In this document: piece after piece, positions 1-64,000 of the stretch | How positions within the stretch are numbered: the first letter of the stretch is position 1 | How the letters are laid out: each line of letters opens with the position of its first letter | IMG/VR virus record: IMGVR_UViG_3300049215_000771 | Span: 434,001-498,000 of that record | DNA length: 64,000 bases | Strand: one strand, 5' to 3' | Position numbers and translations under genes: made by a program | Notes under the pieces: model-generated | Told to the model about the DNA's origin: nothing | The model's input: the letters and a program-made list of their open reading frames with translations, nothing else | Database searches by the model: none

Positions 1-240
1 CCTGTGGTTCTTGTCCCTTTTGTTGCGAGGACGGCCATACTCATCTACGCCGTACTCGTCATCTTCACCACAATTGTTGTCATTGATTTGCGTGTTATCT
101 CCAGCCTGACTGCCGTTCAAAGTTGGGGTCGGCTGAGAAGTGGTGTTTGGAGCAACAGTTTCCTGGATACAACTAATGCAAGAAGTAATCAACAGGAAAA
201 ACAGAACACCGAAAATGATGGAAACGATTAGGTTCCTCAT
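1..240 (-). CDS. Partial small membrane/secreted protein, running off the window edge
   Basis: ATG at 240 preceded by AAGGAGG. Frame is open to position 1, with a hydrophobic N-terminus (MRNLIVSIIFGVLFFLLITSC). Not in the ORF track. Confidence 0.55.
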   Translation of the reverse strand, partial: MRNLIVSIIFGVLFFLLITSCISCIQETVAPNTTSQPTPTLNGSQAGDNTQINDNNCGEDDEYGVDEYGRPRNKRDKNHR

Positions 241-302
241 ATATCCCTCCTTGGGTAGTGTGCGTGCGTACTTGCACGTCTACTGTATATATGCGGCAAC
301 AC

Positions 303-1475
303 TCATTTCTCAATGATCGAGTAGGTGCCCTCCAAGTCCTTGTGTACATTATCCAGGCTGTCGATGATCTCCTGGAAGTCTTCCGGCTTGATAGAACTCT
401 CCTGCGCCAAATTCATAGCTGTAGCAATGATGTTGGCAACCAACTCCTTGATCTCCTGGCCCTTTGTTTCCAACTCCTGGACGTTGTAAGTTTCTTCTTT
501 TTCCTCGTGCTGCTTCGACCGGAAACCAGCCGAGCCAAGTTCATCGAGGTCGTTGAGTGATGTTACAATATCGCACTTTGGATTACGTTTGGTAATTTCA
601 CAACGCTTGCCATCGAACGTCCAGGGGGTAGAAATTTTGTCCTTGTTGACTTCAAATCTATGTGCAACAGTCGGCGAAGGTTCACCCTTGTCAATTTTCA
701 AGAACCAAACTTCATCGTTTGGTAGTTCAATTAGTTTCTGTGTTTGTACAAGGCGGGCGACTGAATTACACTCACGAACGCCATCTTCCCAAATCTTGGG
801 TTCCGACACAAAAAACACCTGGCCCAATGCCTCTCTCATGTCAACAATCCAAAGGGGCCGATGCCTATTGCGGAACAACCACAGCTTCCGGTCGTTGTTG
901 ACCGTGGTGCCCCGCTCGCCAATGGCAACTGCCATGTGGCCATCATTGATGAGAGAGAAGATGTCCCGGATGCCGGCCATCCTGTGGGACTCAACCATGC
1001 TGAATAATTCGCCTAAACTTTGAGGGGTTTGATTTTCAGCGGCTTCTAAGATGCGGAGTAAAATCTCAGAATCACATTCCGACTTGACTTCGTACTTCTG
1101 TTTGAGCGGCCCGTACTCATGGTCCTCGATGCGGCCATTGTGGACTAGGCCGATCATTTTGTCGGTGCTGGTGAAAGGGTGATTGTTCTTGTTGCAAGTA
1201 GGTTCGCCGACGCCTTTGGATGCGCCACGAGCATGTACGAGAAGGAGATTCGGATTGTAGCGAGCTACCTTTCGCCAGGCGTCTTTCTTCACGAATACGC
1301 TCGATTTGCCTGGCTCCTTGTGATAGAGAATCTTGCCACTATCCCCGGACTCGACTCCCCAATACCCGGCAGCGTCTACGCCCCGAATCTCACTCTTCTC
1401 GAACAACTTGGAGATTAGTTGAAATGTAAGTACCGGCTTTTTTGCTTCACCGATAAACCCCGCAATACCACACAT
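303..1475 (-). CDS. Class II (Ntn) glutamine amidotransferase domain protein
   Basis: N-terminal MCGIAG with catalytic Cys2; HARGAS, HNG and DSE motifs of the GATase-II fold. Confidence 0.85.
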   Translation of the reverse strand: MCGIAGFIGEAKKPVLTFQLISKLFEKSEIRGVDAAGYWGVESGDSGKILYHKEPGKSSVFVKKDAWRKVARYNPNLLLVHARGASKGVGEPTCNKNNHPFTSTDKMIGLVHNGRIEDHEYGPLKQKYEVKSECDSEILLRILEAAENQTPQSLGELFSMVESHRMAGIRDIFSLINDGHMAVAIGERGTTVNNDRKLWLFRNRHRPLWIVDMREALGQVFFVSEPKIWEDGVRECNSVARLVQTQKLIELPNDEVWFLKIDKGEPSPTVAHRFEVNKDKISTPWTFDGKRCEITKRNPKCDIVTSLNDLDELGSAGFRSKQHEEKEETYNVQELETKGQEIKELVANIIATAMNLAQESSIKPEDFQEIIDSLDNVHKDLEGTYSIIEK

Positions 1476-2005
1476 TACTCAATCCCATCTTGGTGACTCC
1501 ACAGCACTTCCATGCGTTCTCGGAAGGGTTTGCCGAAAACCTCTTCGATCAGGCTCCAGTCCCGCTTCTCCAACTCCTCGTATTCTTCAATAGTCGGCCC
1601 GATGCGATTTTTCACCGGAAAATGTTCTTCCATGAAAGCCGCCATCTTCTGCCTTTCTTCCTCCGAAGGCGGTCCCGTCCAGTAACGATGACCGGGAACC
1701 ATCGCTTCCTGCTTGGCTTCATCTTTTTCCATCTCCGGGAAAATCTTCAGTGCCAGGCTGTGGTCGATGTAGCGAAGATCATGGAGCAAACCACAAGTAC
1801 AAGGGGCGTACTTGTACATTTCCATCGCACGATGCGTCTCACAATCGCCAAAGTGAACCAGGTGCCCTTCCGGGTAAGCAATCACAGCCCGAAAATAGCG
1901 ATCCCGAATCTGCTCCAGCCTCGACCGCATCTTGTGGATGTTGTAGAGCCAGGGTTTGGCATCGGCTGGGGGTTCGCCGCCGACGCAGTGAAACTCCCGA
2001 TTCAT
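1475..2005 (-). CDS. Hypothetical protein
   Basis: 176-aa ORF tightly coupled to the downstream gene; no motif recognised. Confidence 0.6.
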   Translation of the reverse strand: MNREFHCVGGEPPADAKPWLYNIHKMRSRLEQIRDRYFRAVIAYPEGHLVHFGDCETHRAMEMYKYAPCTCGLLHDLRYIDHSLALKIFPEMEKDEAKQEAMVPGHRYWTGPPSEEERQKMAAFMEEHFPVKNRIGPTIEEYEELEKRDWSLIEEVFGKPFRERMEVLWSHQDGIE

Positions 2006-2014
2006 GGAGACTCC

Positions 2015-2542
2015 TTAGAAGGCTTGTAGCGGCCCGGCATTGCCTCCCAGCGGTGCCTGAGCGTCAGGCGGTGGGCCTCCTGGCGCTGGGGGCGGCGGGC
2101 CGGCTGGCTGCTTCATTGTACCAGGCATTGTATCAGATTTCTTTTTTTCTGGCCCTGCCGTGCCCTTCATTTCTTCCTCACCCTCGGCCTTGTCGTCACC
2201 AGCCAGCTTGTGCAGCGGAACGCCTAGCTTGCCGCTCAATTGCTCTAACTCACTGGCGGCAGAAGAAATAACATTGGGCAGATCATCACGCTCGTCAATA
2301 GCCTTCATGATGGCGACCCCGATCTTCTGGAGATGAATCAGATGTTTCTTCTCCTCACGGGGCCACTGGCTATGCAAAATGCGCCGGATTTGATTGACAA
2401 TTTTCTCCGAGAAGCGGGTCAGGTCACGAGTACCCATGTGTTTGGAGTCGTCTCGCAACTCCTGGGCTGCCGTGAGAATATCACCGATCTTCTGTCCAAG
2501 ATACGCACGTTGTTCAATCAGTAGGAATTCTTTGAACCTCAT
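2015..2542 (-). CDS. Putative internal virion protein with a capsid-targeting-like N-terminus
   Basis: Starts MRFKEFLLIE, resembling T4 internal-protein targeting sequences; Pro/Gly-rich tail; TAAATA 5 nt upstream of the ATG. Confidence 0.5.
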   Translation of the reverse strand: MRFKEFLLIEQRAYLGQKIGDILTAAQELRDDSKHMGTRDLTRFSEKIVNQIRRILHSQWPREEKKHLIHLQKIGVAIMKAIDERDDLPNVISSAASELEQLSGKLGVPLHKLAGDDKAEGEEEMKGTAGPEKKKSDTMPGTMKQPAGPPPPAPGGPPPDAQAPLGGNAGPLQAF

Positions 2543-2546
2543 GCCC

Positions 2547-4175
2547 TTATTTAGAGTTATCTGGCGATATTCTCGTCAAAGCAGCAGCAATCAGCCCACG
2601 AAACAACGGCGCAGCCGCCGTCAGCCGACTTTTGAACTCCGGGTGAGCCTGCGTACCGATGAAATAAGGGTGTAGATTCCTGTCCAATTCCATCATTTCG
2701 ATGAGATCACTGCCTGGGTTTTTCCCACTTACCTTGAAACCTTTCGCCTCGAACTGAGAGATGTATTCCGGGTTGACTTCGTAGCGATGACGATGCCTCT
2801 CCTTCACCAACTTGGTTCCGTACAACTCCATCGCCAAGGAATCTTTCACCAAATCACAATCATAAGCCCCCAGGCGCATGGTGGCAGATTTCTTCTCCAG
2901 ACCCTCCTGGCCCTCTACGAAGTGAATAACAGGGTTCTTGGTGTCCTTGTTGAATTCCAGGCTGTGGGCGTCAACATGCCCCAGCACATTCCTGGCAAAC
3001 TCGATCACGGCGCACTGGAGGCCCAAGCAGATGCCCAGGAAAGGTATTTTCTTCTCTCGGACATACTGAATGGCTTTGATCTTCCCCTCGATGCCCCGAC
3101 TGTCAAAACCTCCGGGAACGATGATGCCATGCAGCCCTTCAAAGTGCTTGGCGAGTCCACGATTGTCTTTGTATTTCTCCAGGTCTTCGGCCTTGATCCA
3201 GCGAACATTCACCTTCACGTCATTGGCAATACCAGCGTGGATCAAAGCCTCCTTCAGCGACATATACGCTTCGTCACAGTTGTCATACTTGCCGAATACG
3301 CCAATCTCAACGCCCTGAAGGTGATTGTTGACGTACTTCTCCACGACTTCCCGGTACTTGTGGATGCTGCACCGGGAACGATTCAGGCGAAACAAATCAA
3401 CAAACATATCATCAACTTGACGTTCGTAGAAGCAAATAGGGACTTGGTAGATCGAGGAAACGTCGGGAGCGTCAAAAACTTGGGTTCGGGGCACGTTGGT
3501 CGTTCGAGACACTTTGTCGATGATTTTTTCCGGTAGCTGGCGGTCCACTCGGCAGAAAATCACATCGGGTTGAAGGCCGTGCCGTTGAAGTTCCTTGACG
3601 GAATTTTGCAAGGGCTTTGTCTTGAACTCCTTGATGGTATTCACCCACAAAATGGGAGCCACCAAAGCAACAAGAACATCGTCCCGGTACTCACCCTTGA
3701 ACTGCCTCATGGCCTCGTAGAAGGCGAAAGACTCACTATCGCCTACCGTCCCGCCAATCTCGGCGATGACTATATCGTTGGATTTTCCCAACTCCAGAAG
3801 CCGGTCCTGAATTTTGTCTGTCAGATGCGGCATGAGTTGGACGGTCTGGCCCAGGAACTTGCCCTTCTCCTGCTCGTCGATCAGTTCCTTGTACAATGTG
3901 CCAGACGTGGCGATATTGTCTTTTGACACAGTGATGCCACAGATGCGCTCGTAGTGGCCCAGGTCCAGGTCTGTTTCTGTACCATCATCGCACAAGAAAC
4001 ACTCGCCATGCTCACGAGGGGCGAGAATGCCGGCATTGACATTGAGGTAGGGGTCGAACTTGATGATGGTGACAGTGTGCCCACGCAGCTTGAGCAGCAA
4101 CCCAAGGCTTGCAGCCGAGACTCCTTTCCCTGTTCCACTGATTACACCGCCAGCCACAATGACGAATTTTGCCAT
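2547..4175 (-). CDS. pyrG: CTP synthase
   Basis: GGVISGTGKG, KFDPYLNV, GICLGLQ (catalytic Cys), RHRHRYEVN and QAHPEF motifs. Start taken at MAKF (4175). Confidence 0.97.
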   Translation of the reverse strand: MAKFVIVAGGVISGTGKGVSAASLGLLLKLRGHTVTIIKFDPYLNVNAGILAPREHGECFLCDDGTETDLDLGHYERICGITVSKDNIATSGTLYKELIDEQEKGKFLGQTVQLMPHLTDKIQDRLLELGKSNDIVIAEIGGTVGDSESFAFYEAMRQFKGEYRDDVLVALVAPILWVNTIKEFKTKPLQNSVKELQRHGLQPDVIFCRVDRQLPEKIIDKVSRTTNVPRTQVFDAPDVSSIYQVPICFYERQVDDMFVDLFRLNRSRCSIHKYREVVEKYVNNHLQGVEIGVFGKYDNCDEAYMSLKEALIHAGIANDVKVNVRWIKAEDLEKYKDNRGLAKHFEGLHGIIVPGGFDSRGIEGKIKAIQYVREKKIPFLGICLGLQCAVIEFARNVLGHVDAHSLEFNKDTKNPVIHFVEGQEGLEKKSATMRLGAYDCDLVKDSLAMELYGTKLVKERHRHRYEVNPEYISQFEAKGFKVSGKNPGSDLIEMMELDRNLHPYFIGTQAHPEFKSRLTAAAPLFRGLIAAALTRISPDNSK

Positions 4176-4250
4176 GACATTCCCGCTTTCTTCACACAAT
4201 AGATAAGTAATATCCTACCGTATTTAGGGTGAACCCGCCAGGTGTGAAAA

Positions 4251-4285
4251 GGAAAACGGCGGGTCTAAAAACCCGCCGTTTTTCC
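4251..4285 (-). terminator. Intrinsic terminator hairpin after nrdA
   Basis: GGAAAACGGCGGGT-CTAAAA-ACCCGCCGTTTTTCC inverted repeat with T-runs. Confidence 0.8.
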
Positions 4286-4331
4286 TTATAGAAACGCCTC
4301 CGCAGGCCCGCTGGCAATACAACGAAGGACG

Positions 4332-5975
4332 TTAGCTTTCACAATTAGTACAAGCCAGGATGTTGCGACTAAATGCCTGTGCAGCATTGATGGAAATCTG
4401 GTAGTACAACGACTTGATTCCCATTTGCCACGCTTCGATGATGAGCGCATTCACATCCTTGATGGGAATCGAGGGATGAATCATCAAGTTGAGTGACTGC
4501 GATTGGTCAATGTACTTCTGCCGGCTTGCCGCCTGCATAATGACTTCCTTCGGGCTGATCTCGGCGAAGGTTTTGAACACATTCTTCTCCAACCCGGAAA
4601 GAAAATCCAGATGTTGAACGCTTCCTCCGTGTTTCAGAATGTCGGCCCACACTTCATCCGTGTTCTTTCCTTTCGCTTCAAGAACCTGCTCCAGATGCGG
4701 ATTTTTGACGGTCCACTTCCCCTTCTGCAAATCCTTGATGAAATAATTGGTTTTGTGTGGCTCGATACCTTCCGACACCTGCCCCAAAATAAAAGCCGAC
4801 GACTTGGTGGGCGCAATGGCAAGCAACGTGGTGTTACGCCGACCATATCCCTTCAGGACTTCTGGTTCGCCATATTCCTCGGCCATCTTCGCAGAAGCGG
4901 CGTAAGCCCTCTCCTTGATGTTCTTGGCGACTTCGACGTTGATCTGTTTCGCCTCCAGGCTCTCGAAGGCGATCATCTTGCTTTGAAGGTAGCTGTGCCA
5001 ACCAATCCAGCCAATACCGAGCGCACGGTGACGCTGGGCGAACTTGACAGCCCGCTTCATGAACCCGATCTTGCTGGCTTTCTGGATGAATTCCGTCATC
5101 ACAGCATCCAGGAAGTAAGTCAGCAACTCGACGGCGTTGGTATCTTTCCACTCGTCATACCGGAAGATATTCATGCTCGACAAATCACACACGAAGGACT
5201 CGTCACACGAGTCAGGAAGCATGATCTCGCTGCACAAATTCGAGTGCGAGATTCGCATCTTCTTGTTCTTGTAGCAGTCCACCGTGTTGTTGTTCGCATT
5301 GTCGCCGAACATGATGTACGGGAAGCCGATGTTGGCCCGGCATTCAAGTACCTTGGCCCATACTTTCCGCTTCTCGGCGTCCCCAGCAATCATCTCCTTC
5401 ATCCACCAGTCGGGCACGACCACCCCAAAAGACAAATCTTGAATGGGATTGCCCTCGCTCCGCATGGCGAGGAATTCCATGATGTCTTTGTGGTCGATGT
5501 CCAGGTAAGCGGCGAAATTGCCACGTCGGGTCCGACCCTGGGACACCACGTTGATGAGAAGGTCGAACAACTGCATGAAGTGAACACTGCCAGATGACTC
5601 GCCATTACGACGAATCTTAGAACCACGCCCACGCAGGTTGCCGAAGTAGCCAGACGTACCGCCGCCGTGCTTCGTCATCATCATGACTTCGGCGTGCGTG
5701 TAGGCAATGTCTTCGGTGTCATCAGCCATGTAGCTGCCGAAACACGAGATCGGCAGGCCACGGTCATTGCCAAAGTTCGTCCAGATGGGCGTACTGAGGC
5801 TGTACCAACCTTTCTGAATGTTTTCCTTGAACGCCTGGGCAAAACCAGGTTTGTTGAGAAGTTTTTCTGCTGCCCCGCAGATTTCATTTACCCGTTCATC
5901 GACGGTCTGCCCGTCCAAGTAGTCCCTTTCGAGAAACTGCTGAGACGCTTCTGTTAGCCATGTGTAACCTGTCAT
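4332..5975 (-). CDS. nrdA: Ribonucleotide reductase class Ia alpha subunit (short, no ATP cone)
   Basis: PISCF, SNLCSEI, APTKSSAFI, SQSLNL and KSLYY motifs. Confidence 0.95.
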   Translation of the reverse strand: MTGYTWLTEASQQFLERDYLDGQTVDERVNEICGAAEKLLNKPGFAQAFKENIQKGWYSLSTPIWTNFGNDRGLPISCFGSYMADDTEDIAYTHAEVMMMTKHGGGTSGYFGNLRGRGSKIRRNGESSGSVHFMQLFDLLINVVSQGRTRRGNFAAYLDIDHKDIMEFLAMRSEGNPIQDLSFGVVVPDWWMKEMIAGDAEKRKVWAKVLECRANIGFPYIMFGDNANNNTVDCYKNKKMRISHSNLCSEIMLPDSCDESFVCDLSSMNIFRYDEWKDTNAVELLTYFLDAVMTEFIQKASKIGFMKRAVKFAQRHRALGIGWIGWHSYLQSKMIAFESLEAKQINVEVAKNIKERAYAASAKMAEEYGEPEVLKGYGRRNTTLLAIAPTKSSAFILGQVSEGIEPHKTNYFIKDLQKGKWTVKNPHLEQVLEAKGKNTDEVWADILKHGGSVQHLDFLSGLEKNVFKTFAEISPKEVIMQAASRQKYIDQSQSLNLMIHPSIPIKDVNALIIEAWQMGIKSLYYQISINAAQAFSRNILACTNCES

Positions 5976-6949
5976 TAGAAAATATCCTCCGCTTTGATCG
6001 CTTGCACTTTCTTGGAATATGTAACTGGCTTCTTATGGAAGAAGTCAGTGTTGACTTCGGCGTAGATTTCGTCCTCAAACCACTTCACCGACTTCAACTT
6101 CTCGACATCCACATCGAAAACTTTGGTGCCGCCGATCATAGTGAGGCTATCATTGAACCTGTTCTTCACGAATTCCACCACGACATCCTTTGGCAAGAAC
6201 TCCAATTCGCCCGCCTCGAATATCCAGTCAATGATCCGGCATTCGGCGTCGAAGGCTTTCTTGCACGCACGGTACAACTTGGCGTAGAAATCGTCGTTGA
6301 ACCACTCAGGGAATTCTTTCTGAATCTGCTTGATGACATACATGCCGAACAGCGCATGGATGACTTCTTCCTTCTGCGTGGCCTGCACCACGTTGTCAAT
6401 GTCCTTCAACGCATTCATGTGCTTGTTGAAAGATTTGATGACAAGGAACTGAGAAAACAAACTGACGTTCTCAATGAAAATAGAAAACAACGTCAGTGTC
6501 AGGGTGTATGCTTCGTTGCTGTTGTCGGATGCCCCCTTCAGATATTTCTGAAGGTAATCCACTCGACCTTGAATCCACTCGTTCTCCAACAAATCGTTGA
6601 AATCGTCGTTCAGGCCCAAAACCTGAAGCAAGTGCGAGTAAGCGTCCGAGTGGCGCACTTCCGATTCGCCAAATGTCACGCCCACCTGCTCGAACTCGGC
6701 CTTTGGGAACCTGTCCCCCAGCTTCGTCCAGAACTTCTTGACGGAAACTTCGATCTGTGAAATTGCCAACATAGCGTTCTTGATGGCGCTTTGCTGGACT
6801 TTGTTCAACTTCACATGAAAATCATGGATGTCGGACGTGAAATTCCATTCACTCACCAGCCAATAGCTGTGATTGATTGCGTTCTTGTACTCCAAGATGT
6901 CAGGGTACTCGAAGGGTTTGAACGCAACCCTCTTGTCAAAAATGCTCAT
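5975..6949 (-). CDS. nrdB: Ribonucleotide reductase class I beta subunit
   Basis: ESEVRHSDAY (E-x-x-H plus radical Tyr), ENVSLFSQF and EEVIHA di-metal ligands; directly upstream of nrdA. Confidence 0.95.
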   Translation of the reverse strand: MSIFDKRVAFKPFEYPDILEYKNAINHSYWLVSEWNFTSDIHDFHVKLNKVQQSAIKNAMLAISQIEVSVKKFWTKLGDRFPKAEFEQVGVTFGESEVRHSDAYSHLLQVLGLNDDFNDLLENEWIQGRVDYLQKYLKGASDNSNEAYTLTLTLFSIFIENVSLFSQFLVIKSFNKHMNALKDIDNVVQATQKEEVIHALFGMYVIKQIQKEFPEWFNDDFYAKLYRACKKAFDAECRIIDWIFEAGELEFLPKDVVVEFVKNRFNDSLTMIGGTKVFDVDVEKLKSVKWFEDEIYAEVNTDFFHKKPVTYSKKVQAIKAEDIF

Positions 6950-7044
6950 TCGTCTCCCTTACCTTCTGTTTGCTGGGGGAGTATCTAACACTTATGAGCC
7001 GAGATTTTCGGCTATTACTTCTGCCGCCTGGTGAGAGAAAGCTA

Positions 7045-9069
7045 TTAGTTCACCAGCTTGGTAATTCCCTGCTCGTGACGCAAGCTAAGTGTGTCCGCCC
7101 CATTCAACATGCGGATCAAATCCGGGTCATGCGTGGTGACAAAAACCTGTTTTTCTTCGGCCAACTCGCCAATCATGTTGTAGATTCCCTGCACTCCCAG
7201 GGGGTCTATATTCGTAGTCACTTCGTCCAGGAAAACAAGTGAGGGTACGTTCCCCGTAGTAGTCATCATAATGTTGGCAAACGCCTGCGAAACCGCCAGG
7301 TTGATGCGCCGCCGTTGACCAGCAGACATGGCATGATAGACATAAGGATCACCATCAGGCGGATTCCGCTCGATGACTTCGTTCAACTGGTTGTCGAACT
7401 GAATGGTAATCTTGTTGTCAATGAGAAACTGCAACCAATATGCGATACGGCTGTTCAGTGATGGGATAATTCCATCAATGACCCACTTCCTGATGCCATT
7501 ATCGCCATTGGCAGTCATCCAGTAGACATAGTAGGGAATCAGCTTCTCGGCGTTTTTAACCTCAATTTCCTTGTTGGCACAGATGTTCGTAACCTTCTCC
7601 AATTCGGCCCGGTCATTGGTAAGAATGTCCACGAACGGACTTGGCCCTTCTGCCTCGGCTTTCTTCTGCTTGGCTCGTTCCTTCAACTCCTCGATTTGTT
7701 GTTGAAGGAGCAGTTCGGCGCTGTCGGCCTTTGGTTCCCGCACCTGGGAAGCGGCAACCAATTCACTACGAAGTTTTCGCAGTTGGTTCTCGCCATCAGC
7801 GACTTTCGCCTCGCCATCCGAGATAAGCTGCTTGATTTTTTCCTGTTTTGCTTTGATTGGGACAATGCGAGCCTCGAAATCCTTCATCTTGGTCATTTCG
7901 GCGTTGATAAACGTCGTGAACTCGTCGATTTCTCTGCCGGCATCTTTGCAAACGTGTTCGTAATTGGCCTCGTCGATGACGCCATAGCACTGCTCGCAGC
8001 GTGCCCCCTGTTGCTTGTTGTTCAGGTTTTTGACGAAGTGCTTCCTGTCCTTAATCCGCTCCTGGTATTCCTTGATGAGTCGCTGGGATTGATTGAATTC
8101 GTCCGTCAGGGTCCGAGCTTCTTCTCGAATCGCTGCTTCCCTGTTGGCGGCTTCGCTCAGGGCACGCTTACGATCCTCCTGGCGGGCCTCCAGAGCCTCG
8201 ATCTTGGGTGTAAGGGTCTGGATGTCGTCCTGAGCCTTCTGGTACGCCAGGAGAGCCATTCCTGTGTCCGTAGACTTGAGTTCCTTGGTCTTCAGCTTGA
8301 CCAATTCCACCATCTTGGCAGCTTCGGTCAGTTTGGTCTGGACCCAATCTTTCTCCTTCTGGATGGTCTGCTCCAGCCGGCGTTGCGCATCCTGCTTAGT
8401 GCCCATCAAAATCTCGAACTCACGGGCGAGTGTGGCGATGTTAATCTTCAGTTCTTTCAACTCGTTTTTGGCTGTCTCGTGACGGCCCCTGTAGACCCCA
8501 AGGGACAGAAGATTCTCGACAATCTCACGCTTGGCTTTGGCGTCACATTCCAGGAAACAAGAAGATTGGTCGTCAGTGAAAACGCAGATGTTGACAAAGG
8601 CTTCGTAGGAAAGCCCAATGATTTCCTCGATCTTCTTCTGCGTGATCCGCATGTCGCCCAGGGTCAACTCAGTGGAATCGTTCCACTCATGCTTCTCGCT
8701 TTCCCACAGGCGCAGGTAATTGGGCTTCCGGCCCCGCTCAATGCGGTATTTGTCAACAATAATCGCAGTACGGCAGTTCTTCCCCATCAAGTTATGGATT
8801 ACATCGTCCACCTTGATCTTGCTGGGTGCCTTGATGGTCTTGCCGTACAAAGTCCAACACAGAATCTCCTGCAAGGTACTTTTGCCAGTACCATTGCTGG
8901 AGATTTTCACTTCGTCGGATGGGAGATTGTTGTCTATGGGCTTTACATCCAGATTTTCGCCTTTGACGAATATGATGTTGCCCAGCTTATCGAAAAACAA
9001 CTCGATGCCTTGTGGCCCAAAAGGAATGAAGTTCCAGGCACCGGCGTAATAGAATTTGAGTGTTCGCAT
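7045..9069 (-). CDS. SbcC/Rad50-like (T4 gp46-like) recombination ATPase
   Basis: Walker A NGTGKST, long coiled coil with CEQC zinc hook, signature MSAGQ, Walker B LVFLDE, H-loop TTH. Confidence 0.92.
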   Translation of the reverse strand: MRTLKFYYAGAWNFIPFGPQGIELFFDKLGNIIFVKGENLDVKPIDNNLPSDEVKISSNGTGKSTLQEILCWTLYGKTIKAPSKIKVDDVIHNLMGKNCRTAIIVDKYRIERGRKPNYLRLWESEKHEWNDSTELTLGDMRITQKKIEEIIGLSYEAFVNICVFTDDQSSCFLECDAKAKREIVENLLSLGVYRGRHETAKNELKELKINIATLAREFEILMGTKQDAQRRLEQTIQKEKDWVQTKLTEAAKMVELVKLKTKELKSTDTGMALLAYQKAQDDIQTLTPKIEALEARQEDRKRALSEAANREAAIREEARTLTDEFNQSQRLIKEYQERIKDRKHFVKNLNNKQQGARCEQCYGVIDEANYEHVCKDAGREIDEFTTFINAEMTKMKDFEARIVPIKAKQEKIKQLISDGEAKVADGENQLRKLRSELVAASQVREPKADSAELLLQQQIEELKERAKQKKAEAEGPSPFVDILTNDRAELEKVTNICANKEIEVKNAEKLIPYYVYWMTANGDNGIRKWVIDGIIPSLNSRIAYWLQFLIDNKITIQFDNQLNEVIERNPPDGDPYVYHAMSAGQRRRINLAVSQAFANIMMTTTGNVPSLVFLDEVTTNIDPLGVQGIYNMIGELAEEKQVFVTTHDPDLIRMLNGADTLSLRHEQGITKLVN

Positions 9070-9126
9070 GACGAGAGTATATACCCCGCCAGCCTATTCA
9101 GCAATATCGACCGGCTGCGAAAATAT

Positions 9127-9867
9127 CTACTCTGGCTTTACAGCCTCAACATGATGAACTCGCTTCAAGAAACTGTGCGTGACCCCCTTGGTCATTGTTG
9201 AATGCCAACGACTGTACAATCCGGGTTGCTGCTCCGCAAAGAAGAAAGATTTGGCTTCAGGCATTGTCTTGTAGATTCCTGTTGGGTGTACAACCCGAAC
9301 AGGTTTACCTTTGTAGGCCAGTTTGCCTTCAATATGACGAAGGGAAGGGAGGGCTGTGAAATTCCAGGTATTGTCCTGAACCGACACCATCTTTGGGAAG
9401 TGAGTGATGAATGCACCGACAATATCTTGGGGCTGAGTGCCAGGACTGAGATTATTCACTGCTTCATAGAACTGAACGAAGAACTTCCACAAATGTTGTG
9501 GACCGCCAACCATGCCGGCGTCCAGGTTCTCCGTGAACACCATCTTCTTCTCAGCAGCCTGGAACAAAGTGTAGACATTATCTTGGAAGTAGGAATCGCC
9601 GTCCCAATAGACAAATGTGCCATCATGATGGTATTCGCTGATAGCTTTCCAGGTAAGATAACGAATATCACCTTCCCCGGAGGCAGGGATCAAAATAACG
9701 TGTTCATCGAGCAGTTTTTTCTCGGCAACAGGCGGCAGCGGCCCGTCATGAACCAATATCAGCCTGCTAGAATCACCGGCAAATTCCTTCCAAGAAGCGA
9801 AGAAAGATACACCCGAAGCATTCCAATATGCTGGGGTGTATCCCGTAACAGTGTATATAAAACCCAT
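9127..9867 (-). CDS. Putative glycosyltransferase-like protein (GT-A, DxD)
   Basis: FVYWDGDSYF DxD motif, WN motif and VVHPTG; family uncertain. Confidence 0.45.
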   Translation of the reverse strand: MGFIYTVTGYTPAYWNASGVSFFASWKEFAGDSSRLILVHDGPLPPVAEKKLLDEHVILIPASGEGDIRYLTWKAISEYHHDGTFVYWDGDSYFQDNVYTLFQAAEKKMVFTENLDAGMVGGPQHLWKFFVQFYEAVNNLSPGTQPQDIVGAFITHFPKMVSVQDNTWNFTALPSLRHIEGKLAYKGKPVRVVHPTGIYKTMPEAKSFFFAEQQPGLYSRWHSTMTKGVTHSFLKRVHHVEAVKPE

Positions 9868-9873
9868 ATTACC

Positions 9874-10941
9874 TCAAGAAATTGTTTTTTCGCAGATTTG
9901 CTTCCCAATTTGAAGCAACAGGTCACGGTCCAAACCGTCCGTTCCGACTTCATCAACGTACCGGGCCAGCATCTCATCTTCCTTGTATAAGATAGCTTTG
10001 GCGTCCTGGATTACATGCTCCTCCAGTTTCTTTTTCTGCTGCTTGATCTCCAGACTCCCGAAGTTGTGTTTTTCCGACAACTCCTTGCGCATCTGAATCA
10101 GGTCCGTCGCTCCAATGTCGTCCACCACCAGCCGAACGAAATCGCCATCCAGCTTCATCTTCTTCTTCACATCTTTCTGCCGCAAGATGACGTGTTTGGG
10201 GCTGAAGTCGTTCTCGATATAGGTTTTCTTGCCCGTGTGGACGTTGAAGGCCAAGATATGCTTCTTCTGGTTGGCCTCACCGAAAGAAAGTTCCAGCGGC
10301 GACCCAACATATTCCACAATATCGTTGAGTTGCTGGGCAGCGTGGTAATGTCCCAAAAATACGTTCTTGTAATAGTCGAACAGATCGGGACTAATACGCA
10401 TCATATCTCCGTCATGCTCAATCACCACGTCCGCCGTGTGTTCTCCGTGCAGCACGGCTCCGTCGATGGCAATATGCCCCAGGCAGTATTGGGGCTTGCC
10501 AGGACTCTTTTTCAGTTGCTCCAGCGCACTGATGGGGTCGTGAGTAAAGGGAATGAAGTCCCAGGTGCTACCGGAGAACAACTGGTGCAAACGAATCGGC
10601 TTGTCGATGATCGTGACACCGGGCAGTGACGAGAACGGGATCACACTACTGATGCTGGTATTGTCGTTGAACCACAAATCATGGTTTCCCAGCAACAACC
10701 ACAAGCGAATGTCACCCAGGAGGTTGCGGGCCAAAGTTTCGTAGAGCCGCTGGTAGGTGTAAACCTCGATCTTCTGCCGGTCGTGGAGAAGGTCGCCGCC
10801 GAAAAGGATGTCTGTGATATTTCGCTTGCGGGCTGTCTTGAATACCCAATCGACCACCTTCAGACAATCCTCCATGCGCTCGACCTTGCGCTTATGGGGG
10901 TGGACATGGGCATCAGTGAATATCAAAACCTCATCAGACAT
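9874..10941 (-). CDS. SbcD/Mre11-like (T4 gp47-like) metallophosphoesterase nuclease
   Basis: DAH, GDLLH, GNHD, GHYH and YVGSP motifs; start taken at MSDEV. Confidence 0.92.
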   Translation of the reverse strand: MSDEVLIFTDAHVHPHKRKVERMEDCLKVVDWVFKTARKRNITDILFGGDLLHDRQKIEVYTYQRLYETLARNLLGDIRLWLLLGNHDLWFNDNTSISSVIPFSSLPGVTIIDKPIRLHQLFSGSTWDFIPFTHDPISALEQLKKSPGKPQYCLGHIAIDGAVLHGEHTADVVIEHDGDMMRISPDLFDYYKNVFLGHYHAAQQLNDIVEYVGSPLELSFGEANQKKHILAFNVHTGKKTYIENDFSPKHVILRQKDVKKKMKLDGDFVRLVVDDIGATDLIQMRKELSEKHNFGSLEIKQQKKKLEEHVIQDAKAILYKEDEMLARYVDEVGTDGLDRDLLLQIGKQICEKTIS

Positions 10942-11218
10942 GATATTTCTCCAGAAGTTCCACCAAGATGTCTCCATGACAGGTTTTGGGTTTACACCAG
11001 CAGCCCAGCACCTTGTCTTTGAGTTCCGGCAAAGCCGCCATCAGGTCAGGTTGAGTGAGTATCCATTCTCGATATTTGGCGAGTGCTTCCTCCCTCGAAG
11101 TCACCCGATATTCAGCCAAAGTATTGGACAGGTGACTGAACGGGTTTCCCCATTTCGACGGGCGACCGATATAGACATCGTATTCGGCCCGTTTGCAATG
11201 AACAACTTTCGTCGCCAT
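10934..11218 (-). CDS. DUF4326-like protein
   Basis: YIGRPSKWGNPF ... LGCWCKP..CHGD pattern. Confidence 0.8.
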   Translation of the reverse strand: MATKVVHCKRAEYDVYIGRPSKWGNPFSHLSNTLAEYRVTSREEALAKYREWILTQPDLMAALPELKDKVLGCWCKPKTCHGDILVELLEKYHV

Positions 11219-11266
11219 TTTGATCTTCCTTTCGCAATATCAGGAAGATAACATATACCCCGTTGG

Positions 11267-12079
11267 GTGTCACCATCACATCTGAAGGAGATGATGGAAA
11301 TGTTCAAAACTTTCTGCTTTCTCGCCTTGACTATGGCTGCACAGCCACAACCTGAAGTGAAGGGTCCGCCTCCACCAACGGATGAGATCAAGGCGCTCGT
11401 CAAAGACCTGGGCGATGACAGTTTCCCGACCAGAGAAGCTGCATCTGCCAAACTCAAAAAGCTGGGGTACAAGGCTCTTTCTGCCTGTATTGCGGCACAG
11501 AAAGATAGTGACCTGGAGCGTGCAGCACGGGCTGGGCGAATTGTCGAGGCGTACTACAACGTCTACTACAACGGCAAAGAAAAAGATGTGCCACCTTGCC
11601 CAAGCATCTGGATGCTTGATGAGAAGCATCGCTTCCCGAAAGGCGTCAAGATCGTCAAAGACACGGACCCGCCTGACGCAAATCAGGGGCAAGTCACCGG
11701 GCCGAAAGGCTGGTGCAAGGAAATGACGGGCTACGACCTGTCAGCCTACTACTTCAAAAAAGCCCGCAAGAAGTTCAACGATGGTTTGAAAACAGCGCAA
11801 CTGGCAACTGGCTGGCGGGTTGACGAAGGCGTTTGGATCAACGATCAGATTGAAAAAGACGCCATGCGCATGTACATCCAGGACCAGTTGAATCAAGGCG
11901 TTGATCGTGAAGAAGTACAAAAACTCGTCAACATCAGCGCCAAGATGTGTGTTACCCACAAGCTAATGCACAGACACTACGGCGGCGGTAGTCCTGGCAC
12001 GGTAATTCCTGGCCCGGCAGTGCCGAAAGAAGAAGTCCCCGACAACTCGGAATACCGATTCCAGCAATGGGGCGGCTGA
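11267..12079 (+). CDS. Secreted protein with a planctomycete-type HEAT-like repeat
   Basis: Signal-like segment FCFLALTMAAQ followed by LVKDLGDDSFPTREAASAKL. Confidence 0.55.
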   Translation: MSPSHLKEMMEMFKTFCFLALTMAAQPQPEVKGPPPPTDEIKALVKDLGDDSFPTREAASAKLKKLGYKALSACIAAQKDSDLERAARAGRIVEAYYNVYYNGKEKDVPPCPSIWMLDEKHRFPKGVKIVKDTDPPDANQGQVTGPKGWCKEMTGYDLSAYYFKKARKKFNDGLKTAQLATGWRVDEGVWINDQIEKDAMRMYIQDQLNQGVDREEVQKLVNISAKMCVTHKLMHRHYGGGSPGTVIPGPAVPKEEVPDNSEYRFQQWGG

Positions 12080-12118
12080 CTTTGTTTCTTCGGATGCGGT
12101 CTGCGTCCTATGGCCGGT

Positions 12119-12475
12119 TTAGCCCTTCGTGCCAGCGGACTTCTTCTCGCTAGATGATGGCTTACCTTCTTGTTGGGCGGAATCGCCCCCGCCCAACAAA
12201 GTTTCCAACACATCCCACACGTTTGTAGCTTTCAATTTCTCAGCAGGCGTTCCGCCACCTGGGGCTGGCGCTCCGGGCATTCCACCCATTCCACCACCAG
12301 GCGGCATTCCACCCATCGCTCCACCAGGAGGCGGCGCACCAGCACCACCAGGCGGGGCACCAGGCAACGCTCCAGGCGCACCCAACCCACCAGGCGCAGG
12401 GGCACCACCTGGGGCCGGGGCAGGCCCGACCTCCATCAACATCTTCTGCTCAAGGAATGACTTGAAAGTATTCAT
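12119..12475 (-). CDS. Pro/Gly-rich putative internal virion protein
   Basis: Start MNTFKSFLE at 12475; TAAATA 8 nt upstream; APPGG/PGG low-complexity repeats. Confidence 0.55.
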   Translation of the reverse strand: MNTFKSFLEQKMLMEVGPAPAPGGAPAPGGLGAPGALPGAPPGGAGAPPPGGAMGGMPPGGGMGGMPGAPAPGGGTPAEKLKATNVWDVLETLLGGGDSAQQEGKPSSSEKKSAGTKG

Positions 12476-12483
12476 ACTACTCG

Positions 12484-12489
12484 TATTTA
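12484..12489 (-). promoter_or_regulatory. T4 late-promoter-like TAAATA box (also at 2548, 4221, 28065 and 55836 on minus, and 19814 on plus)
   Basis: Recurring (C)TAAATA just upstream of gene or RNA starts; core of the T4 gp55 consensus TATAAATA. Confidence 0.55.
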
Positions 12490-12549
12490 GGTTTGCCATC
12501 CAGAATTTGTTGTCTTCCAAGGGGGTATATAACTGTCCCAAGGAGGAAA

Positions 12550-13335
12550 ATGAGAAGGATTCTGATTGTAGGATGCCACAGAAGCGGGACCACGCTCATG
12601 CGCTTGGTTCTCGACTCGCACCCCCTGATTCACTGTTTCGACGAATGGAAGGCATACGACGCCCTGAAGAATGACGAATTCGCAAATGCTAAGAACGCCG
12701 AAATACTCGGCTTCAAAATCCCCAACTGGACCGAATATCTGGTTGATTGCGACGACTTCAAAAAATACTACCAGGATGATGATTACATTATTTTCATGCT
12801 GAGAGATGTGCGTGCCGTCATTGCCTCAATGCTCTCCCTGCGCACCAAACCAGACCGAGTTTGGTTCCAGGGAGCCGTCAACGCCGTCACCAAGAAATGG
12901 CCCATCGACCCCAAACGAAAATTTCTACAAACCTGTGGGGACGAACTCGCCAAAATAGAAACTATGCCCCTGGCCGATTACAGAAAAGCTGCTTTGTACT
13001 GGAGATACAAAACCTCCAAATACCTGGAGATGGTGGCTCTCGGCTGGCGTGTTGTACCTGTGTTCTACGAGAAGTTCGTAGACAGGCCCGAATCACACAT
13101 GCGTATTTTGATGAAAACTCTAAATATACCGTGGAGTGATATGCTCATGCAACACCACCAACTGGCCCATGACGAAGTAACCAATGGCATGGCTGTAGGT
13201 AACACCAATGCCCAGCGTGCAGTAGACACGGGGTCTGTAAACAAATGGGAAGATATTTTGACCGCCGATCAGCAACAAGCCATCATGGAAACAGCGGGCG
13301 AGTTGAATGACTACATTTCCCATCTAAGGAGATAA
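12550..13335 (+). CDS. Sulfotransferase family protein
   Basis: GCHRSGTT 5'-PSB loop, RDVRAVIAS 3'-PB motif, YEKFV..PE; AAGGAGG RBS before ATG 12550. Confidence 0.85.
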   Translation: MRRILIVGCHRSGTTLMRLVLDSHPLIHCFDEWKAYDALKNDEFANAKNAEILGFKIPNWTEYLVDCDDFKKYYQDDDYIIFMLRDVRAVIASMLSLRTKPDRVWFQGAVNAVTKKWPIDPKRKFLQTCGDELAKIETMPLADYRKAALYWRYKTSKYLEMVALGWRVVPVFYEKFVDRPESHMRILMKTLNIPWSDMLMQHHQLAHDEVTNGMAVGNTNAQRAVDTGSVNKWEDILTADQQQAIMETAGELNDYISHLRR

Positions 13336-15492
13336 ATGGCAGTTAGCTACGCACAACGAGTTCGGGAAAATACCACGACAACCGGCACAGGGACAATCGA
13401 CCTGGGCGGTGCATCAGCAGGCTACCAGGCTATTTTGGGGGCCGCTGATGACTTTGGCACGATCAATTCCGGCGATACCATCTACTATCTCATTCTCGAT
13501 CAAGTTCACGGCGATTGGGAAGTTGGGCGTGGCACTGTTACATCGGGCAGCCCAAACACCCTCAGTCGAGATGTTGTTTCAGCCAGCAGCAACAGCAACA
13601 GCTTGGTAGACTTCAAATCTGGCACTAAATTCGTTCAACTCCGACAACCAGAACAATACGCCTTCACTCAGCCAGGCAACTTGGTTTTCGCCAGCCCAGC
13701 AGATGGCAGTACAGGCTCGCCCGCCTTCCGTGCCCTGGTAACTGCCGACTTCCCTGCCAGCGGCGCTTCGGCTGCCAGCTATGGTGATGCTACCGACGTA
13801 CCTCAAATCACGGTAGATGCAACAGGAAGGATCACGTCAATAACCACCACGGCCATAACTGGCGTTCCACCAGGAGGGAATGCGGGCGGCGATCTAACAG
13901 GAACTTATCCTAATCCAACACTTATCACCACTGGTGTTGGTGCTGGAACCTACGGCGATGCTACTGATGTACCGCAAATTACTGTCGATGCCAACGGACG
14001 CATTACGTCCGCAACTACTGTAGCTATTTCTGGTGGTTCTCCCACGGGCAGCGCCGGCGGTGACTTGTCGGGAACTTACCCAAACCCAACTGTAGCTCAG
14101 TTGCAAGGCTACCCGGTGTCCAACACAGCCCCAACAGATCAGTATGTACTAACCTGGAGTGCTGGTGGTGGTGCATGGCAACCTGCTGCGGCAAGCGGCG
14201 GTGGCGGAAACACATCTGTAGGCAGCTTGTTGAACGTACAAATTTTCGCCACCAATGGCAGCTATACCTACACGCCAACTACCGGCATGTCTATTTGTAT
14301 TGTTGAATGTGTAGGTTCTGGTGCGGGTGGTGGCGGTGCAACTAGAGGCTCCAGCCAATGTGGGGCCGGTGCCGGTGGCGGTGGTGGCGGGTATTCGAGA
14401 TCGACACTTACTTCTTCTGCAATTGGCAGCAGTCAAACCATCACGGTAGGAGCAGGTGGCAGTGGTGGAGCCAATACAGGCGGCACAGGTAGCAACGGAA
14501 ACCCTTCATCGCTCGGAAGTCTCGTAATCGCCAACGGCGGCACAGGTGGTGCTGGGCAAACAACAGGCTCGGCAGTTGGCATCGTCGCAGGTGGCGCAGG
14601 AGGAACAACAGGTACGGGAGATTTGGCTATCGTCGGTGGCTATGGAGGCCAAGGCATCAGACTTTCTGGTACGGTATGCACCAGCGGACCCGGAGGCGGG
14701 GGTTTTTATTCTCGTTCTGGCCAAAGCCTGAACACCAACGCACAAGGAACAAATGGAATCGGACCTGGAGGCGGGGGCAGCGGCGGCTGCGCCACATCTG
14801 CGAACCAATTGGGTGGCACTGGTGCTGATGGTCTTGTAGTTATTTGGGAATATGGCAATCTGCTGAACGTGCAAATCTTTAACGTCAATGGAAGCTACAC
14901 CTACACACCAACAACCGGCATGAATACTTGTGTTGTTGAATGTCTAGGCTCTGGCGCTGGAGGCGGGGGTGCAACAAGGGGATCAAGTGCTTGTGGTGTT
15001 GGTGCCGGTGGGGGCGGTGGCAGTTACAGCCGGTCTAAACTAACAGCACTACAAGTTGCAGGAGGCCAAACCGTCACAGTAGGAGCAGGTGGCAGCGGTG
15101 GAGCTAACACGGGCGGCACGGGCGGTAGCGGCAATACTTCTTCATTCGGCAGTTTCGTCAGCGCCAACGGCGGTACAGGCGGTGTCGGTATGACAACAGG
15201 CTCCACGGCGGCAATCTCGGCGGGCGGTGCTGGCGGAACAGCAGGCACAGGAGATTTCGCTATTGCTGGCGGCTATGGCGGCAATGGCATTCGGCTCTCC
15301 GGTAGCGTTTGCACAAGTGGTGGTGGCGGCGGCACGGTGTACGGCCCGATTGGTCGTAGCCTAAACGCAAATGCTGTCGGAAGCAATGGCGCTACACCAG
15401 GAGCCGGGGGCAGCGGTGGTTGTGCCATATCTGCCGCCCAGCTAGGAGGAAGCGGCGCTGATGGAATGGTGGTTATTTGGGAATACAGCTAA
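13336..15492 (+). CDS. Glycine-rich tail fibre/structural protein with a duplicated C-terminal domain
   Basis: N-terminal [12 protein letters not shown] motif, GGDLxGTYPNPT repeats and two tandem Gly-rich domains. Confidence 0.7.
14227..15486 (+). repeat. Tandem duplication of a ~209-codon domain (14227-14853 and 14860-15486)
   Basis: Both copies run LLNVQIF...TYTPTTGM...VIWEY, with high amino-acid identity and many synonymous differences. Confidence 0.9.
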
Positions 15493-16097
15493 TGTACTTC
15501 AGTCCGAAACCAAGAATTCTTTGTCCAGGTGCGGCTCGTTACCAGAAGTACCTGCCAGACCTGGAAATTGATACCTTCAGAAAACATCAAAACTACGATC
15601 TGGAGTTGGAACATGAACCAGAAGGTTACGACGGTCTTATTTTCGGCCCTGACATCCGATTCAAAAACAGGGGCTTTGCCGTAGTTTACACAGACCCGGA
15701 TTTGAAGAAATACTACATCTGGTTGAAAGTGCGGGAAGCGTTAGAACCACATGGGGTTCACTTCACGGAGTTGACTGAAAATTGTTCGCCAGAAGATCGC
15801 AACGACATCTACAACCAATGTAAGATCGTAATCCCATTCAACATTGAAGCTGCGGCGTGTGGACTCATTCCACTTTCAGACAAGAAAGAAAAACTAAAAA
15901 ATGTGTTCACAGTTGAAGCAGACCCGCAGGCGTACATCAACCATATTCTCTACTTGAGAGATAACCCCGAAATAACCAAAAATATGCACCGGGGATTGCT
16001 CAAAGAAGTGTACTTCTGGCAAGATCGCTACATGGCGGAATGCTGGGCGGCGTCCGTCGAGAAAGAGTTATTGAAGCGACGGGCATACATATTGTGA
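15492..16097 (+). CDS. Hypothetical protein, possibly a glycosyltransferase-1-like fragment
   Basis: TAATG coupling to the fibre gene; EAAACGLIPL resembles the GT-B 'EA.A.G' motif. Confidence 0.4.
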   Translation: MYFSPKPRILCPGAARYQKYLPDLEIDTFRKHQNYDLELEHEPEGYDGLIFGPDIRFKNRGFAVVYTDPDLKKYYIWLKVREALEPHGVHFTELTENCSPEDRNDIYNQCKIVIPFNIEAAACGLIPLSDKKEKLKNVFTVEADPQAYINHILYLRDNPEITKNMHRGLLKEVYFWQDRYMAECWAASVEKELLKRRAYIL

Positions 16098-16168
16098 GGT
16101 TTTGAGGGATCAAAACCCCGGCCAGGCTCATGAAGCGAAAGCAACAAAAAGCCCAGCCGGGCATGATT

Positions 16169-17644
16169 TCACGGTAGGCCCAATTCCTTGCGGGCAACTT
16201 TGTCAATCGGCAAAGGAGCGCCCATCACAGCCGTTCGTCCGCTCGTCGTCGTGGGGAAGGCGATAACTTCCTTCATCGAGTCCTCCTTGCACGCCAACAT
16301 CACCAGTCGGTCAATACCGAGAGCAATCCCTGCGTGTGGTGGAGTGCCGTAGTCGAAGGCTTCCAGCATATGCCCCACGCTGCGTTCGATCTCCGGTTGA
16401 GAATATCCCATTACCTTGTACGTTGCTTCCAGCATCGCCCTGGTATGTGCCCGAACGCTACCTGACCCGATCTCCATGCCGTTGCACACCAGGTCGTACT
16501 GATGAGCAACGATGTCACCCACGTTCTGACCCTGGAGTAGCCAATCACTGTGTTCTTCCAGCGGGGCCGAAAACGGGTTGTGCATGAAGGTCCACGAGGA
16601 CTTGCTGTCCAGCTTATCAACATCTTCCTTCGCCGGCTTGAACATTGGGAAGCGGACGATCCAGCAAAACATCAATGCGCCGGCGTCCTTCTGTGCCTGC
16701 GTCCTGATGTCGGGCTTGTCCGTGCCCCACCGATTCATCGCTTCTTCGTAGGTGAAGATCGGGAAGCTGTTGCCGATGCCGCCGAGATAGGGATAGCGTT
16801 TTAACTGCCCGCCTTCATAGGTCCACGGCTCGTAGAGTTCTTTTTCTTTCTCGTAGTCCCAAATCTTCAGCTTGTAGAAAATAGAACGAACAACTTCCGT
16901 AGCTGTGTGCAACACGCTACTTTCGGTGCCGAAAGCCATTTCCAGGTCAACCTGGGTAAACTCGAAGCCCCGGTCGGAACGAGGAGTCTCGTCCCTGAAG
17001 CACCGAGCAATCTGGTAGTAGGCCGGCACGCCACCCGTCATCAACAATTGCTTGTACTGCTGCGGGCTTTGTGGCAGGGCATAGAACTCGTTGTGGTAGA
17101 GCCGAGAAGGAACAACGAAGTCCCGTGCCCCTTCCTTTGTGGGAGCCGCCAAGATTGGCGTCTCGATCTCCAGAAAACCTCGCCCGTCCAGACACTCACG
17201 GATCGCCTGAAGGGTCTTGGCACGAACCCGAAGGTTGCGTGCCATACGCTTGCGGCGAAGGTCGATGTATCTGTAGCGAAGGCGCTTGTCGATGTCGGTT
17301 TCGTATCCGTCCGACTGAACTGTGATCGGCAGCGGCTTCGTGGCGTTGAGAACTTCGACGTTCCCGACCACGAACTCCACCTTGCCCGTGTACATATCGG
17401 GATTTTCCATGTGTTCAGGGCGGGCTTTCACCTGGCCATGAAACCTCACAACATCTTCGAGATTCAACCCGGCAAGGGTTTTGTTGCGACCGACACACTG
17501 CACGATGTAACCTTCACCATCCCGAAGGTCAATGAAGGTCATTTTGCCGTGGTCACGCTTGGCGTCCACCCACCCCTGGATGGAAAAAAGAGTCGAAGAC
17601 CCCGCCAAACGGACTGTGGACTCAATGCTTGTGTGTTGAGACAT
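16169..17644 (-). CDS. aspS: Aspartyl-tRNA synthetase, compact (GAD domain absent), non-discriminating signature
   Basis: OB fold GWV..KRDHG..FIDLRD; motif 2 QIARCFRDE; GTDKPDIR joined directly to FCWIVRFPMF; motif 3 GIDRL. Start MSQH at 17644. Confidence 0.93.
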   Translation of the reverse strand: MSQHTSIESTVRLAGSSTLFSIQGWVDAKRDHGKMTFIDLRDGEGYIVQCVGRNKTLAGLNLEDVVRFHGQVKARPEHMENPDMYTGKVEFVVGNVEVLNATKPLPITVQSDGYETDIDKRLRYRYIDLRRKRMARNLRVRAKTLQAIRECLDGRGFLEIETPILAAPTKEGARDFVVPSRLYHNEFYALPQSPQQYKQLLMTGGVPAYYQIARCFRDETPRSDRGFEFTQVDLEMAFGTESSVLHTATEVVRSIFYKLKIWDYEKEKELYEPWTYEGGQLKRYPYLGGIGNSFPIFTYEEAMNRWGTDKPDIRTQAQKDAGALMFCWIVRFPMFKPAKEDVDKLDSKSSWTFMHNPFSAPLEEHSDWLLQGQNVGDIVAHQYDLVCNGMEIGSGSVRAHTRAMLEATYKVMGYSQPEIERSVGHMLEAFDYGTPPHAGIALGIDRLVMLACKEDSMKEVIAFPTTTSGRTAVMGAPLPIDKVARKELGLP

Positions 17645-17897
17645 CGTATTCCTCGGTTTCCAAAGGTTCTGTATGTGTTGCCAAAGGCGGCGCAGGGTAG
17701 TGTTCGCACGGAGAAGGCCACCACACAAGTAGCGGCCCCATGACGTTGACTTCCCACCTTCCCCATCGCCCGCCCAAGGCTCGTCTGTAACCACGATACT
17801 CCCAAAAACGACTAGGTTCGCTCGCCTTGCCACGGAGTTTCTTCCAAAGCAAGATCAGGGACCACATGATTGTACTCCGTTTGTTTGAGGTTGTAAA

Positions 17898-19343
17898 TCA
17901 AAAATCAATACCATCTTTGATGATAACCTCGTGACCCTGCTCCTGCAAGATGCGAATTCGTTTCTTGGAGTGATCCAGCAGGTAATCGTTGATGTCGAAC
18001 ACGAAATCGTAGTAATTCAAGCCAGCCTTATCTTCCGCCTTGCGTAGACCTCGGCCCATGCGCTGAACGATTAGGTGATCTGCTTGCCCGCCAGCGGCGT
18101 TGATGAGATTGTGAATGAAAACATTGATGCCTGTGTTGAAGATTTGCTGCGTTGCAATTGCAACAACATCCTGGCTCGATTTCTGAAGCTGCTTGATGAC
18201 ACTTTTCCTGGTTGTCGCATTGTCCTTGCCCTGAACCCACAAGCTGCCAGGAATCAAGCTGTGCAAGGCATCTCCGTGAGCGATGCGATCCACTAAAATC
18301 AACGTCCGGCCTGTTTGTTGGGTCGCCAATCGCTTCACGATGTCGTGGAAGTAGTAGCTTTCAGCAATGCCACGGGTCACGGCATCCATGTAGATGTCAT
18401 GAGGAATTTTTGGTTCGTCGATTGGGTAGAAGATACATTTCGAGGCCGACAAGATGCCACGATTCTGCAATTCCTGTGTTGTCAGGATTCCAGTCGTCGT
18501 AGATTTCTTCAGCTTCAGAACCGGCCCGAAGAAACCTTTGACGTAGAACTTCTGTACTGTGTCCGTCTCGCCAAACTTGAATGGCGTGGCGGACATGGCG
18601 ATCCGTACCGACGCCAACTTCATACGCCTGTACACAGCTTTGGGCATGGCCGACATCATGTCGTGAATTTCGTCAACAATCAAAGCCTTGAACTTTGGCA
18701 GGAGGCGTTCGATTTTCTGTGCCGACTGGACTGTGGCGACTGTGATAAGATTGGGTTTGAACGTACCACCCCAAACCGCCCCGACACCAGGAAACCCCCA
18801 CTGGCAGATTTCATCGTAGTTTTGCTGCGCCAGACCCGCTCGGTTTTGAAGGATCAAAGTAGGAGTGCCTGGAGGCAAAGCCTTCAAAATACCAACCATG
18901 ATGTTGGTTTTACCAGCCGAAGTAGGGGCAAAAACCACGCCTCGGTGGTGTTTGTTGACTAAGTTGATGAATTCAACCTGGTAATCATGGAGGGTGATCG
19001 GGTCTTTGCCTTTCTGGAGCCAGCGGTTGAGAAACTGGTCATCTACCGACTCGATTCCTGTGTTGATACGCTGGCGCTCGTCGATGACCTGGTATTTGAC
19101 TCCCAGCTTATCATCAAGAATAAACTGAACTTCAGGCAGAAGCCCCGTCAGAAACTTTCCTGTCTCGATTTTGAAGAATTCGGTGTAGCCATCCCATAGT
19201 CGTTGTTTGTAACGTCGATTGTGGAAGTAATTCCTTTCACGAAATCGTAGCTTGTCCCACAAGACATGCTTGATACCCATATCATCGGAGATGAAATACG
19301 AGTAGTCATTGCTGATCTTGAGGAGGTTGTTGCTGTTGCTCAT
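17898..19343 (-). CDS. Superfamily II helicase, UvsW-like
   Basis: APTSAGKT, VDEIH, SAT, NTGIN and QRMGRGLR motifs; N-terminal UvsW-like domain. Confidence 0.88.
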   Translation of the reverse strand: MSNSNNLLKISNDYSYFISDDMGIKHVLWDKLRFRERNYFHNRRYKQRLWDGYTEFFKIETGKFLTGLLPEVQFILDDKLGVKYQVIDERQRINTGIESVDDQFLNRWLQKGKDPITLHDYQVEFINLVNKHHRGVVFAPTSAGKTNIMVGILKALPPGTPTLILQNRAGLAQQNYDEICQWGFPGVGAVWGGTFKPNLITVATVQSAQKIERLLPKFKALIVDEIHDMMSAMPKAVYRRMKLASVRIAMSATPFKFGETDTVQKFYVKGFFGPVLKLKKSTTTGILTTQELQNRGILSASKCIFYPIDEPKIPHDIYMDAVTRGIAESYYFHDIVKRLATQQTGRTLILVDRIAHGDALHSLIPGSLWVQGKDNATTRKSVIKQLQKSSQDVVAIATQQIFNTGINVFIHNLINAAGGQADHLIVQRMGRGLRKAEDKAGLNYYDFVFDINDYLLDHSKKRIRILQEQGHEVIIKDGIDF

Positions 19344-19497
19344 TAGTACCTTTGCTCAGTGATGCCAACTGGTTGCGTATCGGGTTGGCGAGGGATATTT
19401 TACCCGATTTGTGCCCCCGGCGTCGAGTCTTCTTCTTGGGTTTTCTTCCACAACACATATTGCCTCCAGGGTATATATGGTCGGGTATAATTACTTC

Positions 19498-19812
19498 ATG
19501 ATCCAGCCGATTCTCGAACTTGATCCTTTGGTGGTGTGCAACCAGAACCGGAAGTTGAAAGCTGTCTGGTCGATGGAAGCACAGCAAGATGTTCGTGCCA
19601 TGCACAACATCCCGGCAGCCAGTGCGCTCGCTGCGCAGATAGCGGCAGAAATCAACGCCGAGATCGACCAGGAAATACTCAACGACTTGAGGAATGCTAT
19701 AAATCCATTCCCACAGTACATCCCACCACCCGCCCCGAAACCTGAAGTGTGGGGCGTCAAGAAGAAAGCCCGCAAGCAGTACCGTTCGATTGATGATCCG
19801 TGGGAGAAGTGA
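19498..19812 (+). CDS. Small protein containing an internal segment of a T4 gp23-like major capsid protein
   Basis: RKLKAVWSMEAQQDVRAMHNI...AEINAEIDQEILNDL matches the recalled gp23 segment R.LKA.(Y/W)S.E.AQDLRA.HG......EI..EI.REI; ends with the RSIDD motif. Confidence 0.65.
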   Translation: MIQPILELDPLVVCNQNRKLKAVWSMEAQQDVRAMHNIPAASALAAQIAAEINAEIDQEILNDLRNAINPFPQYIPPPAPKPEVWGVKKKARKQYRSIDDPWEK

Positions 19813-19917
19813 ATAAATACTTTACTGGAGGTATATGGACATACAGAAGAAAATCTACTTGTTGAACAAGTTCCCCAACATTGGGAACGTCATACCCGGC
19901 ATGAGGGTGGTGAAGGT

Positions 19918-20265
19918 ATGAATTACCAATGTGTCGGAAGTGGCGGGGTAAGTGTAGGCGGCTGTGCCCCAACTGAGAAATTCATATTCTTGTACTTCAA
20001 GTACGGCGAGGGGTCCATTGTTTTTAACGCCGCCAAAGCCGCTAAAGGTGTGTTGGAAGCCATAGCAATAAAACACGTCCGCCTGGTAAACAACAAGCGG
20101 ACGTATGGGAAAACTCTCCCTTTGTATCAAGACACCCTGAACGGTCTGTGGAACGAAAATGAACTCATTCCCGAAGACGAGGCCCGTACCATTGCAGGAA
20201 TGTACCTGGCACAGCAAATGGCCCTGCTCAAGCAGGGCCAACTTACCTGCCCAACTTCTTCCTGA
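19918..20265 (+). CDS. Hypothetical (probably late) protein
   Basis: Lies downstream of TAAATA at 19814-19819. Confidence 0.5.
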   Translation: MNYQCVGSGGVSVGGCAPTEKFIFLYFKYGEGSIVFNAAKAAKGVLEAIAIKHVRLVNNKRTYGKTLPLYQDTLNGLWNENELIPEDEARTIAGMYLAQQMALLKQGQLTCPTSS

Positions 20266-20839
20266 CAAGTTGAACGACCAGCAGGGCATCTTCGACGGCG
20301 GTGTGCGGAGACTCGCCGCCGAGTCCGGCCCGTTCAAGGCACGTTTTGGTATCAGGCAATCCATCATCCTTGCTGGGGTCGAAGTAGAGGATGGACGGGT
20401 CGATGACCCGATGCTTGAAATAAACCTCGTGGTAGTTCTTCTCATCCGGCCAGCGACCGGGGATGTGTTCCTTCAAGAACGGGATGTCGAATCCGGCAGC
20501 ATTTTTGCCGGCGACGTTGACTTCGTACCGCTTCTTTTTCTCGTTGAAAGGGTAGTGAATCTTGTCGAGCCAGTTGACGAGCGACCACATTAGGCCACTG
20601 AGAGGGATCACGTTGTCGCCATCGCCCGGTTTGGCGATTTTCTTGAAAATCGCCGGGTGCATGGACAAAGCATAGGGGTCGCCCCGGTAGACAGACTTCT
20701 TGATATACGCATGGAAGCGAGGAAGTTGGTCGAGCGGCAGCGGGTTGGCAAGGTCGTCGAAGACGGCACCGAACTCGATAATGTCATGAAGTTTGGGTTC
20801 GAGGCCAGTTGTTTCAATATCAAGAGCTATGTAATGCAC
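20243..20839 (-). CDS. DEDDh 3'-5' exonuclease
   Basis: LDIETTGL, AGFDIPFL and HTAVED motifs. Confidence 0.85.
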   Translation of the reverse strand: MHYIALDIETTGLEPKLHDIIEFGAVFDDLANPLPLDQLPRFHAYIKKSVYRGDPYALSMHPAIFKKIAKPGDGDNVIPLSGLMWSLVNWLDKIHYPFNEKKKRYEVNVAGKNAAGFDIPFLKEHIPGRWPDEKNYHEVYFKHRVIDPSILYFDPSKDDGLPDTKTCLERAGLGGESPHTAVEDALLVVQLVRKKLGR

Positions 20840-21504
20840 AAAACACCTTCTTTCGCAGATTTGAACAGTCTCTCGGCTTCCTTCTTATCCAACACCACGA
20901 CCCGCACCGGCTTGATGTGGTCGTTGGTGTAGCATATCTTCTTCCACTGCTTGTCGCAATAGATACCTTCACTTGTTTTGTATCGTCCTTGAGCAACACG
21001 GAGCGTAAATTCGCTTTTGATTTCTATGAAACTTTCTGATTCCTCGAAGTCTGGCTTGTAAGTTCCATGAGGGGTGCGCAGCCGGCGACGACATAAACTA
21101 GGCAAAGGCATCTGATTCTCGAAAAGATGTTGCAAATACGCCACTTCGTACTTGCCGAGAACCTTACCAACGACTGTTTGATAGGTTCTTGACTTGCCAA
21201 TGATCGCTTCTCGATTGCCTTTTCGCCATGATTTCCGGCCAGAAGCAGCGATTTGTTTCTTTGAGGCCGCTGTGTGATGGCGACCACTAAACCCTGGAGT
21301 CGAGCCGTATACCTGCCTTATTGTCTTGCTTATATCCGACCTGGATATAGAATCAACACCCCACTTAGCAAGCCAGTAGGCGATATTGTAATCCGAGCGT
21401 CCAAACAACGATCCGATATATTTCTTCCCCCGGTGTTCTACAGTGTAGAGTCTAATGATTTCAGCTTTTTCCTCTTCGGAGAAGCCGCCTTTGTGTGCTG
21501 CCAT
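20827..21504 (-). mobile_element. Free-standing putative homing endonuclease (HTH + NUMOD3-like + PD-(D/E)XK)
   Basis: FSGRHHTAASKKQI NUMOD3-like motif; YKPDF...FIEIK nuclease motif; more AT-rich than neighbours; own TATAAT and GGAGG. Confidence 0.65.
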
Positions 21505-21656
21505 GATGTCCTCCAGAACATTATAGGGCAGCCACAATAAGTTTCAATATCAATAGATGAAACCAATATCAATGGATACATACTTCATTGAAGTTACTCC
21601 TGTGTATAGGCGACCTCGCTATGTTATATTTTCCTCACAACGAAGGGAATACCAAA

Positions 21657-22463
21657 ATGAAGAAGAAGTTGGGTGGGTCGGTATTCATCCATAACGGTAT
21701 CGAATTCGACTACTGCCTCGAAGCATCTGTATCCAGTCTGGCGGCGCTGTGCGATGAAGTAGTCCTACTTGATGCTTCTAGCACCGATGGGACAACTGAC
21801 TTATGCCTTCAGTTGGCGCAACGCCTTCCCATCAAAGTAATTACGGGCGTGCCGTGGGAACAAGCCCCGAACCATGTACGACTCCCAATCCTTGCCAATA
21901 TCGCAAAATCCCATCTCAATACCGAGTGGCATTTCATGCTCCAGGCCGACGAAGTTATCCACGAAGATAGTTTCGATACAATCCGCCGTGTTATTCATGA
22001 CCCCACCAAGAAGTCTTACTTCAATCGTCGCCTGAACTTCTTTGGCGATTTTAACCACTACATCAAACTTAACCAGGATGGTGCCAACAAGCCTTGTAGC
22101 GACGTGATTATTCGACTGGCGACCATTGAGAACCCGGCTGTTGGTGATGCGGAGTCCCTGGGTGTGGACCCGGCCTTCTGCTCCGAGAGGTACATTGACG
22201 ACATCGTGATCTTCCACTACGGCATGGTGCGACAGGACGAGAAACACATCCAGAAGATTTTGTCAATGCAAAGTTGGTTTTGGGGACCGGGCAGTAACCC
22301 GGACCACAGGGTTCAGGAAATGCACAAGAAAGGCGACGGAATCTTCGATTGGCGCACGATGAAAACCCTGGAGATGTTGGAACCACTCACCAGAAGTCAT
22401 CCGAAGTTTGCTAAGGAATATGTCGAGTCAAGGCAGGCGTTGAAGAAAATCCCGGTGAATTAA
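21657..22463 (+). CDS. Glycosyltransferase family 2-like protein
   Basis: CDEVVLLDASSTDGT and WHFMLQADE (xDE) motifs; HYG. Confidence 0.8.
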   Translation: MKKKLGGSVFIHNGIEFDYCLEASVSSLAALCDEVVLLDASSTDGTTDLCLQLAQRLPIKVITGVPWEQAPNHVRLPILANIAKSHLNTEWHFMLQADEVIHEDSFDTIRRVIHDPTKKSYFNRRLNFFGDFNHYIKLNQDGANKPCSDVIIRLATIENPAVGDAESLGVDPAFCSERYIDDIVIFHYGMVRQDEKHIQKILSMQSWFWGPGSNPDHRVQEMHKKGDGIFDWRTMKTLEMLEPLTRSHPKFAKEYVESRQALKKIPVN

Positions 22464-23003
22464 ATGCTTGACGAATGGTTCAAATGCGCAGTGTGCGGAT
22501 CGAAAGAAGCACCCATCATGAGCATGGGGTACATTTCCCAATGCTATTGTCGAGATTGCGCCGACAACAAAAAAGAAGATTGCAACGCAGCCTTCAAGAA
22601 GGTCCACGACGAAGCTGTGCTTGAAGAAGCCTTTCGCCCCAAAATCAAACACGATGAAATTGACGTGAGAGATGATTACTTTCAGTACATCGTACAAAAC
22701 AAACAAGAACCAGAACTGGAGATGTGCTTCAGGAGAATTGCCGAGCAGGTGTACCTTCTAAAAACTACCACCAAGAAAGATTGGCATAACAACTGGCGCT
22801 GGATTCCTTTCATCGAAAACGTCGATAAAGGGACGTGGCAAGAAGTCCCCAAAGATTTTGTGGAGGCGGCGATCCCGTATTGTTACGACAGGTTGAAAAC
22901 ATACGATGCAGGCAGGGCCACAGCGAAAGATTACTTCACTGCGGCCTGCTGCGGTTTGTATGAGTATGCAAAACTGCACAACTGGCGAGATTGGGCGTAC
23001 TAA
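22464..23003 (+). CDS. Hypothetical protein with an N-terminal CxxC...CxxC
   Basis: CAVC...CRDC zinc-finger-like pattern. Confidence 0.5.
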   Translation: MLDEWFKCAVCGSKEAPIMSMGYISQCYCRDCADNKKEDCNAAFKKVHDEAVLEEAFRPKIKHDEIDVRDDYFQYIVQNKQEPELEMCFRRIAEQVYLLKTTTKKDWHNNWRWIPFIENVDKGTWQEVPKDFVEAAIPYCYDRLKTYDAGRATAKDYFTAACCGLYEYAKLHNWRDWAY

Positions 23004-24421
23004 TACAACTTCCGGTCTTCCGCCTCAAGAATCTTGCCCAAGTTGGGAAAGAAAATTTCCCACCACTCCGTCATCTCGTGCATGATGTCCTGGAGAGTGT
23101 CATAGATTGGGGTTTTCTTGCACTCCTCAATCCACTTGTCACAGTAGGTGTGCCAGAAGAAGTCCGTGAGGGTCTTCAAACCCAGCGGCCAGTTCAGGTC
23201 GTGTTCGATGTAGGTTTGTAATCTCCCAGCGGTCTTGATCCACTCCAGGTAGTATTCCTGGTTCTCTCCCCCAGGACAACCTGGCTCCCAATCCTCCAGC
23301 CCCCACTTCCCATTGCCGTGGATGAACCTGTAGGCATTGACCAGCTTGTTGAGCAGGGCTTTGCCTTTCTTCATGACGGCTTCATCACAGCGGGTGTCCG
23401 TGCCGACCTGGTTGCACGCCGCCCAATAACGAACACCCTCCATGCCGTACTTCTCAACGTAGACGTGCGGCTCGACGAAGTTGCCCGCCGTTTTGCTGAT
23501 CTTGTGGCCGTGCTTGTCCAGGGCGTGGCCGCTGATAATGATTTTCTTCCACGGAACCTGATCGCTGTGATAGAGACTTTTGACGATGGTGAAGAATGCC
23601 CACGTCCTGATGATGTCGTGCGCCTGGAACCTGGCGTCGAAGATCGGGGGATGAAGGGTAGGAATCTTCGTGTGTGCCGCCCACGTCATCTGCGGCGACA
23701 AGCTGGAAGTAAACCAGGTGTCAAAAACGATGTTGTCGGGTTCCCCCGGAATGTGGATGCCGTAGTTACGCTCACGGGAAATAGACCAATCCATCGTGAG
23801 GCCATCCAGCCAGCGATGCAGCCGCTCCTGAAAGACCTTGGGATGCCACTGGATCAGGTCGATAGCCTGCCTGAGACGGTCCAGGTGGTCACGGATGTTG
23901 ATGAACCAGCCCTCGCCTGTCCGTAGCTCGACTTTCTCACCAGAACGCTCGTAGCGGCCTTCCTCGTCGATCTCGGCCTGAGAAACGGAGACACGGGTTT
24001 TGGGGCACCAGAAATAGTCCCTGACGGCTTTGTAGGCGTAGCCCTTCTTGACCAGATCGTGGAACGACATCTCGGCCAAGGCGATGGCGTGGCGGTCATA
24101 GGTGTGGTAGTGATGCTTGCTCCAGCCCATGCCGATTTGTTGGAACAAGTCGGAGTACATCTTCGACGTATTCTCGGCAAACCTGACGATACCGGGCGTA
24201 TCGAAGATTTTGTCCTTCTGTGCCAACTTCTCGGTCGGCAGGCCGTTGCAATCAAAACAGAAAGGGTACAGAAGGGGGTCTTCCTTCTGGCCATCTTCGG
24301 TGAGATGGAAACGCTTGGCCCTGGCAACAAAGTCCATGTGGCAGTACGAGAAAACATGGCCCATATGCAACAGGCCAGAGATCGTCGGCGGCGGAACGTC
24401 GATAAGGTATTTTGGGTCCAT
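23000..24421 (-). CDS. valS: Valyl-tRNA synthetase-like, minimal (CP1 editing domain and C-terminal coiled coil absent)
   Basis: PPPTISGLLHMGH (HIGH), DCNGLPTE, DWSISR, QAHDIIRTW and KISKTAGN (KMSKS). Start MDPK at 24421. Confidence 0.85.
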   Translation of the reverse strand: MDPKYLIDVPPPTISGLLHMGHVFSYCHMDFVARAKRFHLTEDGQKEDPLLYPFCFDCNGLPTEKLAQKDKIFDTPGIVRFAENTSKMYSDLFQQIGMGWSKHHYHTYDRHAIALAEMSFHDLVKKGYAYKAVRDYFWCPKTRVSVSQAEIDEEGRYERSGEKVELRTGEGWFINIRDHLDRLRQAIDLIQWHPKVFQERLHRWLDGLTMDWSISRERNYGIHIPGEPDNIVFDTWFTSSLSPQMTWAAHTKIPTLHPPIFDARFQAHDIIRTWAFFTIVKSLYHSDQVPWKKIIISGHALDKHGHKISKTAGNFVEPHVYVEKYGMEGVRYWAACNQVGTDTRCDEAVMKKGKALLNKLVNAYRFIHGNGKWGLEDWEPGCPGGENQEYYLEWIKTAGRLQTYIEHDLNWPLGLKTLTDFFWHTYCDKWIEECKKTPIYDTLQDIMHEMTEWWEIFFPNLGKILEAEDRKLY

Positions 24422-24604
24422 GCCAGATGATACTACGATTTTGTGAGTTTGTAAGGTCGCAATTGTTTTTCGGTGAGCGGTATCCACGGCAAATCGGGAC
24501 GATTTTCCATGCACCCGCCACAAGGACGAGAAACGTCCTTGTGGCAGGGATGGACTCTATCTTCCGGGAGGAAACCCACGTCCTTGGCGTATCTCCAAGG
24601 ACAT

Positions 24605-25000
24605 TTACTGCATTGGCTCATTTTTCCCTCCCGTTTGATAGTGATGCCGATGTCCGTTTTTGCATCGGATGGAGGAAGTAATCGGCTTGTTGTAGACACG
24701 AAGTTCAATCTGTTGGTCGCAGCCTTCTTCCTTGCAAGGTACGGCGATCTTCTGTTGAACTACCAGGTCTTTGCCCAGGGCTTCACTGGACCAGTCGAGG
24801 CGATTCTTCTCTCCATCTTCAGATTCGTAAAGGGCCAGACCCCCTGCATGAATCGTTACTTCGATGTCTTCGGCACACACCTTGTAGTCCGTGAACTTGC
24901 TACGGTCCTTCTCGTCATAGACACGGAAGAAGTGTCGCTTCGTGAAAGGGTTGTAGAGAAAGAAACCACGGACACCTGTTGCGGACTTCTCATTCATCAT
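24605..25000 (-). CDS. Hypothetical protein
   Basis: ORF overlaps its neighbours in operon fashion. Confidence 0.5.
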   Translation of the reverse strand: MMNEKSATGVRGFFLYNPFTKRHFFRVYDEKDRSKFTDYKVCAEDIEVTIHAGGLALYESEDGEKNRLDWSSEALGKDLVVQQKIAVPCKEEGCDQQIELRVYNKPITSSIRCKNGHRHHYQTGGKNEPMQ

Positions 25001-25394
25001 TCACCCGCCTTTTATGAAGGCGTTCGATAAGGATGGGGTACTTGTCGGAAATGATGTCGAAAGCCAGAATGTAGTAGTACCCAGGTTTCAGGTTTCCAGC
25101 TTCTCGACGTTGCTCGAACACCTTGACGGAGCAGTAGTCCCGGCTCCTGTACTCGACGTAGTAGGCTTCCGGGTGTTTGCGCCGCCAAAGCATGGGTTGT
25201 GGGACACAGATATTGGCGAGATTCAGGTGTTTCTCCAGAAACTCCACCATCGGGCCTTTTTCGGTCATCACAACTCCGTTATAGCCATCAGCCAAAGGCA
25301 GGCCATTGGGAGTCATGAAGCGGACATTTTCTTCGGTCGGGTAGAGCGGCAGATGAAGTCGCTCCATATATCGAGTAGGCATTGTTGACTCCAA
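24990..25394 (-). CDS. Hypothetical protein
   Basis: ORF in the co-oriented run. Confidence 0.5.
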   Translation of the reverse strand: MESTMPTRYMERLHLPLYPTEENVRFMTPNGLPLADGYNGVVMTEKGPMVEFLEKHLNLANICVPQPMLWRRKHPEAYYVEYRSRDYCSVKVFEQRREAGNLKPGYYYILAFDIISDKYPILIERLHKRRVNDE

Positions 25395-25468
25395 CAGTTA
25401 CGTCTTGGGGGCTTGTTCAGTTTAGCATATCCGATGAGGATGTCCATATCAACAGGGTATATATTGGC

Positions 25469-25861
25469 ATGAATTTCCGTCAATTCCTTGAACATGAATT
25501 CCGCTTCCAGGGAGAAACTGTTGGTATCATTACGGCATATAACCCCAATGGTGAAACAATATCCTCCCGTGAGAACCGTAAACTGAATAAACGGCTCTGG
25601 AACGATCTGCGGGCCACTGGATATGACCCGTGGGCGATCAAAGGCAACTACAAAGGAGCCGCAGAACAGTCGTTCTTGGTTTCTGATATTTCTCGTGCGG
25701 ATTTGATCCGCCTGGCTAAGAAATACGACCAGGAGGCCGTCGTGTGGGGCAGGAAAACAGACAATGGCTATGACGTTGAATGGATTGAAGGCGAAGAAAC
25801 AACAAAACGTGACAAGGTGTCCAACATCAGGTCGTTAATTTCGCAGTCAACGAAATTCTGA
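25469..25861 (+). CDS. DUF3293-like protein with a capsid-targeting-like N-terminus
   Basis: IITAYNP..E...N...N..L pattern; starts MNFRQFLE. Confidence 0.6.
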   Translation: MNFRQFLEHEFRFQGETVGIITAYNPNGETISSRENRKLNKRLWNDLRATGYDPWAIKGNYKGAAEQSFLVSDISRADLIRLAKKYDQEAVVWGRKTDNGYDVEWIEGEETTKRDKVSNIRSLISQSTKF

Positions 25862-26435
25862 CCTCGTTGGCATCTGCCTTGCCCTTCAGTTCCTTCATCA
25901 CCTGGCCGACCAAGGAGTTGAGCGCCGCCTGTTTGCCCTTCTTGAAGTCGGCTACCGCTTTGGCGTTTCCTGCAATCACCTTGTCAACGGCATCGGCCAG
26001 TGCGTCCCCGCCCTCGCCAAAAAATCCGTCTCGGCAAATTACATCGAAAGCCGCCACGCCTTCCCAGCATTCCTCGAAAACATCTCGCACTTGCTTCGCA
26101 GAAAGTACGCCGTGGTGACGCAGAAACAACAGATATGCGATGTCTTCTTGGAGCCAGGGGCGATATTCTTTCACTTCTGCAATGGACTCGCCCGCTTCAT
26201 CCATCTTGACCTTGAACTCGTTCGTGAGAAACTTGGCGATAGAAACAGCAAACTGCGCTCGCTCCAGCTTCTCACGCACTGTGTCTATTATACCCAAATT
26301 GGTCAGTCCCCAAGGCCAGCAGGACATGAATTCACATAAAAAAGCAGCGGCATTCAGCCTTCCCTGGGGAGTCTTCAGGTCTTTCTGAAACTCGAACCAG
26401 TAGTGCCGAACGACGGCCAGTTCTTCGTTTGTCAT
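25827..26435 (-). CDS. GatB/YqeY C-terminal (tRNA-binding) domain protein
   Basis: VIAGNAKAVADFKKGKQAALNSLVGQVMKELKGKADAN matches the GatB C-terminus; the catalytic GatB N-terminal domain is absent. Confidence 0.85.
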   Translation of the reverse strand: MTNEELAVVRHYWFEFQKDLKTPQGRLNAAAFLCEFMSCWPWGLTNLGIIDTVREKLERAQFAVSIAKFLTNEFKVKMDEAGESIAEVKEYRPWLQEDIAYLLFLRHHGVLSAKQVRDVFEECWEGVAAFDVICRDGFFGEGGDALADAVDKVIAGNAKAVADFKKGKQAALNSLVGQVMKELKGKADANEVRISLTAKLTT

Positions 26436-27031
26436 TCTTGATCGAGGCGGTACACGATGTCTGATCGCAGGACGGTTTTGACGCCCTTTGTGACCATCAT
26501 ACCTTCGTGACGTAATTCGTGCGGGAAGATCAACGCCGTTCCCAGCTTCGGCTTTACGATACCCAGCCCCTCAAAACGTGTCTCGCCACCCTCGAAGTCA
26601 TCATTGAGATAGACGATGAACGTCAAGAACGTCCTAGTAATGTCGTCGATCCTGAACATGATGTCGAAGTGCGTGGCGAACCGATGCCCAGGCTCATATT
26701 TGTAATATCGCAACCGCTCATTGAGGCCAATAGGGTTGTGGAACTCGTGTTTCTCTTCCCACAACTTATCGAAGTCCACGAAGGGGTCCGGGCGCAAGTC
26801 TTTATAGAACTGCTCAAGGGATGGGAAGAAGCGAACCCGGTCCCATATCTGCGCAGCCCGTATTGGGTCATCTTTCACAGCCCTGTATCGGGCTTCGGGT
26901 TGACCTTGGCTTGTGTATCGTTGTTCTTGCCAGCCGGCAGCGTCGGCGTATTCCAACTCAGCCTGGCATTCTTCAGGTGTGTAGAAACCGTGGAGCAGAA
27001 GGACATTGGGGAAAACATCTTCGTAGATCAT
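26432..27031 (-). CDS. 2OG-Fe(II) oxygenase, prolyl-4-hydroxylase-like
   Basis: H-x-D (HFD), TFIVYLNDDFEGGET, distal H (HEG) and a K..LRSD strand. Confidence 0.85.
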   Translation of the reverse strand: MIYEDVFPNVLLLHGFYTPEECQAELEYADAAGWQEQRYTSQGQPEARYRAVKDDPIRAAQIWDRVRFFPSLEQFYKDLRPDPFVDFDKLWEEKHEFHNPIGLNERLRYYKYEPGHRFATHFDIMFRIDDITRTFLTFIVYLNDDFEGGETRFEGLGIVKPKLGTALIFPHELRHEGMMVTKGVKTVLRSDIVYRLDQE

Positions 27032-27759
27032 TCTTCATCTTCCTTGAAGATTTCATCGGCGGGGATCAGTTTGGCGGTGCCGTCTTTGATGGAATCAACA
27101 CGCTCCATCAACTCCCCCAACTTCTCACGTTTGTCCTGGGGATCGCCGTGGAAGCTAATCTCCCAATAAATAGCGTCCAGTACGTCCTGGAGGCTGAAGC
27201 AGCGTTCACCTGCCACGATGGGCTTGCGGCCAACCTTGTAGTCCTTCGGCTTGAAAAACTCTACAGTTTTGTCAAGTTTAACCGGCAAATCGGCCAACTT
27301 GTACATCGGGCTGAAGTCGATGGCCCAGCGCATGATGCCATCGCTGCTGTGTTCGGCGTTCTTGCCAAGGGCGGGGCCAACACCGTGGAAACTGGGGCTA
27401 AGTTCGATGTAGGCAGGGTCTTTGGTGAACTTGCTGTAGTCGGCGTGCCAGTAAATTTCCAGGTGAGTCATCTTCTCATCCGGGTCTTCTTCCTCGCCGC
27501 TCAGGTCGGGTTCCTCGGCCTGAGCATGGAAAGCGTCGATGGCCCCACACCAGGAGTATTGGGCAATGAACATCTTCAGCGCTTTGTACTGATCGACAAT
27601 GCGGAAGATGTCGAGAAGGGTAACGCCATCCTCGATCTCGCAGGCGTCACGCAGATGGCTCCAGACCGACAGCTTCTTCACCCGGCGACGGATGTATTTC
27701 TGCTTGTCGCCGTTCCATTTCTCATAGAACAAGCCAGCCTTGTTGAAGAATACAGTCAT
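27028..27759 (-). CDS. Hypothetical protein
   Basis: 243-aa ORF coupled to neighbours. Confidence 0.6.
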   Translation of the reverse strand: MTVFFNKAGLFYEKWNGDKQKYIRRRVKKLSVWSHLRDACEIEDGVTLLDIFRIVDQYKALKMFIAQYSWCGAIDAFHAQAEEPDLSGEEEDPDEKMTHLEIYWHADYSKFTKDPAYIELSPSFHGVGPALGKNAEHSSDGIMRWAIDFSPMYKLADLPVKLDKTVEFFKPKDYKVGRKPIVAGERCFSLQDVLDAIYWEISFHGDPQDKREKLGELMERVDSIKDGTAKLIPADEIFKEDEE

Positions 27760-27760
27760 G

Positions 27761-28057
27761 TCAGTCCCCTGTAGGAATCAATCTCGACTTCGTATGCAGA
27801 ATTCTAGCCTTGAATGTGTCACAAACAAGGCTCGAAACCGGGATGTACTTGCGGTCGTACATATGTTTGTTGAACATATGTTCGAGCGTTTGTGGGTCCA
27901 GGTTCTTGTAGGAGCCTACAAAATCGTGCATGTCCTTCTGGAAATCGGCCTCAGTCTTGCCTTTATTGGCCCAATACAGCGTGGTATTTTCTATCTGGAC
28001 CGCAAATATGCGGTAGGAGGATTTTCCGTCATTCCCATGACGTATAGGGTGCATCAT
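27761..28057 (-). CDS. Hypothetical (late) protein
   Basis: TAAATA box at 28065-28070 just upstream. Confidence 0.5.
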   Translation of the reverse strand: MMHPIRHGNDGKSSYRIFAVQIENTTLYWANKGKTEADFQKDMHDFVGSYKNLDPQTLEHMFNKHMYDRKYIPVSSLVCDTFKARILHTKSRLIPTGD

Positions 28058-28072
28058 ACACCCTTATTTAGC

Positions 28073-28558
28073 CTACGTCCCCTCAATCTCCCGAATGTAG
28101 TGGCGAGCCATTTCAATGCCGCTGGGGTTGGGAATCATTGCCGCCTTCTGTCCCAGGAGGCAGGCGGCGATGAGGGCCGCATCCAAAGGCGGAACCGCCG
28201 CAAAGGTCGGCCCAGGCCCGGTGATCCTCACCATGCTGATATGATACCGATGAGGCGTGCAGTAGGTATCTTTCGACATCTCCACCGAGATGATGCAGTG
28301 GTCATCACGGCGACGGTCGATCACCCGGCACAAACCAACCTCAACCTGCCACATGCCGTTTCGAGGGCATTTGTCGGGATTCTCCACCTGCCATCGACTG
28401 CGCTCCACTGCTTCGCATTCGGTGTTGGAGTACACCGGGCTTTCTTCAGCCGGGTACTTGTCCGCAGCTTCCCTCATCTCGACGCCCATCTGAATCATGG
28501 CGGCGATGGTGTAGGGAACGAAATCATCAGGACTTCGCTTCTTCGTTTCCATAGTCAT
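28073..28558 (-). CDS. Hypothetical protein
   Basis: Start trimmed to MTMETKK to limit overlap with thrS. Confidence 0.5.
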   Translation of the reverse strand: MTMETKKRSPDDFVPYTIAAMIQMGVEMREAADKYPAEESPVYSNTECEAVERSRWQVENPDKCPRNGMWQVEVGLCRVIDRRRDDHCIISVEMSKDTYCTPHRYHISMVRITGPGPTFAAVPPLDAALIAACLLGQKAAMIPNPSGIEMARHYIREIEGT

Positions 28559-29753
28559 ACCCGAAATCGAACTCGTTGAGGTAAGCTGCCTCGGCGAAGA
28601 AATCTCGCTTCGGCAAGGTCTTGTTAGTTCCGTCCCGCTCTCGAACAGTGACGGTTTCGGCTTCCACTTCCCGGTCCCCGATGATGAGCATTCGGGGGAT
28701 GTATTTCTCCTGAGCGATGGCAACCATCTGCGCCACCCGTTTGCCGGAAAGATCAACCATCGGACGAAGTTTCCAGTTCTCCAGCTTCACCTTCAGATCG
28801 AAACAGTAGCCCCTGGCCTTGTCAGTAACAGGCAGGATGGCGTACTGAATGGGGGCGAGCCACACAGGAAGGTGCCCCTGGTAGTGTTCGAGCAGGATGC
28901 CGATGAACCGCTCGAAGCTGCCATAAATGGCACGGTGTACAACCACAGGGGTTTTGCGGGCGTTGTCATGGTCAGTGTACTCCAAACCGAACCGAATGGG
29001 AAGCTGGAAATCCAACTGAATCGTTGCGGTCTGCCATTCCCGGCCTTGGCTGTCTTTCACGAAGAAGTCGATCTTGGGGCCGTAGAATGCCCCTCCACGG
29101 GGGTCTTCGGTGTAATTGGCGTAAGAACCCTGGAGCGAGGCCCGAAGATCGTCTTCAGCCTTGTCCCAGGTCGCCACTTCGCCCATGAAGTTCACCGGCC
29201 TGGTGGACAGCACGGCCCGGAGTTCCATGCCCAGCTTCCAATAGACACGCTGGACCATGACACAAAGCATGGTGATTTCTTTGTCGATTTGATCGGGAGC
29301 GAGGAAGATGTGAGCGTCGTCCTGGCAGAAGGAGCGACAGCGAGTGAGGCCGCTGAGAGCGCCGGAAACCTCGTCACGATGCAGAACACCTTGGTCGGCG
29401 ATGCGGAGGGGAAGTTCTTCGATGGAGCGAGCGCCTTTGGCCTTGTAGATTTCCATGTGGCCGGGGCAGTTCATTGGTTTCGGGATCAACAGGACATCTT
29501 CATCTTTGCCGTGGACCCCGAACATATTCTCTTTGTAGTGTTCCCAATGCCCGGAGATTTCGTACAACTCACGCTTCCACAGGATCGGAGTGCGTACTTC
29601 CTGGTAGTTCCATTGCTTCTGGATGGCCCGAATCTTGTCCTGGAGGATGGTGTAAACGATGTTGCCGTTGGGAAGCCAGATGGGGCAGCCGGGGGCCAGG
29701 TCGGAGAACATGAACAGGTCCATCTCACGACCGATTTCACGATGATCTTTCAT
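28527..29753 (-). CDS. thrS: Threonyl-tRNA synthetase lacking N1/N2 (editing) domains
   Basis: Begins at DHREIG; KPMNCPGH, HRDE.SGAL.GLTR.R.F.QDDAHIF, GGAFYGPKID, IHRA-type VVHRAIYGSFERF and an anticodon-binding domain. Confidence 0.95.
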   Translation of the reverse strand: MKDHREIGREMDLFMFSDLAPGCPIWLPNGNIVYTILQDKIRAIQKQWNYQEVRTPILWKRELYEISGHWEHYKENMFGVHGKDEDVLLIPKPMNCPGHMEIYKAKGARSIEELPLRIADQGVLHRDEVSGALSGLTRCRSFCQDDAHIFLAPDQIDKEITMLCVMVQRVYWKLGMELRAVLSTRPVNFMGEVATWDKAEDDLRASLQGSYANYTEDPRGGAFYGPKIDFFVKDSQGREWQTATIQLDFQLPIRFGLEYTDHDNARKTPVVVHRAIYGSFERFIGILLEHYQGHLPVWLAPIQYAILPVTDKARGYCFDLKVKLENWKLRPMVDLSGKRVAQMVAIAQEKYIPRMLIIGDREVEAETVTVRERDGTNKTLPKRDFFAEAAYLNEFDFGYDYGNEEAKS

Positions 29754-29769
29754 GGTTGTCTCGCAAACG

Positions 29770-29799
29770 AGAACGTCCGGCGAAGTTGCCGGACGTTCT
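29770..29799. terminator. Perfect 12-bp hairpin just upstream of thrS (terminator or operator)
   Basis: AGAACGTCCGGC-GAAGTT-GCCGGACGTTCT. Confidence 0.5.
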
Positions 29800-29818
29800 G
29801 TGTGACACGAATTCCTCG

Positions 29819-30319
29819 CTAAAGGTTCACGACCAATCCCAATTTTTGCGCCACATCCATCAGGGCTTCGTTGACCATCTCGACCTCAGCCAGCGATAGA
29901 ATGATCGGCGGGCGTTGGTACATCTTGGACGGGGCGGTGGCAGCCACAGCCACGGTTTTCTGTTTCTTTGGCTGTTTCTTGGGTTTGGGAAACTCCAAGA
30001 TTTCCTTCTGTTCAGGCACAGGCTTCTTCGCCCGCTTCTTCGGCGTCATCTTAGCGCCGTGTTCGTCGGTGATGACTGTCACCAAACGATACTCAGTGAT
30101 TGTTACGGACTCCAGCACAAACAGGATTTCGTCCTTGACTGTGTATACGGAGTAAGGAAGGCGGGGCATGGGATAGGGAAGAAGTTCCTTTTTCTTCACC
30201 ACCCTCGATTCCTTCACGGCCTTGACGATTTCATTGACTCCTTCATTTGCGTGAACCGCCGCCCGCTGTCGCCAGCGGAGCAGTGCATGGTCGGTCACAT
30301 GCACGATTTCGGCCCTCAT
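29819..30319 (-). CDS. Hypothetical protein with a T-x-HA-x-x-RW-x-x-R motif
   Basis: HVTDHALLRWRQR; AAGGAGG RBS; similar motif in 40428-40955. Confidence 0.6.
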   Translation of the reverse strand: MRAEIVHVTDHALLRWRQRAAVHANEGVNEIVKAVKESRVVKKKELLPYPMPRLPYSVYTVKDEILFVLESVTITEYRLVTVITDEHGAKMTPKKRAKKPVPEQKEILEFPKPKKQPKKQKTVAVAATAPSKMYQRPPIILSLAEVEMVNEALMDVAQKLGLVVNL

Positions 30320-30340
30320 CGTGGTCCTCCTTCAAGTTCA

Positions 30341-30578
30341 GAGAACCATCCCCGTAGCCTGGATTCTGTTCTATGTCGTCATTTATCTCAGGTTTCCCTG
30401 GCCTTGCGGCTGCACCAACCAGACCGTCACAGCCCTGCTCACCGGCTAGGTCAAATTTGGCTTGCACCCTCCGAAGTGCGAACGATACTTCCCTTGCGGG
30501 TGTCTCTCCTTCGTTAAGCAGTAGTGTCCAGAACTTCCTCTAAGGATTACTCCCCAGCGACGACTCGGAATGGTTCTC
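30341..30578 (-). ncRNA. rnpB: Minimal type-A RNase P RNA
   Basis: Helices paired by hand: P1 GAGAACCATTCC/GGGATGGTTCTC; P2 GTCGTCG/TGACGAC; P3 GTAA hairpin; P4 AGT(T)CTGGA/TCCAGGCT with bulged U; P6 CTGCTTA/TGAGCAG; P15-P17. Conserved GAGGAAG, GCAAGCCAAAT, AGATAAATG and AACAGAA..C.GGCTA. Confidence 0.88.
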
Positions 30579-30923
30579 CGTCCCTGATTGTACCACGATT
30601 TTGGCCGGTTTGCTATACTCCTCCCCACGATATTTGTCACAGCCCGCCTTGAATTCTTCTTCTGGCGGTAGGGCCGGCTCCACGGTCATCTTGACACCGT
30701 AGATAGCGGCCAGCTTCCTGAACAAGTCCGGGTAATACCAGCAGCGATTATGCCCCTGCTGATCCACCCATTCCTGCAAGATAGACCGTGCAATCCGCTC
30801 ACGGTTCACAGTTTCTTCCAGTTTCTCGAAGTTTTCCTGCGCCCAATGCCAGGTTTCGTCATCGCAGGTGTGCGGGGAATCCCCGAAAACTTGCTGGAGG
30901 AAATCAATGAAAGTCTGATCCAT
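30540..30923 (-). CDS. Hypothetical protein; its 3' end overlaps the RNase P RNA 5' end
   Basis: ORF from MDQTF. Confidence 0.5.
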   Translation of the reverse strand: MDQTFIDFLQQVFGDSPHTCDDETWHWAQENFEKLEETVNRERIARSILQEWVDQQGHNRCWYYPDLFRKLAAIYGVKMTVEPALPPEEEFKAGCDKYRGEEYSKPAKIVVQSGTENHSESSLGSNP

Positions 30924-31593
30924 TCGTAGCTCTCCGGTTCTGCCCATCTTGAACGGGCTGCGACCCCAGCGCCATTTTGCGCCAGCAAACGATGCAAATG
31001 CCGTCCATCAGGCTGCCGTTGTCGATAATGCCGTTACAACCCTTGCACAAACTTTCGTTCTTGCGTGGCGAAGCCGCCCGCATGTCTTCACGATTGGGAA
31101 CGTAGTGGCCGGCTTGCTTCAGAATGGCAACGGCCTCCTCGTCAGTTTTGTGCAGCGACAGGACGACACGGTTGAAGGGAATGCCACCTGTCTGTCGCTC
31201 ATCAACAAACTTGGTGTTGCCCTGGCGCATGATCTCGATGTCTTTCTCGGAAAGCATCAAAAACATCGAACCATCTTTGCCGGTGACGAAGATCATTTGA
31301 ACTCCTTCTTCACGGGGTCGTAGGAATCGTCTTCTTGAACGAATTGTCGCATGAGGGTGCGAAGAGGTTCCGGCATCTGCTCCGTGATCTCGTAGTACAT
31401 TCCCTGTCCAAGAATACCTAGCACGACACGCACAGTGTTCTTGGCATGGCCACTATTGTCAGCGAGGCCAACCGAAAGATGCCAGGCTTGTTTGTCAATT
31501 TCGGGCGTGAAGTATTCGTAGGTCAACATGATGTTGAGCAATTCATCATTGAACTCAACATTCTCCCACAGACAGATTTCCGGGGCAAAGGGG

Positions 31594-32502
31594 CTACGAC
31601 ACGGATTGTGCGGGTTGGCAAGTGCTGTTTCCCGCATCTTCTTGACGAGTTCGATGTCCAGCTTCATGATGTACAAACCTCGGTCTAAATCCCTTCTTCA
31701 GTTGGTTTGCCGAGAACACTTCGGCAATTCTGTCCACCATTTTGGCCTGCGTCAGATGCTCCAAAGCATATGCTTGCCCGGCGCTGCCGATTTCTCTAAC
31801 TTTCTTCGGGTTCATCAAAGCCCACTTGATGGTTGGAATCAAATCCGCCAGGCTCTCCTTCGCTGGAATGTAATGAACCCAAGGCTTCAACGACTCGAAA
31901 TAAAACCCCTGCTCGAAAGAACGGTCAATCACCACCACTGGCCTGCCAGTTGCCAACAGGAATGGTAATCTTCCACTAAACCCCCAACCTTGGATGTCTA
32001 CAAGTAGACAAAATTTGCAGAAATCAACAAGGGGCACAAACTCCGACTCATCCGAAGACCGAAAATCACAAACATCCTTTCCCCGCTTCCAGCCAAGGTA
32101 AATCATCTGGTTGCGACTTGGATGCGAGCCAGGCGTGCCGATCCAGAAAGCCTTCTCAACAGTAGGGTCTTGTTTGCCAGCCTCCACCAGCGACGTTATC
32201 ATGGTTGGATAATCGTCTATCTTACCCTCAGCCCACTTGTCAAAAAAAGGAGAAGGAAACCACCAGTTGGCATCTTCCTTCTTTGTGGAGAAAGCATACA
32301 TCCTTTCTTCTACATCGCCCCTATCAGCAACACTAACACCGAAATTGGCGCTAATGTCAAGTTTTTCAGCAGCTTTACTTGCCAGGGCGATAACAGACCC
32401 ATGCCGGCCCTCCTGGGTATAAGTTTCGACTATCAGGCGGTTGTTAGCCAAGGTGAAGAACAAGCGCCGGGCATTATCCAGTGGTTTGAATTCGATCTCC
32501 AT
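31594..32502 (-). CDS. Glycosyltransferase family 90 (CAP10)-like protein
   Basis: KAFWIG, LVDIQGWGFSGRLPFLL and LKPWVHYIP motifs. Confidence 0.75.
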   Translation of the reverse strand: MEIEFKPLDNARRLFFTLANNRLIVETYTQEGRHGSVIALASKAAEKLDISANFGVSVADRGDVEERMYAFSTKKEDANWWFPSPFFDKWAEGKIDDYPTMITSLVEAGKQDPTVEKAFWIGTPGSHPSRNQMIYLGWKRGKDVCDFRSSDESEFVPLVDFCKFCLLVDIQGWGFSGRLPFLLATGRPVVVIDRSFEQGFYFESLKPWVHYIPAKESLADLIPTIKWALMNPKKVREIGSAGQAYALEHLTQAKMVDRIAEVFSANQLKKGFRPRFVHHEAGHRTRQEDAGNSTCQPAQSVS

Positions 32503-32519
32503 GTACTAAGAAAGTAGCT

Positions 32520-33635
32520 TCACGCCAAATACGAAGGAATGTACCTTGCCGATTCGATCCAAATCAAACCACGCTTGGCTCGGCTGGCGGCTGTGTAGGC
32601 CCAGCGGCGGTGGTCCCACTTGTCACAAACCTGTTCATACACAATCACGTTGTCCCACTCGTCACCCTGGGCTTTGTGACAAGTGATGGCATAGGCGTAA
32701 TCGAATGGATTGGCGGATTGCGTGAAGTTGAAATCGTTGGTTTCCCTGCCGAACTGTTCAGGGTCGTATCGAATCTTCTCGAACTTCTCGCCATCACAAA
32801 CAAAATCGAAGTAAAACTTGTCTTCATCTCCACCCGATTCTTCAAGTGTCCATACACGGGTCACGACACCTTGCATCCCGTTGAACAACCGCTCACGCCG
32901 ATTGTTGCGGAGGCACATGATCTTGTCGCCCACGGAGATGTAGGCGAAGTTGATCTTCTTCTCGGCTCGAACTTGTTCGTTGATCTTCACCCTGGTCCGG
33001 TTGTAGGCACAAATCACCTGATCGGTGCTTGCCAGGTGTCGAGGTTGGACGGCTTTCTCACCGATGATCTGGACGCTTTTTGTGCCGGCGAACTTTCTTG
33101 GCACACCACCAGTGCGAAGATGCTGGGCGAAGTGGGCGATCTCGCCTGCATTGCGATGAACTTCCTCCAGCCTGTGCATCGGCTTCGCCATCAAGTTGAA
33201 CTTGGTGCCACCAACAGGTTCAAGTTGTCCGTGGTCCCCGACATAAATGATGGGCAATCCGAAACTACGAAGATCGGCGTCGATTTCCTGATTCACCATC
33301 GAGGCTTCGTCGATGATGAAACCTCCGATCCTTTCAAGCCACGGATCGTACTTGGACGCCAGGTTCCAGACCGTTTGTCCGTCCTTGTCCTGGAACGGGC
33401 GGTAAATGTAGCTGTGAATGGTCGAAGCGCCACCGAGTCCCTTCTTCCTCATCACGTTGGCCGCTTTGCCGGTGTACGCTGCACAAGCAAACATCGGTTT
33501 CATCTTCGCCAGGGTGCGAATCAACGTCGTTTTGCCGGTGCCTGCAAATCCGCCGAGTGTTTGAATTTGATTGTTGTCAAGGTCTTTGACAATCTTGCGA
33601 AGGACATCTTTCTGTTCCGTGGTAAGCTGCATCAA
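32520..33635 (-). CDS. Dda/RecD2-like superfamily 1B helicase
   Basis: GFAGTGKTT, ASTIHS, IIDEASMV, VGDHGQL, AITCHKAQG and YTAASRAK motifs. Confidence 0.9.
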   Translation of the reverse strand: MMQLTTEQKDVLRKIVKDLDNNQIQTLGGFAGTGKTTLIRTLAKMKPMFACAAYTGKAANVMRKKGLGGASTIHSYIYRPFQDKDGQTVWNLASKYDPWLERIGGFIIDEASMVNQEIDADLRSFGLPIIYVGDHGQLEPVGGTKFNLMAKPMHRLEEVHRNAGEIAHFAQHLRTGGVPRKFAGTKSVQIIGEKAVQPRHLASTDQVICAYNRTRVKINEQVRAEKKINFAYISVGDKIMCLRNNRRERLFNGMQGVVTRVWTLEESGGDEDKFYFDFVCDGEKFEKIRYDPEQFGRETNDFNFTQSANPFDYAYAITCHKAQGDEWDNVIVYEQVCDKWDHRRWAYTAASRAKRGLIWIESARYIPSYLA

Positions 33636-34141
33636 TATCTCCCCTTGCCATATAGCAAAATGTTGGGATCAGTCTCACCGGCTTCTTCGCAAGCCAACTC
33701 CCAGGTGACGCTGCTTGGTCCTTCGTTGAGTTCAAGAACCAGCCGCCGCTCAACCTTCTGGACTGCTGTGAGACGATTCCAACTATCTAGTGATCGGGCC
33801 TTCTCGTCATCTGGATCGAGGCCAAACGACATTTGCACAGCCCAATCATAACTCGAACTGACCTTTGCGTATAGATCAGACGGGCTATATCCTGGGTGAG
33901 CTACGCCGGTCACATGATACAACTCGGCCAACTCGTGGCATTGGGGGCAAAGACTGATGCCGTTCTGAGGTACATAACCCCCGAACGGCATCAAGCTACG
34001 GTCGGTAATATGGTGGGCGTCCAGTGGTAACTTCTCACACTTCCAGTCTTCCGCTGTAGGCGTGAACCCACACATTCGACAACGGTGCTTATCACGCTCG
34101 AAAGTTCGAGTACGAAACCGTTCTCGGATTTCCTTCTTCAT
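33632..34141 (-). CDS. HNH endonuclease family protein
   Basis: RDKHRCRMCG...DAHHI...NGISLCPQCH; start MKKEIR. Confidence 0.75.
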   Translation of the reverse strand: MKKEIRERFRTRTFERDKHRCRMCGFTPTAEDWKCEKLPLDAHHITDRSLMPFGGYVPQNGISLCPQCHELAELYHVTGVAHPGYSPSDLYAKVSSSYDWAVQMSFGLDPDDEKARSLDSWNRLTAVQKVERRLVLELNEGPSSVTWELACEEAGETDPNILLYGKGRY

Positions 34142-34404
34142 AGTTCGACGCCACTCAGCCTGAGTATCCAGATCATCAGCCCGACAAACAGGCCGATGAT
34201 GGTCCCGGTGGTGACGGCCCAAAATGTCCGGTAAACAAGCGTTCGTTCTTTCCGTTGCTTCAGATACCAGAACTTGAACCGCCGCCACTGCGAAGTCTGA
34301 TAGTATTCGATCTTGCGAACAACAGCGAGGTTCCTATCCAACAGTTCCTCGGCGTGTTCTTTGTCTACTTCCTGCTTCGATTTTGTTTTGGGACGCTGTT
34401 TCAT
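34138..34404 (-). CDS. Small membrane protein
   Basis: C-terminal hydrophobic helix. Confidence 0.5.
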   Translation of the reverse strand: MKQRPKTKSKQEVDKEHAEELLDRNLAVVRKIEYYQTSQWRRFKFWYLKQRKERTLVYRTFWAVTTGTIIGLFVGLMIWILRLSGVEL

Positions 34405-34790
34405 CGGGTTTTCCTCTCCGTTTTGATGTCGTCCCTGGTGTCGAACACGCCGTCAGGTCCGGCTGAAACCACAATCACCCGCTCGCCGGTACGGATGATG
34501 CCGGTCGATTGGTAGGTGATTCGGAGAGCATTTCCCCAGGGATCAATCGGCACTTCTCCGTGGAAGTGATGGTATTTGTAATTGTTCTTTCCGTCTCGAT
34601 CTCCGTGAAGCTGGTCGGCGAAAGATTCAACTTGTCTGTTGGCTTCTTGCTTCTGCCGTTCCAGTTCCGCCCATCTCTCGGCATTTTGTTGGACATAGGC
34701 ATTCCACCCGAACCAGCCCAGCCCGCCGAAAACAACAAGGCCCAGGAAGAAAAGCCCGATAATCCAAGGATGCTTCACTGTCATGACCAT
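34401..34790 (-). CDS. GspG (type II secretion pseudopilin)-like domain membrane protein
   Basis: N-terminal TM helix, then DPWGN...VSAGPDGVFDTRDDI, the GspG C-terminal motif. Confidence 0.65.
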   Translation of the reverse strand: MVMTVKHPWIIGLFFLGLVVFGGLGWFGWNAYVQQNAERWAELERQKQEANRQVESFADQLHGDRDGKNNYKYHHFHGEVPIDPWGNALRITYQSTGIIRTGERVIVVSAGPDGVFDTRDDIKTERKTR

Positions 34791-35398
34791 TTCCCTTCAA
34801 GGTAGGATTGGATGACCTGCGGGTACATGATCCTTTCGGCTTCTTGCACCCTAGAGGCCAGGGAAACCAACGTATCGTCCTCACGCACTGGCACCCTGGT
34901 TTGCGCCAAGATCATTCCGTGGTCATACTCGTTATCCACAACATGAACGGTACTACCAGTCCATTTTTCTTTTGCCGCCATTACAGCCTGGTAGACATGA
35001 AGGCCATACATGCCCTTGCCGCCGTATTTGGGGAGCAAAGAAGGGTGGATGTTGAGTATTTTTCCTTCCCATTCAGGAGTCACGACCAGTTTGCAAGTTT
35101 TCACGACCAGACTTGGTGATTTGTGCCGGTTACGTTTGGCATGGCCGAGTATCTTGCCGCTGTGTTCTTCGTCGCTGTACTTGCCGTACCAGTCGGTATC
35201 GTGGCCGAAGTCCTTCGGAATGATGACGTAGGGAACCAGTCCATTCCGCTTGGCAACTTCCGACGCCCCACATTCCCGCTTATTGGTGATTACAGCGTCG
35301 ATCCGGGCGTTTTTGATGATACCAGACTCAATCGCCTTGGCGATGGCGTTCAAAATCGTGCCAGCGCCGGAAACGAGAACCACCAATCGTTTCTTCAT
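34781..35398 (-). CDS. purN: Phosphoribosylglycinamide formyltransferase-like
   Basis: VLVSGAGT, LNIHPSLLPKYGG, GSTVHVV and YDHG motifs; the usual LAGxM segment is replaced. Confidence 0.8.
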   Translation of the reverse strand: MKKRLVVLVSGAGTILNAIAKAIESGIIKNARIDAVITNKRECGASEVAKRNGLVPYVIIPKDFGHDTDWYGKYSDEEHSGKILGHAKRNRHKSPSLVVKTCKLVVTPEWEGKILNIHPSLLPKYGGKGMYGLHVYQAVMAAKEKWTGSTVHVVDNEYDHGMILAQTRVPVREDDTLVSLASRVQEAERIMYPQVIQSYLEGKWS

Positions 35399-35954
35399 GT
35401 CACCTTTGCGAACATCGGCTTGTCTTCCAGCCATTCCCGTTGAAACTTGTTCAGGGCGTAGATCATTTCCTTCTTGTCGGCAATGTCCTCCCCTGTCTCC
35501 AGGTACTTCGTCAGCACCCGGCGAACCTGTGATCGCTTCCCGTACAGGCCGTTGTCCTTCGTTCTGTACCAATGTGCTGTCTCATTAAGAAATAAGTCAA
35601 CCAGGTCTTTGGCACTGAACACAAACCTGCCCTGATACTCAGGGGTCAGTCGGTACGTCGGCTTTTTCTTCTTTGCGCTCATCTTCAAACACCTTCTTGA
35701 AGGCGGCGAACAACTTCTCCGACACCTTGTCGGTATGATGCGTTGCACGAAGGAAGTTGTACAACATCGCCCGCATGTCGCCAATGTCCATGATGAGATT
35801 CACATCAACCCTGTCTTCCTCGTCGTTGCCGACGCTCAGACAAGTCACGACAGTCTCATCGCCTTCCGGCCCGCCGATGCGTCCCAGGTACGTTTCCTTG
35901 TACTTGGCGTAGGTCAGCTTCAGGTTGATTAGGGCGTTCACCGGGCGTCCGTCA

Positions 35955-37100
35955 TCACTTGCCATATTTATGTCTGCTCCCGTAAACATGGGGCACAAAC
36001 CGAGAAAGATTGCCGGTGATGATGGAGTCGTCTTCTCGGATGCCGACGCCACAAGCCCATCCGTTGATGATCCAGCTTCCAATGCAGGGGTGCTTGCCAT
36101 CGAAGTTGGGCAATTCCCAAATCTGCTGGTAGATGCCGGGTCCGTCGTATGGTCCCTCAGTTTTCAGGTACAACTTGCCATGCTCGAAAATCTGAATGTT
36201 CGCTCCCTCCCGGCTGAAAATCGGCTTCTTGACGTAGTTGCCGTCAGCGGGTGGGTCGAAAGTTGTACGAAGCAGGTTCGGATGGTCAGGGAACAACTCC
36301 CAAAGGACAGGAAGGATCGCCTTGTTGGAAAGGATGGCTTTCCACGGCGCTTCCAGCCAATTCGTAGTTCGCTCCAGGACCATCGGGCCAAACTGCTCCC
36401 GTTGCATCCATTCCCAGGGATATAACTTGAAGCAGTTGGTGATTTCGTTTTCGTCCAGGTCAGTGAAAACCCGGCGTTCGGGATGCCAGCCGATGTTCTC
36501 AACGTCGATGTAAGCCGTCTCCCAGCCCGCTTGCGTGGCGACATCACGGAGATAGTTGACGTTCATGTAGTCTTCGACGTGGCCGGCAAGGGCGGCGAAG
36601 TACATGATTCCAGGGCGTTGAGTCTTGACGGCTTTCCAGGCTTCGATCAGCCGCTCGTGAATGCTGTTGAACTGGTTCCTGGTGGGGAATTTGTCGTTCA
36701 ACCAAAACCACTGGCCCACGGCGGCTTCCAGCAACCCGGTTGGAGTATCTGCGTTGTACTCCAACATCTTCGGCTCGTAAGACCCATTGAACACAAGATC
36801 GAACCGACCGTAGATGGTGTGTTCGTCGTTCTCCCAGGAGTCCCGAATGTACTGGCGAAACTCACGAGGAATGAGGAACTGATCGAAACGGTCTTCGTCG
36901 ATGACGTGCTGAATCGCCTCCAGGCAGATACGATTCAACTCGTAAGTTGCGGCTTCAAGCTGGTCCACTTCCTGTGGCGTGAACTCGTAGTAAACACTCT
37001 CGTCCCAATAAGGCACGCCGTCTACCGTGTGGTAGTACATGCCCTGGGATTCGACTGTTTTCTGCCAGTCGGGACGAACATCCGTTGTGTGCCGTTGCAT
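35955..37100 (-). CDS. Glutathionylspermidine-synthase-like ATP-grasp protein (YgiC/YjfC type)
   Basis: YWDESVYY, YGRFD, KMLEYNADTPT, KLYPWEW, EAPWKAILSNK, VKKPIFSREG and IGSW...G.GIRED motifs. Confidence 0.92.
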   Translation of the reverse strand: MQRHTTDVRPDWQKTVESQGMYYHTVDGVPYWDESVYYEFTPQEVDQLEAATYELNRICLEAIQHVIDEDRFDQFLIPREFRQYIRDSWENDEHTIYGRFDLVFNGSYEPKMLEYNADTPTGLLEAAVGQWFWLNDKFPTRNQFNSIHERLIEAWKAVKTQRPGIMYFAALAGHVEDYMNVNYLRDVATQAGWETAYIDVENIGWHPERRVFTDLDENEITNCFKLYPWEWMQREQFGPMVLERTTNWLEAPWKAILSNKAILPVLWELFPDHPNLLRTTFDPPADGNYVKKPIFSREGANIQIFEHGKLYLKTEGPYDGPGIYQQIWELPNFDGKHPCIGSWIINGWACGVGIREDDSIITGNLSRFVPHVYGSRHKYGK

Positions 37101-37433
37101 TTAGTCCTCGCCAGCAATCGCCAACTCCGGGTAACGCTCGTTGTCACCATCGAAGTTTTCGATGAATTTCACGACGGCGGCGGGCGGCTTCACACTGAAA
37201 ATTTCATCACCGAATTCGATGTCGATAGTATCGCTATCGACAGCGATCTCGGTTGCGCTCCTGAAAAGTTTCTTCACGAACTTCGCCGTAGGACAGTCGG
37301 TAGCACTGCCACGCTCTCCCATGCACTTCTTGGCAAGAAGCGCCTCGGCGACCTTGTTGGGACCAGTGCCCAATTCCTTCAACGCAGGCAGAAGCCGTTC
37401 TTCCACCTTCTCCTGGGTCCATTTTGTTGCCAT
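37101..37433 (-). CDS. Hypothetical protein
   Basis: ORF inserted within the lipoprotein/GSP-synthase module. Confidence 0.55.
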   Translation of the reverse strand: MATKWTQEKVEERLLPALKELGTGPNKVAEALLAKKCMGERGSATDCPTAKFVKKLFRSATEIAVDSDTIDIEFGDEIFSVKPPAAVVKFIENFDGDNERYPELAIAGED

Positions 37434-37444
37434 TCCGAATCTCC

Positions 37445-37747
37445 TTATGCGCCCGCCGTGGCCGCATGGCCCATAGAGCCAAAACCGCCACGAACCGAGC
37501 TAACTGATGGTGACGAACTGAAACCCCTAGACGATCCTCCTGCTGTAACAGTCACGCCGGATGGCGTTGTTGGAACATAACCGCCGTGCCCGCCTTGAAA
37601 ATACCACCATGATGGTGCAGTCTGAACAGGCGGGGCCGATTCTTCTTTTTCTTCTGAGTGGCTAGAGCATCCACTCAAGATTAGCGACGAAGAAATCAAC
37701 ACGAGGCCGATCTTCTTCGTCAACCTTGACGGACGTAATAGTTTCAT
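37445..37747 (-). CDS. Lipoprotein of the GSP-synthase-associated type
   Basis: Lipobox LSGC; low-complexity linker; C-terminal SSVRGGFG motif. Confidence 0.7.
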   Translation of the reverse strand: MKLLRPSRLTKKIGLVLISSSLILSGCSSHSEEKEESAPPVQTAPSWWYFQGGHGGYVPTTPSGVTVTAGGSSRGFSSSPSVSSVRGGFGSMGHAATAGA

Positions 37748-37905
37748 GGCCCACCAGGACAAAATACACTGACCGGGTATAACCGCTCAACCCTTCCGAA
37801 CTCGGCAAGCCGGTGGCCGGAAGTCGTTTGTCCCTTGGTTTGAAATGCTTATAAGGCATTAACCGAACCTAGCGGGAAGGCAAAGCCTTGCATACCCGGC
37901 CAGTG

Positions 37906-38160
37906 TTAATGGATCACGTTGGCAGCGATGTAAGCGATGCCGCCGATGAGAGCGAGCATCGTCACCGACACCACGATGGCGACGGCGATGTTGCCCTTCT
38001 TCAGTTCATCGGTGAAATGCAGATCGGGAAGCAGTCGGTCGAACACCTTGTAACCGATCACCATTCCCACGATAAGCAGGAACAGCCCAATCAGCCCGAA
38101 GATGCCGGAACCGGCAGCCCCGACCCAAAAATTGTCAGGAATGGTCAAGTCTGCGAACAT
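37906..38160 (-). CDS. DUF350 family membrane protein
   Basis: Two TM helices with FDRLLP...DELKKGNIAVAI. Confidence 0.85.
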   Translation of the reverse strand: MFADLTIPDNFWVGAAGSGIFGLIGLFLLIVGMVIGYKVFDRLLPDLHFTDELKKGNIAVAIVVSVTMLALIGGIAYIAANVIH

Positions 38161-38232
38161 GGTTGAACTCCTTGAATCAGTTGAACCGCAGCACACAGGA
38201 AGATGATACTACCTTCCCCCTCGGTTGTAAAG

Positions 38233-38832
38233 TCACTTCAGAACATAACGCTTCTTGTCAGGGTCGTACTGAGCGAACAGACGTAACTCCTTGAGTCCCT
38301 TCCTGTTCCAGATACACCCGGAGGCACAATCCCACCCGTAATACCAGATAGATTCAAGCCGGCGCTTCCACTGATACGGAGTAATTTCCAGTGCCGAGTA
38401 TTGCTTGGACAATTTCGGCCAGTCGATATGCAAGCTGAGACGGCGCATCATATCAGGCATGGCCGGCAGCATAAAATCCAGGCCAGCATTTTTAGCCCGA
38501 AGCATGTATGCCGGCAGGCTCCCATATTCATCCTCGAACTCGTCGAACTCATCCAGATTGGAAATACGAAGCACCCTTTCTTCATCCACGACGACTTCGT
38601 AGATGTAGGGCTGGAACCAGTTACACCCAGCTTCCATCATCCAGTCGAACCAGGAGTCATTGAATCCATACCAAATACCCGTGGGCTTCATCTCAATACG
38701 CTGGCGCTTCGAGATGAACTTCTCGATGGGGTCTTTGGAAATATGCAAACGCCGGGGCTTGTCGTCGAACAGGTGATCGGCGATGAAGTCCTTGATGGCA
38801 GGGATCAGTGGAATCTTTGCGTCTTTCGGCAT
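38233..38832 (-). CDS. Hypothetical protein
   Basis: GGAGG before MPKD; KP.GIWY and WDCASGCIW motifs. Confidence 0.6.
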   Translation of the reverse strand: MPKDAKIPLIPAIKDFIADHLFDDKPRRLHISKDPIEKFISKRQRIEMKPTGIWYGFNDSWFDWMMEAGCNWFQPYIYEVVVDEERVLRISNLDEFDEFEDEYGSLPAYMLRAKNAGLDFMLPAMPDMMRRLSLHIDWPKLSKQYSALEITPYQWKRRLESIWYYGWDCASGCIWNRKGLKELRLFAQYDPDKKRYVLK

Positions 38833-38851
38833 CGGTCCCTCCATGAAAACG

Positions 38852-38877
38852 AAAAAACCCGCACGATGGCGGGTTTT
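38852..38877 (-). terminator. Intrinsic terminator at the end of the tRNA-Ser pair
   Basis: AAAACCCGC-CATCGT-GCGGGTTTTTT on the minus strand. Confidence 0.85.
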
Positions 38878-38882
38878 ACAAG

Positions 38883-38967
38883 CGGAAGGTGAGGGAATCG
38901 AACCCTCTTCCCTTTCGGGAAACGCTTTTCAAGAGCGCCGCAGCCAACCAATATCTGCCTACCTTCC
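38883..38967 (-). tRNA. tRNA-Ser(TGA)
   Basis: GGAAGGT/ACCTTCC acceptor, G73, loop CTTGAAA, long V arm; CCA not encoded. Confidence 0.92.
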
Positions 38968-39022
38968 AAAACCCCTGGTTGATTATGCCATAACATAAGA
39001 GCAATAGCCAGAGGACTGCAAG

Positions 39023-39111
39023 CGGAAGGTGAGAGAATCGAACTCTCGGCCCCCGTTAGGGGGCACCACCTTTCCAGGGTGGCGTGACGAACCAACAGTC
39101 ACCTACCTTCC
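39023..39111 (-). tRNA. tRNA-Ser(GGA)
   Basis: CCACC-CTGGAAA-GGTGG anticodon arm, long V arm, G73. Confidence 0.92.
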
Positions 39112-39406
39112 ATCGACCGTGAAGGGAACTGCTCTTATGGTAGTATAGATGCCGCCAATTTTTCCTTCAAGGCCAGAACCTCTGCCTCGGCGTCAGAATC
39201 CAGCAGTCCCTCCGCAAGATAGACATCGACAAAGACGAGAAGGTTCGCTTTTTCTTCGATAGAAAGTGGCTCATTTCTTTCCAGCTTATCACGCATATTC
39301 CAGGCCACCTTGCCCTGCCATCGGTCTTCAATGGCTGGGTAGGTGGCTTTGATGTAAGCGTAGCAAGCGTCAGCGAGGTATTCGACCTCTTGCGGCGTAA
39401 ACTCCA

Positions 39407-40051
39407 TCACTGCGTCCCGCTTTCCACACTCGGCTCGGCAGCATGGACCCCAGCGATCCCTGCGAAGTTGATGGGAACCTCGCTGTCCACGACCAGCGTG
39501 CCCACGGCGTCGTGCAGCACGATATTGCGAGCGCCCAGGGCGGCGATGGCGTCCTGAACGGCCTGCGGGTTGGCGTCATCGGTGAGGGTCACGATATACT
39601 GGTACTGACCAACTTCCTTCACTTCCTGGCTGTTCTCAACGCCACTGATGGCGGCGAAGTTGAGGGGAACCTCGCTGTCAACGGTCATGAGGCCCATGCC
39701 GTGAATCTCGATGTTGCGAGCGCCCTGCGCCGCCACAGCTTGTTTCACGGCCTCCAGGGTAGCCGTCGAGTCGAGGGCTTCCGCCGTCAGGGTCAGGACG
39801 TACTTCTTCATCTTCGTCTTGCCTTTCTTCTTGCGTGCTTCGTACTCGGCGATTTTGTTCGACATGAGGACCATGTGGGTCAAACCGCCAACAAACCCCA
39901 GCACTACGGATATGATCGTGATCCAGGGCATAGTTCCTAGACGGGAATCTAGGAATATGCCCAGGATCATCGGGGCGACCATTTCCATGCCGCACTGAGC
40001 AAGGGCCATATACATGCCCATTTCTTTGCGATCACCGTCGTTCGGGATCAT
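39407..40051 (-). CDS. AtpI/AtpZ-like membrane domain fused in frame to a duplicated small alpha/beta domain
   Basis: ALAQCGMEMVAPMILGIFLDSRLGTMPW...GFVGG, then two ~60-aa repeats (Y.(L/V)TLT...GARNI...VDSEVP.NFA.I.GV). Confidence 0.6.
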   Translation of the reverse strand: MIPNDGDRKEMGMYMALAQCGMEMVAPMILGIFLDSRLGTMPWITIISVVLGFVGGLTHMVLMSNKIAEYEARKKKGKTKMKKYVLTLTAEALDSTATLEAVKQAVAAQGARNIEIHGMGLMTVDSEVPLNFAAISGVENSQEVKEVGQYQYIVTLTDDANPQAVQDAIAALGARNIVLHDAVGTLVVDSEVPINFAGIAGVHAAEPSVESGTQ

Positions 40052-40431
40052 TGCTTGCCCGCCGCCACCCGTTGTGCAGACATCAGGATATTGTAGTTGC
40101 TCATGCGCTGCTGCGCTTCAGCATTCGCTGCCGCTCGATTCTGTGCCCGCTGGATATTGATGGCCTTGTGCGCCGCCCAGGTCTGCTGTTGAAGCATGAG
40201 TCGCTGATTGTAGTAATCGAGCGGCGTCATCAACGTCTTGGTCGGCAACGGAGTCGTGAGTGTCGAAGGCAGCGTCGGCAATGCCTTCATCAGATCGGCA
40301 CGGGTCGGCGCACATTGCGCCGTACATTTTCCGTTCTTGCAGGAGAAGGTCGGTGGTCCGCCGATCACCGGCGCTTGCCCGAAGGCAGTTGCGGAAAATA
40401 CCAACACGGCGAGCAAAGACAGAATTCTCAT
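40048..40431 (-). CDS. Secreted hypothetical protein
   Basis: Signal peptide MRILSLLAVLVFSATAFGQ. Confidence 0.6.
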   Translation of the reverse strand: MRILSLLAVLVFSATAFGQAPVIGGPPTFSCKNGKCTAQCAPTRADLMKALPTLPSTLTTPLPTKTLMTPLDYYNQRLMLQQQTWAAHKAINIQRAQNRAAANAEAQQRMSNYNILMSAQRVAAGKQ

Positions 40432-40955
40432 AGCTTCTTCCTCCGGTAATGGGAACGCTGGCGGTTTTCAAACGCCCAGCACTTGAACACTGTTTTCAGT
40501 TCTTCAGGTGAGGAAGCCCGGCGAAGCACGGTCCCGTCGATCATTTCTTCAGTCAAAACCGTAATCAGGATGGGAGGTTCGCCTTCTCTGTCATTCTCTC
40601 CAATGCAAAAAACAGCCCTACCAGATTGGTAGAACTCAAATTCCTCGCCCTCGGAGCGCTGCTCTTTCTTGAATGCTGCCAAGAACAACGGATCGACAAC
40701 CCTGGCCCCTGCTTCCTTGGCCTCCCGATACCGCTGAACAATTGAACGGTCGATGTACCTGGCCCCGATGTAAATGGCCTCTCGAATGTCCCGCTGAAGA
40801 TTGGCACAAGTCACACAACCTGGACACTTCCCCAGGTGTTCGTAACGCTTGGGATCAGCGATGCGCTCGATCCAGCGTTCACGAGCATGAGGCGTAATGA
40901 TGATAAGGTATGGCTTGCGAACAGGCACATCAGGGGTTGGAGGCTGCTCGTCCAT
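40428..40955 (-). CDS. Hypothetical protein with a T-x-HA-x-x-RW-x-x-R motif
   Basis: IITPHARERWIER; similar to 29819-30319. Confidence 0.55.
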   Translation of the reverse strand: MDEQPPTPDVPVRKPYLIIITPHARERWIERIADPKRYEHLGKCPGCVTCANLQRDIREAIYIGARYIDRSIVQRYREAKEAGARVVDPLFLAAFKKEQRSEGEEFEFYQSGRAVFCIGENDREGEPPILITVLTEEMIDGTVLRRASSPEELKTVFKCWAFENRQRSHYRRKKL

Positions 40956-40964
40956 ACCCCCATC

Positions 40965-41459
40965 TTACCCTGAAAAATCCTGGTTGTAAAGTCCCTTGCG
41001 AAGATACCACCGATTTGCTTCAAGGTACTGGAGGGTTCCGTTAAACTCCTCCTGCGGCACCCGGCTGAAATACTGGTTGATCCAGTTTTGCGCCTCGACG
41101 TTACTGGCCGGCATTGTCGGCACGGGAATGAAGTACAAGGTGATTGTGGTCGGGTTGCATAGCTCGAACAGTTCGCCTTCGGGAATCTCCTCGAACTGGT
41201 CGAGCAGCATCATGAAAGCACAACAAACTCGATGCTCCTCGTCGATGCCGATGAGAAACATCCCTTCCGGCCACTTATTGGGAGGAAGATACATCTGATG
41301 CGTTCGCATGTAGCGAACGCAATTCGCCATCCGACTCAGGGTCGGATCATCCTCGAAGAAACCTTCGTCACGTTTGAGTGGGTTGTCGGGATCGACGAGT
41401 TTGTGAATAGGAACAAGAATCGGCTTCAACGCTCCAAGTTCCCAATCAGGACTGTCCAT
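40965..41459 (-). CDS. Hypothetical protein
   Basis: Start trimmed to MDSPDW, immediately after the upstream stop codon. Confidence 0.5.
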   Translation of the reverse strand: MDSPDWELGALKPILVPIHKLVDPDNPLKRDEGFFEDDPTLSRMANCVRYMRTHQMYLPPNKWPEGMFLIGIDEEHRVCCAFMMLLDQFEEIPEGELFELCNPTTITLYFIPVPTMPASNVEAQNWINQYFSRVPQEEFNGTLQYLEANRWYLRKGLYNQDFSG

Positions 41460-41460
41460 G

Positions 41461-41757
41461 TTACCATCCAGCTTGATAGAAGTAGTGACATCCAGGACAC
41501 TGCATCCGTACAGGGTCGCCGGCCTCAACGAAATACGGTTCTTTCTTCTCAAGAACCGTGCCGCATCTCGGACAAAACGTACTTCTGGCAACTGGAAGGT
41601 CTTTGGTGCATTGCTCATTCATAAGCCGCTGACTTTCCAGCAAGACCGCCGTGGTTTGTCGGGACCACTTATCGGAGATGCCTTTCAGCAAGCCATGCTT
41701 ATTCCACCGTGCCTCCAGTTGTTTTGCTTCTTCGAGGAAACGATGATTCGGGTTCAT
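41461..41757 (-). CDS. Small protein: gp23-like capsid N-terminal segment fused to a zinc ribbon
   Basis: EARWNKHGLLKGISDKWSRQTTAVLLESQ resembles the T4-like MCP N-terminus (EKW..L....I....R..TA.LLENQ); then CPRC...CPGC. Confidence 0.6.
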   Translation of the reverse strand: MNPNHRFLEEAKQLEARWNKHGLLKGISDKWSRQTTAVLLESQRLMNEQCTKDLPVARSTFCPRCGTVLEKKEPYFVEAGDPVRMQCPGCHYFYQAGW

Positions 41758-42257
41758 TTCACTATCACCTTATTCCCATCAACAACGATCAACTTCTCAC
41801 CTTCGACGATCTCGATGGGTTTTTCTTTTTTCTTTTTTTCTGGTGGCGGGTCATCGGGGAACATCTTCTTGTAGACTTTGATGTACACAATGTACAAAGT
41901 CAACGAAATGATGAGGAAGTCCAAGAATGCTTTTATCAGGTGGCCTATCTCAACATTCATGCCGGCGACCGGATGGATCACCATATCCCGCCAGTTCCCA
42001 GCAGAAGCCCCTCCGTTGACAAAATAATTGACGACTGGCATCAGGGCGTAGTCGCAAATTGCAGTCACGACCTTGTTGAAAGCAGCCGCCATAATAAGAC
42101 CCACAGCGACTTGCATCATATCTTTGTTGAAAGCGAACTTCTTGTATTCCTCCAACTCCTTGCTTGGGTCAATGACTATCGGGCCGAGCATTTTCTGTGT
42201 TGCATTGCCCGGCTCAGGTGGTGTAGGTTGTGGAGGAAGCGGCGTCACGTTGTTCAT
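41754..42257 (-). CDS. mscL: Large-conductance mechanosensitive channel
   Basis: EYKKFAF...MQVAVGLIMAAAFNKVV...MP, G.LIKAFLDFLII; ATG lies just after the tRNA-Leu 3' end. Confidence 0.85.
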   Translation of the reverse strand: MNNVTPLPPQPTPPEPGNATQKMLGPIVIDPSKELEEYKKFAFNKDMMQVAVGLIMAAAFNKVVTAICDYALMPVVNYFVNGGASAGNWRDMVIHPVAGMNVEIGHLIKAFLDFLIISLTLYIVYIKVYKKMFPDDPPPEKKKKEKPIEIVEGEKLIVVDGNKVIVK

Positions 42258-42259
42258 AG

Positions 42260-42342
42260 TGGCCTGGGTGGGAGTCGAACCCACATGGTCTTGCGACCGG
42301 CAGATTTTGAGTCTGCTGCGTATACCGTTTCGCCACCAGGCC
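42260..42342 (-). tRNA. tRNA-Leu(CAA), long V arm
   Basis: GGCCTGG/CCAGGCC, A73, GCAGA-CTCAAAA-TCTGC. Confidence 0.93.
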
Positions 42343-43630
42343 AACCATCATGTGGTATTGTAGAATGACGACATGATGAGTCCAATCTGGATTGGTTTTG
42401 CGCCACCAGCCTTGGTAACTTCCAACCACGCCCGCTCGCACGCTGCGACTTCCACGGCATTGTCGGTCCAAGGTTCAAGCGGAACTTCCACTGTCATCTT
42501 CGTCCAGGTTCCGTCTTTCCACAGTAGGTACACTTCCACCTTCTTCATTTTTCTTCCTCAGTGTGACCTTCACCCCGCCGTAACTTAACGACATCTCGGA
42601 GATGAAGGGGAAGTCCGCCAAAATTCCCGACGCCTGTTTCATCACTTGCCTGACGATTTGCAGGTCGTCGGCTGGGTTCTCGCTCCCTTTCATGCAATTC
42701 TCCATCCAAATACGCCTTGAGGATCACCAGCACGTCAGCTTGTTTCATCCCCATTTCTTTGGCGACTTCTGCCAGAGCTACTTCGTGATCCCTCGGATAG
42801 AGCCTGGTTTTCAAGTAGATCAGAAACAACACTTGCCAGGGACGTTTTTCTTTACTGTACTCCCTTTTGAGAAAGAAATCCGTGCCCTGCTTGCCAGTAA
42901 TCTCCGGGAACCTGAAAACGAGCGGTTTTGGTTTTTCCTTCACCGGCTTTGCCTTCGGCATCCCTTTCTTGTAGTTTCTGATGTTCCTGTAAACTTCAGG
43001 CACAGGAACTTTCGCCATCTCAGCAACTTGTTCCGGCTTGTAGCCCAGGCGAAGATACAACAAACATTCGAGGAACTTGTTGCCTGGCTTTGCTTCGAGC
43101 AGCGTCCGAATCTCGGCAGCTTCGTGTTGCCATTCAACCTTGGGGGCGAGTTTTTTCTTTCTCCATCGCCAGCGCCATGTCATCGTGTAGTCCACCAGCG
43201 TTTGAGTCGTTGCCACCAGGTATGGTAAATGCGTTGATGATGCTGATGTTCCTTCATCCTTTCGAGGGCCAAAGTCTTGAACCCACAATCGACACACTGG
43301 TACTCAATGTCAAGTTCACTACCATCCAGAACTTGACCATCCTTCAGGCCAATGGTCGGGATCAGGATATTTGCCGCAGTCCTGGGCGGTATCTCGCCCA
43401 GGTTGTCGATATGAACGCTCATGTTCATGGTGGTTGATCCGGGTATACCCGGTCCAGTTCGTGTTCTTCTTCAATCAGCTTGTTCAACTTTCGGAAGTAG
43501 GCGATGGCGTCCTCAACATTGCCGGTCGTGGGGACTTTGAGCGCCACCCTGCGGTCGGCAAGGTCTTGCAATCGCCTCATCTTCTCGGCCTCGGTGATCT
43601 GGTTGGGCGGCGTGCCCAGCAGGATATTTC

Positions 43631-44236
43631 TCACTTCGGGGCCACCTTCCTGAACTCGGTAGCCAACTCATTGTAGATGGGTTGGTACTTGGTTTTGAAG
43701 TAAGCCCAATCATAATGCGGGTCGTTCAGGATGTCAAACCAGAATTGGTTCGCCGCCCCGAAATCCAAAATCTGCCCATGATCGGCGATTTGCTTGCCGA
43801 AGTTGAGTATTCTCAACGAGTGGAATAGGCTTTTCCAACCGATGTAGAAGTCTTTCTCAACCTCGATCTTCTTCTTCGCCTTCACGAAACTGTGAGACGC
43901 CTTCGCCGACAACTCGTTGCGAAGGCTGCCCAGGTTCAGCTTGAACTTGAATCGCTTCTTCACCTGACCGTCAGGATGGAAATATCCCTCCAGGGTGTGA
44001 ATCTTGTGCAGGTCCAGTTGTTGCTGCCAGTCCCGCTTGTTGTAAATGTGAATGTTCACATTGTCGTGGCGGAACTCAGTCCCGGTATCGGCACGACGAT
44101 TCTCAGGCACGATAGCCATGTAGTCGTAGTCCGACTTGTCGCTATGCGTACCATAAACCCGGCTGCCGTAGGGGACAAGAACCACATCCCTGTCCGACAG
44201 CCCGTAGGTCGCCTTGAAATAGTCAATGCCGTTCAT
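43631..44236 (-). CDS. Pol-beta-superfamily nucleotidyltransferase
   Basis: YGSRVYG...SDYDY (GS...DxD); start MNGID. Confidence 0.75.
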   Translation of the reverse strand: MNGIDYFKATYGLSDRDVVLVPYGSRVYGTHSDKSDYDYMAIVPENRRADTGTEFRHDNVNIHIYNKRDWQQQLDLHKIHTLEGYFHPDGQVKKRFKFKLNLGSLRNELSAKASHSFVKAKKKIEVEKDFYIGWKSLFHSLRILNFGKQIADHGQILDFGAANQFWFDILNDPHYDWAYFKTKYQPIYNELATEFRKVAPK

Positions 44237-45960
44237 GACATCACTGAGGGCAGGCCGGACTAATATGGTCGAACCACAACGGGGCCGGCTCACAATTCCC
44301 GATATTGACGAGACGCTGAACTGCACCGTCATCTTTGTGGATCGAAAAACTCACACCGCAAACCAGCGACATGGCTGTATACTCAATGCCAGTCGTATCC
44401 AGGTAAGCCTTCACACCTTTCTGTTGCTCGTCGGCGTGATCCTTGCGCCATTGTCTTTTGTCGTAAACGCCTGCGGGCACGTCATCCGGGTCGTCGAAAT
44501 GAAGGTACACGTCAAGCCGATCACCATCATCCTCGACATGCCTCCGCAGATGCGGCGTACACCGCTTTTCCTGGGCTGCCCATTCAGCAAGTGTCATGTT
44601 GGCCTCAGTTTCATCCTCGCCCGTAATGCCAGCCTGCTTTTCAGCAACGGGCTGTCCTGGCGAGTCTTCCTTTCGTCGTTATCGTCGATGCTCCTGTGTT
44701 GCTTCTCTCCGACAACCACCAAGTCATCGGGATTGTAACCATAACGAAGGTTACTCGGCTGCCACCGCACATCCACTTCCGGCCCCTGGAAGGTTCCGTA
44801 GTCCAGAAGCCCATCCACAACGCCGATGCAATCACCAAACTCTTCAATATGTTCAGCGCAACCATTGCCGATCATGGCCTGCTTGAGTTCTTCCGACATT
44901 CTTACTAGGGTGCCAGGTTTCATAGCTTCTCAATCTGCTTACAAAGGTCACGAAGGAACCTGTTCCTCCTGGCTTCGATTGCCTCCCGAAGCATCGACAC
45001 GAGTGCGCCGCCGTGATCCTGAACCGTCACCCGCCCCATCTCCCAGCCTCCCCTGGAGAGAATATGGAAGCTGTCGTCTACACTAAAAGACGCCTCAGCC
45101 CGCTCAAGGTTCAGATTAAAAACTTCCGGCTCGCCCCCGCTGGTGTGCCAGATGAAGCGGTCTTCGTTGGTTGCGTGGACCAACTCTTCGAGGATGACGG
45201 AAACTTTCTCGGTGTCAAGTAACGGCATCTTGCGTCTTCTCGTGCTTCAAGCAATGGTAGTGTTCCAGACCACGGGTCGGGAAAACGTAGTACCCACAGT
45301 GTTCCGTGAAGACAGCAATTTCTTCTCGCTGCTCGTCACGCACCAGGAAAGCGTAGTTGAAGAACATATTCGAGCCGTCCTCAAACTGGATCGACACGAA
45401 CGAATTGAACTGGCTCAGGTCGAACCAGTTGTTCTTCTTGATGTAGTCCTGCCAGTGTTTGGGCAAGTTGTTGAAAAACTTGTCAATGACGTTCATTTCT
45501 TCTTCCTGTATCGACCGTCGATCTCTTCTTCCCGGAACTCATCCACCACGTTTTTCTCGACGTGATGGAGTTTGTACCAGTGTTCCTTATGGATTCCAGT
45601 TGTGTAGCGACCGACGACCACGGCAATTGCGCCATTCCAGTAGTAGGGCGTCTGGCCGTCCTTGGATCGTCCCTTCAGGACACGAACTTTCTGACCTGGC
45701 TCGTACAAATAGGGTTTAGGGTCCGGGCGGTTGTATGCTTTCACCAACAGGTCCATGAAGGTGTCGCTCATACCTCAGTCAACTCCAATCCAAGGTCTTC
45801 ACACAACTCGCTGGCAGCCTCCATCGAGCGGTTGTAGACCGTTTTACCTTGCCGATCATTGATGAACAATTCACCGCCGTTGTAGTAGCCAGCAAGTCCA
45901 TGATCGGATTTCTTACAGGCTTCACGCAATTGTTTCAGCGCCAACATTATCTTCTCCTTG

Positions 45961-46041
45961 TGACCGGGGAGGGAGTCGAACCCTCACGCCTTTCGGCACA
46001 GCGTTCTAAGCGCTGCGTGGCTGCCATTACACCACCCGGCC
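45961..46041 (-). tRNA. tRNA-Leu(TAG)
   Basis: CAGCG-CTTAGAA-CGCTG, V arm, A73. Confidence 0.92.
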
Positions 46042-46473
46042 ATATTGACTATGACAATTAGGACATCTGAATTCCAAATTTCCCAACCTGTTGTCAAGCC
46101 AGTTCCCATTTTTGTGATTGACTTCCAACACAATCGGAAGTCCGTTCCAAGTGTCTCTGACAGGACAACAGGCACACTTGTACTCCACGCCACTTTCAAT
46201 CATCGCCCGCCGTAATCGGGCGGCTGCTTCCCTTGATCCACTCTCACGCAACACCAGGATGTCTTCTGCATCCTTCCGGTTCAATCCGGGCTGCAAGAAA
46301 TCGGTCGGCTTTTTGAAATGCGAAACATCAATCTTATACTCAGCCAATCGCCGTTTGATATGACTGAAGTTTCCACCAGCCTCCCTAAGCCCTAGTTTTC
46401 TGATTACATCGGCGACCGATTCACTATCAGAAACAATCGCCTGGAGCATGTCACGAGTATATTTGATTCTCAT
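46027..46473 (-). mobile_element. Free-standing HNH endonuclease whose ORF ends inside tRNA-Leu(TAG)
   Basis: CACC...LEVNHKNGNWLDNRLGNLEFRCPNCH; own TACAAT 5 nt before the ATG. Confidence 0.85.
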
Positions 46474-46938
46474 GACATATTGTAGTAGCCTGGCTGTAGA
46501 AAACTACGGCGTGTCTTCCTTTTTTTCTCGTTCCTTCTGGATCGACTCCATAATGGAGTTGGTGAAAGCATACCCGCATCTGGTACATTTCCACATGCGC
46601 TCGCTTTCTGGAGCCTTGTACGGATCGGCGTACCGATCTTCCATGTATTCCAGGTCCAGTTCACAATCACCGCCGCAGATGCAACAAGTCGTGTCATGTA
46701 GCATCGTCGATGCTCCTGTGTTTCTTGTTGACCACCACTTCGATGGGATCAACACAAACAACACTCCCATCTGCCAGTTCCACAATTATACAAAGACCGT
46801 GGGAGTCGTGGTACTCTCGAACGTACCCGACTCCCTCCACCGGCTCTCCGTGATGTTCTGTGTCGTATTCGTTGCCGTTGGTGCCTCGGAAGTATACCGT
46901 TTTACCAACGGCATCACGACACTTCTCCCACAAATTTC

Positions 46939-48141
46939 TCATTTCTTCAACACCACCGAAGAACCATCGCTCCGATCCCGAATCTCACAACCCAGGTCGA
47001 TGATCCTTCTTTTCAGGGCATCGGCCCCAGCCCAATTTCGCTGCCGCCTGCATTCCTCTCGGAGTTTGGCAAGCTGGATGGCGTCGTCGGGAGCATCCTC
47101 ATCCGAGAACATCTGGAAACCGAGTAATTCGGCTTGCTCCAGGCTGGGATTCACGAAAGTCGCTGCGATGGCTTCCGAAGTATTCAGGTTGGCGTCCATC
47201 GCCTTGGCGAAATCTTCCGAAACTCCATGTTCTGGTGCCGACTTCAGCCGATTCCTCAAAGCCTTCCACTGTTGCGCCGAAGTCCCATCCAACAACCCTT
47301 CAACGGATAAAGGTTTGGCATAACTGGCCGAGAGAATCCAGAAGCGAATCACGTTGGGGTCCGTGCCATTCGCCCGATAGTCCCGGATGTTGACGGCGTT
47401 CCCCTCGGATTTTCCCATCCTCCTGTCGCCGATCTGAACCATCCCATTGTGGAGCCAGATGTCCGCCAAGGGCGATCCGGCATGAAGGCATTCGGACTGA
47501 GCGATCTCATTCTCGTGATGCGGAAACTTCAAATCGTCGCCGCCCACATGAATATCCACCGTGAACCCAATGGTCCTTTCAATCATGATGGAGCATTCAA
47601 GATGCCAACCAGGTCGCCCCTTGGGGAATTCAGACTCATTGGCCTTCGGCCCCTTCCACAAAACGAAATCTTCCGCCGTTTTCCGACGTGAAAGTTTCCC
47701 ATATCCAGGGAACGTCTTCGTTTTGAAGCGAATGTCGCCATCTTTGTGGTAAGCATGGCCACTTTCGACAAGCGCCGTAGCTGCAACCTTCATCGGGATC
47801 ATGTAGTCCGTCACACGGGGGTACAAGTCCGCCTTCTGGACGTTCAGCCAGCCCATGTCATTGAAATAGTCGTCGATGAAGCGGTCAGCCAGTTCTTTGC
47901 TGGTCACGCCCTCCTTTGCCGCCCGATCCACGATTTTGTCGTCCACGTCCGTAAAATTCTGAACGTGGTAGACCTTCTGCCGGCGTTTGAGCCAGCGTTT
48001 CAGCACGTCCCACACAACATAGCTCCTGGCGTGTCCCAGGTGGCAGTAGTCGTAGACCGTTACACCACAAGCGTACATAGTGATCGGGCGGTCACTAGGG
48101 ACTTCTTTTTCACGCCGGGTTAGGGAGTCGTGCAGTTTCAT
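46939..48141 (-). CDS. cysS: Cysteinyl-tRNA synthetase (compact)
   Basis: YACGVTVYDYCHLGHARS, NFTDVDDKI, GRPGWHLECS, FPHHENE and MGKSEGN motifs; start MKLHD at 48141. Confidence 0.95.
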   Translation of the reverse strand: MKLHDSLTRREKEVPSDRPITMYACGVTVYDYCHLGHARSYVVWDVLKRWLKRRQKVYHVQNFTDVDDKIVDRAAKEGVTSKELADRFIDDYFNDMGWLNVQKADLYPRVTDYMIPMKVAATALVESGHAYHKDGDIRFKTKTFPGYGKLSRRKTAEDFVLWKGPKANESEFPKGRPGWHLECSIMIERTIGFTVDIHVGGDDLKFPHHENEIAQSECLHAGSPLADIWLHNGMVQIGDRRMGKSEGNAVNIRDYRANGTDPNVIRFWILSASYAKPLSVEGLLDGTSAQQWKALRNRLKSAPEHGVSEDFAKAMDANLNTSEAIAATFVNPSLEQAELLGFQMFSDEDAPDDAIQLAKLREECRRQRNWAGADALKRRIIDLGCEIRDRSDGSSVVLKK

Positions 48142-48177
48142 GCGCCCATAGTACCCCGATTTAGAAGAAGTGTAAAG

Positions 48178-48256
48178 TAGCCTCGGTGGGAGTCGAACCC
48201 ACATCCTTTCGGCACCGGGTTTAAGCCGGCTGCGTATACCGTTCCGCCACGAGGCC
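48178..48256 (-). tRNA. tRNA-Leu(TAA)
   Basis: GCCGG-CTTAAAC-CCGGT, V arm, A73. Confidence 0.9.
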
Positions 48257-48301
48257 ATTCAACCAAATCGGTTGAAAGTTGGTGTTTTCAACCGATTTGG
48301 T

Positions 48302-49369
48302 TTATCTAATCTCGACCTTCAATTCCTTCATCCGGTCACGAAGCTGTTGCTGACGGGCGTTGATTTCCTCGTTCGTCAGCACCCGATCCATCGACCTGTA
48401 GGTGATGCGGTAGCAATGAGATTCCCGCTCACCTTTTTTGAAAGAATCCAGCAGCTTGACACTTTCAACCAGATCGCCGTGTAGATCACGAACAATCTGG
48501 TAGAAATCGTTCTCGCTGTAGCCAGCCGGAATCCAGAACGCCATGTCTTTGACACACGGCGGCTGGACCGAGAATGGCTTGAATTTAGAGTCCAGGTCTT
48601 TGAACTGGTTGAGGAAGCGTTCGTCCTCACTCCAGAACAATCGGATGTCCGGGATGTCGAAAACAAGCATTGCCAGCCGCTCCAGGCCAACACCGAACGC
48701 CCAGCCCTGGGTGTAGTCACTGTAGTTGTCACCAAGAGGCCCAAGGGCTTCACAGCGCTTGATAACATCGGGATGGACGATGCCACAACCCGCTACTTCC
48801 AGCCACTCGCCATTCCATTCGATCTCCAACTCCCAAGAAGGGTTCGTGAACGGGAAGTAGGAGTCCACGAATCTGTAGTTCAACTGCCGGTTATGTGGGC
48901 TGTACGGGATGTTGAGAACTCGTTCTATCATGTCGAACATATGTTCCTTCAACATCCTCTCAAGGTCCAATGTCTGATATTTCGCCTTGTGAAAAAGGCC
49001 CACGCCTTCAACCTGGTGGAACACCGGGTAATGCGTGCGATCAATGGTGTCTCGCCGGTACACGTCGCCACAGACCAGGAACTTCATGTGTCCCTTGTTG
49101 ATGAGCATGTGCTGATGGGCGCTGGTATGCGTCCTCAGAACGTGCTTCTCGTCAACGTAGTAGGTGTCAGAAGGCCGGCGAGAGGGATGGTCGGGTGGAA
49201 TCAGCAGATGGTCGAAGTTATCTTCCACTGTCACCACCGGCCCGAACGTCTCGTAGATTTCGTGGCCGGGGAAGGCCATATAGATAGCCTTCTTGACAAT
49301 TTCGAGCGGGTGTCGTTCCTTCAGATGGAGGTTACGCCCCATTTTTTCTTTGATGCTCGGCGGGATCAT
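48302..49369 (-). CDS. pheS: Monomeric (mitochondrial-type) phenylalanyl-tRNA synthetase
   Basis: HPSR..SDTYY, LRTHTSAHQ, YRRD.ID.THYPVFHQ, YFPFTNPS and GWAFGVGLERL motifs, fused to a C-terminal FDX-ACB (KDMAFW...SHCYRITYRS..R.LTNEEIN). Confidence 0.93.
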   Translation of the reverse strand: MIPPSIKEKMGRNLHLKERHPLEIVKKAIYMAFPGHEIYETFGPVVTVEDNFDHLLIPPDHPSRRPSDTYYVDEKHVLRTHTSAHQHMLINKGHMKFLVCGDVYRRDTIDRTHYPVFHQVEGVGLFHKAKYQTLDLERMLKEHMFDMIERVLNIPYSPHNRQLNYRFVDSYFPFTNPSWELEIEWNGEWLEVAGCGIVHPDVIKRCEALGPLGDNYSDYTQGWAFGVGLERLAMLVFDIPDIRLFWSEDERFLNQFKDLDSKFKPFSVQPPCVKDMAFWIPAGYSENDFYQIVRDLHGDLVESVKLLDSFKKGERESHCYRITYRSMDRVLTNEEINARQQQLRDRMKELKVEIR

Positions 49370-49536
49370 GGCTTACCGTCCTGATCGACCCAAATCATGC
49401 GGAAGTTTTTGCCGCTCCACTCCATGTGGTAGCCTTGGCTTTTCATGTAGGCGTAGTGCATGGCGGCAATGCCAAAAACCACGGCGAACAACAAAACATA
49501 CCAACGAATTTCTTTCCACATATTTCACCCTTTCAG

Positions 49537-49627
49537 CGGAAGAGAAGGGAATTGAACCCTTGCCGGACAATTAAGCCGGGCCAGTTTTCGAGACTGGTGC
49601 AGCAATCACAACATCTGCCTCTCTTCC
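49537..49627 (-). tRNA. tRNA-Ser(CGA)
   Basis: CCAGT-CTCGAAA-ACTGG, V arm, G73. Confidence 0.9.
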
Positions 49628-49629
49628 TT

Positions 49630-50207
49630 GGAGCCGCACTACGACCATCGTGGCCCCCACGCCTATCGTAGTTTTCGCAACCGGGCCTGAGAACGGCTTT
49701 TGACGGCCAACACAGGACTTAACTGGTGCTGGATGCGGCATAAATAGGGACCGTGCTGCGACCATCATAGTCCTCGACGAATGTATCGCAACTTTTCCAG
49801 CCGGACTTACCGAACGTGTTTTCGTTCTTGCCCCCGGCGCTCCAGGCGAAGGTCTTTTTCAACCATAGGAGTCGGTAAGGCAGCTTGAACTATTCACTCG
49901 GATACTGTTTGGATACGGCCCTCGTCGAACAGTCCTCCCAGGCTTGTAGGATTTCTCGTTCGGGCAAGGTTGTGCGCACAACCTTGTCGGGTCCAAAGCG
50001 ACTCAGCCAGTGTGCTATTACGCCAAAAGGATTGCACACCAGGTAGCCTAACCTGGGTGCGTTTACTCCCACTCTTTGAATGGTGGCTGCCTCTAAGCCA
50101 ACATCCTGGCTATCTCCGTTTAGCTTTGGCGGCGAGTTTATACAGCCCGCCGTGATATATCCCGATTCCTTCATCCTGGTGGATGCCCAACCATTTCGAT
50201 GAAGGAA
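49630..50207 (-). ncRNA. Candidate large structured RNA between two tRNAs
   Basis: No convincing ORF. Many hairpins: TTCCTTCATC/GATGAAGGAA, a 22-nt palindrome at 49965-49986, and ACTACGA/TCGTAGT enclosing CGTGG/CCACG. Contains the 23S-like domain. Confidence 0.6.
49998..50115 (-). ncRNA. 23S rRNA GTPase-associated-centre (H42-H44)-like domain with a 47-nt hairpin insertion
   Basis: AGATAGCCAGGATGTTGGCTTAGAGGCAGCCACCATTCAAAGAGT-[47 nt]-GCGTAATAGCACACTGGCTGAGTCG aligns with recalled bacterial 23S nt ~1046-1115. Confidence 0.85.
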
Positions 50208-50208
50208 G

Positions 50209-50291
50209 TGTCCAAGGTGGGAGTCGAACCCACAAGTCCTTGCGGACGCCAGCCCCTCAAGCTGGTGCGTTTACCGTTTCGCCACTTGGAC
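50209..50291 (-). tRNA. tRNA-Leu(GAG), long V arm
   Basis: CCAGC-TTGAGGG-GCTGG, A73. Confidence 0.92.
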
Positions 50292-51477
50292 AAAAATCGT
50301 CGTCTATGCTTCTCCAATCTTTCGGTTTTGCTGGTGGAAGTTTGCGAGCAAACCTCCCGTAATGCCTTTCGTCTACCACAAGACCGCCCCAGCCTTTACC
50401 AAACCATCGCTTCCCGGTCCATTCTTTGTCTTCCGGTCGGACGGTTTCACCAACTTCAAGAAACCGATACCCTGGAGGCGGTTTTCTCATCTTGCACCTG
50501 AACAAAACACGTCCCTGGAGGCAAGTAGAAACTTTTCACCCTCCATGTCATTTCCGGCAGGACGTATTCGATCTCAATGATCCTACCTTCTTTCACCAAC
50601 TCATCCAGTAAGTCGGGCACGTCGATGTCGTTCATCGACAGCTTCGTGACCACTTCCTCGTCCGCAGCAAGCTGCGTTGCTTTGCACCCCTGAAGGGAGA
50701 TGATCTTGTCCACAAGAAACTGCTTGGCCTCGTCCCTATTCATCGTCGATACTCCGGTACTTGCGTTGCTTTGGTGTTGGTTCGGGCTTCTTCCGAATCA
50801 ATTCTATATCAACTTCCCAACAAGTACCAGGACTACCATCACGAATTGACTTGACGTTATATGCCGCCATCGGCTCCCCGCCACGACCATCCAGACCGCA
50901 TCCATATCCATTGCACGGAACATACCTGTCCGTGATCTCACATTCGCTGTAGTCACGGCCCGACGCCAGTTCGGGACTGGCCCATTTTCCTGATGATGGC
51001 AAAATCCGAATGATGTCGCCTACCTCGAACTTGTAGAGGTAAAACGGCGGGTTATTGTGCGGGGGATACGGGTTGGGTGGCACTGGCATTGTCTTGTCTC
51101 CTTGCACAGACAGGACAAAGCATAACATAATGCTTGGACTTTGGCAACCTCACCATTTTCCAGCCATCTTTTTCGCCCCAACCGCCACTTTTCTTACTGC
51201 CCCCAAGCGGTTGCTTCCGTGTGCAGGTGTGACACTTGAGCGTGCTATGTTTCTTGAAGCCCATCTAACCACTCCCTGAACGAGAGTTTCTGAAACGTGT
51301 TGATCGGGCGGCTGGGGTCTTGAAGTAACTTCTGAACCTCACGCTGCCCCGTGCTGCCCGTCAAATCCTTCCAGGCTTTCTCCCTGGTTTGTCGGGCGTA
51401 TTTCTTGAAGACACCAGACAGGCTCGACGCCATGTCCACGATAGCCTTCTTGATATTTGTGTCAGGCGTTTTCTTCG

Positions 51478-51969
51478 TCATCCTACCCCCGTTGGCGGAT
51501 TGACCGGGGGCTTAACTTTCTTCGGCTTCGGCAAGCTGGGAGCGTCAGGTTTGTCCTGCCCACTACCACGAGCCTTTGTCTGGACGTAAAACACGAAAGA
51601 AGTTTTGTTCTCGAATGCCTGGGACGGCGAGTCGGTTTCCCGGTAAACCAGTTGTAGTTTTGTCTGAGGCGTCTCAAAATTGAGAAATTCCTTCAGACGA
51701 GCGAGTACCGAGCCAATGAACTCAGGTGAGCCGGTGATCCGAACGCCGTCCTGGGCATACGTCGTACCTTGGTGATCGTACCGAATCGGCGACATCTGGA
51801 TCGGCGTATCTGGCCGAAGATTTCGCCAATACTGTACAATCTGGTCCTTAGTCGCCTTCCATTTCTTCTGGACAGGCTTCTTCGAGGGCGTTCCCTGGAC
51901 CGGCTGTGCTGTCGGTTTTGGTTGTGCCTCCCCAGGTTGTTCGTTCATCCACTCGCTGAAACTCTTCAT
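51478..51969 (-). CDS. Putative internal virion protein with a capsid-targeting-like N-terminus
   Basis: Start MKSFSEWMNE at 51969; Pro/Lys-rich ends. Confidence 0.5.
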   Translation of the reverse strand: MKSFSEWMNEQPGEAQPKPTAQPVQGTPSKKPVQKKWKATKDQIVQYWRNLRPDTPIQMSPIRYDHQGTTYAQDGVRITGSPEFIGSVLARLKEFLNFETPQTKLQLVYRETDSPSQAFENKTSFVFYVQTKARGSGQDKPDAPSLPKPKKVKPPVNPPTGVG

Positions 51970-52493
51970 ACCAAGTATGTAGAGCGTGCGAGTTGTTTTC
52001 ACGGCGGATTCGGCGGCTCATGCACTTCTTGACGTAATGCCAACGACCGGCATTTTTCGCCATGCAATCCCGCCAACGATGCGGAGGCGAACCAACACAG
52101 TCATGTTCGTCGCCATTCCGGGCCTTGTAGCGATGTCCCATCATGTAAGACTCCTTGGTTAGAGACTTACATTGGACACCTTGCCTTTCCTCTCATGGGT
52201 TCCTCCCGCACACTGACTGTGCGTATTTGTCACAAGTCTTCGAGCATCGGGATGGGTGGGCCGAGAAACTTCAGCGGCATCCTCTCACCCTTCATCTCAA
52301 ATTCGCACGGATCGTTGTAGTGTTTTCGCCTCTCATCAAGGCATTTTCCGTCTTTATACCATTGGCAGCCAGGGCAGGCAGCGAAAATTTGCCAGTCGGT
52401 TGCAATGATGGGCAGCTTCTTCAGTTGTTTGCAGTACATATAGCACCTTCTTTCAGGAAGGTATACTGCAAATAACACGCCAAAGGACTGTAG

Positions 52494-53084
52494 TTAGTGG
52501 CTTACCTCCGACTTGTTCTTGGCATCTCGCTCGGCCTGGACCTTGGCAAAATCCCATTCGGCATCCATCAGGTCTTCGACCAGGCGCTCCGTTCCGGCCA
52601 GCATATCATCGCCTCGCTCCAGCAATTCCCACCACTTGGGAACCTTCTTCAGCTTCTTGTCGAACTCCTGGGCCAGCCAATGAGAGTTTGCTTCCTCGCC
52701 AGGCGGGTTGAAACCCATCAATTCGACGCCATGAATCGTCCAAAGTGTCACGACCCGACCGGGAACCGGCCCACGTTCATATTCGTCCTGATGCGGCGGA
52801 TCGTAGGGTTCCTTCTTCGTGAGCCAGTTTATGTACTCAGCGGTGTTATGCCTGTCGTCGGCGAAATCGCCACGGTTCTTGACTTCGCCGGTCGGATAGC
52901 CGTCGTGGTCGATGCCATAGAACTCGACGAGGAACCACCGCTTGTCATCTCGATACTTCGCCGGTTGACGATGCTCCCAATAACAGATAACCCCATAGGG
53001 TCGCTCATGTTTGGCTGGTTCTGCTTGGGCTTGAACCTCAGTCTGAGGCTCACCCTGATAGTGATGTTTCTCTCGCTTCGGCAT
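52494..53084 (-). CDS. Hypothetical protein
   Basis: GAGAGG RBS just after the atypical tRNA-Tyr. Confidence 0.6.
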   Translation of the reverse strand: MPKREKHHYQGEPQTEVQAQAEPAKHERPYGVICYWEHRQPAKYRDDKRWFLVEFYGIDHDGYPTGEVKNRGDFADDRHNTAEYINWLTKKEPYDPPHQDEYERGPVPGRVVTLWTIHGVELMGFNPPGEEANSHWLAQEFDKKLKKVPKWWELLERGDDMLAGTERLVEDLMDAEWDFAKVQAERDAKNKSEVSH

Positions 53085-53098
53085 GACAACCTCTCAAG

Positions 53099-53184
53099 TG
53101 GGCACTGAGGGAGTTGAACCCCTCGACGACCGCCTGGATGTTTAACGTCACGAGTTTTACAGACTCGCACCAGGAACAGCGCCC
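53099..53184 (-). tRNA. Atypical tRNA-Tyr(GTA)-like gene without a normal D arm
   Basis: GGGCGCT/AGTGCCC acceptor, A73; only 10 nt before CGAGT-CTGTAAA-ACTCG; ~26-nt variable region; T arm with one extra G. Confidence 0.65.
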
Positions 53185-53241
53185 AAATCATACCCCAATT
53201 TTAGGGCATTGTAAACCAGGTCTTGCTAACTACAATTCACC

Positions 53242-53673
53242 ATGCACAAAAACTCCAAGAAACAAGGTGATGCCTGCCTCGGTGGTGCAATCGCTTATTT
53301 CACTCACAAGGGCTACGGCGTATCAATACCATTAACCGACAGTCAGGATTATGACCTGATCGTAGACATTGACGACACGCTCAATCGTGTGCAAGTCAAA
53401 ACTACTTATTTCGCTCGCCCAAACAGCAAGGGACAATTGGAATACTACGTTTCTCTTTCTACCAAGGGCGGCAACAAATCACGCCAAACCATCAAATACT
53501 TCGATCCGAACCGTGTCGAAATACTGTACATCGTCACGCACGGCGGGGATCACTACTGTATCCCGATGAAGGATGGTTTCAGCGCCAAAAGCACACTTAG
53601 GTTGTCCTCCAAATACGACCGTTACAAAGTGCATCCGGCAGGAATCGAACCTGCAAGTCCCGAAGGAAGCTGA
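53242..53673 (+). mobile_element. PD-(D/E)XK homing endonuclease, I-Ssp6803I-like, antisense between two tRNA-Tyr genes
   Basis: QGD...AIAYF..KGY.VSIP..DSQDYDLIVD.....RVQVKT; own TACAAT 5 nt before the ATG; 3' end overlaps tRNA-Tyr. Confidence 0.8.
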
Positions 53674-53713
53674 TTTACAGTCAGCTAGGCCCACCACACT
53701 GCCCAACGGATGC
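53630..53713 (-). tRNA. tRNA-Tyr(GTA)
   Basis: GCATCCG/CGGATGC, GCTGA-CTGTAAA-TCAGC, V arm. Confidence 0.9.
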
Positions 53714-54213
53714 GTTCGTAGCCAACACTCATTTACACGGTTCAACGACGACGGCGACATGCGCCGGCGTTTCCATCGGCCTCCAGTTCATGGCCTTGTA
53801 GTCGAAAAACATATCGACAAAACCCAGGACCAGTTCCTTCTCCAACGGCAGTTTGTAATTGTCCACGATGGTCAACTGCCCTACCCGCCCCATCTGCGGA
53901 ACGTCCATCTCATAATAGCACAACTGGAGAGCGTGCAGTCCGAGACGGATGTACTTGTTGTACTCCTTGCAAGCCGAAGTAGCGTCCGGCCCATGAATCC
54001 TCAACATCGGGCCGACCATTTCTTTGTCCACTGTCTCGTCTGCCTGAGCAGTTTTGCACGCCTTCAGGAAGTCGAATGGCGGATCAGCCTTCGCCTTTGC
54101 CTTCATCTGTTCGACCAGCGACTCCAATTCCTCCCAAGAAACTTCCTTGTAAAACAAGTCGCCGTTTTCGTCTTTCAGGTTGAAACCAAACATTTCAGGT
54201 TCTCCAAGGCGAG

Positions 54214-54289
54214 TAGCCGGGAGGGGACTCGAACCCCTAAGACTCTAGGTTTGAGCTAGAGATGTCTGCCAAGATTGCATCACCCGGCC
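54214..54289 (-). tRNA. tRNA-Leu(CAA) with a short variable loop
   Basis: TCTAG-CTCAAAC-CTAGA; variable region GTCTT (5 nt); A73. Confidence 0.85.
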
Positions 54290-54658
54290 AAATCTTCCAA
54301 CAACTGATCCACACAACTTTCCAGGTCCACCAGCGATTCACCCTCGAAAGTGAATTCCAACAAATGTTCCGCTTCAACATCCCTCATCTCAGGCATGAAT
54401 GGATACGCCTTCAAGAAGGCTCTCGTCTTGTCGGGATATTCCTCGTCCCAAAACAAGTGCAAGTTCGTCTTGCCGAAGCGACCAACATGGGTCACACACT
54501 GACACTTCTTCTGGCAGAACTCCTTGATCTCCTTCAGAATCTCGAAACTGAGCAGCTTGAACTGGAACGTCACAGCCCTGGTCTGGACCTGAACCTCCAG
54601 GTCGTCACCCAGCATTACATCCCAATTGTCAGTATGGGCCACCGCCGCCACGCCAGAC

Positions 54659-54904
54659 TCAGCCATCTTTCGTTACCACCGTTCCTTCTGGAATCTCAAC
54701 ATCTTGAATGTTGCGAAACATCAAGGCCACTCCCTCGCCGGCCTTGGCGGACTCCCTCAAGCGAGCGTAGTTTTCGATGGCGGACAGGACGGCGGTGTGC
54801 GAGCCGATGGTCAGTTTCTCACCAACCCGCACATCGCATTCCAGTCTGCCAACAAGCTGTGTGCCCTTGACTCGGTACACACGCTCAACGGTCATCACCT
54901 TCAT
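54659..54904 (-). CDS. Stand-alone EF-Tu domain II-like protein
   Basis: RVYRVKG..LVGRLE..VRVGEKL...AIE......SAKAGEGVALMFRNI...EIPEGTVV parallels EF-Tu domain II. Confidence 0.7.
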   Translation of the reverse strand: MKVMTVERVYRVKGTQLVGRLECDVRVGEKLTIGSHTAVLSAIENYARLRESAKAGEGVALMFRNIQDVEIPEGTVVTKDG

Positions 54905-55187
54905 TGAATTCCTTCAACTGTTCCTTGAAGGACAATTCCGACAAGATTTCGTGTTCGTGTTTGCTCCGCTTGGGAAACTTGTCACTGTGGCAGACTCCAC
55001 ACTGAGTATTGCCGCAGTCCCAGGCGTCCTTCTTGCGGAACCGACCGATCTGTTCGTCGCATTCACAATCAACGACGTAGGGATCAGCGCCGATCTTGCC
55101 TCGGTCCTTGTTGCTCTCGACGTGCATACGCCGATGTTTCTTCCACTCACGACGAGCAATCCGCTCATCTTCGTGCCATCGTTTCAT
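54885..55187 (-). CDS. Hypothetical basic Cys-rich protein
   Basis: GRFRKKDAWDCG..QCGVCH. Confidence 0.55.
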   Translation of the reverse strand: MKRWHEDERIARREWKKHRRMHVESNKDRGKIGADPYVVDCECDEQIGRFRKKDAWDCGNTQCGVCHSDKFPKRSKHEHEILSELSFKEQLKEFNEGDDR

Positions 55188-55678
55188 CAGTACCTCCGTA
55201 ATGGGAATAGAAGTTAGGCTTCTGTTCCCCGGAGATACGAACGAAATTACACATGGCTACTCCTGCATGTAGGGCAAAGAACTGTCCAATCTTCCCAGGA
55301 ATGGCCCCCTTCAGTCCTGGTGATGTCTTCAACCAGCCACCCCGCATCTTTGGCTACTTGTGCCATACTTGCCCAGGTAGCTCCCGGCTCGTGCTGTTTG
55401 CCGTCCTCGTAGGTGTTGCATTTCTCGCAAATGAACCCGGCATAAACCAGCGCCACAAGTTCATATGGGTCGTCAGCATTAGTCGCTTCCATCGCCCTCG
55501 CTCTCCTTAACATGCTTGTCGAATTCTTCCATCAACATCTCGGTCTGAGCGACCAATTCCGGTGATGGCTCCGTTGTCCAGGGGATAGAAGGAACCTTCA
55601 TTCGCCACTTGCGACAAGTACACCAGTGAGTTTCCGTTTTACGGGTGAACTTCATTTCGTGTCTGATCTTACCCATAG

Positions 55679-55755
55679 TGCCCAGGGTGGGACTCGAACC
55701 CACAAGACCCTCGTTCTGAGCGAGAGATGTCTGCCTATTTTTGCATCACCTGGGC
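55679..55755 (-). tRNA. tRNA-Leu(CAG) with a short variable loop
   Basis: TCTCG-CTCAGAA-CGAGG; variable region GTCTT; A73. Confidence 0.85.
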
Positions 55756-55759
55756 ATAT

Positions 55760-55834
55760 TGTAGGGACGTATTCGATGACCTTTGCTCCCCGTAGTTGAG
55801 AACAGCTTTCGCTTGGGGTCATCTAGCCCCTACA
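55760..55834 (-). ncRNA. Candidate small three-way-junction RNA between tuf and tRNA-Leu(CAG)
   Basis: TGTAGGG/CCCTACA and GATGACC/GGTCATC helices enclosing AGC-GAAA-GCT and a second hairpin; TAAATA immediately upstream. Confidence 0.45.
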
Positions 55835-55870
55835 GTATTTAGACGCACCTGCGTCCAAGAGGTTCGCAAT

Positions 55871-57052
<1,182 letters not shown>

Positions 57053-57151
57053 TTCAAACTCCTAGTTGGTTCCAACGAGGAACCGTTCAGGGCCATTAGT
57101 CCCGCCAACCCAACCCTTTCGAGTCTTTTCACCACAACGAGTGAATGCCAG

Positions 57152-57165
57152 AGTTGTCAAAGAAC
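57152..57165 (-). promoter_or_regulatory. boxA-like antitermination element in the tuf leader
   Basis: GTTCTTTGACAACT a few nt after the tRNA-Leu 3' end; resembles rrn boxA (GCTCTTTAACAA). Confidence 0.5.
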
Positions 57166-57173
57166 CGATGCAG

Positions 57174-57256
57174 TGCGGCGGGTGGGAGTCGAACCCACAA
57201 GGGCTTTCGCCCGCAGCGTTCTGAGCGCTGTGCGTTTACCGTTTCGCCACCGCCGC
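57174..57256 (-). tRNA. tRNA-Leu(CAG), long V arm
   Basis: CAGCG-CTCAGAA-CGCTG; GGGC-GAAA-GCCC V arm. Confidence 0.93.
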
Positions 57257-57735
57257 AACTTACTTCTTCATTTCGTCGTACACTTGCAAGGCAAAATCAA
57301 CCCACTTCGCCTTGACATCAGGAGGCATCCCCTTCTCGTCGGCCTTCGCCTCGCAGAGATGTTGATACGCCTCACGGGAGTCAGCTTGTTGGTAAAAAGC
57401 CAACAGCGTGTTCTGCATGTCGTTGAGAACTTCGTCTTCGCTGGGAACCGCATTCCAGGCCATTATTCTCTCCTTATCCACACGCTCCATCTTCGATCTT
57501 GACGATCACCTTGTCAGTTTTCACCGCATAGGTCAGCATCGTCCAGTCGGCGTCCTTTTCCTTCACCTTCGCCGCTTGCAAGGCCACCTTCTTAAACCTC
57601 TCCACGACGGCGAGGGCAGCCCGCAACTCGTCAGTTTCCTGCTTCGTTGCCGAGATCACCACCGAGCGTTCGCCACGCACGGCCCCGTCGTAACCCTTGA
57701 TGACTTCTTCAGCTTTCATAGTTGCCTCGCAGAAA

Positions 57736-57826
57736 TTGGCAAGGTGGGATTCGATACCCACACGGTAGATTCGTCAACCTACCAACCCCCTCTAGCGGGG
57801 GCTGCGTCTTCTTCCGCCACTTGCCA
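57736..57826 (-). tRNA. tRNA-like RNA with an aberrant anticodon loop (GCTAGA) and 8-nt T loop
   Basis: TGGCAAG/CTTGCCA, A73; CCCCC-GCTAGA-GGGGG; 8-bp V arm; GTGGG-TATCGAAT-CCCAC. Confidence 0.6.
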
Positions 57827-57827
57827 G

Positions 57828-57903
57828 TGTCCAAGGTGGGACTCGAACCCACAAAATCACCAGATTCTCAACCTGGCGGCTTTGCCAATTTGCCTACCTG
57901 GAC
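57828..57903 (-). tRNA. tRNA-Leu(GAG) with a short variable loop
   Basis: CCAGG-TTGAGAA-TCTGG; variable region TGATTTT; A73. Confidence 0.85.
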
Positions 57904-58347
57904 AATTCTCTGGCTATGACAATTAGGACATAGAAACTGCAAGTTTTCTTTCCTGTTGTCGAGCCAGTTATCGTTCTTGTGGTCAACTTCCAACACCAAC
58001 GGTTTGCCGTTCCATACATCCGTTTGACCACAACACGCACATTTATACTCAACTCCCGATTCGATCAATGCCCGCCGCAGCATATACCCGTGAGTTCTGC
58101 GGTCGCCCTCGGACAACACCAGTATTTCAGACCAGTGCTTCTTCAGTCCGTTCGTCAATCCCTTCCGTGACGCTTGCCCCAAAAAATGAGTCGTATCAAT
58201 CTCGTATCTTTTGAGAAGAGCCTTAATATGCGATTGACTCCCCCCGGTCAGCTTGAGGCCCAACATTCGCAAAACATCACGAATGCAAATGGACTCCTTG
58301 GCAATTTCCCCAAGCAACTCTTTGGTGTATTTCGTCTTGTTTCCCAT
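57868..58347 (-). mobile_element. Free-standing HNH endonuclease whose ORF ends inside tRNA-Leu(GAG)
   Basis: Paralogue of 46027-46473; LEVDHKNDNWLDNRKENLQFLCPNCH; TGcTATAAT 6 nt before the ATG. Confidence 0.85.
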
Positions 58348-59198
58348 GAAGACATTATAGCAAACATATCTGTCATTTGCAAGTAATGTCTTCCAGTCTC
58401 GTGTACTGCCAGAAGTAAATGCTACCCTTGTCGCTGTTCAACTTGTTCAGCCGCTTCACTTCCGCTTCTGCCCGTTCCGGCGTCGGAACTACCTTCTTCA
58501 CCGTGAGTCGCATCTTCAACTCGTCCGGCGTCAGTTTCACCGCTCCCGACGCTATCTCGGTTGGTTCTAAGTCCAGCCTCAGTACGGCGTAAGCAGGGGC
58601 TAGGGGAATCATCGAACAACAACCTCATGTAATTGTCCACTGTTCTCGTCTGAATCTGACCGCCTCTCTCGAAGCGGTCCCACTGTTTTTCAGAGATACC
58701 AGTAAACTCATCGCTCGTCATCGCCGACTTCCCGGAGGGTGCGGTCGGCTTTTTCGATCTTGTCGAAGTCTTCGTTGTAGAGGGCGAACCGGATTTCTTG
58801 CGTTTCGTCATTGGAAAGTACCGCCCGGATTGGGAAGTCAACCACAATGGTCGTCGGTTCCTCCAGTTCCACGCTGGCCTCGTCGCCTTCTTCCTCCGCA
58901 GGCATGTCGATCCGCATGAACTGAGAAAGATTGATGGTATAATCCAACAAGTGCGGCTCGGCTTCCGCCATCTCAACCAAATCACGCAGTTTCATGTTTT
59001 TCCTTATCGTGGATGCGCCACCCAGGACGTTCCTTGTAGAGAATGTCGTTGATGGCATCGCCGTAAACAAACCCCGCCTTCGCCTCGGTCGTCATCAGGC
59101 TGTGGGAAAGTTCTTCCAACTCGCTCACCATCTCCTGATAGTCCTGAACGACTGCGATCAGTTCTTCCTTGGTCAGTTCGTGCAGTTGTCGTTGCATG

Positions 59199-59540
59199 TT
59201 AGTTCGCCGGCTCGATCTCACACTTCATGCTCCCCTTGCAGCGTGCCACACGCTTGTCAGGGCCGAAGCTGTGAACTTGTTCTTGTTTCAGTTCCGCCAG
59301 TTCCTTGCTGCAAGTCTTCAAAATGGCCCGGCCTTTGTGATGGACCGTTTCGGCAACCTTCTTCCCGTGCTGTACCGAGTGTCCAAACACCTTCTGGCAC
59401 AACTCGATAACATAGTCAACCGTGTGATCGTCGTCATTGACCAAGATCACATTGTACGGAGGAAGAATCTTGTTCTTCGTCTCGTTGTCGGTTTGATCTT
59501 CCACGTCGATGCCCAAGTCGGGCAGAGTCGTTGTACTCAT
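59199..59540 (-). CDS. clpS: ATP-dependent Clp protease adaptor ClpS
   Basis: PPYNVILVNDDDHTVDYVI...VHHKGRAI...AELKQEQ. Confidence 0.9.
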   Translation of the reverse strand: MSTTTLPDLGIDVEDQTDNETKNKILPPYNVILVNDDDHTVDYVIELCQKVFGHSVQHGKKVAETVHHKGRAILKTCSKELAELKQEQVHSFGPDKRVARCKGSMKCEIEPAN

Positions 59541-60717
59541 TCGTCTGTTTCTTCCTTTCAAGAACTTCTTCAAAGTGAGCGATGACCTTGGCTCCACGCA
59601 CCGGGCAGAAGCGGCCCTCGTTCACTTCTCTACGGTAGTAAGCGATCCAACCTTCCAGTTCTTTGACACTCCCCTGCTTCCGCAGGTTCATGTGCCCGCC
59701 GTAGATTCCCCGTCGCTGGGCGAGTTGTTGTCCCGCCCGATGTCGGGACTGCATTTCCCCTCGGATGATTCCGATTCTTGTTGATTCTGACATCGGTACT
59801 TTCCTGGTAATGGCCCTATCCAACCCTTTGGCAAACCATCGCCAACCGGAATATACCATCCGGTCGCCGTTTCGGGATGCCCTGTCTGTTGAAGAATCCC
59901 GATCAGTTCGCCGTTGAACTCACAGCCTTCGGGATAATCATCCGTACTGTATTTCGCCAGTACACCCTGAATGGCCTCGTTCAGTTCCTTCTTGATTTTC
60001 TCGATCACACTCATTTCTGCGCCCCACGCCTTATGCCCGCCAACTTCTTGCAAGATCGGCTCGTAGTATTTCCAGGCCGTAGCGTAAGGAATGTTGGTGT
60101 CACACCCTTCACAATCTTCTTCCAGCAAATGATGCCCAACACCTTCTTCAGCACAAGCCGGGTCCGGGCAATGCCTCATTGGAGCATGACAGTTCGGACA
60201 AACGTAGTAAAACTTCCTGCCACTGGCGTCGGTACTCCATTCAATCGACCGGGCCTGAAACTCCCTCCAAGTGATCGCCCCATCTTCGTACAACTTGCGA
60301 AGTCGGCGGGGGTCCATCTTCTTGTATGGTCCAGCCGGGCCGTTGATGGTTATGAGCCGTCTCAGGTATCTTTGAGCGCCTTCATCACGGCGTTGAACGC
60401 TGCTGTCGCCCGTTCCTTGTCCCCGATCTTGTTGACCGCCCATAACATCAACCTCAAGTCGTTCGCTTGAGCCTCCAGCGCCGTTTGCGGGATTGGGAAA
60501 GCATCTCCATTGCGGTCATGCTTGCCGTACCTGTCGATTTTTCGAGCCTCGGCGATGGCTTCTTCGTCGCCTTCGAGGATGCGTTGCACCAGACCACGTT
60601 CGTTGAGAGCCGCCAGGAAATTGAAAACTTCACCTTTGCTGATGGTCAACTTCTCGGCCAGCATTTCACACAGCTTCCAGCGATCCTTCATCGACATCGC
60701 CATAACTGTTCTCCAAG

Positions 60718-60799
60718 TGCCTCCCCAGGGGATTGAACCCTAACCTTCTGCTTTTCAGGCAGATGTGCAGACCAAATGGAACCACTACACCAGAGAGGC
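60718..60799 (-). tRNA. tRNA-Phe(GAA) with an enlarged D loop
   Basis: TCTGC-CTGAAAA-GCAGA; D region GTGTAGTGGTTCCATTTGGTCTGCAC. Confidence 0.75.
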
Positions 60800-61542
60800 A
60801 ATCATTCATCCCACAACTGATACCGCCAATGCTTTGGGATAGAAGCAAGGGGGATTTTCGTCGGTTTGTCACACGCCGCACACACGCAATAGGCTCCCAC
60901 TTCCATCGCATCCTTGATGTCTTCTACCGTCACCGCCAGAACCGACTTGCAGTGTTCGCATACCACCCGAATGGTGTTGTTATTTTCAACAATTCTCATG
61001 GAAGCCTCAATCTTCCGGTCGTCCCCACCGATGATGGTCGTGATCGTCCCTGGCGTAATCATCCGGGTTGAAGTATTGCAAGTTGCCGGACCAGTGATCG
61101 ACTTGCTCCACGAATGCCCGCAGGCTGTTATAAACTTCCAATATCCCGGCTTTCTGCATCTTATTGTAGTTCCGAGACTCGCCCTTGGTTGCCGTGGTTT
61201 CCTCGATGAACTTCACTAACGTCCGTGCTTCGTCCACAGTAAGCACTGACCACTGAAAAGGCAATAGCATTACAACTCCAAACCACCGTTGACCAGAATT
61301 TCTCGAACCTCAGCAGAACTACCGATGGGTTCCAGGGCGGCATACAACTGCTCGGCGACATAAACCTCGCTTGCGCCCTCATGGTTGACCACCCGAACCT
61401 GAGTCGGGTCCGCCTCAACCGGAAACGCCTCGTACTCACCTGTGACGAAAACCAGGAAGCAGTGATTGATCTGCTTGATCCTTTCTTCGTCATCGAGAGC
61501 AGGCGGAAGAAACTCGTTCCAATAACCCATGTTTTTTTCTCC

Positions 61543-61632
61543 TGGCGGTAACGAAGGGAATTGAACCCATAAGGCGGTTTCCCGCTCGGCGGCTCTTGTG
61601 CCGTTGCCTTCTCCACTTAGGCTTGCGCTACC
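61543..61632 (-). tRNA. Ser-like tRNA-like RNA with a 6-nt anticodon loop and encoded CCA
   Basis: GGTAGCG/CGTTACC, G73-CCA; CGGC-ACAAGA-GCCG; GCGG-GAAA-CCGC V arm; weak T stem. Confidence 0.55.
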
Positions 61633-61698
61633 AGATTTCGCCATTTGCTCCGCTGTTGATGGCATTGATCGACTCATCATCCATCCTTGCTCTACCAG

Positions 61699-61772
61699 TG
61701 CCCAGGGTCGGACTTGAACCGACGACCTTCTGCTCTTCAGGCAGACGCTACTACCAACTGAGCTACCTGGGC
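61699..61772 (-). tRNA. tRNA-Phe(GAA)
   Basis: Canonical cloverleaf; TCTGC-CTGAAGA-GCAGA. Confidence 0.93.
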
Positions 61773-61790
61773 CAAACCATTCAGTAAAAA

Positions 61791-61900
61791 AGGGCGTGCA
61801 GGATGATGGGACTCGAACCCACCTGTACCTACCTTGCACGGCTTGCGCCGCTTGGGGACTCGCTGCCAACTGCTCATTACGGTCACACCCTGCACGCCCT
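61791..61900 (-). ncRNA. T-arm-containing RNA closed by a 15-bp helix
   Basis: AGGGCGTGCAGGGTG/CATCCTGCACGCCCT; GTGGG-TTCGAGT-CCCAT; GCGGC-GCAA-GCCGT; followed by a T-run. Confidence 0.55.
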
Positions 61901-62505
61901 TGGTCCTTAGCCCCTCACTCGCCCGTGAACCGTTCGCTTCCTGCGACGGTTGAACCGGAAGTTATTCCAGTAGGCTTTTCGCCTCCAGACGCCTTGGGAC
62001 TTTTTCTTCTTCCTTTGTTTCAACTTTGCCTCCGCAGTTGAGGAATTGGTAGTTTCCAACGCCGTTGCAGAGGACGCAGATGACCATTTTATTTACTCCC
62101 AGGTTGCGGCCTTTTCTTCAACCAAGGCGTATGCCGCTTCGCCTGACACTCGGCTGTGCAGAAATGCAGCAGCCGCCTTTTGCCACGAACCGTGTGATAT
62201 GGGCCTTCAATCACTGTGCGGCAACCGTCGCACACAACTCCACCCATTTTTAACACGACTCGTCTCCCGAACGCTCGAAAAGTGAACCCTTCACTTCATG
62301 TCCGATGCCGACACACTTGACGCCAGCCTGGACAACGTGACTTCCCAGCCGCCCCTTGTGGACCTTCACGACCTTGCTACACCAGGGACATTTGACTTCC
62401 TTCAGCTTCGACAAATCTTTCTTCTCATAGCCCCTGTGAACCTTCTTTCGTTCAAGGTGCTTGCCGGTATTTGTCGGAATGTTCTTGTTTGCCATGTTAC
62501 ACCAG

Positions 62506-62623
62506 CGGATCAGAACGGGACTCGAACCCGCAACATGAATTTGGGTAGCGATTTTGCTACAAGACCCCCATGTACCTTACCTTTTTAGGGCTTAGTGCTT
62601 CTGCCGTTTCTGCCACCTGATCC
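62506..62623 (-). tRNA. Oversized Ser-like tRNA-like RNA (8-bp acceptor, AAA-type loop, ~41-nt V arm)
   Basis: GGATCAGG/TCTGATCC, G73; GCGGG-TTCGAGT-CCCGT; ACT-AA-GCC-CTAAAAA-GGT-AA-GGT. Confidence 0.55.
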
Positions 62624-62625
62624 AG

Positions 62626-62713
62626 CGGAAGGTGCGGGAGTCGAACTCGCAACACCCCTTTCAGGGTGTGTCCCGTTTCGAGCGGGGTGGGCCTGCCAAT
62701 GCCCAAACCTTCC
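62626..62713 (-). tRNA. tRNA-Ser(CGA), second copy
   Basis: CCCG-CTCGAAA-CGGG, V arm, G73; one T-stem mismatch. Confidence 0.85.
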
Positions 62714-62991
62714 AGTTACATTCTTGCTCTGACATCACACCATCGAATCCGACGAACGGTGTAAGCACCACGAAGTTCACCATCTTCAATCGCCGCCAGC
62801 GCCTCTTCTTCCGTATCATACGACATCGTGTATATCGACGCCGTGTTGAGGTTGAGAATTCGCCATTCCTTCGACCGACCATCAAAAATAGCCGTCTCGA
62901 AGATGAGAGTACCAGTCCTTCGGACACCCTTCAACCACTCCATGTCTTCAGGACCGCCAGTGATGAAATCACCCATAACAAATCCTCCAAG

Positions 62992-63080
62992 CGGAAGGTG
63001 AGGGAGTTGAACCCTCAGCCCCCTTGCGGGGGCACCAACTTAGCAGGTTGGCGTGACGAACCGATAGTCACCTACCTTCC
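62992..63080 (-). tRNA. tRNA-Ser(GCT)
   Basis: CCAAC-CTGCTAA-GTTGG, V arm, G73. Confidence 0.92.
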
Positions 63081-63435
63081 AAACATCACTCAATCTCACT
63101 GACAAATTCTACACGTCGCCCACGTCGTTTAACATCCTTGTTCAAATCAATTCTCATCCAGCAGTATTGCCCGGTCGATATTCCCATTTCAGCCAGGTAC
63201 TTCTGGCACGCTTCGACGATTTCACTTTCCGTCAGGGTCACGACCGCCTTCTTATTGCCCTTCGCTTTGCGGAATCGCATCGTCGTCAATGCTCCGGTAC
63301 TTCGGCTTCTTCAGCAGCGGCTTGCCATCCCACAATCGCTTCAGATTTTCCCACTCCCACACAGTCCTGGCTCGTAGCTCGAAGGCTTCTTCCAGGTTCC
63401 AGCCCGCCGCCCGAAGGTTGGCGATTTCTTCCTCG

Positions 63436-63921
63436 TTAAATAGCATCGAGCATGTCCTTGATCTTGGCGTACTTCTCCCACACGATCTGAGCGTCGTGCT
63501 TGTTGATATAACCGAACGAGAAAAAGCAAGGATAGCCATTCACCCCACGAGGACCAGCTTTGTCGTAATACTCGTAGATCATGCCGATGTCTTGCTTGTA
63601 CTCGTCCGTGGCGTCGGCAAACGCTCCCAGGACGAGCGGCATGAAAATCATGCCCAGGTGCGTGATGTCAAATTCCCGAACATGCCGGTCAGTAAACACC
63701 AGGTTCATGGCGATGTCTTTCGCCAATTGCGTCAGGTACTCCGATGGCTTGTTGTCGATTGCCTTGGGCTTCAACGCCCCGACAGCCCAATCTCCCTTCA
63801 TGGGGGCTTCTGAAACTTCTTCTTTCACCATCATTGCCTCAGTACAGCGTTCACAGTCGCATTCACAACCACCCATGCGCCAGCTTGTCTGACACAACCC
63901 CTGGCGACAATGTTCTACCAT
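63436..63921 (-). CDS. Hypothetical protein
   Basis: 161-aa ORF in the co-oriented run. Confidence 0.55.
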   Translation of the reverse strand: MVEHCRQGLCQTSWRMGGCECDCERCTEAMMVKEEVSEAPMKGDWAVGALKPKAIDNKPSEYLTQLAKDIAMNLVFTDRHVREFDITHLGMIFMPLVLGAFADATDEYKQDIGMIYEYYDKAGPRGVNGYPCFFSFGYINKHDAQIVWEKYAKIKDMLDAI

Positions 63922-64000
63922 GAAGACACCGAAAACGCTGCAAGGTTCGTGTTCCGGGCGGATTTTGGCGAGGAATCCGCCCGGATCACGTTTCGACCTT

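What the first reader, a model, noticed from the sequence alone, without database searches (positions are those of the whole stretch)
41461..41757. Second capsid-derived mini-protein: gp23 N-terminus plus zinc ribbon
The first ~50 aa resemble the T4-like MCP N-terminal (prohead scaffold-interacting) region, fused to CPRC...CPGC. With the 19498 ORF, two different capsid segments are redeployed as separate small genes 22 kb apart, which is less like simple decay of one duplicate.
Basis: partly seen in the sequence, partly recalled or inferred. Interest (0 to 1): 0.65.

Follow-up and report, generated by a model that had tools for sequence, protein, structure and literature searches.

The report
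Capsid-propeptide copy fused to zinc ribbon
A 533-kb phage carries a small, conserved gene whose first half copies the start of its own major capsid protein and whose second half is a zinc ribbon. It belongs to a large, undescribed family of mini-proteins assembled from pieces of head-building proteins.

Summary
Window 41461-41757 (minus strand) encodes a 98-aa protein, P0001. Residues 1-48 are 65% identical to residues 1-48 of the phage's own 478-aa major capsid protein (MCP; E 1e-16). That MCP lies 136 kb away in a T4-like protease-scaffold-MCP cluster. Residues 49-98 hold CPRC...CPGC and fold as a zinc ribbon.

It is not a decaying remnant. Orthologues at 86, 71 and 53% identity keep both halves. 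dN/dS is about 0.2, synteny is kept, and synonymous sites against the MCP are saturated.

Homology stops at an invariant ...L-x-N-E48 in every copy. A profile of the module finds 288 protein clusters. Most are under 140 aa with varied tails: zinc ribbons, a dCMP deaminase, other MCP pieces and short Trp-containing tags. The same profile also hits the N-terminal extensions of diverse Gp23-family MCPs.

The genome holds at least seven MCP pieces, plus portal and protease pieces. Many carry a C-terminal KKKKYRSIDDPWE tag.

My best mechanism, inferred at about 0.4, is that the module is a portable prohead address, like a long capsid-targeting propeptide. It would load the zinc ribbon into proheads and be cut off after E48. 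Binding, packaging and cleavage are untested.

The parts
41461..41757 (-). Gene of the 98-aa mini-protein P0001 (stop codon 41461-41463)
   Evidence: ORF. Orthologues P0002-P0004 at 86/71/53% identity. dN/dS 0.20 against the L006 orthologue.
41614..41757 (-). N-module, residues 1-48: a diverged copy of the MCP N-terminal module, predicted as two helices (3-19, 30-47) and ending in the conserved L45-x-N47-E48
   Evidence: 64.6% identity to own MCP 1-48, E 1e-16; tblastn E 8.6e-14. Invariant columns in A1/A2. AF2 helices. N at P2 in 103/126 and E at P1 in 107/126 family members.
41464..41613 (-). C-terminal half, residues 49-98: zinc ribbon with CPRC (nt 41563-41574) and CPGC (nt 41488-41499) and a conserved aromatic ...YQAGW end
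   Evidence: Sub-threshold Pfam zinc-ribbon hits (DZR E 3.3e-4; Zn_Ribbon_TF E 9e-5 for P0003). AF2 strands at 56-96, pLDDT 85. Foldseek finds only generic RPB9/TFIIS/Rpp21-type ribbons. No paralogue in the genome and no homologue outside the orthologues.
40965..41459 (-). Downstream 164-aa gene, start 1 nt after the P0001 stop; a conserved neighbour of unknown function
   Evidence: The same pair is found in L006 (97 aa + 164 aa) and beside the distant P0091 (111 aa + overlapping 161 aa). Its only homologue is 93% identical. No Pfam or PHROG hit. Identical contigs in RNA libraries cover 41123-41423.
41754..42257 (-). Upstream MscL-like gene whose stop overlaps the P0001 start (ATGA)
   Evidence: PF01741 E 5.4e-19. 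The same neighbour is seen in L006. The start is set at ATG 42257 because tRNA-Leu occupies 42259-42342.
42259..42342 (-). tRNA-Leu(CAA), directly upstream on the same strand
   Evidence: ARAGORN.
43709..43737 (-). Sigma-70-like promoter candidate for the co-directional block (tentative)
   Evidence: TTGACA-17-TATGAT, 11 of 12 matches. This is a consensus match only.
38854..38877 (-). Intrinsic-terminator-like hairpin closing the co-directional block (tentative)
   Evidence: 9-bp stem followed by a T-run. This is a consensus match only.
19498..19812 (+). Sister mini-gene in the window: MCP piece (about residues 257-310) ending in ...KQYRSIDDPWEK
   Evidence: PF07068 positions 146-196, E 1.9e-12. 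59% identity to own MCP. Tag found.

Best explanation
P0001 is a real chimeric gene under purifying selection. Its first 48 residues are an old, diverged copy of the helical module that precedes the Gp23 domain in the phage's own major capsid protein. The remaining 50 residues are a four-cysteine zinc ribbon.

I think the N-module most likely does in the mini-protein what it does in the MCP: it contacts the interior of the assembling prohead. The partner could be the scaffold core, the prohead protease or neighbouring MCP N-modules. The mini-protein would then be co-assembled into proheads, like a long version of the T4 capsid-targeting sequence or the giant-phage propeptides. The invariant ...L-x-N-E48 boundary is the likely prohead-protease site. 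Cleavage there would free a ~50-aa zinc-ribbon peptide inside the head.

Shown: the homology, its sharp boundary, purifying selection on both halves, conserved synteny, and portability of the module (it is fused to many different tails, including an enzyme).

Inferred: binding to head components, packaging, cleavage after E48, and any role of the zinc ribbon after release.
For: 1. Homology to the phage's own MCP residues 1-48, E 1e-16 / 8.6e-14.
2. The module is the segment just before the PF07068 domain in diverse Gp23-family MCPs. In T4 the N-terminal part of gp23 is a propeptide removed by the prohead protease, and N-terminal propeptides target proteins into proheads (PMC5694885, PMC9958956).
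3. In all 16 aligned copies homology stops at an invariant Glu. N-E ends the module in about 85% of 126 family members. T4-type prohead proteases cut after Glu (PMC5694885). A true T4-type protease-scaffold-MCP cluster exists in this genome.
4. Both halves are under purifying selection: omega 0.13 for the N-part and 0.27 for the zinc-ribbon part, with dS about 1. Synonymous sites against the MCP are saturated.
5. The module is portable. Of 288 clusters, most are under 140 aa, and the module sits in front of zinc ribbons (P0020, P0091), a dCMP deaminase (P0038, PF00383 E 7.7e-20) and other domains.
6. Another head-assembly motif is reused in the same genome. The scaffold's C-terminal DLL[VI]LSGVK recurs at the end of a Cys/His-rich 191-aa ORF.
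Against: 1. No proteomic or binding data exist, and the single complex prediction (P0001 with the scaffold) gave no answer.
2. The gene lies 136 kb from the head module, in a tRNA/aminoacyl-tRNA-synthetase-rich block behind a sigma-70-like promoter. That looks more like an early or accessory region than a late one.
3. Many family members are the N-module alone with a short tail (P0005-P0007 and others), so they carry no obvious cargo.
4. The other MCP pieces (N-arm, the piece over MCP 257-310, C-terminus) are not explained by propeptide targeting.
5. Cleavage of this MCP's N-module is extrapolated from T4. The T4 site falls in a segment of about 35 residues that this MCP lacks.
Confidence: 0.4

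Rival explanations
1. Assembly modulator or weapon. The free N-module competes with MCP N-termini for scaffold, protease or neighbouring subunits. It would either tune the phage's own head assembly or poison the assembly of closely related co-infecting phages. The zinc ribbon would only stabilise or dimerise it.
For: Many family members are the N-module alone, without cargo. The other mini-genes copy different MCP regions. MCPs of this clade are 83-96% identical across more than 350 contigs, so relatives share the target. All minis differ from all MCPs at two fixed positions: S/G42 against N42, and T/S35 against A/C35.
Against: The pieces resemble the phage's own MCP as closely as any other, so self-poisoning would need to be avoided somehow. 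Fusion to an enzyme (P0038) fits an address label better than an inhibitor. No test was run.
Confidence: 0.2
2. Anti-defence decoy. Pieces of MCP, portal and protease are made as separate small proteins to occupy or mislead host immune sensors that recognise conserved head proteins.
For: Fragment-type paralogues in this genome come mostly from head proteins: six MCP pieces, one portal piece and one protease piece. Only two other genes (at 422 kb and 399 kb, functions not examined) also have short partial paralogues. Bacterial sensors for MCP, portal and other core phage proteins are described (10.64898/2026.01.04.697583). The possible early-type promoter would suit a counter-defence gene.
Against: Isolated helices or arms are unlikely to reproduce the folded surfaces that such sensors bind. 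A piece that mimics the trigger could just as well set off the defence. No defence gene or known anti-defence domain is linked to the locus.
Confidence: 0.15
3. Assembly-coupled regulator. The zinc ribbon binds nucleic acid or RNA polymerase, and the N-module lets free scaffold or proheads sequester it. Gene expression would then follow the state of head assembly, in the manner of an export or assembly checkpoint.
For: The ribbon's nearest structural look-alikes are TFIIB/RPB9/TFIIS/Rpp21-type ribbons. A weak sigma-70 region 3/4-like ORF lies upstream in the same block.
Against: All of these matches are generic and below threshold. No DNA- or RNA-binding evidence exists. The sigma-like hits have E of about 0.03.
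Confidence: 0.1
4. Non-functional relic: a leftover 5' end of a duplicated MCP gene that happens to remain open.
For: Large phage genomes accumulate partial duplications. The function is unknown.
Against: The architecture is kept at 86, 71 and 53% identity, with omega about 0.2 in both halves and dS about 1. Synteny is conserved in three lineages. The four cysteines are kept. The gene is translationally coupled on both sides.
Confidence: 0.03

Closest known systems
T4 capsid-targeting sequences (IPI-III, Alt) and the long N-terminal propeptides of giant-phage head proteins (SPN3US, phiKZ group)
   Same: An N-terminal peptide that is not part of the mature protein, directs it into the prohead core, and is removed by a prohead protease cutting after Glu. 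It is portable to foreign cargo (PMC5694885, PMC9958956).
   Different: Here the candidate address is a 48-residue copy of the MCP's own N-terminal module, not an unrelated 10-20-residue peptide. Targeting and cleavage are not shown. Many family members carry no cargo. The gene lies far from the head module.
N-terminal propeptide of T4 gp23 (delta piece) and the HK97 delta domain
   Same: It has the same position in the MCP, directly before the Gp23/HK97-fold body. It is helical, and it ends at a Glu.
   Different: It occurs as a free-standing gene fused to a zinc ribbon. phmmer does not align it to T4 gp23 residues 1-65. This MCP lacks the ~35-residue segment that holds the T4 cleavage site.
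Capsid-protein paralogues such as the T4 vertex protein gp24
   Same: They derive from duplication of the MCP gene and are kept as separate genes.
   Different: gp24 keeps the whole fold. P0001 keeps only the 48-residue extension and has no PF07068 domain.
Scaffold mimicry by phage satellites (SaPI1 CpmB sharing the helper scaffold's C-terminal capsid-binding motif; recalled from memory, not tested here)
   Same: A short assembly-interface segment of a head protein is copied onto another small protein so that it engages the capsid assembly line.
   Different: That case is a satellite acting on a helper phage and copies the scaffold. Here the phage copies its own MCP (and its own scaffold motif on another ORF).
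Small stand-alone zinc-ribbon proteins (TFIIB/RPB9/TFIIS type)
   Same: Two CxxC knuckles on beta-hairpins.
   Different: No family-level membership: all Pfam scores are below the gathering cut-offs, and there are no homologues outside the orthologues.

Membership tests
Pfam PF07068 Gp23 (T4-type major capsid protein) | A match to the Gp23 domain model (the HK97-fold body) | tested here: not met
   P0001 has no PF07068 hit. The six-frame search of the genome with PF07068 at E<=10 does not report this ORF. The model starts at about MCP residue 56, so the N-module lies outside it.
N-terminal module of Gp23-family MCPs (defined here by profile A2) | Significant sequence similarity to the segment preceding the Gp23 domain in bona fide MCPs | tested here: met
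   E 1e-16 to the phage's own MCP 1-48. Profile A2 hits MCPs such as P0125 (module 1-47, PF07068 from residue 66) and P0143 (module 16-54, PF07068 from residue 72).
N-terminal module of Gp23-family MCPs (defined here by profile A2) | A helical hairpin ending in the conserved L-x-N-E boundary | tested here: met
   AF2 helices at 3-19 and 30-47. E48, L45 and R44 are invariant in A1. N-E ends the module in about 85% of members.
Prohead-protease-processed propeptide / capsid-targeting sequence | Cleavage by the prohead protease and removal from the mature protein | not testable with these tools
   This needs mass spectrometry of proheads and virions. Only a candidate site after E48 and the presence of a T4-type protease (PF03420, E 4e-29) can be stated.
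Prohead-protease-processed propeptide / capsid-targeting sequence | The protein is found inside proheads or virions | not testable with these tools
   The phage is uncultured. The complex prediction with the scaffold gave no answer.
Prohead-protease-processed propeptide / capsid-targeting sequence | Portability: the same peptide sits in front of unrelated cargo | tested here: met
   The module precedes zinc ribbons, a dCMP deaminase (P0038) and other domains.
Zinc ribbon | Two CxxC knuckles on beta-hairpins | tested here: met
   CPRC at 62-65 and CPGC at 87-90, conserved in P0002-P0004, P0020 and P0091. Strands at 56-96 in the AF2 model.
Zinc ribbon | A score above a curated family cut-off | tested here: not met
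   The best hit is DZR at 21.2 bits against a cut-off of 27.3. Zn_Ribbon_TF scores 22.4 against 29 for P0003.
Zinc ribbon | Zinc binding | not testable with these tools
   This needs metal analysis of purified protein.

The most novel reading that the evidence does not exclude
A clade of huge (0.5-0.6 Mb) environmental phages runs a combinatorial 'address-label' system. Short pieces of head-morphogenesis proteins (the MCP N-module, N-arm, a mid-MCP piece and C-terminus, the protease N-terminus, a portal piece) are shuffled with zinc knuckles, enzymes and short Trp-centred peptide motifs (K-rich + YRSIDDPWE, NYWLDKK, VNWLKEGF). The result is hundreds of mini-proteins that dock onto the assembling capsid by imitating native subunit contacts. 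P0001 would be the zinc-ribbon member of that system.
Probability: 0.3. Interest if true: 0.85.

Novelty: new variant of a known kind. Interest (0 to 1): 0.7.

Why it matters
How proteins are selected for packaging into large phage heads is still called 'mysterious' even for T4 (PMC9958956). If the MCP's own N-terminal module is the address, three things follow.

- It gives a sequence-readable rule for predicting head-internal or ejected proteins in uncultured huge phages.
- It gives a natural 48-residue tag for loading cargo into Gp23-type capsids.
- It is an example of new genes being made by cutting interface segments out of structural proteins.

If instead the pieces are decoys or inter-phage weapons, that would be a new class of phage counter-measure. 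In either case, several hundred 'hypothetical' small proteins in metagenomes gain a recognisable module.

Tried and rejected
- **Complex prediction, P0001 with the 299-aa scaffold:** no answer (score 0.00). This is not evidence either way.
- **Foldseek of the AF2 model against PDB and BFVD:** only generic zinc ribbons, best E 0.008. Nothing informative came back for the helical half.
- **Pfam and PHROGs on P0001:** only sub-threshold zinc-ribbon hits. A crAss001_48 hit at E 0.025 and HypA hits for P0003/P0004 were judged to be noise.
- **ESM Atlas look-alikes for P0001 and the 164-aa neighbour:** unnamed viral clusters. The GIY-YIG-like structural rows have TM below 0.5 on a low-confidence model.
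- **Maximum-likelihood tree of 17 N-modules:** unresolved with 48 columns. It cannot say whether the minis arose once or several times.
- **phmmer of the MCP against PDB:** aligns the body to T4 gp23 but not the N-module, so direct homology to the T4 delta piece is not demonstrated.
- **tblastn of P0001 against 50,697 phage records:** only the MCP N-terminus of LR756511.1. No cultured phage carries the mini-gene.
- **Zinc-ribbon half searched alone:** no paralogue and no homologue beyond the orthologues.
- **Five large related contigs (46-69% complete) and the 595-kb record LR756511.1:** no P0001 orthologue found. For the five fragments absence is uninformative. In LR756511.1 the tblastn search matched only the MCP N-terminus.
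- **Reads:** contigs from RNA libraries lie on neighbouring genes but not on P0001 itself. Contigs cannot show strand or expression level, so expression is not shown.
- **Literature:** no description of MCP-piece mini-genes or of the RSIDDPW motif was found.
- **Rejected idea, the shared tag as the read-through end of a mobile DNA or RNA element:** its codons differ synonymously, including Ser as AGC/AGT and as TCN. That points to selection on the peptide.

Full report
**What is there.** The window is G000:C1:434001-498000 of a 532,729-bp IMG/VR virus record. The ORF at 41461-41757 lies on the minus strand and encodes 98 aa, P0001. It is tightly packed between co-directional genes. Its ATG overlaps the stop of an MscL-like gene (PF01741, E 5.4e-19). 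Its TAA lies one base before the ATG of a 164-aa gene. A tRNA-Leu sits just upstream of the MscL-like gene, and the window holds 14 tRNA genes in all.

**The capsid connection is real.** The genome has a canonical T4-type head cluster:
- portal (PF07230, E 4e-75);
- a 687-aa frame;
- prohead protease (PF03420, E 4e-29);
- a 299-aa coiled-coil scaffold;
- a 478-aa MCP (PF07068, E 1e-86) at 338843-340279.

tblastn of that MCP against the whole genome finds P0001 with MCP residues 1-58, E 8.6e-14. Residues 1-48 are 64.6% identical, E 1e-16, while the next ORF scores E 0.3. The Pfam Gp23 model only starts near MCP residue 56. This is why neither Pfam nor the six-frame PF07068 search reports P0001. 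phmmer aligns the MCP body, but not this segment, to T4 gp23.

I therefore built a profile of the module (A2) and searched 1.84 billion representatives. It hits the N-terminal extensions of diverse PF07068 MCPs. Examples are P0125 (module 1-47, Pfam domain from residue 66) and P0143 (module 16-54, Pfam domain from residue 72).

**It is a selected gene, not debris.** The word search found three proteins with the same two-part architecture at 86, 71 and 53% identity (P0002-P0004), plus N-module-only minis.
- The 71% orthologue lies on a 90-kb contig with the same neighbours: MscL, the mini, a 164-aa gene, a 176-aa gene, then an ATPase_gene1 protein.
- A much more distant member, P0091, also ends in ...FQAGW. 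It again has an overlapping 161-aa gene downstream and the same wider neighbourhood.
- Nei-Gojobori dN/dS against the 71% orthologue is 0.20. The N-part gives 0.13 and the zinc-ribbon part 0.27, at dS of about 1.
- Against the phage's own MCP the module is only 62% identical in DNA, with synonymous sites saturated. The duplication is therefore old.
- The MCP's own module is even more constrained between relatives, with omega about 0.05.

**Anatomy.** AF2 with the 16-row alignment gives mean pLDDT 84.8. It shows helices at 3-19 and 30-47, then the short strands of a zinc ribbon around CPRC (62-65) and CPGC (87-90). Pfam zinc-ribbon hits are below threshold. Foldseek finds only generic RPB9/TFIIS/Rpp21-type ribbons. 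The ribbon has no paralogue in the genome and no homologue beyond the orthologues.

In the alignment of minis and MCPs, homology ends at exactly the same place in every copy: the invariant R44-L45-x-N47-E48. Across 126 family members, N at the second-last position and E at the last position of the module hold in about 85%. All minis carry S/G42 and T/S35, where all MCPs carry N42 and A/C35.

**The wider picture.** P0001 is one of at least seven MCP-derived pieces in this genome, and together they tile the MCP outside residues 103-250:

| MCP residues | Where |
|---|---|
| 1-48 | P0001 |
| 45-102 | 58 kb |
| ~257-310 | window 19.5 kb |
| 318-368 | 517.8 kb |
| 400-448 | 351.4 kb |
| 438-463 | 518.4 kb |
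| 307-478 | 524.3 kb (diverged copy) |

An all-against-all comparison shows that fragment-type paralogues come mostly from head genes: six MCP pieces, one portal piece and one protease piece. There is also a full scaffold paralogue. Two other genes, whose functions I did not examine, also have short partial paralogues, and the remaining hits are ordinary full-length pairs.

The pieces at 58, 351.4, 453.4 (window 19.5), 517.8 and 518.4 kb and the protease piece end in a Lys-rich run followed by YRSIDDPW. So do a gp32-like protein and several unknowns, giving 14 ORFs in all. The tag's codons differ synonymously, which indicates selection on the peptide. P0001 lacks this tag.

Relatives show the same habit.
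- Five large related contigs each carry several MCP pieces.
- The published 595-kb record LR756511.1 has an MCP 84% identical to this one. It carries five pieces, three of them joined to Cys-rich modules.
- It has neither a P0001 orthologue nor the RSIDDPW tag.

The profile search found 288 clusters at E <= 1e-3. Of the 153 sequences inspected (the 150 listed best hits plus P0001, P0002 and P0004), 112 are 140 aa or shorter. Some of these could be genes truncated at contig ends. The module sits in front of, behind or between:
- zinc ribbons (P0020, P0091);
- a WDCCDEC cluster;
- a dCMP deaminase (P0038, PF00383 E 7.7e-20, a complete ORF on a 7.9-kb contig);
- the MCP N-arm followed by an RS[IL]DDxW or a VNWLKEGF end;
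- a protease N-terminal piece;
- NYWLDKK leaders.

[quoted passage not shown] N-terminal propeptides act as capsid-targeting sequences that also carry foreign cargo into the head (PMC5694885, PMC9958956). The N-module has the right position, a sharp boundary ending in Glu, its own selection, and portability to unrelated tails.

I therefore favour, at about 0.4, that it is an address that brings the zinc ribbon into the prohead, where the protease releases it after E48. This is inference only. The points against it are listed under the best explanation.

The rivals are:
- a competitor or poison of assembly (0.2);
- a decoy for host sensors of head proteins (0.15);
- an assembly-coupled zinc-ribbon regulator (0.1);
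- a relic (0.03, contradicted by the selection data).

**Provenance and expression.** The same DNA is held by moss metagenomes. Contigs from metatranscriptome libraries match neighbouring genes at 100% identity (39992-40425, 41123-41423, 42222-42371) but not P0001 itself. Contigs cannot prove transcription.

**Novelty.** I found no description of MCP-piece mini-genes, of the N-module as a free-standing unit, or of the tags. If the module is a targeting propeptide, this is a new variant of a known kind. The family-wide mosaic of head-protein pieces could turn out to be something more unusual.

Noticed in passing
Genome-wide; in the window at 19363-19812 (+). Elsewhere at G000:C1 13720-14031, 18090-18464, 36306-36992, 58132-58437, 122231-122599, 158597-158890, 238157-238630(-), 246691-247134(-), 351043-351372, 351351-351617, 517793-518062, 518004-518273, 518192-518509: Fourteen ORFs carry a Lys/Arg run followed by [YWH]R[SN]ID[DE]PW, in all but one within 2-6 residues of the stop (in 18090-18464 the motif lies near the N-terminus). 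The codons vary synonymously, so selection acts on the peptide. The tag sits on MCP pieces, a protease-like piece, gp32-like proteins and unknowns. It occurs once each in relatives G001 and G003. It was not found in relatives G002 and G004 or in LR756511.1. Variants (RS[IL]DDxW[DE]) end other N-module minis in metagenomes. Its receptor is unknown.
   Followed up: partly
G000:C1 417457-417819(-), 238157-238630(-), 132721-133668(-), 524325-524810(+): There are partial or diverged paralogues of other head genes. These are a 120-aa ORF with a portal piece (portal residues 520-590), a 157-aa protease-like ORF (39% identity to protease residues 48-170) and a full scaffold paralogue (48%). A 161-aa ORF holds the diverged C-terminal third of the MCP behind an N-terminal KKRGKYRSIDDD. 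Fragment-type paralogues in this genome are mostly pieces of head genes; two other genes (422199-423641, 399428-400084) also have short partial paralogues.
   Followed up: partly
G000:C1 57538-58113(+) and 337906-338805(+): The scaffold's C-terminal motif DLL[VI]LSGVK recurs at the C-end of a 191-aa Cys/His-rich ORF. That ORF lies immediately upstream of the mini-gene carrying MCP residues 45-102. This may be a second kind of head-assembly mimic.
   Followed up: no
window 57736-57826 (-): ARAGORN calls a tRNA with anticodon CTA (labelled Pyl), which could be an amber suppressor. The stops of P0001 and of the tagged minis whose stop was read are TAA or TGA, so their ends do not depend on it. 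I did not examine whether TAG is recoded anywhere in the genome.
   Followed up: no
window 38882-63080 (-), 16169-17833 (-): Fourteen tRNA genes, all on the minus strand, are interspersed with small ORFs. The window also holds an aspartyl-tRNA-synthetase-like gene. Related contigs carry PheRS- and CysRS-like genes next to the P0001 block.
   Followed up: no
Proteins P0007, P0032, P0037, P0045, P0047, P0052, P0094; L094 1525-1734(-); G000:C1 286.3 and 287.0 kb: A recurrent MKN[YHF]WL..[KR]KK motif leads many N-module minis. It also appears as the tail of others (...GNYWLD...). Another recurrent extreme C-terminus is [KR][VI][ND]W[LI][KQ][ET]GF. P0001 itself ends in ...YQAGW. All three are Trp/Phe-centred short motifs of unknown role.
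   Followed up: partly
Protein P0038 (L114 1200-1928): The N-module is fused to a dCMP/cytidine deaminase domain (PF00383, E 7.7e-20) on a 7.9-kb metagenome contig. The contig also encodes an IF3-like protein and a TPP enzyme.
   Followed up: partly
Proteins P0041, P0064, P0089, P0099, P0103, P0105, P0109, P0113, P0121, P0140, P0142, P0144: These are compact Gp23-family proteins of 270-320 aa. They keep the N-module, N-arm, core and C-terminus but lack the large insertion of the 478-aa MCP. They may be MCPs of other phages or second capsid proteins.
   Followed up: no
window 41754-42257 (-) and 39407-40051 (-): The phage encodes an MscL-like channel and a protein with an ATPase_gene1-type membrane segment in the same block as P0001. 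Both neighbours are also present on the 90-kb related contig (L006).
   Followed up: no
LR756511.1 (loci L107-L113): The published 595-kb uncultured huge phage is a close relative (MCP 84% identical). It has its own set of five MCP pieces. One is a 100-aa ORF with a Cys-rich module in front of the MCP C-terminal piece. Two are insertion-domain pieces behind Cys-rich modules.
   Followed up: partly

Follow-up and report, generated by a model that had tools for sequence, protein, structure and literature searches.

The window, a 64,000-nucleotide stretch of phage DNA, contains a gene that probably encodes a working phenylalanyl-tRNA synthetase (PheRS) of the minimal single-chain (PheRS-M/FARS2) type, situated within the phage's own translation module. 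The gene, its two domains and the small reading frame preceding it are arranged as follows:

48302–49369, minus strand: coding sequence of the single-chain PheRS (PheRS-M type), 355 amino acids plus stop, ATG start
48602–49336, minus strand: class II PheS-type catalytic domain, residues 12–256 (Pfam PF01409 tRNA-synt_2d, E = 2.7e-52)
48305–48571, minus strand: ferredoxin-fold anticodon-binding domain FDX-ACB, residues 267–355 (Pfam PF03147, E = 2.3e-16)
49366–49521, minus strand: small upstream ORF of 51 amino acids, hydrophobic, its stop codon overlapping the start of PheRS within an ATGA, as read from the sequence only

The 355-residue frame described in the earlier note is intact, beginning with ATG and containing zero internal stops (table 11). 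An AGGA is seen by eye approximately 10 nt before the ATG, and the ATGA overlap suggests translational coupling of the 51-residue frame and the PheRS gene. Against a homologue of 86% nucleotide and 92% protein identity, located in another dataset on a contig with conserved synteny, the dN/dS is 0.06, which shows that purifying selection on the gene is strong.

The catalytic domain retains the elements expected of an active PheRS. In the family alignment motif 2 is intact at its invariant columns (YRRD..D..HYPVFHQ.EG), as are FPFTNPS and GCG, and motif 3 is preserved (GWAFGVGLERLA); GWAFGVGLER is likewise conserved (family alignment and motif table). These catalytic and Phe-pocket motifs are the same in type as those of FARS2 and canonical PheS. 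The C-terminal domain matches positions 689–798 of the PheT model and is a homologue of B8, the domain with which bacterial PheT ends. The whole chain passes the mitochondrial model TIGR00469 (pheS_mito) with 385.7 bits against a cutoff of 258.35, and fails the bacterial model TIGR00468 (pheS) with 167 bits against a cutoff of 237, in a match that begins only at model position 68.

Comparison with solved structures leads to the same family. The best relative is human mitochondrial PheRS (318 bits, HMMER), with bacterial PheS α chains reaching at most 142 bits. The AlphaFold model (pLDDT 90.8) superposes on 3CMQ over both domains with a TMq of 0.89, whereas bacterial α chains cover only its core (TMq approximately 0.55). 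The phage enzyme thus resembles the mitochondrial and plastid PheRS (human FARS2, yeast MSF1; 3CMQ, 3TUP) in its two-domain single chain (41% identity in the structural alignment), in the shared motif 2, motif 3 and Phe-pocket motifs, and in having no editing module. It differs from the human enzyme in its length (approximately 50 residues less), in missing part of the insertion that follows motif 2 and in having no targeting peptide. A small low-confidence insertion at approximately residues 205–220 is otherwise found, in the family alignment, only in the 92%-identical relative.

The bacterial PheS α/PheT β heterotetramer shares the homologous core (31–36% identity) and the B8-like C-terminal domain with the phage protein, which, unlike it, is one chain without the α N-terminal arm, without any part of the β subunit except B8, and with the editing domain missing. 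PheT (TIGR00472) is absent from the whole 532.7-kb genome, although the positive control matched in 14 of 14 genomes; the matches of this model in the phage are the C-terminal domain of the PheRS itself and an 18-bit match to the PheT N-terminal region. With no β subunit, there would be no editing site. The earlier note had read the gene as a single chain combining a PheS core with an anticodon-binding domain, of the FARS2 type rather than the (αβ)2 enzyme, and the sequence models, the structural comparison and the missing PheT all bear this out.

The same fold could serve another reaction. SrmL (‘PheS-related mystery ligase’, NF051887) has the same single-chain layout, and a ligase of that kind would use the PheRS scaffold, for example, to supply aminoacyl groups for non-ribosomal modification or resistance. 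The phage protein scores 244.1 bits on NF051887, and the crown clade to which it belongs includes Bacteroidota proteins that pass the SrmL cutoff of 300 (312–330 bits) and coexist with canonical PheT; the SrmL of Pedobacter is flanked by hexapeptide and GNAT acyltransferases and by a free tRNA-editing-domain protein. A huge phage, LR745206.1, also encodes a strong SrmL (423 bits). That protein, however, is only 23% identical to the phage PheRS and has altered pocket motifs: FPFT, GWAFG and HYPVFHQ, changed in that SrmL, are all kept here. The phage protein falls below the SrmL cutoff while standing well above that of pheS_mito, and it retains the anticodon-binding domain. The SrmL genes of Bacteroidota are additional paralogues with acyltransferases next to them, whereas the neighbours of the phage gene are tRNAs, aminoacyl-tRNA synthetase (aaRS) genes and EF-Tu. 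An SrmL-like function is therefore unlikely. The term SrmL was not found in the ten top-ranked papers of our literature search.

A translating enzyme fits the surroundings of the gene, which include the following elements:

16169–17833, minus strand: AspRS (NF001750, 522.7 bits, above cutoff)
23000–24523, minus strand: ValRS-like class I aaRS of only 507 amino acids (NF009687, 355 bits in three stretches, below cutoff)
28527–29753, minus strand: ThrRS, 408 amino acids (TIGR00418, 452.7 bits, above cutoff; profile positions 171–549 of 565)
46939–48141, minus strand: CysRS (PF01406, E = 7.4e-91; TIGR00435 alignment from ORF residue 40)
48177–48256, minus strand: tRNA-Leu(UAA), immediately downstream of PheRS (ARAGORN; Rfam 54.9 bits)
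49537–49627, minus strand: tRNA-like gene of 91 nt, long-arm type, directly upstream of the small ORF and PheRS (Rfam 42.3 bits, E = 1.9e-7, local scan; not called by ARAGORN)
55871–57052, minus strand: EF-Tu, in the same translation gene cluster (Pfam GTP_EFTU, D2 and D3)
approximately 60726–60791, minus strand: aberrant tRNA-Phe-like element (Rfam 32.1 bits; rejected by ARAGORN)
61698–61772, minus strand: canonical tRNA-Phe(GAA) (ARAGORN; Rfam 67.8 bits; G1–C72, A73, G34-A35-A36)

Translation of CysRS probably starts at the Met at 48141, since the longer ORF runs into the gene for tRNA-Leu. The adjacency of PheRS and CysRS is kept on the contig of the 92%-identical relative. Two further synthetases also look trimmed: ThrRS starts at model position 171 and so has no N-terminal editing region, and the ValRS-like protein skips approximately model positions 215–450 and, going by these model coordinates, appears to have no editing domain. 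Together with the PheRS they clearly illustrate a preference of viruses for minimal synthetases without editing.

The record that holds the window is a virus of 532,729 bp with a CheckV completeness of 100%. It carries a terminase large subunit at 317 kb (phrog_2, E = 2.7e-44) and a tail sheath at 411 kb (68.7 bits), both on the same contig as the PheRS, and a tail-fibre protein (phrog_863) lies inside the window. The features by which huge tailed phages are recognized (terminase large subunit, tail proteins and a genome above 200 kb) are thus all present, and the earlier note was right to place the gene in a phage. Its IMG/VR label, ‘provirus’, would also suit a cellular region, either host sequence left beside a wrongly trimmed provirus or the genome of a reduced symbiont, in which case the PheRS would be bacterial; the richness in tRNAs and translation genes and the presence of an identical EF-Tu on a 673-kb contig are in keeping with this. 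Such an origin is nevertheless very unlikely, given the sheath and terminase on the same contig and a window that encodes SbcCD and RNR besides the tail-fibre protein, along with many ORFs that match no family. The syntenic relative and the other carriers are, moreover, phage records with related terminases, which were found in five of the nearest-relative records.

The phage genome has 56 predicted tRNAs in addition to several aaRS genes and EF-Tu. The translation modules of huge phages comprise tRNAs, elongation factors and as many as 15 aaRS genes, with a proposed role in charging phage tRNAs (PMC7162821, Al-Shayeb et al. 2020), and the present set of tRNAs, aaRS genes and an elongation factor resembles such virus-encoded modules of huge phages and giant viruses.

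The canonical tRNA-Phe(GAA) lies approximately 12 kb from the PheRS gene and is its probable substrate. Monomeric PheRS is reported to recognize G1–C72, A73 and the GAA anticodon as identity elements and also to charge bacterial tRNA-Phe (PMC4394434, PMC9976931). The earlier note had counted two tRNA-Phe species in the window; one stands, whereas the second is only the aberrant GAA element, which scores 32 bits in Rfam and is rejected by ARAGORN. In sequence and fold, that element has an anticodon loop near-identical to that of the canonical copy and keeps G1–C72 and A73, and its D-loop is oversized. A third tRNA-Phe-like gene, of 85 nt, is found elsewhere in the phage genome, outside the window.

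In the mechanism that we favour, the N-terminal class II core would use ATP to activate Phe and then load it onto the 3′ terminus of tRNA-Phe, the GAA anticodon being read by the C-terminal ferredoxin-fold domain. The phage would express the enzyme alongside its own tRNAs, its other trimmed-down aaRS genes and EF-Tu, and Phe-tRNA-Phe may thereby be kept available for phage protein synthesis when supply by the host runs short, is damaged or has been turned off. A single gene of approximately 1 kb would provide full PheRS activity, against approximately 3.4 kb for the canonical two genes, which is plausibly why mobile genomes carry the single-chain form. We infer the aminoacylation activity of the enzyme, its monomeric state and its timing and purpose during infection. 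Compact natural PheRS/tRNA-Phe pairs of this kind lend themselves to possible biochemical characterization.

Monomeric PheRS is described in reviews as a mitochondrial peculiarity. The single-chain type is present, however, in at least 32 phage-like virus records and also in giant viruses, Bacteroidota and Patescibacteria, and it is not organelle-specific. The label ‘organelle-type’ in the earlier note is hence correct for the architecture, which is that of mitochondria and chloroplasts, and too narrow for the distribution. In three genomes of Patescibacteria the single-chain enzyme occurs without PheT and is apparently the sole PheRS, which indicates that this type can serve as the only housekeeping PheRS outside organelles. 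The Bacteroidota single-chain enzymes are the extra SrmL paralogues that coexist with canonical PheT.

The viral matches were obtained with an alignment as query, a scan of viral contigs with a single protein having found nothing. Giant-virus status is assigned from names, tree clustering and, for a 1.47-Mb record, size. NCLDV capsids were found in none of the viral records searched (32 records, with nine, including the GVMAG-named records and the 1.47-Mb record, set aside), a weak negative because there was no control match either. Among 50,697 deposited phage records the only full-length single-chain match was an SrmL; megablast of the PheRS locus against deposited phages gave no match, and the BFVD viral structure library has no entry with a PheRS-M-like fold. 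Our literature search found no description of a phage or bacterial PheRS-M, although absence there is not proof of absence. The megaphage carries an intact PheRS-M copy under selection, and enzymes of this type are common among giant viruses and huge phages.

Phylogenetically, the single-chain enzymes form one clade against eight canonical PheS (UFBoot/SH-aLRT 100/99), and a tree of 131 rows supports this clade at 100. The fusion is therefore shared, not independent, and the outcome that the earlier note had named as fatal to its proposal, a gene nested among ordinary PheS with a fusion of its own, is not what the tree shows. Eukaryotic PheRS-M form a separate clade (99/96), outside which the phage enzyme branches, within a clade of phage and metagenome sequences (a 5-member clade at 100/100; a 16-row clade at 95 in a quick tree). 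Its gene, unlike those of the mitochondrial enzymes, sits in the genome of a tailed phage; with neither organellar targeting nor a place in the eukaryotic clade, the protein belongs to the wider PheRS-M family as a non-organellar member.

This position also bears on whether the phage recently took the gene from a eukaryote, for example the moss or a co-sampled protist, or whether the assembly holds eukaryotic contamination or a chimera. The sample is a moss metagenome, and the protein is approximately 50% identical to many eukaryotic organellar PheRS. Yet its nearest relatives (55–92% identity) are on phage-like contigs, the gene has neither introns nor an N-terminal extension that could be a transit peptide, and its tree position is among phages. 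An assembly chimera is opposed by a single 148.8-kb contig of run X1 (perhaps the source sample) that holds the stretch whole, by exact pieces of it in run X3, from a different sample, and by a GC content at the locus that is uniform with its flanks. Eukaryotic capture or contamination is accordingly extremely improbable; the gene probably belongs instead to an old, virus-associated pool of PheRS-M.

Whether the organellar enzyme came from such a pool is a testable phylogenetic question, for which concrete non-eukaryotic sister candidates are now available. In the best tree a 322-kb tailed jumbo phage is sister to the eukaryotes (98/95), followed by the group of the phage PheRS (82/89). A topology with the eukaryotes outside the whole phage diversity is not rejected by an AU test (p = 0.185), and eukaryotes nested within phages was dropped as a firm result; transfer between phage and organellar PheRS-M may have run in either direction. 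The relevance to organellar origins seen in the earlier note is accordingly real, as eukaryotes fall among phage lineages in the best tree, but tentative.

We tentatively raise the possibility that the eukaryotic organellar PheRS (FARS2/MSF1) was acquired before LECA from the huge-phage gene pool. The FARS2/MSF1 lineage is found across all sampled eukaryotic supergroups, the shared RRD and GCG signature states fit a eukaryote-among-phages grouping, and no α-proteobacterial or cyanobacterial single-chain homologue was present among the best 80 genome matches. Against it are the AU result, the short backbone branches and the disagreement at depth between the terminase and PheRS trees: two records, L025 and L026, have sister terminases (100/99) yet lie in different PheRS clades. 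Under a phage-pool origin the fusion would have arisen earlier in bacteria, with Patescibacteria-type enzymes as a surviving early branch. The RNA polymerase of mitochondria resembles phage enzymes, as does the mtDNA polymerase of opisthokonts (PMC4558845); the sister placement of the jumbo phage recalls these cases, from which PheRS-M differs in that the same AU test is compatible with either direction. If true, a phage-pool origin would join these polymerases, and phage ancestry would reach into the organellar translation apparatus. Co-divergence of the PheRS with the phage backbone was also considered and dropped, as a six-taxon terminase tree agrees only for the present phage and record L007.

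The PheRS-bearing phage comes from moss metagenomes. No contig of the RNA libraries covers the PheRS ORF, the sole exact one lying upstream at 49736–49952, and such contigs give no expression level; the two RNA runs look like a single dataset filed twice. The nearest named relatives of the EF-Tu are from Gemmataceae (75–77% identity), the sole hint at a host.

The product of the phenylalanyl-tRNA synthetase (PheRS) gene joins a catalytic core to an anticodon-binding domain in one chain:

Window 48302..49369, minus strand: PheRS ORF, 355 aa, ATG start, uninterrupted (table 11)
PheRS residues 12–256: PheS-type class II core, tRNA-synt_2d (Pfam, E 2.7e-52)
PheRS residues 267–355: ferredoxin-fold anticodon-binding domain, FDX-ACB (Pfam, E 2.3e-16)

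The sole NCBIfam model passed by the protein is TIGR00469, the equivalog model for mitochondrial PheRS (385.7 bits; cutoff 258.35); the canonical PheS cutoff was missed (167 versus 237 bits). When all PDB sequences were searched, human mitochondrial PheRS entries were the top matches (~318 bits, E ~1e-93), whereas bacterial PheS α chains reached at most 142 bits and covered the core region alone. The AlphaFold model, computed from a 26-sequence alignment, is confident (pLDDT 90.8, pTM 0.87) and superposes in both domains on human mitochondrial PheRS (3CMQ; TMq 0.89, 41% identity), whereas bacterial α chains gave a TMq of ~0.55. The single-chain, organelle-type architecture (PheRS-M) proposed in the earlier note is thus confirmed by domains, family model, PDB matches and fold.

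The protein retains motif 2 (YRRD..D..HYPVFHQ.EG), the FPFT strand of the Phe pocket, GCG and motif 3 (GWAFGVGLER), each of them invariant or nearly so in the family alignment. The start site is backed by homologues opening with the same MIP.SIK; an AGGA precedes the start codon, which overlaps, in ATGA, the stop codon of a short ORF lying upstream. Comparison with a 92%-identical protein, encoded on a syntenic 90-kb contig of another dataset in which PheRS adjoins a CysRS fragment, gave a dN/dS of 0.06 at 86% nucleotide identity. A whole-genome search for PheT, positive in 14 of 14 reference genomes used as control, found no β subunit, its matches being the protein's own C-terminal domain and an 18-bit match to the PheT N-terminal region. 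Three tRNA-Phe or related elements were located:

Window 61698–61772: canonical tRNA-Phe(GAA), with G1–C72, A73 and GAA anticodon
Window ~60726–60791: second GAA-anticodon tRNA-like element with oversized D-loop (Rfam 32 bits, rejected by ARAGORN)
Genome 89409–89493: third tRNA-Phe-like gene, 85 nt (tRNA search)

G1–C72, A73 and GAA are the tRNA determinants reported for the monomeric PheRS of yeast and human, enzymes that accept bacterial tRNA-Phe as well (PMC4394434, PMC9976931). The likeliest function of the phage protein, which we regard as probable, is that of a compact PheRS without editing that works within the phage's translation module.

The virus record comprises 532,729 bp, of which the window is bases 434001–498000, with a CheckV completeness of 100% and the IMG/VR label 'provirus'. 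It encodes a terminase large subunit (PF17289 at cutoff; phrog_2, E 2.7e-44) and a tail sheath (68.7 bits), and the window adds a tail-fibre protein, SbcC/SbcD, ribonucleotide reductase, CTP synthase and a helicase; by these genes the record is that of a contractile-tailed megaphage, and a cellular rather than viral nature of the region is less likely. The DNA derives from moss metagenomes: in one run the entire stretch is present on a contig of 148.8 kb, and exact pieces occur in a run of another sample. ARAGORN found 56 tRNA genes genome-wide, 14 of them within the window. CysRS adjoins PheRS, and AspRS and the following translation genes also lie in the window:

Window 55871–57052, minus strand: EF-Tu; named relatives only in Gemmataceae (Planctomycetota), 75–77% identity
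Window 28527–29753, minus strand: ThrRS, 408 aa, beginning at model position 171
Window 23000–24523, minus strand: ValRS-like protein, 507 aa, skipping model positions ~215–450

Judged from these model coordinates, ThrRS and the ValRS-like protein appear to be without editing domains, so that the phage synthetase set as a whole looks trimmed of editing modules, or systematically minimal. Loss of editing is known for mitochondrial PheRS (Roy et al. 2005, cited in PMC4558845), and huge phages carry up to 15 synthetase genes, thought to charge phage tRNAs (PMC7162821). The use of one ~1-kb gene in place of two (~3.4 kb) is a plausible reason for the spread of PheRS-M among mobile genomes. The Gemmataceae-like EF-Tu may be a weak hint of the host. 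A protein identical to the phage EF-Tu sits on a 673,178-bp contig, and the 532.7-kb 'provirus' record may therefore be a piece trimmed from a larger genome.

The closest database proteins are unnamed metagenome proteins (329–368 aa, 55–92% identity), followed by eukaryotic organellar PheRS at ~50% identity. The inspected contexts of the nearest relatives are phage-like, with dense small ORFs without family matches, and one 518.8-kb record has direct terminal repeats. An alignment-based scan of IMG/VR identified 42 loci. Many of the 32 carrier records searched are 200–536 kb long; sheath-domain matches occur in 7 (3 above the family cutoff) and homologues of the query phage's terminase in 5 (30–46% identity), and a search for NCLDV capsid, run without a positive control, matched 0 of the 32. 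Nine further carrier records include three GVMAG-named ones and one of 1.47 Mb; these four, with the three 'viral' rows clustering with them (L030, L033, L035), are taken as giant viruses from names, size and clustering. The BFVD viral structures contained no PheRS-M-like entry.

One full-length single-chain match was found among 50,697 deposited phage records, in the 634,780-bp uncultured phage LR745206.1. Its protein (L139 1495–2574) is a strong match (423 bits) to SrmL, the 'PheS-related mystery ligase' (NF051887), is 23% identical to the query and has changed motifs in the Phe pocket, with HYYT in place of FPFT and GLAMG in place of GWAFG. Both PheRS-M and a divergent SrmL are thus found in huge phages. 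The query itself scores 244 bits with the SrmL model, short of the 300-bit cutoff, and an SrmL-like non-translational ligase is a less likely reading of it than a PheRS.

A search of one genome per prokaryotic species found full-length single-chain homologues in cultured Bacteroidota (Sphingobacterium, Pedobacter, Elizabethkingia, Myroides and Chryseobacterium), in Patescibacteria and Chitinispirillaceae, and on a few atypical MAG contigs; alpha-proteobacteria and cyanobacteria were absent from the 80 best matches. The Bacteroidota proteins exceed the SrmL cutoff (312–330 bits), and each of the four genomes tested has a full PheT as well. In Pedobacter caeni (L062 3689–9733) the genes after SrmL encode a hexapeptide acyltransferase and a free-standing protein with an aminoacyl-tRNA-editing domain, and GNAT acetyltransferases and an AraC regulator lie on the flanks, a neighbourhood that suggests a non-housekeeping role. 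Three Patescibacteria genomes (L075, L074 and L077; 0.6–0.8 Mb) encode the single-chain enzyme and no PheT was found in them; it is thus probably their only PheRS, subject to the possible incompleteness of these MAGs. Two actinobacterial MAG genes, L082 (Lapillicoccus MAG chromosome) and L055 (Acidimicrobiaceae MAG), fall within the eukaryote clade, L082 as sister to the fungus Blumeria (support 100), which indicates contamination or recent transfer.

A quick tree of 131 rows and a careful one of 95 rows (LG+C20+F+G4 PMSF; UFBoot/SH-aLRT), from which L082 and L055 were left out, agree on the main points; L042, with a PheRS identical to that of the GVMAG record L039, is absent from the reduced tree. 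The single-chain enzymes without exception group in a single clade apart from canonical PheS (100/99), so the fusion is common to them all; the nesting among ordinary PheS with an independent fusion that the earlier note had considered was not recovered. The Patescibacteria/Chitinispirillaceae group branches first (100/99), which fits the PheT-model scores of the C-terminal domains, highest in Patescibacteria-type genomes (75–92 bits; Chitinispirillaceae 57, phage 48). A long stem leads to the remaining 'crown' (93/98), within which, in the careful tree, Bacteroidota SrmL (100/98) splits first (77/88 for the rest), followed by a group of giant viruses and phages (97/95) and then by a second phage clade. 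The query's phage group, in which its closest five-member clade has support of 100/100, is sister (82/89) to a clade (98/95) of phage L014 and the eukaryotes, the latter (99/96) spanning opisthokonts, plants and green algae, stramenopiles, rhizarians, cryptophytes and discobans. The L014 record is a 322.5-kb tailed phage with sheath-like ORFs and a terminase 35% identical to that of the query phage (E 2e-67), and phage helicase and repair genes neighbour its PheRS.

Signature residues, as single sites prone to homoplasy, fit this grouping: motif 2 RRD and GCG occur throughout the eukaryote clade, in L014 and in most members of the query clade, and RKD is found in the Patescibacteria group (one RND), Bacteroidota and phage clade B, with GAG, GSG or GGG (phage L026) replacing GCG. 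The backbone branches are short, and the best tree with eukaryotes outside all non-eukaryotic crown sequences is 6.3 log-likelihood units worse and unrejected (AU p = 0.185). A six-taxon terminase tree agrees with the PheRS tree for the query and L007 only; L025 and L026 are terminase sisters, yet their PheRS fall in separate clades, which points either to transfer of the gene between phages or to unreliable deep nodes.

The phage lineages diverge outside the eukaryotic crown; the query is not a recent capture from a eukaryote, and eukaryotic contamination is likewise the less likely account. Transfer between a viral/bacterial pool and the eukaryotic stem may have run in either direction, and a phage origin of organellar PheRS, parallel to the phage-like mitochondrial polymerases, is a tentative and rather doubtful proposal. 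The query is a new non-organellar member of the PheRS-M family: our literature search found no report of PheRS-M in phages or bacteria, and the reviews consulted (PMC4394434, PMC9976931 and PMC4558845 among them) treat monomeric PheRS as a mitochondrial/organellar enzyme only.

Between tRNA-Leu(GAG) and the PheRS gene lies a close copy of a bacterial 23S rRNA segment (window 50001–50119, minus strand; Rfam model positions 1083–1154, 33 bits, E 3e-8) with a 55-nt insertion inside it. The copied positions are presumably the L11-binding helices of the GTPase-associated centre, and the element could be an rRNA mimic or decoy, or a regulatory element. No transcript of the PheRS ORF was found among the contigs of the RNA libraries (a moss/plant metatranscriptome, probably one dataset filed twice); the sole exact contig, of 217 nt, maps upstream of the gene (window 49736–49952), a short way downstream of the rRNA-like element in the minus-strand sense, and folds no better than shuffles (z = -0.34).

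Three suppressor-type tRNAs with CUA anticodons and one with UCA (window 57736–57826, minus strand; genome C1:121393–121540 and C1:80837–80930) hint that stop codons may be recoded in part of the genome; no recoding is required for the PheRS ORF. Outside the window, ARAGORN identified two tRNA-like genes with four-base anticodons (cttg, aagg; genome C1:13184–13278 and C1:55504–55586). Rfam added two tRNA-like genes missed by the standard ARAGORN run, at window 49537–49627 (minus strand, 42.3 bits) and 55679–55755 (minus strand, 40.7 bits), the latter a poorly paired tRNA-Leu(CAG) in relaxed mode. Between tRNA-Leu(UAG) and CysRS there is a weakly HNH-endonuclease-like ORF (window 46027–46473, minus strand; E 0.0012), whose 3′ end overlaps the annotated span of that tRNA gene. 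The window also encodes a glutathionylspermidine synthase-like protein (35955–37100, minus strand; 148.8 bits, matching the C-terminal portion of the model for the bifunctional enzyme), an auxiliary gene unusual in a phage.

What the first reader, a model, noticed from the sequence alone, without database searches (positions are those of the whole stretch)
49998..50115. A copy of the ribosome's GTPase-associated centre embedded in the tRNA array
About 70 nt match 23S rRNA H42-H44 as I recall it. They include the A1067 loop (CTTAGA), the A1095 loop (GTAATA), an H42 stem re-paired by compensatory change (TAGCCAG/CTGGCTG) and the Kt-42-like AGA/GAG elements. The flanks are not rRNA-like. A 47-nt self-contained hairpin (50024-50070; GGGA..GCACCCAGG-loop-CCTGGTGTGC..TCCT) is inserted at ~1090/1091. 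This domain binds uL11 and uL10-(bL12)n, recruits EF-Tu/EF-G and is contacted by RelA and thiostrepton (established). Inference: a ribosome-stalk mimic that titrates L10/L11, decoys RelA or ribosome-targeting defences, or scaffolds the phage EF-Tu. I know of no description of this in phages.
Basis: partly seen in the sequence, partly recalled or inferred. Interest (0 to 1): 0.93.

Follow-up and report, generated by a model that had tools for sequence, protein, structure and literature searches.

The report
Phage RNA mimicking ribosome GTPase centre
A 532-kb phage carries, among its tRNA genes, a small RNA gene that copies the part of the ribosome's large RNA that binds protein uL11 and docks translation factors; the same gene, always with an extra arm at one fixed point, recurs unannotated in well over a hundred other phages, including cultured ones, so it looks like a new and widespread phage tool aimed at the host's translation machinery.

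Summary
On the minus strand at 50119-50001, 62 of 75 bases match E. coli 23S rRNA 1042-1116 (H42-H44). A 47-nt hairpin at 50070-50024 lies between U1090 and G1091, and the flanks are not rRNA.

It is not a one-off or a chimera. Two pattern scans and a covariance model gave about 190 matches, of which 129 are non-redundant full elements. They occur in viral contigs, prophages or MAGs of many phyla, and cultured phages such as Serratia BF, Pseudomonas pf16, Aeromonas 4_4572, Cronobacter GAP32, Pectobacterium CBB and Xanthomonas XacN1. None is annotated.

All share:
- a covarying closing stem (H42);
- an almost invariant H43/H44 core with the fold-critical bases;
- covariation of the 1082:1086 tertiary pair;
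- an insert of 24-364 nt at the same bond, closed by a covarying stem and followed by UUUG.

The elements are co-oriented with phage tRNAs, often within 30 nt of one. No protein gene is conserved nearby.

Rfam 15 has no such family, and ten full-text searches found no description.

Best reading: a stable RNA processed out with the tRNAs that folds like the uL11-binding domain and acts in trans as a mimic or decoy. The fold is strongly supported. The binding partner and the benefit to the phage are inferred.

The parts
50001..50119 (-). Whole GAC-mimic RNA element (E. coli 23S numbering 1042-1113, plus the insert)
   Evidence: cmscan LSU local hit 50119-50001. Family model R1 hit 50115-50001, 93.7 bits. 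Numbering.
50113..50119 (-). 5' side of a Kt-42-like kink-turn (C-stem AC, bulge GGA, G1047 A1048). Specific to this copy.
   Evidence: Read from the sequence against the E. coli and Rfam structure lines. Not conserved in the family: 2 of 128.
50106..50112 (-). H42 5' strand (1049-1055, UAGCCAG)
   Evidence: Pairs with 50010-50004. The H42 columns covary across the family.
50080..50104 (-). H43 hairpin (1057-1081) with the 1067 loop. A1067 is at 50094.
   Evidence: Near-identical to rRNA. Pairs 1058:1080 and 1057:1081 covary. G1059, U1060, G1071 and C1072 are invariant or nearly so.
50075..50079 (-). Junction 1082-1086 (UCAAA in this copy). It contains the 1082:1086 tertiary pair, here U:A.
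   Evidence: 1082:1086 is UA 79, CG 35, AU 11 and other 4 in 129 elements.
50071..50074 (-). Proximal H44 5' strand, G1087 A1088 G1089 U1090
   Evidence: Invariant in 98 distinct rows. G1087-C1102 and U1090-A1101 are favoured over a local alternative.
50024..50070 (-). Variable arm (47 nt): stem GGGA/UCCU, internal loop, 9-10-bp hairpin, then the conserved UUUG linker (50027-50024)
   Evidence: Coordinates. In the family the first four pairs of this arm covary, the first two being paired in 99-100% of rows, and the arm is 24-364 nt long.
50012..50023 (-). Distal H44 hairpin (G1091-C1102) with the 1095 loop GUAAUA. A1095 is at 50019.
   Evidence: G1091, C1092, G1093, A1098, G1099, C1100 and A1101 are 100% conserved, and A1095 is 94%, in the 34 elements found through the 5' half alone.
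50004..50010 (-). H42 3' strand (1104-1110, CUGGCUG)
   Evidence: Complement of 50112-50106.
50001..50004 (-). 3' side of the Kt-42-like kink-turn (G1110 A1111, then G1112 U1113)
   Evidence: Specific to this copy.
50208..50291 (-). Upstream neighbour on the same strand: tRNA-Leu(GAG), 88 nt before the element
   Evidence: ARAGORN. Rfam tRNA, 56.6 bits.
49537..49627 (-). Downstream neighbour on the same strand: type-II tRNA (anticodon reads CGA, Ser), 373 nt after the element
   Evidence: Rfam tRNA, 42.3 bits, E 2.7e-7. Not called by ARAGORN.

Best explanation
The element is a gene for a small stable RNA of a previously unannotated phage family. Three steps are shown or strongly supported.
1. 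It is transcribed in the same direction as the phage tRNA genes. It usually sits between them, so the tRNA-processing nucleases would release it.
2. Its two ends pair into a private closing stem (H42).
3. The rest folds like the 58-nt uL11-binding domain of 23S rRNA (H43, H44 and their tertiary contacts). One extra arm of variable size leaves the H44 stem between U1090 and G1091.

The remaining steps are inferred. Being a near-exact structural copy of the GTPase-associated centre, the RNA binds host uL11. It exposes the A1067/A1095 face off the ribosome and works in trans as a mimic. It would compete with ribosomes for something that normally engages this site, either uL11 itself or an enzyme, toxin or factor directed at the centre. 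No partner gene is conserved next to it, so the partner is most likely a universal host component. That would also explain why one RNA design serves phages of many bacterial phyla.
For: Sequence match to rRNA H42-H44 and the position of the insert.

Family size:
- 55 loci from a 5'-half pattern.
- 33 bacterial genome or MAG loci, of which about 24 carry both halves.
- 129 non-redundant full elements.
- About 190 model hits.

Structure:
- RNAalifold finds compensatory changes in 15 of 23 pairs.
- On 82 distinct rows, 93.3% of cells are paired against 71.1% in shuffles. The covariation score is 0.493 against 0.125 (0 of 500 shuffles reach it) and at most 0.141 for slid partners.

Fold-critical bases are conserved:
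- U1060, G1087, A1088, G1089, U1090 and C1072 are about 100%.
- G1071 is 99%.
- G1091-C1100 and C1092-G1099 are 100%.
- The tertiary pair 1082:1086 covaries, UA/CG/AU.

Factor-face bases are conserved but less strictly: A1067 81-88%, A1095 94%.

The family is not a recent capture from host rRNA:
- All members have A1101 where the Rfam bacterial consensus has U.
- Real E. coli 23S scores only 51.8 bits on the family model, against 60-124 for most full-length members and 93.7 for the window.

tRNA linkage:
- All 828 tRNA genes in the loci are on the element's strand and none is opposite.
- 63 of 129 elements have a tRNA within 100 nt, and 35 have an upstream gap of 30 nt or less.

No conserved neighbouring protein: the largest cluster covers 8 loci.

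Precedent for an enzyme aimed at this site: the toxin Tre23 ADP-ribosylates H44 at 1095-1098 (PMC8661411).
Against: - No expression, processing or binding data exist for any member.
- uL11 binding is inferred from conservation alone.
- The extra arm interrupts H44, and I could not model whether it clashes with uL11 or with factors.
- A1067 is not invariant (G in about 10-14% of members), so the factor-binding face is under somewhat relaxed constraint.
- Conservation of the core could reflect RNA-only folding needs rather than protein binding.
- The benefit to the phage is unknown.
Confidence: 0.55

Rival explanations
1. Decoy for host weapons aimed at the GTPase-associated centre. The free RNA, alone or with uL11, soaks up a defence or competitor enzyme that would otherwise modify or cut H43/H44 in ribosomes. 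This would parallel the way phage tRNAs offset tRNA-cutting defences. It is a specific version of the best explanation.
For: The element lies in tRNA arrays, which are regarded as putative anti-defence units (abstract of PMC12803027, listed). Neighbours include CCA-adding enzymes, homing endonucleases and, in a Flintibacter prophage, a Pnkp-RNA ligase repair fusion. A bacterial toxin that modifies exactly H44 1095-1098 exists (PMC8661411). The 1095 loop is conserved.
Against: No anti-phage system is known to target the GAC. The repair-gene association is weak: RNA ligase in 2-3 loci and CCA enzyme in 5 of about 129. A decoy must be very abundant to protect thousands of ribosomes.
Confidence: 0.25
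2. A uL11 sponge that blunts the stringent response. The RNA competes for free or exchangeable uL11. Ribosomes lacking uL11 cannot activate RelA, so (p)ppGpp stays low during infection.
For: The conserved part is exactly the minimal uL11-binding domain, not the uL10 site. The requirement of uL11 for RelA activation is established knowledge from relC mutants.
Against: Stripping uL11 from assembled ribosomes is not known to be efficient. Ribosomes without uL11 translate more slowly, which would also cost the phage. There is no link to (p)ppGpp genes in the neighbourhoods.
Confidence: 0.12
3. A scaffold for a payload. The GAC fold is only a very stable folding module, possibly clamped by uL11. 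It holds and protects the variable arm, which carries the real, lineage-specific function.
For: The arm varies from 24 to 364 nt and contains recurrent sub-modules. A CACCCC-tetraloop-GGUAAGG module occurs in about 21 of 101 inserts, against a maximum of 9 for any 7-mer in shuffles. An SRL-like hairpin occurs in two inserts. Other tRNA-array RNAs (GOLLD, ROOL) are RNA-only assemblies (PMC12286853).
Against: The shortest arms, 24-47 nt as in this window, are plain hairpins with little room for a function. Yet the core is equally conserved there. Loop bases A1067 and A1095, which I recall are not needed for folding, are also conserved.
Confidence: 0.15
4. A cis-acting element of the tRNA operon transcript, acting as a processing, stability or termination signal, with no trans function.
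For: Strict co-orientation with, and proximity to, tRNA genes. In some cultured phages the H42 stem is followed by a T run.
Against: 38 of 129 elements have no tRNA within 3 kb. This includes Serratia phage BF, which has no tRNA within 2.5 kb, and several prophages. A processing signal would not need an exact copy of the rRNA tertiary core. No terminator-like site follows the window copy.
Confidence: 0.05
5. A dead fragment of host rRNA picked up by recombination, or an assembly chimera.
For: 83% identity to rRNA over 75 nt.
Against: About 130 independent copies share the same non-rRNA signatures: A1101, the UUUG linker, and the arm at one bond. Compensatory changes and private closing stems occur throughout. 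Copies are present in finished genomes of cultured phages.
Confidence: 0.01

Closest known systems
GTPase-associated centre of bacterial 23S rRNA (H42-H44; the 1051-1108 uL11/thiostrepton-binding domain)
   Same: Same helices, the same loop sequences (1067 and 1095 loops), the same fold-critical bases and the same covarying tertiary pair 1082:1086. 62 of 75 bases are identical to E. coli.
   Different: It is a separate gene of about 115-450 nt rather than part of a 2.9-kb rRNA. H42 is a private hairpin stem of arbitrary sequence. It has A1101 instead of U. An extra arm plus a UUUG linker is inserted between 1090 and 1091. The uL10 kink-turn is not conserved in the family.
rRNA-mimicking leaders of ribosomal-protein operons (for example the L10 leader RF00557, or the 23S-methyl motif RF01065)
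   Same: The principle is the same: an RNA outside the ribosome imitates an rRNA protein-binding site.
   Different: Those leaders are cis-regulatory 5' UTRs of the gene for the protein they bind, and they copy only a few features of the site. This element has no r-protein gene downstream, lies among tRNA genes and copies the whole domain almost base for base. No leader family reaches its gathering score.
GOLLD and ROOL RNAs (large structured RNAs of phages and prophages found near tRNA islands)
   Same: Same genomic niche: phage tRNA arrays, no dedicated protein gene, variable regions, unknown function (PMC12286853). One locus, L011, has both a GOLLD and this element.
   Different: There is no sequence or structure relationship. 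The Rfam GOLLD hit in L011 is 3.4 kb away from the element. GOLLD and ROOL are RNA-only cages with no rRNA resemblance.
Trans-acting molecular mimics such as 6S RNA (open-promoter mimic) and the phage ToxI-like RNA that mimics an antitoxin (PMC3475682)
   Same: An abundant small RNA would act by imitating a macromolecular binding site so as to divert a protein.
   Different: The imitated object here is a functional centre of the ribosome, and the diverted partner is not yet known.

Membership tests
Bacterial LSU rRNA (Rfam RF02541) | Score at or above the curated gathering threshold (50 bits), with the match extending over the rRNA domains | tested here: not met
   33.2 bits, and only model positions 1083-1154 of 2925. 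There is no hit at the gathering threshold in the 64-kb window.
Bacterial LSU rRNA (Rfam RF02541) | Flanking sequence is rRNA (H41 upstream, H45-H46 downstream) | tested here: not met
   The flanks match nothing. BLAST similarity to 23S records is confined to 43-46 nt. In relatives the similarity to one another stops at the element.
Ribosomal-protein leader (autoregulatory rRNA mimic, e.g. L10 leader) | Lies in the 5' UTR of the ribosomal-protein gene whose product it binds | tested here: not met
   Downstream on the same strand are a tRNA and then a PheRS-like gene. Across about 129 loci no conserved ORF is adjacent.
Ribosomal-protein leader (autoregulatory rRNA mimic, e.g. L10 leader) | Match to a curated leader model | tested here: not met
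   The only leader hit is L2-Alphaproteobacteria at 17.8 bits against a threshold of 37.8, E 0.13, and it lies beside the element.
GOLLD / ROOL | Match to RF02032 or the ROOL model over the element | tested here: not met
   No such hit in the window. The one GOLLD hit in the related loci is at a different place.
Group I intron or intervening sequence within an rRNA exon | The insert has an intron catalytic core, and the flanks are a functional rRNA gene | tested here: not met
   No intron model hits the element. Inserts are as short as 24 nt. The flanks are not rRNA.
New family defined here (model R1: phage GAC-mimic RNA) | Closing stem H42 of free sequence that covaries | tested here: met
   In the window, UAGCCAG pairs with CUGGCUG. 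In the family, 7 of 8 H42 pairs show compensatory changes.
New family defined here (model R1: phage GAC-mimic RNA) | rRNA-like H43 and H44 core with G1087-A1088-G1089-U1090, A1101 and the 1082:1086 pair | tested here: met
   The window has all of them. For family frequencies.
New family defined here (model R1: phage GAC-mimic RNA) | A stem-closed arm inserted directly after U1090, followed by UUUG/UUUA before G1091 | tested here: met
   Window 50070-50024. The family's first two arm pairs are paired in 99-100% of rows and covary.
New family defined here (model R1: phage GAC-mimic RNA) | Model score clearly above that of genuine rRNA | tested here: met
   Window 93.7 bits. E. coli 23S 51.8 bits.
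New family defined here (model R1: phage GAC-mimic RNA) | Binds uL11 or adopts the GAC tertiary fold | not testable with these tools
   Only inferred from conservation of the fold-critical bases.

The most novel reading that the evidence does not exclude
Phages of many bacterial phyla encode a free-standing copy of the ribosome's GTPase-associated centre. It forms an RNP with host uL11 and acts as a decoy. It would either shield ribosomes from host or competitor enzymes that attack this site, or disable RelA-dependent alarm signalling. This would be the first viral mimic of a functional centre of the ribosome, and a third class of tRNA-array RNA beside GOLLD and ROOL. In a rare subclass the extra arm adds a sarcin-ricin-like hairpin, which would imitate the whole factor-binding site.
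Probability: 0.4. Interest if true: 0.93.

Novelty: categorically new. Interest (0 to 1): 0.88.

Why it matters
If the inference holds, phages manipulate translation with an RNA that impersonates part of the ribosome itself, not only with tRNAs, factors and ribosomal proteins.

It gives a concrete and testable function to a conserved unannotated gap in the genomes of cultured phages, including the GAP32/CBB/BF jumbo group, XacN1, pf16 and Aeromonas 4_4572.

It points to an unexplored battlefield, the uL11/GTPase centre, in phage-host conflict. It may also lead to undiscovered host defences that target this site.

The family is a natural experiment on the GAC fold. It shows which bases must stay, that H44 tolerates a helix inserted at one bond, and that the 1082:1086 pair covaries outside the ribosome. 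This is useful for RNA structural biology and for designing uL11- or thiopeptide-binding RNA modules.

Practically, annotation pipelines should stop ignoring these elements or mistaking them for rRNA contamination.

Tried and rejected
1. Assembly chimera or captured rRNA fragment. Rejected by the family data.

2. My own early misreading. I first took loci with long mutual alignments to be real rRNA operons. The 3'-half scan showed that most are related phages carrying the element. Only L044 is genuine rRNA.

3. uL10/kink-turn mimicry as a family feature. A search for the tandem-GA kink-turn beyond H42 found it in 2 of 128 elements, no more than control dinucleotides give.

4. A sarcin-ricin-loop copy in the arm as a general feature. 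Found in 3 elements against 1.2 expected at loose stringency, and in 2 against 0.06 at strict stringency. It is real in L091 and L106 but not general, and cmscan does not call it.

5. A local alternative hairpin in which the linker G pairs with C1102, which RNAalifold proposed. Three of the four natural variants break it, so the rRNA-like G1087-C1102 pairing is preferred.

6. A conserved protein partner next to the element. None was found. The largest ORF cluster covers 8 loci. The neighbours are homing endonucleases, CCA-adding enzyme, TerD and an AAA ATPase.

7. A phage-encoded uL11. A scan of viral contigs with E. coli RplK found nothing, but that method only reaches close relatives, so it is uninformative.

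8. A promoter or terminator flanking the window copy. Nothing above chance.

9. Known Rfam families. There were no hits at gathering or E-value thresholds on the window, 15 + 15 related loci and one long-arm member.

10. Literature. Ten full-text searches and two genome papers of carrier phages gave no description.

Full report
**What is in the window**

The window is part of IMG/VR contig IMGVR_UViG_3300049215_000771, which is 532,729 bp. Its second half is a minus-strand block of tRNA genes interspersed with translation genes. These include CysRS at 46939-48258, a single-chain PheRS-like gene at 48302-49369 and EF-Tu at 55871-57052.

The reported element lies on the same strand. It sits between tRNA-Leu(GAG) at 50291-50208 and a type-II tRNA at 49627-49537.

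cmscan aligns 50119-50001 to positions 1083-1154 of the bacterial LSU model. That is H42-H44, at 33.2 bits and E 4.5e-8, with 55 nt where the model has 8.

Against E. coli rrlB, 40 of 49 bases match for 1042-1090 and 22 of 26 for 1091-1116. The extra 47 nt occupy 50070-50024, between U1090 and G1091. The strand folds significantly better than shuffles, with z = -3.6.

**It is a family, not a curiosity**

- An exact-pattern scan of viral contigs with the 5' half returned 55 loci.
- In these loci the similarity to one another stops at the edges of the element. After AAAGAGUG comes a stretch of variable length, and then YUUUGGCGUAAYAGCACAC followed by the complement of the upstream flank.
- A narrower version of the 3'-half pattern hit 33 loci in bacterial genomes and MAGs. 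About 24 of them have both halves. They include isolates (Flintibacter muris DSM 110149, Clostridiaceae strain 9, Bacterium D16-76) and MAGs from Bacillota, Bacteroidota, Bdellovibrionota, Chloroflexota, Nitrospirota and Patescibacteria.
- In F. muris the element lies in a prophage, between a tail-fibre gene and a Pnkp-RNA ligase fusion.
- BLAST against GenBank phages finds it in cultured phages: Serratia BF, Erwinia pEa_SNUABM_12/19/44/47/49/50 and Kaldavass, Yersinia fHe-Yen9-03/04, Cronobacter GAP32, Pectobacterium CBB, Xanthomonas XacN1, XbC2 and XaC1, Pseudomonas pf16, Milchi, Astolliot and UNO-G1W1, and Aeromonas 4_4572. In every case the annotation reads 'none' or 'hypothetical protein'.
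- I verified complete elements in BF, pf16 and 4_4572.
- Altogether there are 129 non-redundant full elements and about 190 model hits.

**Structure**

In 98 distinct rows the two halves align without gaps.

- **H42** is free in sequence but paired. For example, 1054:1105 is GC 66, AU 30 and UA 2, and 1051:1108 is AU 27, UA 26, GC 21 and CG 10.
- **H43** covaries at 1058:1080 and 1057:1081.
- **The variable arm** starts directly after U1090. Its first two pairs are formed in 99-100% of rows, with the first being GC 57, AU 26, UA 12, GU 2 and CG 1.

RNAalifold on 35 diverse members recovers H42, H43, the arm stem and the H44 hairpin, with compensatory changes in 15 of 23 pairs.

On the model-based alignment of 82 distinct sequences, 93.3% of cells are paired against 71.1% in shuffles. 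The covariation score is 0.493, against 0.125 in shuffles (0 of 500 reach it) and at most 0.141 when partners are slid.

The bases that I recall as holding the GAC tertiary fold together are invariant or nearly so. These are U1060, A1088, G1071, C1072, G1091-C1100 and C1092-G1099. The tertiary pair 1082:1086 covaries: UA 79, CG 35, AU 11 and other 4.

To avoid ascertainment bias, I measured the 3' half only in elements found through the 5' pattern, and the 5' half only in elements found through the 3' pattern. A1095 is 94% and A1067 is 81%.

RNAalifold's alternative pairing of the linker G with C1102 is contradicted by 3 of the 4 natural variants. The rRNA-like proximal H44 is therefore preferred.

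**Independence from host rRNA**

Every member has A1101, pairing with U1090, where the Rfam bacterial consensus and E. coli have U. Every member has the UUUG/UUUA linker and the arm at the same bond, whatever the host.

On the family model, real E. coli 23S scores 51.8 bits. Most full-length members score 60-124 bits, and the window copy scores 93.7. The family is therefore an old, self-standing lineage and not a series of repeated captures.

**What is special about the window copy**

- Its arm is among the shortest: a 47-nt insert forming a plain hairpin.
- Its similarity to rRNA runs further down H42, into a complete Kt-42-like kink-turn.
- That kink-turn is not conserved in the family, occurring in 2 of 128, which is no more than control motifs give.
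- A uL10 site therefore cannot be claimed for the family, and it remains only a possibility for this copy.

**Context**

- All 828 tRNA genes in the loci are on the element's strand and none is opposite.
- 63 of 129 elements have a tRNA within 100 nt, and 35 begin 30 nt or less after a tRNA 3' end.
- 38 of 129 have no tRNA within 3 kb.
- No ORF family is shared by more than 8 loci. The recurrent neighbours are typical companions of tRNA arrays: GIY-YIG, HNH and PD-(D/E)XK endonucleases, CCA-adding enzyme, TerD and an AAA ATPase.
- No promoter or terminator stands out around the window copy. This fits co-transcription with the tRNAs and release by tRNA-processing enzymes, which is an inference.

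**Mechanism**

Shown: this is a conserved structured RNA gene whose core carries the secondary and tertiary signatures of the uL11-binding domain.

Inferred: it binds host uL11, displays the 1067/1095 face, and so competes with ribosomes for a ligand of the GTPase-associated centre.

I consider three concrete versions:
- a decoy for enzymes that attack this site. The precedent is Tre23, which ADP-ribosylates H44 at 1095-1098 (PMC8661411);
- a uL11 sponge that blunts RelA activation;
- a folding scaffold for a functional arm.

Cis-acting and junk explanations fit the data poorly.

**Comparison with known systems**

- It resembles rRNA-mimicking leaders in principle, but it is not in front of a ribosomal-protein gene and it copies the entire domain.
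- It shares its niche with GOLLD and ROOL but is unrelated to them.
- Rfam 15 has no model for it.
- Ten full-text searches and the genome papers of XacN1 and CBB do not mention it.
- The library does not hold most subscription journals, so a prior description cannot be excluded.

**Verdict**

The interpretation as a ribosome-centre mimic is supported at the level of structure. The specific partners are untested. I rate it categorically new, with high interest.

Noticed in passing
L091:7739-8120 (-) and L106:3688-4068 (-): Two long-arm members (about 308-nt inserts) carry, at the same relative position, a hairpin of the form AGUAC-GNRA-GGAA closed by a short stem. This is a sarcin-ricin-loop look-alike. 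Together with the core it would imitate both halves of the ribosomal factor-binding site. It occurs in 2 elements against 0.06 expected, and cmscan does not call it.
   Followed up: partly
inserts of about 21 of 101 non-redundant family members (e.g. L038, L070, L072, L141, pf16 = L160): A recurrent module sits near the 3' end of the variable arm: CAC, then a 3-bp hairpin capped by a GNRA or UAAC tetraloop whose stem covaries, then UAAGG. Its role is unknown. The window copy lacks it.
   Followed up: partly
L185:1114-1301 and 2522-4714: In the Flintibacter muris DSM 110149 prophage the element lies between a tail-fibre gene and a 730-aa polynucleotide kinase/phosphatase-RNA ligase fusion (an RNA-repair enzyme). 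There is no tRNA within 8 kb.
   Followed up: partly
window 48302-49369 (-): A 355-aa single-chain PheRS-like protein: class II core domain plus the ferredoxin-fold anticodon-binding domain. As I recall, this is the architecture of mitochondrial PheRS rather than of the bacterial two-subunit enzyme. It sits next to a CysRS gene (46939-48258).
   Followed up: no
window 57736-57826 (-): ARAGORN calls a 91-nt tRNA with anticodon CUA (labelled Pyl) directly abutting a tRNA-Leu(GAG). It is a possible amber-suppressor tRNA, which would hint at stop-codon recoding in this phage.
   Followed up: no
window 49537-49627, 55679-55755, 60726-60791 (-): Three tRNA genes are found by the Rfam tRNA model (42.3, 40.7 and 32.1 bits) but not by ARAGORN. 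The window therefore holds at least 17 tRNA genes, all on the minus strand.
   Followed up: no
window 49966-49987: A perfect 9-bp palindromic hairpin (CAAGGUUGU GCGC ACAACCUUG on the minus strand) lies about 15 nt downstream of the element and has no U run. It may be a stability or processing hairpin.
   Followed up: no
L080 (3988-4087 and 4811-4944) and L171 (3994-4346 and 5202-5388): Some loci carry two copies of the element within about 1 kb, so the gene can be duplicated within one phage.
   Followed up: no
window 43631-44332 (-): A 233-aa ORF has weak hits to nucleotidyltransferase / RlaP (RNA-repair pathway pol-beta family) domains. It lies within the tRNA region.
   Followed up: no
GenBank 'phage' records such as KT319643, OR847495, KM209255, OR844775: Many short records labelled as phages in the INPHARED collection are plain 23S rRNA fragments, that is, host contamination. 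They are the only strong BLAST matches to the element's 5' half and could mislead annotation.
   Followed up: no

Follow-up and report, generated by a model that had tools for sequence, protein, structure and literature searches.

The analysed sequence (the window, 64,000 nucleotides) covers positions 434001-498000 of the 532,729-bp viral record IMGVR_UViG_3300049215_000771, which has a G+C content of 52.7%; runs that hold this stretch come from moss metagenomes. On the minus strand, an 86-nt tRNA-like gene lies in a 157-nt divergent intergenic region (Table 1). It is followed by an orphan ORF, whose start codon is located 15 nt after the element, while a PD-(D/E)XK endonuclease-like ORF, the only plus-strand gene in this stretch, lies between the element and a canonical class II tRNA-Tyr(GUA), 444 nt away. 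The endonuclease ORF overlaps the canonical tRNA-Tyr on the opposite strand and looks like a free-standing homing endonuclease in a tRNA region, as SegB is in T4/T6. The orphan ORF has no Pfam family, no relatives in viral contigs and matches only itself among 5.8 billion proteins. As its single database entry lies on a 673,178-bp contig, the viral record may be a trimmed part of a larger assembly.

The genome contains about 65 tRNA hits, including a true tRNA-Sec and three CUA-anticodon tRNAs, and these genes are sorted by class. The end of the contig covered by the window holds almost only long-arm tRNAs (Leu, Ser, Tyr) plus Phe, with about 18 tRNA hits on the minus strand between 38.8 and 63.1 kb that are spaced by small ORFs, while the other end holds the short-arm tRNAs on the plus strand. 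In addition, the phage encodes AspRS, a short ValRS-like protein, a ThrRS lacking the N-terminal part, CysRS and EF-Tu within the window, and a TyrRS (TIGR00234, 274 bits, with a weak S4 domain) and a CCA-adding-like enzyme elsewhere. A shortened RNase P RNA is also encoded, and a phage-borne RNase P RNA consisting of the catalytic domain only might bear on the processing of tRNAs with an altered elbow.

Table 1. Features of the element and its surroundings. Positions refer to the window unless stated otherwise.
Position	Strand	Feature	Remarks
53099..53184	-	Whole gene of the non-canonical tRNA-Tyr(GUA), 86 nt	G1 at 53184, discriminator A at 53099; no CCA encoded
53177..53184	-	Acceptor stem, 5' strand, GGGCGCUG	8 nt, pairs with 53100-53107; 8 bp with one G.U; all 8 pairs in 175 of 190 relatives, double changes in 7 of the 8 pairs
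53175..53176	-	UU linker after the acceptor stem	Same in all members, but specified in the search pattern
53170..53174	-	CCUGG, 5' strand of the helix that stands in for the D stem	Pairs with 53133-53137; U at 53169 is unpaired here, in most relatives it is a C that forms a 6th pair
53150..53168	-	Anticodon arm	Stem GCGAGU/ACUCGU, 53168-53163 with 53155-53150; loop CUGUAAA at 53162-53156; anticodon GUA at 53160-53158
53146..53149	-	Variable stem, 5' strand GACG	Pairs with 53125-53128
53138..53145	-	5' part of the variable loop, UUAAACAU	Links the variable stem to the pseudoknot strand; A/U-rich in the whole family
53133..53137	-	CCAGG, 3' strand of the D-replacing helix	Inside the variable loop
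53129..53132	-	CGGU	Invariant GG at 53131-53130, just after the pseudoknot strand
53125..53128	-	Variable stem, 3' strand CGUC
53108..53122	-	T arm, preceded by GA	4-bp stem GGGG/CCCU (outer pair G.U), canonical loop UUCAACU
53099..53107	-	Acceptor stem, 3' strand, CAGUGCCC (53107-53100), and discriminator A73 (53099)
53629..53713	-	Canonical class II tRNA-Tyr(GUA)	Called by ARAGORN; Rfam tRNA 51.6 bits; copies with 90-91% identity in contigs L003 and L004
52494-53084	-	Orphan ORF	196 aa
53242-53673	+	PD-(D/E)XK endonuclease	143 aa; PF11645, E 7e-18; last 45 nt overlap the canonical tRNA-Tyr
55871-57052	-	Full-length bacterial-type EF-Tu	TIGR00485, 590 bits; in the middle of the class II tRNA genes; copies 68-81% identical in other large viral contigs (L001-L010)
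30339-30576	-	Shortened bacterial class A RNase P RNA	238 nt, 53.4 bits (threshold 100), E 1e-15; P1-P4 and the conserved GAGGAA and ACAGAA cores kept; about 110 model positions of the specificity domain reduced to 22 nt
16169-17833, 23000-24523, 28527-29753, 46939-48258; genome 245.3-246.5 kb and 257.2-257.8 kb	- (window positions)	AspRS, ValRS-like protein, ThrRS, CysRS, TyrRS and CCA-adding-like enzyme	ValRS-like protein 507 aa, below the family cut-off
2547-4199		CTP synthase
4332-5975		Ribonucleotide reductase
Genome record (G000:C1) 80837-80929; window 57736-57826; genome 121393-121540	+; -; +	tRNA-Sec and three tRNAs with a CUA anticodon (amber readers)	tRNA-Sec 76.5 bits, above threshold
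38882-63080; genome 145-55586	-; +	tRNA genes sorted by class
49537-49627, 55679-55755, 60726-60791; genome 4872-4970, 13184-13277, 25615-25716, 27217-27314, 498893-499001	- (window positions)	Further tRNA-model hits that ARAGORN misses or labels as undetermined	Several 94-109 nt long (possible introns or other odd structures)

Structure of the element

Between the acceptor stem and the anticodon stem, the element contains only an 8-nt linker, UUCCUGGU, which leaves no room for a D arm. The 27-nt variable region consists of a 4-bp stem enclosing a 17-nt loop, and the CCUGG segment of the linker is exactly complementary to CCAGG in this loop. This pairing crosses the variable stem and thus constitutes a pseudoknot. 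In the preliminary description, the element was proposed to be a tRNA-Tyr-like RNA in which a variable-loop pseudoknot replaces the D arm, representing either a new tRNA architecture or a decoy. The description is accurate and the architecture reading is supported, but two additional pairs proposed there (UG with CA across a bulged U) find no support in relatives. Instead, G17 is the conserved G.U partner of U35, and position 16 is normally a C that pairs with the base just 5' of the loop strand.

ARAGORN did not call the element at default or lowered thresholds, and its intron and metazoan-mitochondrial modes gave no sensible call either. The Rfam tRNA model RF00005 gave no hit at E<=1 at genome positions 487099-487185. 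Only the tRNA-Sec model (RF01852) aligns end to end, at 32.6 bits against a gathering score of 47, and it does so by deleting its 6-bp D stem. An alignment with the neighboring canonical tRNA-Tyr was not meaningful, so the element is not a recent duplicate, and no paralogues were found in the 532-kb genome.

Covariation and family size

The orphan ORF could not be used to find syntenic loci, but the phage EF-Tu led to 37 viral loci. In two of these, L006 and L007, blastn detected a copy of the element with 76.5% identity, identical in both contigs over the element. The gapless 86-nt alignment with L006:7794-7879 shows 21 differences, of which sixteen form eight fully compensated pairs: two in the acceptor stem, two in the linker/variable-loop helix (G-C to C-G and G-C to A-U), three in the anticodon stem and one in the variable stem (G-C to A-U). 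The other five differences lie in the variable loop. All 54 cells pair, and sliding the partners gives only 0-1 double changes. A covariance model built from these two sequences (R1) found further copies in the large viral contigs L003, L004 and L032 at E values of about 1e-13; all have GUA, and each has its own version of the helix, CCUUA/UAGGG and CCACA/UGUGG.

Initial narrow DNA patterns found nothing in viral contigs, or only the two contigs already known, but a degenerate pattern and covariance models recovered 190 distinct relatives from viral, metagenome and mostly Planctomycetota contigs, while about 0.06 matches would be expected by chance according to a rough estimate. The same design recurs in over 200 phage tRNA clusters and bacterial tRNA arrays. 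Searches of cultured-phage records by blastn returned only the canonical tRNA-Tyr when the region was used as query and nothing with a typical family member, although blastn is weak at this length and absence is not demonstrated. An anchor-based count, which does not rely on an alignment model, showed that in 170 of the 190 distinct sequences all four variable positions of the 5' strand pair with the four bases just before the invariant GG. The 190 sequences contain 46 different 5' tetramers, and shifted registers give a mean of only 0.9-1.6 of 4 pairs.

On a model-guided alignment of 81 distinct sequences, 94% of cells are paired, against 39-54% when the partners are slid; 21 of 28 pairs show double changes, and 0 of 500 shuffles reach the observed values. 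The D-replacing helix is 95.9% paired, with double changes in four of its six pairs. At one position the pair types are U-A 35, C-G 27, G-C 10, A-U 6 and G-U 3, with none unpaired; C-G, U-A, A-U and G-C occur at a second, and A-U, G-C, C-G and U-A at a third. Several columns (GUUCC, UG-C, the T loop) are invariant partly because the search pattern specified them, and model-guided alignments lean towards the nested pairs of the model. However, the anchor count and the variable stem are free of this bias: the variable stem was not part of the search model, and its second pair nevertheless covaries (C-G 35, G-C 23, U-A 7, A-U 6). The GG that follows the loop strand is also truly conserved, because a pattern that did not require GG-N-GG returned the same 90 GUA-anticodon viral loci, all of which contain it. 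The G8-C pair is kept in 79 of 81 sequences and the would-be fifth T-stem pair is mostly A.C, showing that acceptor and T stems are arranged as 8/4, forming a 12-bp acceptor branch. A second model (R2), built from 61 relatives without the window copy or L006, scores the window element at 91.4 bits (E 1e-23), while the canonical tRNA-Tyr scores 25 bits and every other tRNA in the window 26 bits or less.

Inferred three-dimensional arrangement

The G17.U35 pair at the top of the anticodon stem is kept in 80 of 81 sequences and never covaries, and in this respect it resembles the 26.44 pair of ordinary tRNAs. The strand before it (positions 11-16) would then occupy the place of the 3' strand of a D stem and stack on the anticodon stem, while the loop strand (positions 47/48-52) would occupy the place of the 5' strand. 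The latter is followed by N-GG, where the D loop would offer G18-G19 to the T loop. According to this inference, the L shape is preserved with a 12-bp acceptor/T branch, a stacked anticodon limb and an elbow, but the chain runs through them in a different order, and the A/U-rich 5' half of the variable loop would serve as the connector.

Evidence for a tRNA function

The element combines a canonical T loop with a 7-nt anticodon loop containing U33 and a purine at position 37. GUA, A73, G1-C72 and a long variable arm, which probably make up the bacterial Tyr identity set (PMC9976931), are all present in the window copy. In the family, A73 is found in 178 of 178 GUA members, G1-C72 in 170 of 190, and CCA is encoded in 96 of 190. 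The two members with a GCA anticodon carry U73, the cysteine discriminator, a joint change expected only if synthetases read these molecules. The same D-armless scaffold occurs with other anticodons (contigs L040, L099, L138, L142, L158, L162, L178, L181, L193 and others; L222, L243; L070:7010-7095), namely UAU (9 distinct, with C1-G72 and A73), UCU and the two GCA sequences, and seems to have been reused for rare-codon or other identities.

Of 264 occurrences, 230 have another tRNA gene within 1 kb and 187 have three or more. Only 29 loci contain another GUA tRNA, so the element is usually the Tyr member of its cluster. ARAGORN misses 255 of the 264 occurrences, and phage tRNA sets and tRNA arrays therefore look as if they lack tRNA-Tyr. 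In the complete chromosomes of two cultured planctomycetes, Lacipirellula limnantheis I41 and Schlesneria sp. T3-172, the element fills an otherwise empty gap between tRNA-Leu(CAA) and tRNA-Glu(CUC) inside arrays of 27-39 tRNA genes. The array of L. limnantheis I41 (chromosome 5,955,540-5,960,640) contains about 30 tRNA genes in 5 kb and duplicates tRNAs that the chromosome also has elsewhere; L. limnantheis also has a canonical tRNA-Tyr at the usual Thr-Tyr-Gly-Thr locus. The array is flanked by ordinary genes (FGGY kinase, SPFH/Band 7, BNR repeat) with no integrase within 3 kb, and the only support for horizontal spread is the patchy distribution, as 6 of 151 sampled Planctomycetota genomes carry a member. 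The element is therefore an accessory gene and not the housekeeping one. The related large viral contigs L003, L004, L006 and L032 all keep both the canonical and the unusual Tyr gene, which argues that the two are not redundant.

These data indicate that the element is most likely (probability about 0.75) a functional gene for a structurally non-canonical class II tRNA-Tyr(GUA), although there is no direct evidence for its expression, mature ends, CCA addition or charging, or for acceptance of a tRNA without a D arm by TyrRS, EF-Tu and the ribosome. It is inferred that the transcript is cut by RNase P and a 3' nuclease, receives CCA, is charged with tyrosine and reads UAY codons. In the window copy the D-replacing helix comprises 5 rather than 6 bp. 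In four metatranscriptome runs from moss or plant samples, contigs identical to neighboring ORFs (51500-52991, 53728-54261, 55091-55248) were found within 51500-55500, but none covers this gene or the canonical tRNA-Tyr; as these are contigs of ordinary RNA-seq libraries, which capture tRNAs poorly, the result is uninformative. A sigma-70-like site ends 3 nt before the tRNA 5' end, too close to be a convincing start.

Relation to known tRNAs

The closest functional counterpart is the bacterial class II tRNA-Tyr, exemplified by the phage's own copy. It shares the GUA anticodon in a CUGUAAA loop, G1-C72, A73, a long variable region, the canonical T loop and the location among tRNA genes, but the element lacks the D arm, has 8/4 instead of 7/5 acceptor/T stems and carries a 17-19-nt variable loop, half of which pairs with the 5' linker. 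The acceptor branch resembles that of the (8/4) tRNAs and allo-tRNAs of bacteria and phages (Mukai et al. 2017, PMC5389517), which also have a long variable arm, occur in phage tRNA gene clusters and metagenomes and give weak tRNA-Sec-model hits. However, those tRNAs keep a D arm and were reported for Ser, His, Cys and Sec identities, and neither a tyrosine species nor a D-arm replacement is described in that study. With tRNA-Sec, the element shares the extended acceptor stem, the 6-bp anticodon stem and the long variable arm, but it has GUA instead of UCA and a 12-bp rather than a 13-bp branch.

In mammalian mt-tRNA-Ser(AGY) and nematode mt-tRNA-Ser(UCU), a short connector likewise replaces the D arm of a working tRNA (PMC7609411). 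These mitochondrial tRNAs are miniaturised, have no long variable arm and no replacement helix or pseudoknot, and depend on organelle-specific factors, while here the lost helix is rebuilt from the variable loop, in phages and bacteria. The family would represent a natural counter-example outside organelles, a tRNA that keeps the parts needed for an L shape but wires them differently. It bears on how much of the D arm is really needed by RNase P, the CCA-adding enzyme, TyrRS, EF-Tu and the ribosome, and is a candidate orthogonal tRNA for engineering. No Rfam 15 model reaches its threshold for the element, and no description of this architecture was found in the literature that could be searched, which covered subscription journals and supplementary material only incompletely. 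It is therefore considered a new structural variant of tRNA.

Possible role in escape from defence nucleases

Septu and retron-Eco7 PtuAB stop phages by cutting tRNA-Tyr in its variable loop or stem. The tRNA-Tyr of phage T5 resists because of its distinctive variable loop, and a homing endonuclease in the T6 tRNA region helps escape by amplifying tRNA-Tyr (PMC13096335, PMC11555353). T5 tRNA-Tyr is also located in a tRNA region with free-standing homing endonucleases, but is described there with an ordinary cloverleaf. Separately, tRNA arrays have been called putative anti-defence elements (PMC12803027). A variable arm locked in a pseudoknot would be a poor substrate for such nucleases, providing the phage or array with a tRNA-Tyr that survives attack, and this would explain why tyrosine in particular has this form and why it exists beside a normal tRNA-Tyr. 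This proposal rests on E. coli systems and remains tentative, being less likely than not. A still broader scenario, in which a widespread, so far unannotated structural class of bacterial and phage tRNA arose and spread in phage tRNA sets and mobile tRNA arrays as a tRNA-Tyr that these nucleases cannot cut, and has begun to be reused for other anticodons (Cys, AUA, AGA), remains possible but is likewise less likely than not.

Alternative interpretations

The element could be a structured tRNA mimic that is not used in translation, for example a decoy or sponge that occupies tRNA-Tyr-directed nucleases or another tRNA-binding factor and so protects the real tRNA-Tyr. The coexistence with a canonical tRNA-Tyr in this phage and its relatives, the role of tRNA-Tyr as a known defence target and the possibility that loss of the D arm impairs ribosomal use would agree with this. 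However, a decoy for a nuclease that recognises the variable arm should keep that arm, which is the part that changed here, and most clusters hold no other GUA tRNA. Encoded CCA ends and the matched change of anticodon and discriminator matter for charging and not for a decoy, making this reading unlikely, although it is not excluded. Similarly improbable is charging with an amino acid other than tyrosine by a synthetase that reads the long variable arm and A73 rather than the anticodon, as LeuRS does, which would cause deliberate recoding of UAY. The UAU and UCU anticodons with A73 in a subfamily could mean that the synthetase ignores the anticodon, and 8/4 tRNAs with mismatched identity are known (PMC5389517). 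On the other hand, 178 of 190 members keep GUA with (mostly) G1-C72 and A73, they occupy the Tyr slot in otherwise complete arrays, and the switch of the GCA members to U73 is expected for anticodon-matched identity.

A decayed duplicate of tRNA-Tyr that lost its D arm by deletion, with fortuitous complementarity, is very improbable. The rejection by ARAGORN and the Rfam tRNA model and the adjacent homing-endonuclease-like gene, a setting in which gene remnants arise, would be in line with a pseudogene, but this is contradicted by the compensated substitutions in every helix across the 190 distinct sequences, and substitutions outside loops are almost all compensated. A cis-acting leader that regulates the orphan ORF, suggested by the position of the element directly upstream of its ribosome-binding site, is equally remote, because this ORF has no relatives, while the RNA has hundreds, nearly always among tRNA genes rather than upstream of a conserved ORF.
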